Source of the DNA: a virus
Lineage: Duplodnaviria; Heunggongvirae; Uroviricota; Caudoviricetes
IMG/VR virus record: IMGVR_UViG_3300012983_001310
Strand: one strand, 5' to 3'
Length of the DNA: 5,853 nucleotides
In this document: positions 1 to 5,853 of the stretch, in pieces
How the letters are laid out: every line of letters begins with the position of its first letter
Numbering within the stretch: position 1 is the stretch's first letter
Made by a program: the position numbers and the translations under genes
The notes under the pieces: model-generated
The model's database searches: none
What the model was told of the DNA's origin: nothing
What the model saw: only the letters and a program-made list of their open reading frames with translations

Positions 1-1786
1 AGCTAATCGCCCCGATGGCCGTCATAACAGCACTGCCAACCGTCGTGAAGATTGCCCCCATTGCGCCTGCTGCCGCGATGATGGCATTGATGCCAGTGAT
101 AACCGGCCAGGCTACAAGACCAATGGCACCGATGATGCCAGTAAGCGCCAGCGCGCCACCGGCAATGATGCCAATGGTTGACGCCAGTGATTTGTTTTTC
201 TGTATCCAGCCGTCGAGTTTTAACACATACTTTGTGGCCGTCTGTGTGAGCTTACGCAGTGCGCCTTCCTGCTGGTCAAACAGGTCTGTCCCCACCGCCT
301 CATAAGCGGACTGAAACTCCTTAAAGTCACCGCCGAGGTTGTCCTGCATGATATTTACCAGCTCGGCAGTCTTCCCGTCTGAGGCTTTAAACGCAGCGGT
401 CAGTTTGTCCAGCTTTCCGGTTGAGGCGGCAGTCATCAGCACGGCGGCGGCTGAGCTGGCCTCCTCCCCGAAAATAGTTTTCATGTATTCAGCCTGCTGG
501 GCAGTACCGAGCCGGTTTTTCTCAAAACTGGCCTGCATTTCTTTCAGAATGGTAAATACTGGTCGGGTGTTTCCCTTGCTGTCTGAGGTTTTCACTCCAA
601 GCTCTTTGAGTGCATCCCATGCTTTTCCCGTCGGTGCCTGCAGGCGGCTTAACACGGCACGGCTTCCCGTCCCCGCCATTGAGCCTGTGATTTTTGCATC
701 ATGCAGCGCCCCGACCATTGCGGCGGTTTCTTCAATGCTGACACCGGCATTTTTTGCCACAGGTGCGGCATAGGTCAGCGCATCGCTCATGCCGTCAAAA
801 TCGGCGGCGGTTTTGTTCATCGTCATGGAGAGAACATCCCCGATATGAGCGACCTTATCGTTTGAAAGCTGAAAGGCGGATTTCATCCCCATCAGCAGGG
901 CGGCGTTTTCTTCCATCGTGCGGCGGTTCGCCAGCGCCATATTCAGCGTGACCGGCGTTGCCGCCTGAATGGCATCAACATCCCCACCCGCTTTCGCGAT
1001 GATTATCTGTGCACCGGCCGCATCATCCGCCGAGGCTGCGGTATTGTCACCGAGCTGGCGCGCCTGTTTGCGTAGTGCGGTCATTTCGGCGGAGTCTTTT
1101 GCCACTCCGAGCACGGCCTGCAATTCTGAGTTTTTCTGCGCAAACTCATAACCGGGCATCAGCAACTTAACTCCGGCCATCGTTCCCGCAGCAGCAATCC
1201 CCACACCGGCAGCGCCCACTGAGGCCATATTTCCGGCCAGTTCCTTTCCGGCCTGATAACGCTGTTTTACTGCGTTAAGTTTTGCCTGTTGTGCACTGAC
1301 ACGCGCCAGCGCGTCACGCTGACGGTTAAGCTGTGCGGTGGTTTCACTGATACGGTTTTTCAGTCCCTGCTCATCATGTGCAAGATTGCGGGTATTAATT
1401 CCCACAGCGGCCAGTTCCCGCTGCTGGCGTTTAATGGAATCTGTCAGGCGGTTATATTTCGCCTGTAAGTCCTCCGCCGCACGCTTTGCGGATTCCAGCA
1501 CTTTCGCCTGAGCACGGGTCGGACGTTCAGTGTTTTTAAACTGTGTGGCAAGGGCTTCGGCTTCCTGCCGTGCCTTTTCAAGTGCATGACCAGTCACGGC
1601 AAGCTGTGCGCTGGTCTTGCGAAATCCCTCAATACGGGATGCGTGACCGTTCAGCTCGCGCAGTGATTTTTGTGTTTCCCGGATATCCCCCGACAGCGAC
1701 TTACTCGCTGTGCGGATGGATTTAAACGGGCGGGATGCCTGGTCAACAGCCCTGAGCAATACCTGTAATTTTACATTGTTACTCAT
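1..1786 (-). CDS. T: Tail tape measure protein, N-terminal ~595 codons; C-terminus lies beyond the left edge of the window
   Basis: Minus-strand frame open from ATG at 1786..1784 to the window edge. My translation begins MSNNVKLQVLLRAVDQASRPFKSIRTASKSLSGD, which I recognise as the P2 gpT N-terminus, followed by a coiled-coil-like region and Ala/Gly-rich hydrophobic stretches typical of tape measure proteins. Position is immediately downstream of E/E', as in the P2 FI-FII-E-T operon. Not in the ORF track because it is truncated by the window. Confidence 0.9.
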   Translation of the reverse strand, partial: MSNNVKLQVLLRAVDQASRPFKSIRTASKSLSGDIRETQKSLRELNGHASRIEGFRKTSAQLAVTGHALEKARQEAEALATQFKNTERPTRAQAKVLESAKRAAEDLQAKYNRLTDSIKRQQRELAAVGINTRNLAHDEQGLKNRISETTAQLNRQRDALARVSAQQAKLNAVKQRYQAGKELAGNMASVGAAGVGIAAAGTMAGVKLLMPGYEFAQKNSELQAVLGVAKDSAEMTALRKQARQLGDNTAASADDAAGAQIIIAKAGGDVDAIQAATPVTLNMALANRRTMEENAALLMGMKSAFQLSNDKVAHIGDVLSMTMNKTAADFDGMSDALTYAAPVAKNAGVSIEETAAMVGALHDAKITGSMAGTGSRAVLSRLQAPTGKAWDALKELGVKTSDSKGNTRPVFTILKEMQASFEKNRLGTAQQAEYMKTIFGEEASSAAAVLMTAASTGKLDKLTAAFKASDGKTAELVNIMQDNLGGDFKEFQSAYEAVGTDLFDQQEGALRKLTQTATKYVLKLDGWIQKNKSLASTIGIIAGGALALTGIIGAIGLVAWPVITGINAIIAAAGAMGAIFTTVGSAVMTAIGAIS

Positions 1787-2206
1787 TCGTGTTTCCGCTT
1801 CGCCGGAGCGCCTTTTCGCGCCATGTGATGAGTTCGGTCAGGCTCATGGGATACAGTTCTGATGGCGGCCAGTGAAATATCACTGCCACATCCGCCATCA
1901 GGTCATCGACCGAGAGATTTTTCGGGAACGTTACTGCACCGAGTTCGGCGACAAAAAACCGACCACCTTACCGGCCAGCGCCACAAGGTCAGGCAGTTCC
2001 AGCGCGGCGACTTCCTGCTCGGTCAGCATCGGTGCCGTCATGCGCGGCAGCACCTTAATCAGTGCATCGACTTCGGAGTTCGCGACCGCAGCCAGACTGA
2101 CACCGCGCAGCGTCCCGGCATTAGGTTTCATCAGCGTGACCTGTTCGATAACCTGCTCACCACGCTTGACCGGATTGTCCAGGGTAATCACATTTTCTTT
2201 GTTCAT
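1779..2206 (-). CDS. E+E': Tail assembly chaperone E+E' (142 aa), made by -1 programmed ribosomal frameshift at 1952-1958
   Basis: After a -1 slip on T_TTT_TTG, I translated the new frame by hand: it stays open for 57 codons (VAELGAVTFPKNLSVDDLMADVAVIFHWPPSELYPMSLTELITWREKALRRSGNTNE) and ends at TAA 1781..1779. 85 + 57 = 142 aa, the size known for P2 E+E'. The E' stop overlaps the T start (ATGAGTAA). Confidence 0.75.
1931..2206 (-). CDS. E: Tail assembly chaperone gpE (91 aa), zero-frame product
   Basis: 91-aa ORF (MNKENVITLDNPVKRGEQVIEQVTLMKPNAGTLRG...GFLSPNSVQ) with ATG at 2206 and TAA at 1931-1933. Size and position between the tube gene and the tape measure gene match P2 gpE. Contains the slippery heptamer near its 3' end. 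Confidence 0.9.
   Translation of the reverse strand: MNKENVITLDNPVKRGEQVIEQVTLMKPNAGTLRGVSLAAVANSEVDALIKVLPRMTAPMLTEQEVAALELPDLVALAGKVVGFLSPNSVQ
1952..1958 (-). other. Slippery heptamer T_TTT_TTG for the -1 frameshift (plus strand reads caaaaaa)
   Basis: Minus strand reads GGT TTT TTG TCG in the E frame, so the X_XXY_YYZ heptamer is T_TTT_TTG, placed 6 codons before the E stop. The chaperone/tape-measure frameshift is a conserved feature of tailed phages and is described for the P2 E/E' pair. Confidence 0.75.
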
Positions 2207-2262
2207 GGTTTTCTCACTTCTGAATCGGGGTTAACCGGTCAGCCAGGCTGACCGGATGAAAA

Positions 2263-2781
2263 TCACAGGCCGATATTGCGGCGGTGTTGCTCCAGCCGGT
2301 CGACGCCGTTCACCTTCTCAATCATGTTGATGGTGTCGATTTCGACCAGCTCCTTACCGTCCATCGTCAGCCGGAAATAGGTGCAGACCACGGAGATTTT
2401 CGACTCGGTGTCTTCTCCCTGTTTGCCCTCGCCGGTGTCGATTTCTTTCTGACGTCCACGCATGACCACCTCGACGGCCACCGTTTCGCCGGTATCGTCG
2501 CGCTGGTAAGAGCCTGCAAAACGAATCGGTACGGAATCCACACCGGTTGCGGCGTAAAGCTCCCAGATAACCGAATCCGGGAAGCCACCGAGCGACCACT
2601 CCATTGACAGCGCATCGTCATCAAGGCCGAGGTCTACCGGTGCGCTGCCGTTCATCCCCGCACCGCGATAGTTTTCGAGCTTACGGGTCAGTTTTGGTAG
2701 CGTGACGGACTTCGCGACGCCCTGATAGCTGTAGCCGTTCAGAAAGACGTTCATTAACTTGAGTTTGCGCGGCATTGCCAT
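2263..2781 (-). CDS. FII: Major tail tube protein gpFII (172 aa)
   Basis: 172-aa ORF (MAMPRKLKLMNVFLNGYSYQGVAKSVTLPKLTRKLENYRGAG...) recognised as P2 gpFII. ATG at 2781 is preceded by GGAG with an 8-nt spacer (minus strand GGAGCCTGACCG-ATG). Lies directly downstream of the sheath gene with a 12-nt gap. Confidence 0.93.
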   Translation of the reverse strand: MAMPRKLKLMNVFLNGYSYQGVAKSVTLPKLTRKLENYRGAGMNGSAPVDLGLDDDALSMEWSLGGFPDSVIWELYAATGVDSVPIRFAGSYQRDDTGETVAVEVVMRGRQKEIDTGEGKQGEDTESKISVVCTYFRLTMDGKELVEIDTINMIEKVNGVDRLEQHRRNIGL

Positions 2782-2793
2782 CGGTCAGGCTCC

Positions 2794-3984
2794 TTAATTG
2801 CTGTTAACCGAGGTGACCAGATTTGCCAGGTATTTATCGGTAATACGCTGGCGCAGGGTCAGGTTTTCAAGAGGAGGCACCGGTGTATAGTCGTAGTCGA
2901 TATACAGTTTTCCGGCCTTGAGGGTTTCCGCATCGTTGGATTCTTCGCTGAACCAGCAGGTCGCATCCACGATATAGCCGTTTGTTTTCAGCTCACGGAA
3001 TTTGGCATTGATGCCGTCAACGATGTCGCGAATCAGCGTTGCGGTGATGGGCTTGTCCACCGCCCACATGTGCGCCTCAGCCATCGTGTCGGCCATCACC
3101 TGCGCGGTGCGGGTGTAGTTTTCAAAGAGGAACAGCGGGTCATCAGAGCAGGTACGGTTACCCCAGAATCGGAAACCGTCGCGGCGAATCAGCGTAGTGA
3201 CGCCTGACTTGTTAAGCAGGTCAGCATCGGTGCCGGACTCCTGCAAATCCCAGAATACAGATGCGCTGATGCCGGTAACACCGTTTACCCCGACGTTGGA
3301 CAGCGTTTTATGCCAGCCCTGCTCCTGGTCGATTTTAGCGCGCAGACCCAGCGCACGGGCGGTGGCATACGCGGTGGCGGTGGTGCTGCTGACCGTATCC
3401 CATGCGAGGAAATCCGGCCAGATGACCATCAGCTCACGCTGGCTGAAATTCTGACGGTAGGCTTTCACCTCGGAAATGGTTTTACAGCCCCATGCGCTGA
3501 TATACCCGAAAGCGCGCAGCTTCTGACAGACTGATGCCAGTGCAACAGCCACCTCTTTGGTGTCCAGTCCCGGCACGCCGAGAATACGCGGTTTAACACC
3601 GGTTACCGACTCCGCCGCCAGCAGGGCTTTCAGTCCGGTGTACTGACCGTTTTCGTCGGTGGTGCCGATGATATTGGAAACGGTCTGCGCGAGTTTCGTT
3701 TCCTCGTCGTCGCCGGTGCCGTCTTCCACACGCACGACAACGGTGACCGGTTTTGACTGGTCGGCGATAGCCTGCAACGATGCCGCCAGCGTGCCTTTTT
3801 TACCGGCCTTTGCAATTGCGCTCTGCACATTGGTAATCAGCACAGGTTTATTGAGGGGGAAGGTTTCCGCATCCGCATCGCTGGCCGTGCAGACCATGCC
3901 GACAATGGCAGTGGATACGGTGGAAATGACGCGGGTGCCGTCGTTAATCTCCAGCACCTGCACGCCGTGATGATAGTCACTCAT
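2794..3984 (-). CDS. FI: Contractile tail sheath protein gpFI (396 aa)
   Basis: 396-aa ORF (MSDYHHGVQVLEINDGTRVISTVSTAIVGMVCTASDADAETFPLNKPVLITNVQ...) recognised as P2 gpFI; the length matches. ATG at 3984 is preceded by GGAG (minus strand CCACGGAGTTAAACGG-ATG). GC-rich coding sequence. Confidence 0.95.
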   Translation of the reverse strand: MSDYHHGVQVLEINDGTRVISTVSTAIVGMVCTASDADAETFPLNKPVLITNVQSAIAKAGKKGTLAASLQAIADQSKPVTVVVRVEDGTGDDEETKLAQTVSNIIGTTDENGQYTGLKALLAAESVTGVKPRILGVPGLDTKEVAVALASVCQKLRAFGYISAWGCKTISEVKAYRQNFSQRELMVIWPDFLAWDTVSSTTATAYATARALGLRAKIDQEQGWHKTLSNVGVNGVTGISASVFWDLQESGTDADLLNKSGVTTLIRRDGFRFWGNRTCSDDPLFLFENYTRTAQVMADTMAEAHMWAVDKPITATLIRDIVDGINAKFRELKTNGYIVDATCWFSEESNDAETLKAGKLYIDYDYTPVPPLENLTLRQRITDKYLANLVTSVNSN

Positions 3985-4078
3985 CCGTTTAACTCCGTGG
4001 TTAATGGGTGCAACTATTTTCTGTTGTGCAGAGCATGAGACGCTATTTGACCTGGCTGGTCAGTGGATGAAACAACAG

Positions 4079-4107
4079 ATAAAGAAAAGGCGGGCAATTC
4101 GCCCGCC
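4079..4107 (-). terminator. Rho-independent terminator downstream of the cargo ORF, oriented for minus-strand transcripts
   Basis: Minus strand reads GGCGGGC-GAATT-GCCCGCC (perfect 7-bp GC stem, 5-nt loop) followed directly by TTTTCTTTAT. On the plus strand the same hairpin is followed by a poor T-tract, so it is mainly unidirectional. It lies ~175 nt past the cargo stop and ~95 nt before the FI start. Confidence 0.6.
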
Positions 4108-4282
4108 TGTCCTGATTTGTACTCACTCATTTTCCAACTGACTATTTACATAGTCCAAACGCTATCAAATCTGACTGTCTGCTTTGAGCGAGGTGCTGAC
4201 ATCCGCATGAATGTATGGAGCTGCCGCACACTCTAAAAATGATAGAACGTCTATATATTAATTATCCCTAAGTCCAGTTTCA

Positions 4283-4810
4283 TTAATCAATTTTATTACT
4301 TTTACCTGCAACCTTTTTATTATAGTGATAATAAGAAATAGCACTAGCAAAATAGGATTTTGTCATCGATACGAAAAAACCCAACAAATCTGCCATGTTA
4401 TCAATATCAATATTTGGTTTGGTTTTACTGGCTTTAGTAATCTTCATGTAGAAGTCCACAAACTTACTTTTTTCTTTATCCGTAATCTGATAATTCAATT
4501 GATGACTGATTTTATTTCTTATGCTGTTAAAGTCTTTTATTCTTAAATATATTTCATCATAAGGGGGTTTTGCAGGCTCATGTTGTATTAAAGCTATTTT
4601 TTGTGAAAATGTGAGTTTTGCATCACCCCAAGCTAACGAAGGATATCTTAATCCAAGATAATCAGTAATATACTTTTCAAGGCTCAAGTGCGCAGTAAGA
4701 AAGGCACCTATGAAGGCAACGTCAACCCCATCAACACGTTCCCATATGCTTTCATTTTCATCAGTCATACCTGTATACACAGCAGTTGATGCAAGATCTT
4801 TCCAGTCCAT
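4283..4810 (-). CDS. Hypothetical 175-aa cargo protein in an AT-rich island; candidate lysogenic-conversion or anti-phage defence gene; HEPN-like R-x4-H motif is speculative
   Basis: 528-nt ORF in DNA of roughly 25-28% G+C (my hand counts on 60-nt samples), where stop codons are frequent and long ORFs are unlikely by chance. ATG at 4810 is the first possible start (in-frame TAA two codons upstream) and is preceded by AAGGA with a 6-nt spacer. Same strand as the tail genes, flanked by its own terminator. Predicted product is largely helical by eye; R98-N-K-I-S-H103 is encoded at 4502..4519. Confidence 0.8.
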   Translation of the reverse strand: MDWKDLASTAVYTGMTDENESIWERVDGVDVAFIGAFLTAHLSLEKYITDYLGLRYPSLAWGDAKLTFSQKIALIQHEPAKPPYDEIYLRIKDFNSIRNKISHQLNYQITDKEKSKFVDFYMKITKASKTKPNIDIDNMADLLGFFVSMTKSYFASAISYYHYNKKVAGKSNKID

Positions 4811-4845
4811 GCTTTATCCTTTTAAAGGTGAATTTAACGAGTTTA

Positions 4846-4874
4846 ACTTTATCTCAACTCAATACTTATCTCAA
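4846..4874 (-). promoter_or_regulatory. Candidate sigma70 promoter for the cargo ORF: -35 TTGAGA (4874..4869), 17-nt spacer, -10 TAAAGT (4851..4846)
   Basis: Read on the minus strand: TTGAGA is a 5/6 match to TTGACA and TAAAGT a 4/6 match to TATAAT, with 17-nt spacing. Predicted start near 4839 gives a ~30-nt leader to the ATG at 4810. Two copies of TTGAGATAA overlap the -35 and the -10. AT-rich DNA gives many chance matches, so confidence is low. Confidence 0.3.
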
Positions 4875-5199
4875 AATTTATGAGTAGAAATAACATCCAC
4901 AAAAAACTATTAAAGCCCTTTTACCTCTTATTATTGATGAAAATGTACATTTTTATAATGAATGTCGAAGAACCTCCTCAGTGGAACTATCAACTACACA
5001 TTGCAAGACTAGAGTATGTGCAAACCTTTTGACAAGGTTCTGAAATATTCATGGTGGCCTTATTATATCAATTTATCTTCACTTTATACATTAACATAGC
5101 ATGATGTTGATAATGTCCGCTCCTAGCACAGAGCGGACTGTCAGATTAGGCCTTACTCTGTACTATAGCTATGTTAACTAACACAAGAGATCATATCAC

Positions 5200-5727
5200 T
5201 TATTGCGGCATTTCCGGCCATTCAGGATTTGCAGGATCCACACGGCTGACCAGAACACAGTAGCGTTCCCATGCTTCCAGTCGGCTACGCTCCTCATCTG
5301 TTGCCATGTTCAGTCTGACAGCGCGCTCCAGTGGCTGAATAACGCTTTCCGCTTCGGAAAGTAACGCGGCCTTTTGTGATTCTGCCTGTTGTTGCTGTTC
5401 GTCTGCCGTATAAATCCGCTTAATCACGGCACCATCCTTAAACATCCATTTACCTGAGTCATCAGCACGTCGGTTGGCGGTAATATCAGGAACCTCGACA
5501 ACGTTAAAACCTTCAGGGTTAAGCGTTGAAGCATCCCTGGTGATGCCGACAATTATATTATTCTCATCGTAAACAATCTTTATCGTGTCCTCCTGAAAAT
5601 TACTTACTTCCTCATACCAGTTTTTTCCCTCTTCGGACCATAACCAGATAACATCAAAATTTTTTGTCAGTTGATATTGGGCAACAGTTTTTGGATTACC
5701 CGCAGTAATATTTTTTAAATGCTGCAT
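5200..5727 (-). CDS. G: Tail fibre assembly protein gpG (175 aa)
   Basis: From ATG 5727 the product is [40 protein letters not shown]...[30 protein letters not shown], recognised as P2 gpG / Mu U family with the characteristic C-terminal W-x-RY-x-V-L-x-RVD...EWP motif; 175 aa matches P2 gpG. The ORF-track start at 5814 is a TTG with no Shine-Dalgarno. The frame is open upstream to the window edge, so the true start is not fully certain. Confidence 0.85.
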
Positions 5728-5853
5728 AAATTGTAAGCGTACAGCCTGAACCGTCTGGTCAGAATCTGACGAATTAGACAAAGTGGTGTCCACCAAATAA
5801 GTAGTGGGAACCAAAGTGTCAGATATGCAGAAAAATGTGACTCCCGGCAGGCG
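5728..5853 (-). other. H-G junction: either the 3' end of the upstream tail-fibre gene (H-like) or an H-G spacer; frame not resolvable in this window
   Basis: Synteny in P2 (V W J I H G) places tail-fibre gene H immediately upstream of G. Of the three minus frames, the G frame is open to the window edge, a second frame is open to a TAA at 5717..5715 overlapping the G start, and the third stops at TGA 5821..5819. Only 126 nt are available, so the H stop cannot be fixed. Confidence 0.3.

Follow-up and report, generated by a model that had tools for sequence, protein, structure and literature searches.

Gene E in this stretch of tailed-phage DNA ends a few codons beyond a run of six T's, and the -1 frame stays open from there to the next gene. 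Does this arrangement program a -1 ribosomal frameshift that makes a second, longer protein from the same mRNA, and does the slippery sequence act by itself or together with neighboring elements? We addressed both questions by computational analysis of the whole 5,853-nt stretch (hereafter the window; IMG/VR record IMGVR_UViG_3300012983_001310) and of related loci. The best explanation, to which we assign a probability of about 95%, is a programmed -1 ribosomal frameshift in the tail assembly chaperone gene of the P2 family.

The E/E' locus and the phage that carries it

The minus strand is the coding strand for every gene in the window. Gene E (2206..1931, 91 aa) lies directly downstream of FII (2781..2263), which encodes the tail tube protein (Pfam Phage_tube, E = 3.8e-60; P2 gpFII), and is followed by T, the tail tape-measure gene (Pfam PhageMin_Tail, E = 1e-45; P2 gpT), whose 5' part occupies 1..1786 and is cut by the window edge; the tail sheath gene FI is also nearby (Pfam). 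The position between FII and T, with the E' frame described below ending at 1779 and the T start codon beginning at 1786, marks the chaperone slot. E residues 7–85 match Phage_TAC_7 (Pfam; E = 2.6e-12, 47 bits versus a cutoff of 25), and E also matches phrog_103, 'tail protein' (PHROG; E = 3.8e-43). In the fusion E+E', residues 104–139 match Phage_P2_GpE (PF06528; E = 1.2e-21, 76 bits versus a cutoff of 23), a match for which the -1 extension alone suffices, and phrog_1756 spans residues 82–142. A sequence search of solved structures found no relative of E+E'.

The slippery heptamer is present where a sequence-only reading had placed it, near the end of E. The reverse complement of 1952–1958 is TTTTTTG, and the E codons divide it as GGT|TTT|TTG (G83 F84 L85), so that T_TTT_TTG (1958..1952, minus strand) matches the X_XXY_YYZ register exactly. 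The E stop (TAA, 1933..1931) comes after six more codons (S P N S V Q), as had been counted, and the -1 frame is indeed open for 57 codons, from the re-read G at 1952 (VAELGAV...SGNTNE) to a TAA at 1781..1779. This extension, E' (1779..1952 with its TAA, minus strand), has the sequence VAELGAVTFPKNLSVDDLMADVAVIFHWPPSELYPMSLTELITWREKALRRSGNTNE; appended to E residues 1–85, it yields a 142-aa E+E'. It had been said to end exactly at the T start, which holds roughly, but E' runs past the T start codon (ATG, 1786..1784) with an overlap of 8 nt, ATGAGTAA. The statement that E' begins without a start codon fared similarly: the -1 frame does open just 5 codons upstream of the shift, but an ATG inside E' (1898..1896, minus strand) had been ignored. 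It opens a 39-aa ORF in the E' frame, which the NCBI pipeline calls and which would fall below the cut of an ORF list limited to 40 aa or more, as our own list was.

The heptamer lies within the short E/E' overlap, the -1 frame opening just 5 codons before the shift codon and E ending 6 codons after it. The late opening of the -1 frame leaves very little room for a productive shift. The TAA that closes the -1 frame upstream (1967–1969, minus strand) is made of the T of GGT and the AA of AAG, overlaps the SD-like motif considered below and confines a productive -1 shift to 12 codons; it is not kept in relatives that have GGC, GGG or CAG at this place.

TTTTTTG alone is unremarkable, with five occurrences in the window versus 2.2 expected. 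Its combination with a long -1 frame is remarkable. Among 13 in-frame X_XXY_YYZ heptamers in the window genes, only the E site leads into a long -1 frame (57 codons versus 33 for the runner-up), and a -1 frame open for at least 57 codons is found at just 4.7% of codon positions (median, 9).

Around the site, 601 bases match a Peduovirus P2 record with 100% identity. When the E–E' segment was aligned with P2 E+E' (AF063097), a check that the sequence-only reading had proposed, 9 of 428 nt differed (97.9% identity), and the heptamer and its flanks were unchanged. In AF063097, E occupies 19430..19705, the E/E+E' features span 19430..19857, and a 'site of -1 translational frameshift' is annotated at 19685, directly after the heptamer (19678..19684). 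The same record holds a two-piece CDS for E+E' described as 'shares amino terminus with gpE; -1 frameshift; essential tail protein'; the phage L-413C record has the same two-piece CDS and frameshift annotation, and the curated W-phi gpE+E' has the junction GFL|VAELGAV. The assignment to the P2-type E/E+E' chaperone frameshift, also made earlier, thus agrees with the Pfam families, the position between FII and T, and the annotated P2 site. Over a longer range, window positions 4192..1 align to P2 17440..21635 at 96.6% identity, and the best matches to the whole window are E. coli prophages, with up to 99.9% identity. As judged from these whole-window matches, the source is a P2-like phage or prophage and not P2 itself, and its frameshift site is the already characterised one of P2 E/E+E', known since 2002.

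Complementation by Christie et al. in 2002 is said to show that E' is essential, and their fusion proteins reportedly show ~10% shifting. In P2 a -1 shift at TTTTTTG gives a 91-aa E and a 142-aa E+E', the TTTTTTG site is kept in Burkholderia P2-like phages, and a downstream hairpin was not found (PMC3091744). The frameshift efficiency in P2 and its relatives is 2–3 fold above the ~1:30 of lambda (PMC5009743, citing Christie et al. 2002). The occurrence of the shift, the essential role of E+E' and the efficiency of ~2–3 times that of lambda are second-hand here, taken from the P2 literature and record.

Two regions beyond the tail chaperone genes are of separate interest. P2 similarity ends at 4192, next to an AT-rich island (4200–5100; 31–36% GC versus 51–59% in the tail genes) flanked by the genes for tail-fibre assembly and for the sheath. 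An ORF in this island (4810..4283, minus strand, 175 aa) occupies the P2 slot of the non-essential T5-exclusion gene fun(Z). It has no match in Pfam, PADLOC or NCBIfam and matches only phrog_5483, of unknown function; the parts of the P2 hotspot literature that are accessible do not mention the locus. This ORF is a candidate lysogenic-conversion or anti-phage cargo gene. The tail-fibre assembly ORF (5200–5814, minus strand) is mechanically called as 204 aa from a TTG at 5814; its RefSeq homologue has 175 aa (528 nt), which would place the start near 5727. Similarity to related phages stops at ~5732, the onset of the variable tail-fibre gene.

Conservation of the heptamer and its surroundings

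We compared 80 loci from species-representative genomes of Enterobacterales (79 distinct sequences; E 66–100% identical). They were retrieved with two peptide patterns, one of which demanded ...[KQ]V[VI]GF, so amino-acid conservation at the site is partly ascertained while codon choice is not. All 80 loci have a heptamer in the same register, TTTTTTG in 77 and TTTTTTA in three. Among the 79 distinct loci, its codons are GGT (78/79), TTT (79/79) and TTG or TTA (79/79), versus backgrounds elsewhere in E of 43% GGT among Gly, 64% TTT among Phe and 7% TTG/TTA among Leu codons. The -1 frame is open in every one of the 80 loci, so that the refuting condition named in the sequence-only reading, a closed -1 frame in homologous phages, does not hold. 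It is 57 codons long in 62 of the 79 distinct sequences, 58 in 13, 54 in two and 62 in one, and is fused into T in the remaining one; thus, 78 extensions fall within 54–62 codons. The 8-nt overlap with the T start recurs in 55 of the 79.

We then turned to 12 distant Peduoviridae (E 32–73% identical), 11 of which have an open -1 frame at this position. TTTTTTG is found in nine of the 12: phage 186, Burkholderia PhiBP82.2 and AP3, Ralstonia RSY1, Pseudomonas phiCTX, Klebsiella KP12, Salmonella SEN5, Aeromonas LPM4 and Acidovorax Alfacinha1. This count includes the twelfth phage, RSY1, in which the annotated ORF start lies in the E' frame, and in which the open frame and TTTTTTG are seen only in an out-of-register scan. 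The other three phages have different tandem-slip heptamers, G_GGA_AAG in a Mannheimia phage, A_AAT_TTT in Citrobacter phage Shae_phiSM and either G_GGT_TTT or T_TTT_TTC in Aeromonas phage 3, and each of these feeds a homologous E' with an ...ADIAxIFHW... core.

Several records in these sets are unusual in their own right. Ralstonia phage RSY1 (ORF30, locus 449–919) is annotated with one 156-aa ORF that follows the E' frame throughout, and its E/E' pair appears to be mis-called. In Erwinia tracheiphila ICMP 5845, the -1 frame continues for 506 codons past the T start, E' being joined in frame to the tape-measure gene via a change near its end (...TWRERRCSEAETTMSNNLRLEV...); this locus is probably a decaying prophage. 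Four loci (L005, L012, L015 and L055), from assemblies labelled Chryseobacterium sp. 18061, Vagococcus sp. WN89Y and Sporobacter termitidis MAG, carry a P2-like E with 72–92% identity to its enterobacterial counterpart. Since the labelled hosts are implausible, contamination or mis-binning with Enterobacterales DNA is likely.

A downstream stimulatory hairpin or pseudoknot was rejected by fold, consensus-fold and shuffle tests alike. The 90 nt after the heptamer do not fold significantly as a single sequence (z = -1.59). The consensus fold of 24 diverse loci has a sole, weak helix ~46 nt downstream with a covariation term of -0.09. In a proximal 5-bp hairpin, 77.5% of cells are paired, no better than in shuffles (336/500); just its CCG/CGG core is kept, and this core is coding-constrained in both frames.

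Upstream of the heptamer, we observed constraint of a different kind. The codons of K80 and V81 are AAG and GTG, and fixation at the silent positions reaches 0.98 and 0.92 versus backgrounds of 0.47 and 0.43. In excess fixation they rank second and third of 54 testable columns, between the heptamer codons for L85 and G83; the silent site of F84 (TTT) is completely fixed as well. Together these codons contain AGGTG (1968..1964, minus strand), which ends 6 nt before the P-site codon TTT and is followed by (A/G)T(C/T); an extended SD-like form, AAGGTGGTC, is found at 1969->1961 (minus strand). The 3' end of 16S rRNA reads ...GAUCACCU..., and AGGTG is complementary to this end as commonly given. 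An SD-like motif of a validated class and distance is present in 73 of the 79 enterobacterial loci versus a base rate of 0.14 at other positions of the same loci. It recurs in nine of the 12 distant phages (11 if a 5-nt gap is allowed) versus a base rate of 0.13; in RSY1, GAGGTGA precedes TTTTTTG. Motif types and spacings vary between genera, with AGGTG here and GAGG, GGAG, GGNGG or AGGTG elsewhere, and the binomial probability of 1.5e-6 is nominal, as it ignores shared ancestry. These patterns argue for selection on the SD-like sequence over and above what the protein code demands, in lineages that are not independent of one another.

What might such a motif do? U_UU.U_UU.G is not among the efficient motifs listed for E. 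coli reporters (PMC4066793). The heptamer alone may therefore not account for the reported efficiency, and a stimulator would help. SDs located 8–11 nt upstream stimulate -1 shifting, and SDs beside the E site can lower it (PMC6321510). As the 6-nt spacing is close to the lower limit of stimulatory distances, AGGTG could either raise or lower shifting, although it may be the stimulator. We tentatively propose, at slightly less than even odds, that the P2-family shift relies on a conserved SD-like element 5–14 nt upstream that would pair with 16S rRNA and set the E:E+E' ratio. We did not find such an element described in the accessible literature, which does not include the original P2 paper, and it may already be known.

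Other possible routes to an E' product

Our data have to be weighed against three other explanations. In the first, RNA polymerase adds a U within the T6 run, which would place E and E' in one mRNA frame and give the junction GFF|VAELG. The site is a homopolymer of six T's, and at the E locus itself the computed evidence fits slippage at the RNA level and at the ribosome alike. Efficient transcriptional slippage in E. coli, however, generally requires runs of ~8–9 or longer. Relatives that lack the T6 run carry other tandem-slip heptamers, two of them not homopolymeric (G_GGA_AAG and A_AAT_TTT), each with a homologous E'. Moreover, the exact codon register in 80/80 loci matters for the re-pairing of tRNAs and is irrelevant to a polymerase, and the conserved SD-like motif upstream would make no sense unless the event takes place on the ribosome. 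Proteins with the GFF junction do exist in databases, though their simplest origin is a T7 run in the DNA or in the assembly. Taken together, these observations make polymerase slippage very unlikely.

The fused E–E' entries in the databases form a small group of their own. Four (P0013, P0019, P0025 and P0028) have 142 aa and the junction GFF|VAELG; three have the junction GF|VAELG and 141 aa (P0011 and P0090, the latter representing 22 member sequences) or 140 aa (P0012). Such junctions are expected from T7 or T4 runs in the DNA, the run lengths here being deduced from the proteins. The entries could be homopolymer sequencing or assembly errors or genuine run-length variants; if the variants are real, the E:E+E' ratio would be lost in them.

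The second explanation needs no frameshift: E' would be a small gene in its own right, translated from the ATG at 1898..1896 into a 39-aa 'GpE family phage tail protein'. RefSeq E. coli genomes carry exactly this 120-nt CDS, the Phage_P2_GpE model begins at the internal Met (E+E' residues 104–139), and the ATG is kept in 78 of 79 enterobacterial loci. The region ahead of the ATG speaks against it. The stretch from the E stop to the internal ATG, 11 codons long, varies by 0.15/0.12/0.36 at -1-frame positions 1/2/3, a coding signature, and in 60 of the 79 loci no ATG, GTG or TTG precedes the internal ATG in the -1 frame. Because codon-position variation is coding-like upstream of the sole internal ATG, E' appears to be translated without a start codon of its own. 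In addition, phrog_1756 (E+E' residues 82–142) reaches upstream of the internal Met. The Met itself is not always kept: it is Ile (ATA) in one enterobacterial locus (L041) and is replaced (Val, Ile) or absent in KP12, Alfacinha1, Shae_phiSM and the Mannheimia phage. As judged by eye, the 20 nt that precede the ATG (ATCTCTCGGTCGATGACCTG) contain no SD-like sequence. A separate gene would also leave the silent-site fixation of the heptamer unexplained, and it is the frameshift product that the curated P2, L-413C and W-phi records use. We conclude that an independent E' gene is extremely improbable and that the internal ATG is probably not a real start, as far as the comparison of loci can tell.

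In E. coli genomes annotated by PGAP/RefSeq, E' nevertheless stands as a free 39-aa gene (e.g. at 3279–3398 of locus L002) and not as a ribosomal-slippage join. These free-standing calls suggest that the P2-family chaperone pair is being mis-annotated systematically.

The third explanation, a functionless coincidence of heptamer and open -1 frame, could appeal to the frequency of TTTTTTG in the window but is refuted by the comparative data (80 loci and 12 distant phages) and contradicted by conservation, register, silent-site and family data as well as by the published P2 genetics, leaving it practically no probability.

Proposed mechanism and comparison with known systems

The programmed -1 ribosomal frameshift would proceed as follows. 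The majority of ribosomes would read E to its stop and release the 91-aa gpE. A minority would slip back by one base while the P site holds tRNA-Phe on UUU and the A site tRNA-Leu on UUG, both tRNAs presumably re-pairing with UUU UUU in the -1 frame in a tandem slip. Translation would resume at GUC to yield the 142-aa gpE+E', with the junction ...GFL|VAELGAV... and an end 8 nt inside gene T. The two proteins would share the N-terminal chaperone domain, and a single mRNA would supply both in a fixed ratio. If lambda G/GT is a guide, this common domain may coat the tape-measure protein and the E' domain may recruit the tube protein. Since no downstream structure was found, the conserved AGGTG may tune the shift by pairing with the 3' end of 16S rRNA.

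In setting the ratio of two tape-measure-associated tail assembly chaperones, this frameshift is a textbook case of tailed-phage recoding, and the site itself matters only for correct annotation, as pipelines still split E+E' into E and a spurious 39-aa gene, a practice to which this window adds a further example. The sole element that might be new is the conserved SD-like motif upstream. If it acts as proposed, it would explain how the P2 family reaches 2–3 times the efficiency of lambda despite a heptamer that is not among the efficient ones and without downstream structure. A functional motif would thus fill a small gap in the understanding of P2-family efficiency without RNA structure and would be a useful feature for frameshift predictors in contractile-tail phages.

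The closest known system, P2 gpE/gpE+E' of the FETUD tail operon, is the same gene: it too encodes proteins of 91 and 142 aa, overlaps T by 8 nt and lies between FII and T. The window differs from P2 in diverging beyond 4192 at the cargo locus, where P2 carries fun(Z).

E. coli dnaX and the insertion sequences IS911 and IS3 resemble the E/E' site in having an SD-like motif upstream of a -1 heptamer. They differ in having a downstream hairpin or pseudoknot, which the E/E' site lacks; in addition, the E heptamer is U-rich rather than A_AAA_AAG, and the SD spacing is short, at 6 nt.

In lambda, gpG and gpGT are made at a ratio of ~30:1; G binds the tape measure both by itself and as part of GT, the T portion of GT binds the major tail protein, and neither chaperone ends up in the virion (PMC5009743). 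In both systems, the major tail or tube gene and the tape-measure gene flank two overlapping ORFs, and a slip into the -1 frame late in the first of these makes the long form at a fixed low ratio (PMC5009743). P2, however, is contractile-tailed and shifts 2–3 times more efficiently, and family-level searches linked neither E nor E+E' to lambda G/GT, with Pfam placing E in Phage_TAC_7. The heptamer of E is TTTTTTG and not the G_GGA_AAG of lambda, yet one member of the P2 family, the Mannheimia phage, uses the lambda heptamer as well.

Follow-up and report, generated by a model that had tools for sequence, protein, structure and literature searches.

A candidate anti-phage HEPN protein encoded by an exchangeable cassette at the Z/fun hotspot of a P2-like phage

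Between the tail-fibre assembly gene G and the tail sheath gene FI of P2-like phages lies the Z/fun site, and the question raised by the genome segment described here is what occupies this site and what role the occupant may have. The window, by which we mean the whole stretch of DNA that was analyzed, comprises 5,853 nucleotides of a virus of the class Caudoviricetes (IMG/VR record IMGVR_UViG_3300012983_001310). All of its genes lie on the minus strand and constitute the P2 tail module, with a backbone gene order and 94–98% nucleotide identity shared with P2, Wphi, L-413C, P22H1, PhiR44_1, and vB_EcoM-569R9. The Z/fun site has been published as a defence-enriched hotspot (PMC9519451), and 16% of P2's defence systems have been assigned to the tail-gene hotspot (PMC13586616). 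The analysis of Rousset et al. was limited to the gpA–gpQ hotspot, and these authors noted that P2 cargo is not always defensive, as partition systems and toxins are also found. An initial annotation of the window placed an AT-rich island at the Z/fun site, a location that synteny with P2 and border mapping show to be correct, and proposed that its one gene is a horizontally acquired conversion or defence gene. We consider, with a probability of roughly 0.6, that the island is a horizontally exchanged cassette at this hotspot encoding a stand-alone HEPN protein with an anti-phage role.

The exchangeable cassette between G and FI

The two backbone genes that flank the site are readily assigned (Table 1). 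FI occupies a position syntenic with P2 FI and with GpFI of vB_EcoM-569R9. The longest open reading frame (ORF) of G extends to 5814, but a G gene of P2 type begins with the ATG at 5727, the Caudo_TAP and phrog_136 matches both begin at residue 30 of the long ORF, and G measures 528 nt in P2 and 569R9. Between these genes the base composition changes sharply. The hand-counted G+C values of the initial annotation are reproduced exactly (63.3% at 3301–3360, 28.3% at 4321–4380, and 25.0% at 4861–4920), a sliding profile falls from 0.55–0.60 to 0.28–0.40 over about 4100–5200, and the cargo has 32.5% G+C versus 55.5% in the backbone, with a third-position G+C (GC3) of 0.27 in the cargo ORF versus 0.69 in FI.

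Table 1. Features of the window and the evidence on which each assignment is based.
Feature	Position	Strand	Evidence or description
T, end of gene			minus	P2 tail module
E	1931–2206	minus	P2 tail module
FII, tube	2263–2781	minus	P2 tail module
FI, tail sheath; backbone, right-hand neighbour of the hotspot	2794–3984	minus	Pfam Phage_sheath_1 1e-33, Phage_sheath_1C, Gp18_domIII_N
pF, late promoter region of the F operon	4004–4077	minus	Transferred from the P2 annotation via a 96.5% identical flank
Intrinsic terminator; backbone feature	4081–4108	minus	Terminator scan; 9-bp G+C-rich stem (4108–4088), 3-nt loop, T-run to 4081
Inverted repeat, right arm; inner edge of the conserved FI-side flank	4168–4202		35 nt, 80% complementary to 5113–5147
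Variable cargo segment	4203–5110		908 bp, 32.5% G+C; homology breaks against six P2-like phages
Solo HEPN-fold protein gene, 175 aa	4283–4810	minus	RefSeq WP_001461859-type 'hypothetical protein'; phrog_5483
Predicted HEPN Rx4H catalytic motif, codons R98-N-K-I-S-H103	4502–4519	minus	Invariance in alignments; aligns to HepS R100–H105
E45 codon, second invariant (acidic) residue, helix 1	4676–4678	minus	Invariant in 84 sequences; aligns to HepS E48
Shine–Dalgarno AAGGA	4817–4821	minus	6 nt upstream of the ATG
Candidate proximal sigma-70 promoter TTGAGA-17-TAAAGT	4846–4874	minus	Consensus scan, 9 of 12
Candidate alternative distal promoter element, perfect extended -10 TGATATAAT	5062–5070	minus	Read from sequence; about 250 nt upstream of the ATG
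Inverted repeat, left arm; inner edge of the conserved G-side flank	5113–5147		Pairs with 4168–4202
G, tail-fibre assembly; backbone, left-hand neighbour	5200–5727	minus	Pfam Caudo_TAP 5.5e-37, phrog_136 3.8e-80

In pairwise BLAST comparisons, homology to P2, Wphi, L-413C, P22H1, PhiR44_1, and P2-EC67 ends at 4191–4202 and restarts at 5105–5127. These comparisons correct the island, previously drawn at 4108–5114, to 4203–5110, its left border having been misplaced. The cargo so defined sits exactly between the two arms of an inverted repeat, whose counterparts are annotated as 'left' and 'right inverted repeat' in the Z-region record of P2-EC67 (AJ512685). The left arm holds an 8-bp hairpin of its own without a T-run, and blastn-short searches gave no informative extension of the repeat.

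Across P2-like phages, the G–FI cargo differs while the flanks are conserved. The locus holds Fun(Z), which blocks T5 according to the P2 record, in P2, orf44 (299 aa) in Wphi, an antiparallel 259-aa gene in L-413C, a 181–197-aa gene in P22H1 and PhiR44_1, ORF1 (303 aa) with an Mrr_cat nuclease domain in P2-EC67, and a multi-gene insert in vB_YpM_115. The PADLOC family libraries gave no match for these other occupants, all but the vB_YpM_115 insert having been scanned, and the one occupant compared directly by profile, that of PhiR44_1, is unrelated to the island protein (HHalign 0.8%). The initial annotation had left undecided whether the gene is Z/fun itself, and it is not. The two share the G–FI locus, AT-richness, and the status of non-essential cargo, but Fun(Z) (NP_046777) is a 528-aa protein encoded antiparallel to G and FI, whereas the island protein has 175 aa and is co-oriented with both, and BLASTP detects no similarity between them (E = 1.8).

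The cargo is present in one of the 65 phage records that share the FI-side flank, vB_EcoM-569R9, and tblastn of the protein returns the same single record, in which an apparent 183-aa variant is produced by a run of N. Among 5426 complete E. coli genomes, 50 carry the cargo versus 1053–1691 with the P2-type flank, that is, about 3–5% of the flank-bearing genomes. In these 50 genomes it moves as a unit, is always chromosomal, and is 95–99.9% identical. The cargo site is a true swap site. Horizontal acquisition, as originally proposed, is supported by the G+C and GC3 contrast, by this sparse distribution in genomes and phage records, and by the close homologues in unrelated mobile elements of other genera described below. 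Since the gene is carried by an isolated phage, it is compatible with P2 particle production.

The island had also been described as a self-contained expression unit, and this description holds in part. The single uninterrupted 175-codon ORF is present, and its good ribosome-binding site is conserved at the same position in homologues from three other genera (Pectobacterium, Ewingella, and L006). The proposed promoter is plausible but statistically unsupported, as promoter-like hexamers in the cargo are not above shuffled sequence (5 vs 4.9 ± 2.5). In the homologues, a -10-like box stands at the corresponding place, 30–60 nt upstream; in two of them it is a perfect TATAAT, and one homologue in another genus has its own terminator. 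Because the Shine–Dalgarno sequence and the -10-like box are kept in three other genera, and a terminator accompanies the gene in one, the gene can be said to travel as an expression unit.

The terminator is real but belongs to the backbone rather than to the island: its hairpin and T-run lie within the conserved flank and are kept in P2, Wphi, L-413C, and P22H1 independently of which cargo is present and how it is oriented. Beyond it lies pF, where homology to P2 (record features 17555–17583 and 17626–17628) places the binding site of the Ogr activator at about 4049–4077 and the transcription start at about 4004–4006. This region is conserved irrespective of cargo in five phages, P2, Wphi, L-413C, and P22H1 among them. 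No terminator was called by the scan between G and the 175-codon ORF, the first one after G being the backbone terminator downstream of the ORF. As the ORF also reads in the direction of the V and F tail operons, late transcription of P2 may read through it, and the backbone terminator probably ends both the transcript of the island gene and the V-operon read-through before pF.

The 175-residue protein and its HEPN relatives

All database copies of the protein are named 'hypothetical protein', with the exact sequence found on 641 contigs. The only library family matched is phrog_5483, of unknown function, and scans with Pfam, NCBIfam, and PADLOC gave nothing significant; sub-threshold matches to DUF6548 and FKBP26_C cover the motif helix only and were rejected. 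The system HMMs of PADLOC-DB 2.0, which include PD-T4, PD-Lambda, and PD-T7 of Vassallo et al., gave no match at E ≤ 10, a result that carries little weight because HepS and Fun(Z) likewise have no PADLOC match. The sequence is missing from the supplementary tables of Vassallo et al., and a literature search by accession and PHROG returned no report of the protein. The close family comprises only 24 clusters at 90% identity, all from Enterobacterales, and comparison with seven homologues gives dN/dS values of 0.10–0.24. The gene is under purifying selection.

The catalytic assignment is based on residue conservation. The stretch R98-N-K-I/L-S-H103 is invariant in 22 family members. An exhaustive profile search collected 368 representatives at E ≤ 1e-3 (counted at 50% clustering) and 88 at E ≤ 1e-10, mostly of 150–210 aa, and RNxxxH occurs at the same place in about 140 of the best 150. 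In an alignment of 84 superfamily sequences at 20–30% identity, no residues other than E45, R98, N99, and H103 are invariant. The HEPN signature consists of Rx4-6H with a polar residue (N/D/H) after the arginine and a second conserved acidic residue (Anantharaman et al., PMC3710099). The island protein carries this Rx4-6H arrangement with N99 after R98, together with the acidic E45 in an N-terminal helix; the Ex3[KR] form of the acidic motif is not evident around E45. Residues of this kind characterize the metal-independent endoribonucleases among HEPN proteins. The sporadic Pfam matches among its relatives all fall in HEPN families, namely RiboL-PSP, Csm6_HEPN, Cthe2314, MAE_28990, DUF4145, and Abi_2. 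The giant proteins P0038, P0146, and P0153, each drawn in by 7–16 profile matches, consist of S/T-rich repeats without Rx4H and were discarded as spurious.

Structure prediction agrees with this assignment. An AlphaFold2 model built from the family alignment reached a pLDDT of 78.4, and one built from the superfamily alignment reached a pLDDT of 93.7 with a pTM of 0.84. The better model has an N-terminal β-hairpin (residues 10–15 and 21–25) followed by helices at 31–55, 61–64, 68–75, 87–103, 111–128, and 139–171, which form the α-helical up-and-down bundle of HEPN domains. Foldseek ranked HepS first with a probability of 0.89–0.95 but with E-values of about 0.1. The structurally closest proteins are YggD and MtlR (PDB 3brj, 6kcr, and 3c8g) at 10–17% identity, which are themselves a HEPN family (PMC3710099). 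The protein almost certainly adopts a HEPN fold with a catalytic-type site.

HepS (STM14_3211) is a solo HEPN abortive-infection protein of the Salmonella prophage Gifsy-1 with structures 9oij and 9oik in the PDB (Sargen et al., Nature 2026, PMC13043305). It is a tetramer with occluded active sites, which protein J of the siphovirus tail tip opens allosterically, whereupon it cleaves specific tRNA anticodon loops; its N- and C-terminal segments stay disordered as long as no trigger is bound, and the termini form the trigger-binding sheet. HepS is not toxic when produced by itself. Both HepS and Tha are activated by phage tail proteins, and the authors count 393 PSI-BLAST homologues in the HepS family (PMC13043305).

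The full HepS sequence (214 aa, with R100 and H105 as published) was obtained from IMG/VR contigs by means of a degenerate DNA pattern of the motif peptide. The same pattern had no match in genome contigs, a 40-aa piece of HepS gave neither a tblastn match in the phage collection nor a candidate in a word-indexed search, and a word-indexed search with the superfamily alignment returned the known family only, HepS being absent. Against the PDB, the superfamily profile finds HepS at E = 4.1e-7. HHalign of this profile with HepS gives 95.2% probability (E = 2.6e-8, 88 columns, 20% identity) and pairs residues 37–126 with HepS 40–128, so that E45 falls on E48, R98 on R100, and H103 on H105. The narrow family profile gives 71% probability, pairwise BLASTP aligns 72 residues at 24% identity, and HepS lies outside the 150 best representatives of the profile search. 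Judged by these comparisons, the protein is most likely a distant homologue from the HEPN neighbourhood of HepS rather than a close member of the HepS family. Like HepS-type solo proteins it is smaller than 250 aa, has neither a conserved partner nor an inhibitor gene, and is often found on prophages. In contrast to this shared core, aligned at about 20% identity, the termini do not align, and the island protein has a confidently predicted N-terminal β-hairpin (10–25). HepS resides in a siphovirus between replication and antirepressor genes, whereas the island gene lies inside the tail gene cluster of a myovirus (P2).

The likeness extends to AbiF/AbiD (Abi_2), MNT-HEPN toxins, Csm6, and Tha, with which the protein has in common the HEPN fold and an Rx4-6H RNase site of the kind used in phage defence. 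It differs from these in belonging neither to Abi_2 nor to any other Pfam HEPN family, and its cargo has no ncRNA, MNT, or CARF partner.

Mobile contexts, proposed role, and competing explanations

Homologues at 59–89% identity reside in many different mobile contexts, often beside defence genes. In another P2-like prophage, the gene follows the tail-fibre gene and lies beside AbiGi (Pfam 7.7e-58, PADLOC 2e-31), and in a degraded P2-like element it lies between ogr and gene A. It adjoins cI near a PIN-domain gene in a 186-like prophage and the lysozyme gene in a siphovirus-type prophage. In an AlpA-type island the integrase is two genes away, and the gene adjoins one for a DUF2971 protein with a match to the PADLOC candidate PDC-S31 (1.4e-27); in Serratia it occupies an ICE-adjacent island; and in an island of Pectobacterium that also encodes a reverse transcriptase it directly follows a paralogue belonging to its own HEPN superfamily (HHalign 97.6%). 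Such defence-gene neighbours and the HEPN assignment strengthen the original proposal of a conversion or defence gene, a proposal about function that continues to be read from sequence and context. The protein is probably an anti-phage RNase.

A mode of action can be outlined by transferring that of HepS through remote homology. The lysogen would make the HEPN protein constitutively from its own promoter as a latent, non-toxic oligomer. Its active sites would be closed and of the composite type of other HEPN RNases, to which two protomers supply R and H. A protein of an infecting phage would bind the oligomer, possibly at the family-specific N-terminal β-hairpin and the C-terminal tail; binding would open the active sites, a tRNA or other RNA would be cleaved, translation would stop, and the infection would be aborted. 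The resident P2 must not trigger the protein under this scheme. That the activation logic of HepS applies here is a tentative analogy, about which we are slightly more doubtful than hopeful.

A competing explanation is a toxin of the addiction type, an RNase activated by stress or loss that would stabilize the prophage or cassette without dedicated anti-phage sensing. Such a toxin would be kept in check by an unrecognized antitoxin, a small protein or RNA, and the searches for a partner, together with the changing neighbours, make it improbable. In the cargo, neither an MNT gene nor any further co-oriented ORF of more than 20 aa is present. Tandem Repeats Finder reported two trivial repeats only, with none of the ToxI or AbiF-ncRNA type, and no Rfam family reached its gathering score in the cargo; STnc150 and isrF, at 17–21 bits against gathering scores of 40–60, were set aside as matches due to chance or to AT-richness plus a terminator. 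Folding of the leader is no stronger than that of its shuffles, other genera do not keep the long leader and have only 90–215 nt upstream of the gene, and the neighbours differ in each of the eight contexts compared. A second alternative, somewhat less probable still, is that the product is an RNase or RNA-binding protein in the service of P2, which would, for example, remodel the RNA of the host or of satellite P4 in the late phase, or modulate late genes. Its expression would then depend on transcripts of the V-W-J-I-H-G operon that run on into the cargo. The orientation shared with G and FI, unlike that of fun(Z), and the lack of a called terminator before the ORF favour it, as does one Ogr-type TGT-N12-ACA in the cargo (5017–5034), but this element occurs at chance level (1 vs 1.6 expected). 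The low share of flank-bearing E. coli genomes with the cargo further indicates that it is dispensable, and the family occurs in elements unrelated to P2, such as the siphovirus-type prophage, the integrase island, and the ICE-adjacent island.

The least probable of the alternatives, and in our opinion a remote one, is suggested by the fold itself. YggD and MtlR form a γ-proteobacterial HEPN-fold family of regulators rather than nucleases, and a non-catalytic protein of this kind could bind a host protein or RNA and alter host physiology, a lysogenic conversion unrelated to phage. Only the fold is common to the two, however. Only about 60% of the MtlR family retain the catalytic motif, the non-catalytic members having lost it (PMC3710099), whereas R-N-x3-H and E45 are strictly retained over the 84 diverged sequences of the island protein's superfamily. 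Pfam MtlR has no match at E ≤ 1 for the protein and none at E ≤ 0.01 for its 84 relatives, MtlR belongs to the mannitol operon whereas the island gene is cargo of mobile elements, and the matches at the sequence level are to nucleases, HepS and Csm6.

Returning to the anti-phage reading, a more specific version can be formulated, although we regard it as unlikely. The family would represent a second, independent lineage of single-protein sensor–effector HEPN nucleases with a trigger of its own, the N-terminal hairpin and C-terminal tail recognizing a structural protein of a competitor phage other than siphovirus J, and its co-orientation in tail operons would provide a boost in the late phase of P2. 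If so, the virion proteins of P2 would be non-triggering, and the specificity of the cargo would be coupled to the structural genes that surround it.

Implications for the hotspot and for HEPN immunity

The hotspot, the HEPN superfamily, and prophage defence by solo HEPN proteins are already known. What is new is the specific family, which is unnamed, is missed by Pfam, NCBIfam, and PADLOC, and is part of a wider unnamed HEPN clade. If the anti-phage reading is true, a compact single-gene defence element of 175 aa would be added to the poorly catalogued Z/fun hotspot, and the wider clade of 368 representatives would be flagged as missed by annotation and defence-finder libraries alike. The question is directly testable because E45, R98, H103, and the exact 908-bp cassette are now defined. 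HepS-type solo HEPN immunity would then extend to a second family, one that resides in a myovirus and differs in its sensor regions, and a comparison of the two families would reveal how a minimal HEPN scaffold acquires trigger specificity.

Relatives of the HEPN-fold protein and their gene neighbours

Homologues of the 175-aa HEPN-fold protein encoded by the cargo are found beside genes for other proteins with an RNxxxH-type motif in Pectobacterium and Citrobacter. In Pectobacterium sp. PL64, a 166-aa paralogue is followed directly by a family member (L005:5284-5784 and 6001-6510); this paralogue belongs to the same HEPN superfamily (HHalign 97.6%), carries an RNKFAH motif, and forms with its neighbour a tandem pair of solo HEPN genes in an island that also holds a reverse transcriptase and a DUF2971 gene. 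The 170-aa gene upstream of the family member in Citrobacter (L027) has an RNWLAH motif, although profile comparison of this gene gave no similarity. In another P2-like prophage (L006:6001-8177), the tail site contains a three-gene cargo, consisting of a HEPN family member followed by AbiGi (PADLOC, 2e-31) and a 228-aa protein, possibly AbiGii, on the opposite strand.

The profile search also matched three large S/T-rich repeat proteins of 2278-4271 aa, P0038, P0146, and P0153, each with 7-16 matches to the motif-helix part of the profile. As repeat proteins in which Rx4H was not found, all three were rejected as HEPN relatives, the matches being spurious and multiplied by the repeats.

Phage records at the G-FI site

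The only phage record with the cargo is ON470601 (L001), whose copy of the gene (2799-3350) is interrupted by a run of N that coincides exactly with the catalytic motif; the "183-aa hypothetical protein" of this record is therefore an artefact of partial assembly. In Yersinia phage vB_YpM_115 (L023:3769-7218), the G-FI position is occupied by nepI (an efflux pump), a 352-aa gene, and pgrR (a regulator), which look like bacterial chromosomal genes, and the G gene was not found within the fetched stretch. The insert may represent a transduced fragment or a cargo of unusual size, or it may stem from faulty assembly.

Flanks and borders of the cargo

The minor features of the cargo and its flanks are collected in the table below.

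Additional features in and around the cargo (window coordinates)
Feature	Position	Strand	Remark
45-aa ORF	4004-4141	+	"Hypothetical protein" in vB_EcoM-569R9, P22H1, PhiR44_1, and further Peduovirus records
Sub-threshold STnc150 and isrF matches	4078-4327	-	Rfam scan
Imperfect inverted repeat, two arms	4168-4202 and 5113-5147		Both exactly at the cargo borders
TGT-N12-ACA, Ogr/Delta activator-type dyad	5017-5034		Single copy in the cargo, ~210 nt upstream of the HEPN ORF

STnc150 and isrF are Hfq-binding sRNAs of Salmonella, and their matches (21.3 bits against a gathering threshold of 60, E = 0.015, and 16.7 bits against 40, respectively) span the 3' end of the HEPN ORF, its 3'UTR, the right arm of the inverted repeat, and the terminator. 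They probably reflect AT-rich sequence combined with a terminator; the region may alternatively give rise to a 3'UTR-derived sRNA with its 3' end at the backbone terminator. The 45-aa ORF is probably an annotation artefact, since it overlaps both the pF promoter region and this terminator. The Ogr-type dyad is not above chance in the cargo, with one copy found against 1.6 expected.

Beside the hotspot, the sequence at 5500-5800, which comprises the end of H and the 5' portion of G, is likewise AT-rich (37.5% G+C), and the identity of G is 78% to P22H1 and PhiR44_1 but 88-93% to P2, Wphi, and L-413C, which together suggest a separate mosaicism of the adjoining tail-fibre module. At the cargo borders themselves, the inverted repeat, which is annotated in AJ512685 and whose left arm (5113-5147) forms an 8-bp hairpin by itself, is kept across P2-like phages despite their differing cargos, and it may be the substrate or the scar of cargo-swapping recombination.

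Follow-up and report, generated by a model that had tools for sequence, protein, structure and literature searches.

Z/fun is one of the two variable loci of P2-like phages that have been described with anti-phage genes (PMC9122126). The cassettes reported at this locus by Nilsson et al. (2004) in P2-like coliphages (AJ512676 and AJ512679) lie between genes G and FI, are low in GC, are flanked by inverted repeats and hold a single gene. For these cargos the depositors annotated -35 and -10 signals, and a cargo gene with a promoter of its own is thus a known arrangement at the Z/fun site. How hotspot cassettes move has been called unexplained (PMC13586616). In P2 and W-phi, the operators of the C repressors consist of two identical, non-palindromic direct repeats that overlap the promoter and flank its -10, with half-sites spaced 22 nt apart in P2 and 34 nt apart in W-phi, centre to centre (PMC1904263), and the Cox site of P2 comprises 4-6 boxes of the form TTAAA(G/C)NC(A/C) placed 10-11 nt apart (PMC3936717). 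Clusters of overlapping promoters bound by H-NS, as in the promoter islands of Panyukov and Ozoline (2013), are typical of acquired genes (PMC3661553). The closest characterised relative of the cargo gene studied here is HepS, an abortive-infection nuclease of prophage Gifsy-1 (PDB 9oij and 9oik). HepS is a solo HEPN anticodon nuclease that is constitutively produced and kept as an inactive tetramer, which is activated by a tail-tip protein of the phage, its control being allosteric and not transcriptional (PMC13043305).

The stretch of viral DNA analysed here (hereafter the window; 5,853 nucleotides, IMG/VR record IMGVR_UViG_3300012983_001310) carries all of its genes on the minus strand, in the order tail-fibre assembly protein G (5814-5200, Caudo_TAP), a 175-aa open reading frame, sheath protein FI (3984-2794), tube protein FII, E and the tape-measure protein, a layout matched by that of Peduovirus vB_EcoM-569R9 (ON470601). 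The window belongs to a P2-like prophage, of which it represents the accessory-gene hotspot between G and FI (Z/fun). Between G and FI, a cassette of deviating base composition (30-36% GC versus 50-59% in the flanks) is bounded on the left and on the right by the arms of a 35-nt imperfect inverted repeat, each arm containing a hairpin [Table 1]. The Z-region cargos of Nilsson et al. were compared with it by way of their GenBank annotations. The present cassette resembles those of AJ512676 and AJ512679 in its G-FI location, flanking inverted repeats, low GC and single gene with predicted -35 and -10 elements. It differs from them in its cargo protein, to which theirs are unrelated, and in a duplicated TTGAGATAA that is peculiar to it and absent from both records. 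Similarity between the two records and the window stops exactly at ...GAGCGGAC. Of 5426 complete E. coli genomes, 50 had the cassette, in contrast to 1243 genomes with which the window has just the G-proximal 80-100 nt in common.

Table 1. Features of the cassette and of the region upstream of its gene, in window coordinates.
Feature	Coordinates	Strand	Remarks
Left inverted repeat, hairpin GTCCGCTC-N8-GAGCGGAC	5113..5147	(-)	Cassette boundary on the G side; AJ512676 and AJ512679 label it 'left inverted repeat'
Upstream copy of TTGAGATAA	4866..4874	(-)	Bases 4874-4869 form the -35 of candidate promoter P1, which has the best PWM score in the intergenic region
Downstream copy of TTGAGATAA	4849..4857	(-)	Supplies the -35-like TTGAGA of candidate promoter P2 (4857-4852) and, at 4851-4849, the TAA with which the P1 -10 starts
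P1 -10 hexamer, TAAAGT	4846..4851	(-)	TAAAAT in some E. coli copies (SNP 4847 G>A)
P2 -10-like hexamer, TAAATT	4831..4836	(-)	15 nt past the downstream TTGAGA; TGn-YAATWT (extended -10) in most relatives
Shine-Dalgarno sequence, AAGGA	4817..4821	(-)	6 nt ahead of the ATG at 4810; AAAGGAT kept in nearly all homologues
Cargo gene, 175-aa solo HEPN protein, HepS-like	4283..4810	(-)	Invariant R98-x4-H103
Right inverted repeat, hairpin with CTCGCTCA-type loop	4168..4202	(-)	Cassette boundary on the FI side
Intrinsic-terminator-like hairpin and T tract	4088..4108	(-)	Conserved backbone between hotspot and FI; common to other Peduovirus genomes

The cargo protein matched no Pfam, NCBIfam or PADLOC family and fell in PHROG 5483, to which no function is assigned; no literature was found on its accessions. 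Twenty homologues sharing 59-89% identity with it were identified in Superficieibacter, Citrobacter, Pectobacterium, Yersinia, Serratia, Enterobacter and Ewingella, across which the start codon and the motif IRNKxSH were invariant. A search of the PDB with the family profile yielded HepS as its sole match (E = 0.015), spanning the active-site stretch N-IRNK-x2-H-x3-Y-x2-TD-x-D, where the cargo itself reads IRNKISH...Y..TD. The cargo combines the all-helical HEPN fold with the Rx4-6H motif of that superfamily, and its homologues have as neighbours other small RNxxxH proteins, SIR2, DUF4145 and DUF2971 proteins, beside P4-type integrases. An earlier reading of the window from its sequence alone (the sequence-only reading) had remarked that control by an operator or by overlapping promoters is common for toxic defence genes. 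That the cargo is such a gene is plausible in view of the HEPN fold and the invariant Rx4H motif; the HepS-like active-site match and the defence-like neighbours in relatives lend plausibility to a role in defence as well. It makes the cargo a candidate RNase of abortive infection, placed in the tail-gene hotspot of P2.

The same reading had drawn attention to a 9-bp direct repeat upstream of this gene, the sequence, coordinates and 17-nt start-to-start spacing of which proved exact when both strands were read again: TTATCTCAA occurs twice on the plus strand and TTGAGATAA twice on the minus strand, within ...AAATTTTGAGATAAGTATTGAGTTGAGATAAAGTTAAACTCG.... Identity between the two copies ends at 9 nt on either side. 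An origin by 17-nt tandem duplication was not supported, given that the two 17-nt periods share 11 of their 17 positions and that an indel seen at this place in two homologous loci (L002 and L015) measures 11 nt, not 17 nt. As had been proposed, the repeat sits on the candidate cargo promoter, at the best-scoring promoter-like site upstream of the hotspot cargo gene. The upstream copy provides the -35 of this site (P1), and the downstream copy overlaps its -10, to which it contributes the first 3 nt.

P1 consists of TTGAGA (5/6) and TAAAGT (4/6) separated by 17 nt, within the 16-18 nt range, and thus matches the sigma-70 consensus at 9 of 12 positions. With a position weight matrix (PWM) built from approximate consensus frequencies, of which the relative scores and rankings alone are meaningful, P1 obtained the top score of the intergenic region (10.9-11.6 bits), and the second candidate, P2, whose -35-like box is the TTGAGA of the downstream copy, scored 7.2-7.8. 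When the intergenic region (33% GC) was shuffled, the best site equalled the score of P1 10% of the time, and scores at the level of P2 arose in ~70% of shuffles. The start predicted from the sequence for P1 lies at ~4838-4840 and would leave a leader of ~28-30 nt. In E. coli, the 15-nt spacer of P2 is suboptimal and the TG ahead of its -10 has become CG; the start predicted for P2, at ~4823-4826, would leave a leader of only ~13 nt. The single-nucleotide polymorphism (SNP) in the -10 of P1, carried by E. coli copies L007 and L040-L042, brings this hexamer nearer to consensus.

Upstream DNA was compared among 30 loci encoding cargo homologues. Irrespective of context, homology to the window covered the stretch between the ATG and about -120, indicating that the cargo gene moves together with its 5' region. 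Where the window has the downstream copy, TTGAGAAAA was found in L027 and L029 (8/9), TTGATAAAA in L026 (7/9) and TTAAGAAAA in L001 (7/9), and a -35-like box reading TTGAGA, TTGATA or TTAAGA was present at -47 in most lineages. Fifteen nucleotides past this box, most relatives displayed TGn followed by CAATAT, TAATTT or CAATGT, which resembles an extended -10; the TG occurred at -29/-28 in seven of the 11 lineages outside E. coli and was one base off in another two, and YAATWT occurred at -26 to -21. P2 is conserved among the homologues as a -35-like box and an (extended) -10 whose distance to the start codon is constant. The upstream copy was recognisable just in L001 and L024 (TTGAGATGA, 8/9) and faintly in L027 (6/9). 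L002 and L015 are devoid of it through the 11-nt indel, and Serratia loci L029 and L030, in which the ATG follows the boundary hairpin after only 70 nt, harbor the downstream copy alone. The best PWM site mapped to the P1 position in relatives with both copies (L001, L024, L010 and L017), and to the P2 position in L027 and L029. The copies were 9/9 identical to each other in the E. coli clade only (at least 98% identical overall) and matched at 1-6 of 9 positions elsewhere. Each copy position resembled its orthologue and not its paralogue, the opposite of what is expected for two half-sites of one protein.

The sequence-only reading had offered two overlapping promoters as the second of its options, and it is this one that fits the comparative data, the downstream TTGAGA being conserved in the family and the upstream one being a lineage-specific second -35. 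We consider it probable, if well short of certain, that two staggered sigma-70 promoters, both with a TTGAGA -35, precede the HepS-like HEPN gene. The low-GC, single-gene 'moron' cassette would carry its HepS-like cargo together with a sigma-70 promoter region of its own, in which the two copies of TTGAGATAA would represent two -35-type TTGAGA hexamers 17 nt apart, with a TAA after each. The downstream copy would be the older of the two, the family-wide -35-like box of a P2 that reads TTGAGA-15-TAAATT in E. coli and TTGAGA-15-TGn-CAATAT in relatives. P2 would be ancestral and now weakened in E. coli by the change of TG to CG and the 15-nt spacer. The upstream copy would be a newer, lineage-specific -35 which, with a canonical 17-nt spacer and TAAAGT, may give rise to the stronger P1. 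The identity of the two copies over TAA, beyond their -35 boxes, is taken to be chance in AT-rich DNA. RNA polymerase could occupy either P1 or P2, and a dedicated DNA-binding regulator would be unnecessary. Sequence, promoter matches, conservation pattern, context and fold are observed; which promoter fires is inferred, and so is expression in the lysogen, which is probably constitutive and perhaps damped by H-NS on the AT-rich DNA. Control of toxicity would probably act on the protein itself, as it does for HepS.

Alternatively, the gene might be driven by P1 alone, by a promoter elsewhere or by read-through of the late H-G operon, and the second 9-mer might be functionless, a pure coincidence, which we regard as unlikely but worth weighing. 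The 9-bp repeat is real, yet ordinary, and is not beyond chance in such AT-rich DNA. An exact, non-simple 9-mer with a second copy 9-30 nt away arose at least once in 740 of 2000 dinucleotide-preserving shuffles of the whole window (37%), in 306 of 2000 of the AT-rich stretch 4110-5200 (15%) and in 88 of 2000 of the intergenic region 4811-5199 (389 nt; 4.4%). The window itself contains a second such repeat, TTTCCGGCC at 1230/1245, inside the tape-measure gene. Given these frequencies and this second instance, the repeat alone is without statistical weight. Coincidence is also consistent with a consensus scan that returned five promoter-like sites versus 4.9 expected from shuffles, and with the presence of other promoter-like sites further upstream, such as the extended -10 TGATATAAT at 5070-5062. 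The hairpin after G, moreover, has no T tract, which makes read-through from the G side conceivable. Against coincidence stands the downstream TTGAGA. Several genera conserve its 9-mer at 7-8 of 9 positions and have, 15 nt further on, a TG-extended, -10-like box as well, which argues that the downstream TTGAGA is functional and not noise.

Two more degenerate copies of the motif, TGAAGATAA (7/9) and TTGATATAA (8/9), were noted 10 nt apart at 5062-5081 on the minus strand. The TTGATATAA copy forms the perfect extended -10 mentioned above, which is directed at the cargo and has downstream of it a 20-codon, Cys-rich open reading frame (MNISEPCQKVCTYSSLAMCS; 4990-5052, minus strand). Only in its E. 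coli version does the cassette have the segment (4935-5112, ~180 nt) that holds these features.

Xenogeneic silencing by H-NS, in which the AT-rich promoter region would act as a nucleation zone and the repeat would merely be part of coated, promoter-dense DNA, appears improbable as an account of the repeat. The low GC of the cassette is in its favor, as is TCGTTAAATT at 4840-4831 (minus strand), between the P1 -10 and the ribosome-binding site, which matches the published high-affinity H-NS template tCG(t/a)TA(a/t)ATt at 10 of 10 positions and is the sole match in the window; 11 of 200 shuffles contained one. This motif was, however, chosen post hoc after several motifs had been looked at, is not conserved in the homologues and is not the repeat itself. 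Like promoter islands, the region has several promoter-like sites that overlap one another ahead of an AT-rich, acquired gene, as well as a match to the H-NS motif, but its few predicted sites over ~60 nt are far under the density that defines such islands (PMC3661553). Silencing by H-NS is besides compatible with two promoters, upon which it may be superimposed, and does not constitute an alternative to them.

The other option of the sequence-only reading, an operator, is unsupported. The two 9-mers would here be direct-repeat half-sites for a phage or host repressor or activator, occluding or recruiting RNA polymerase, a scenario that we hold to be very unlikely. It draws on the 9/9 identity of two copies that overlap both promoter hexamers, and on the likeness of this arrangement, in a P2-like phage, to the C-repressor operators of P2 and W-phi. 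The half-sites are nevertheless GTTTAGAT in P2 (PMC1904263) and of the CCTATATAGG type in the resident phage, and the present repeat has neither conservation nor a cognate gene. No co-variation of its two copies is seen among homologues, and one of them is dispensable, the upstream copy being absent from L002, L015 and L029. Its 17-nt spacing equals 1.6 helical turns, which is not an integral number, and compares with 22 or 34 nt in P2 and W-phi. The 9-mer corresponds neither to the operator of the resident repressor nor to any linked regulator: the C-cox spacer of the matching phage ON470601 contains CCTATATAGG, unrelated in sequence, twice and TTGAGATAA not at all, and the cassette encodes a single protein and no regulator gene. 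A phage-wide regulon was likewise rejected, TTGAGATAA with up to one mismatch occurring six times in ON470601 versus 6.1 expected. Among 2.9 million viral contigs of IMG/VR, TTGAGATAA-N8-TTGAGATAA was present in six contigs only, all with this cargo, and a 70-nt probe matched solely the 50 E. coli genomes with this cargo; the repeat, sought in other occupants of the hotspot, was thus found neither in IMG/VR contigs with other cassettes nor in the two records of Nilsson et al. The cassette, finally, resides in prophages of differing backgrounds and in non-phage islands. The SNPs of the E. coli copies, at 4908, 4889, 4886, 4858, 4847 and 4812, all fall outside both 9-mers, as an operator might lead one to expect, but the copies sampled are nearly clonal and this outcome is expected ~38% of the time with ~6 variable sites, so that it is uninformative on purifying selection.

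Other binding sites were sought in the region. No convincing match to a Fur box, a DnaA box, an IHF or CRP site or the direct repeats of response regulators (10-11 nt periods) was apparent by eye. A Cox-box array was dismissed, with only two 8/9 boxes, TTAAACTCG at 4846-4838 and TTAAATTCA at 4837-4829, found 9 nt apart and downstream of the repeat. Immediately past the P1 -10, at 4830-4847 on the minus strand, lies a second tandem 9-nt repeat, GTTAAACTC GTTAAATTC (8/9), each unit of which contains an 8/9 match to the Cox box; these boxes are too few and their spacing is too short for a Cox site.

That the TTGAGATAA boxes are half-sites for a DNA-binding protein of host or phage that switches the HEPN toxin gene between two overlapping promoters, derepressed for instance on superinfection, and that the E. 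coli lineage added this control to an ancestral constitutive promoter, is a speculation to which we attach hardly any probability. A role at the RNA level is unsupported, as the region has no Rfam match and the leader no structure beyond that of shuffles (z = +0.9); type III antitoxin repeats and an AbiF-type non-coding RNA were in particular rejected on account of the two copies repeating 9 of 17 nt, the absence of an Rfam match, the unstructured leader and the mere 70 nt of upstream DNA kept by the Serratia homologue.

The repeat matters little in itself. It marks what is plausibly the native promoter of a prophage gene that is an uncharacterised candidate for defence. Constructs meant to carry the HepS-like gene under this promoter should span 4811-4880 at the minimum and would preferably extend to the left hairpin at 5113. 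The comparison also sketches, on a small scale, the likely drift of a moron promoter between hosts, with an ancestral extended -10 promoter and a newer, canonical one 17 nt upstream. Of greater use are two observations made around the repeat, namely the HepS-like cargo and the boundary hairpins common to phage and non-phage contexts.

The boundaries of the cassette are inverted copies of a 24-nt hairpin, of type B (GTCCGCTCyGTGCCAGrAGCGGAC) upstream of the gene and of type A (GTCCGCTTCTCGCTCAnAGCGGAC) ~100 nt past its stop codon. The boundary hairpin is already known, since its P2 copies bear the annotation 'left inverted repeat' in the 2004 records. Hairpins of types A and B also flank cargo homologues outside P2-like phages, in islands with P4-type integrases and in the Serratia chromosome, where A-B pairs 42 nt apart occur three times in 6.5 kb. 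They map to 1222-1287, 2865-2930, 3612-3635 and 5686-5751 in L029 and to 1118-1181 in L018, and a hairpin is found at ~+611 from the gene start in L002, L010, L024 and L026. Such hairpins, shared around the same cargo in unrelated contexts, bear on how hotspot cassettes move.

The small RNxxxH proteins encoded next to the homologues display KKRNWLAH and KMRNKFAH motifs and match DUF4145 or HEPN_Cthe2314 weakly, and a SIR2_2 protein is present as well; the neighbouring genes lie at 2181-2693 in L024, 2284-2784 in L026, and 3-1304 and 2240-3016 in L027. They form arrays of small defence-like cassettes with hairpins between them. Further upstream in L001, L024, L002 and L027, at ~-140 to -100 from the ATG, we observed a degenerate second promoter-plus-start segment (...TATTGATTT...TTATGGATTGGAAGAT, the real start reading ATGGATTGGAAAGAT), the sequence of which suggests an old partial tandem duplication of the 5' end of the cassette.
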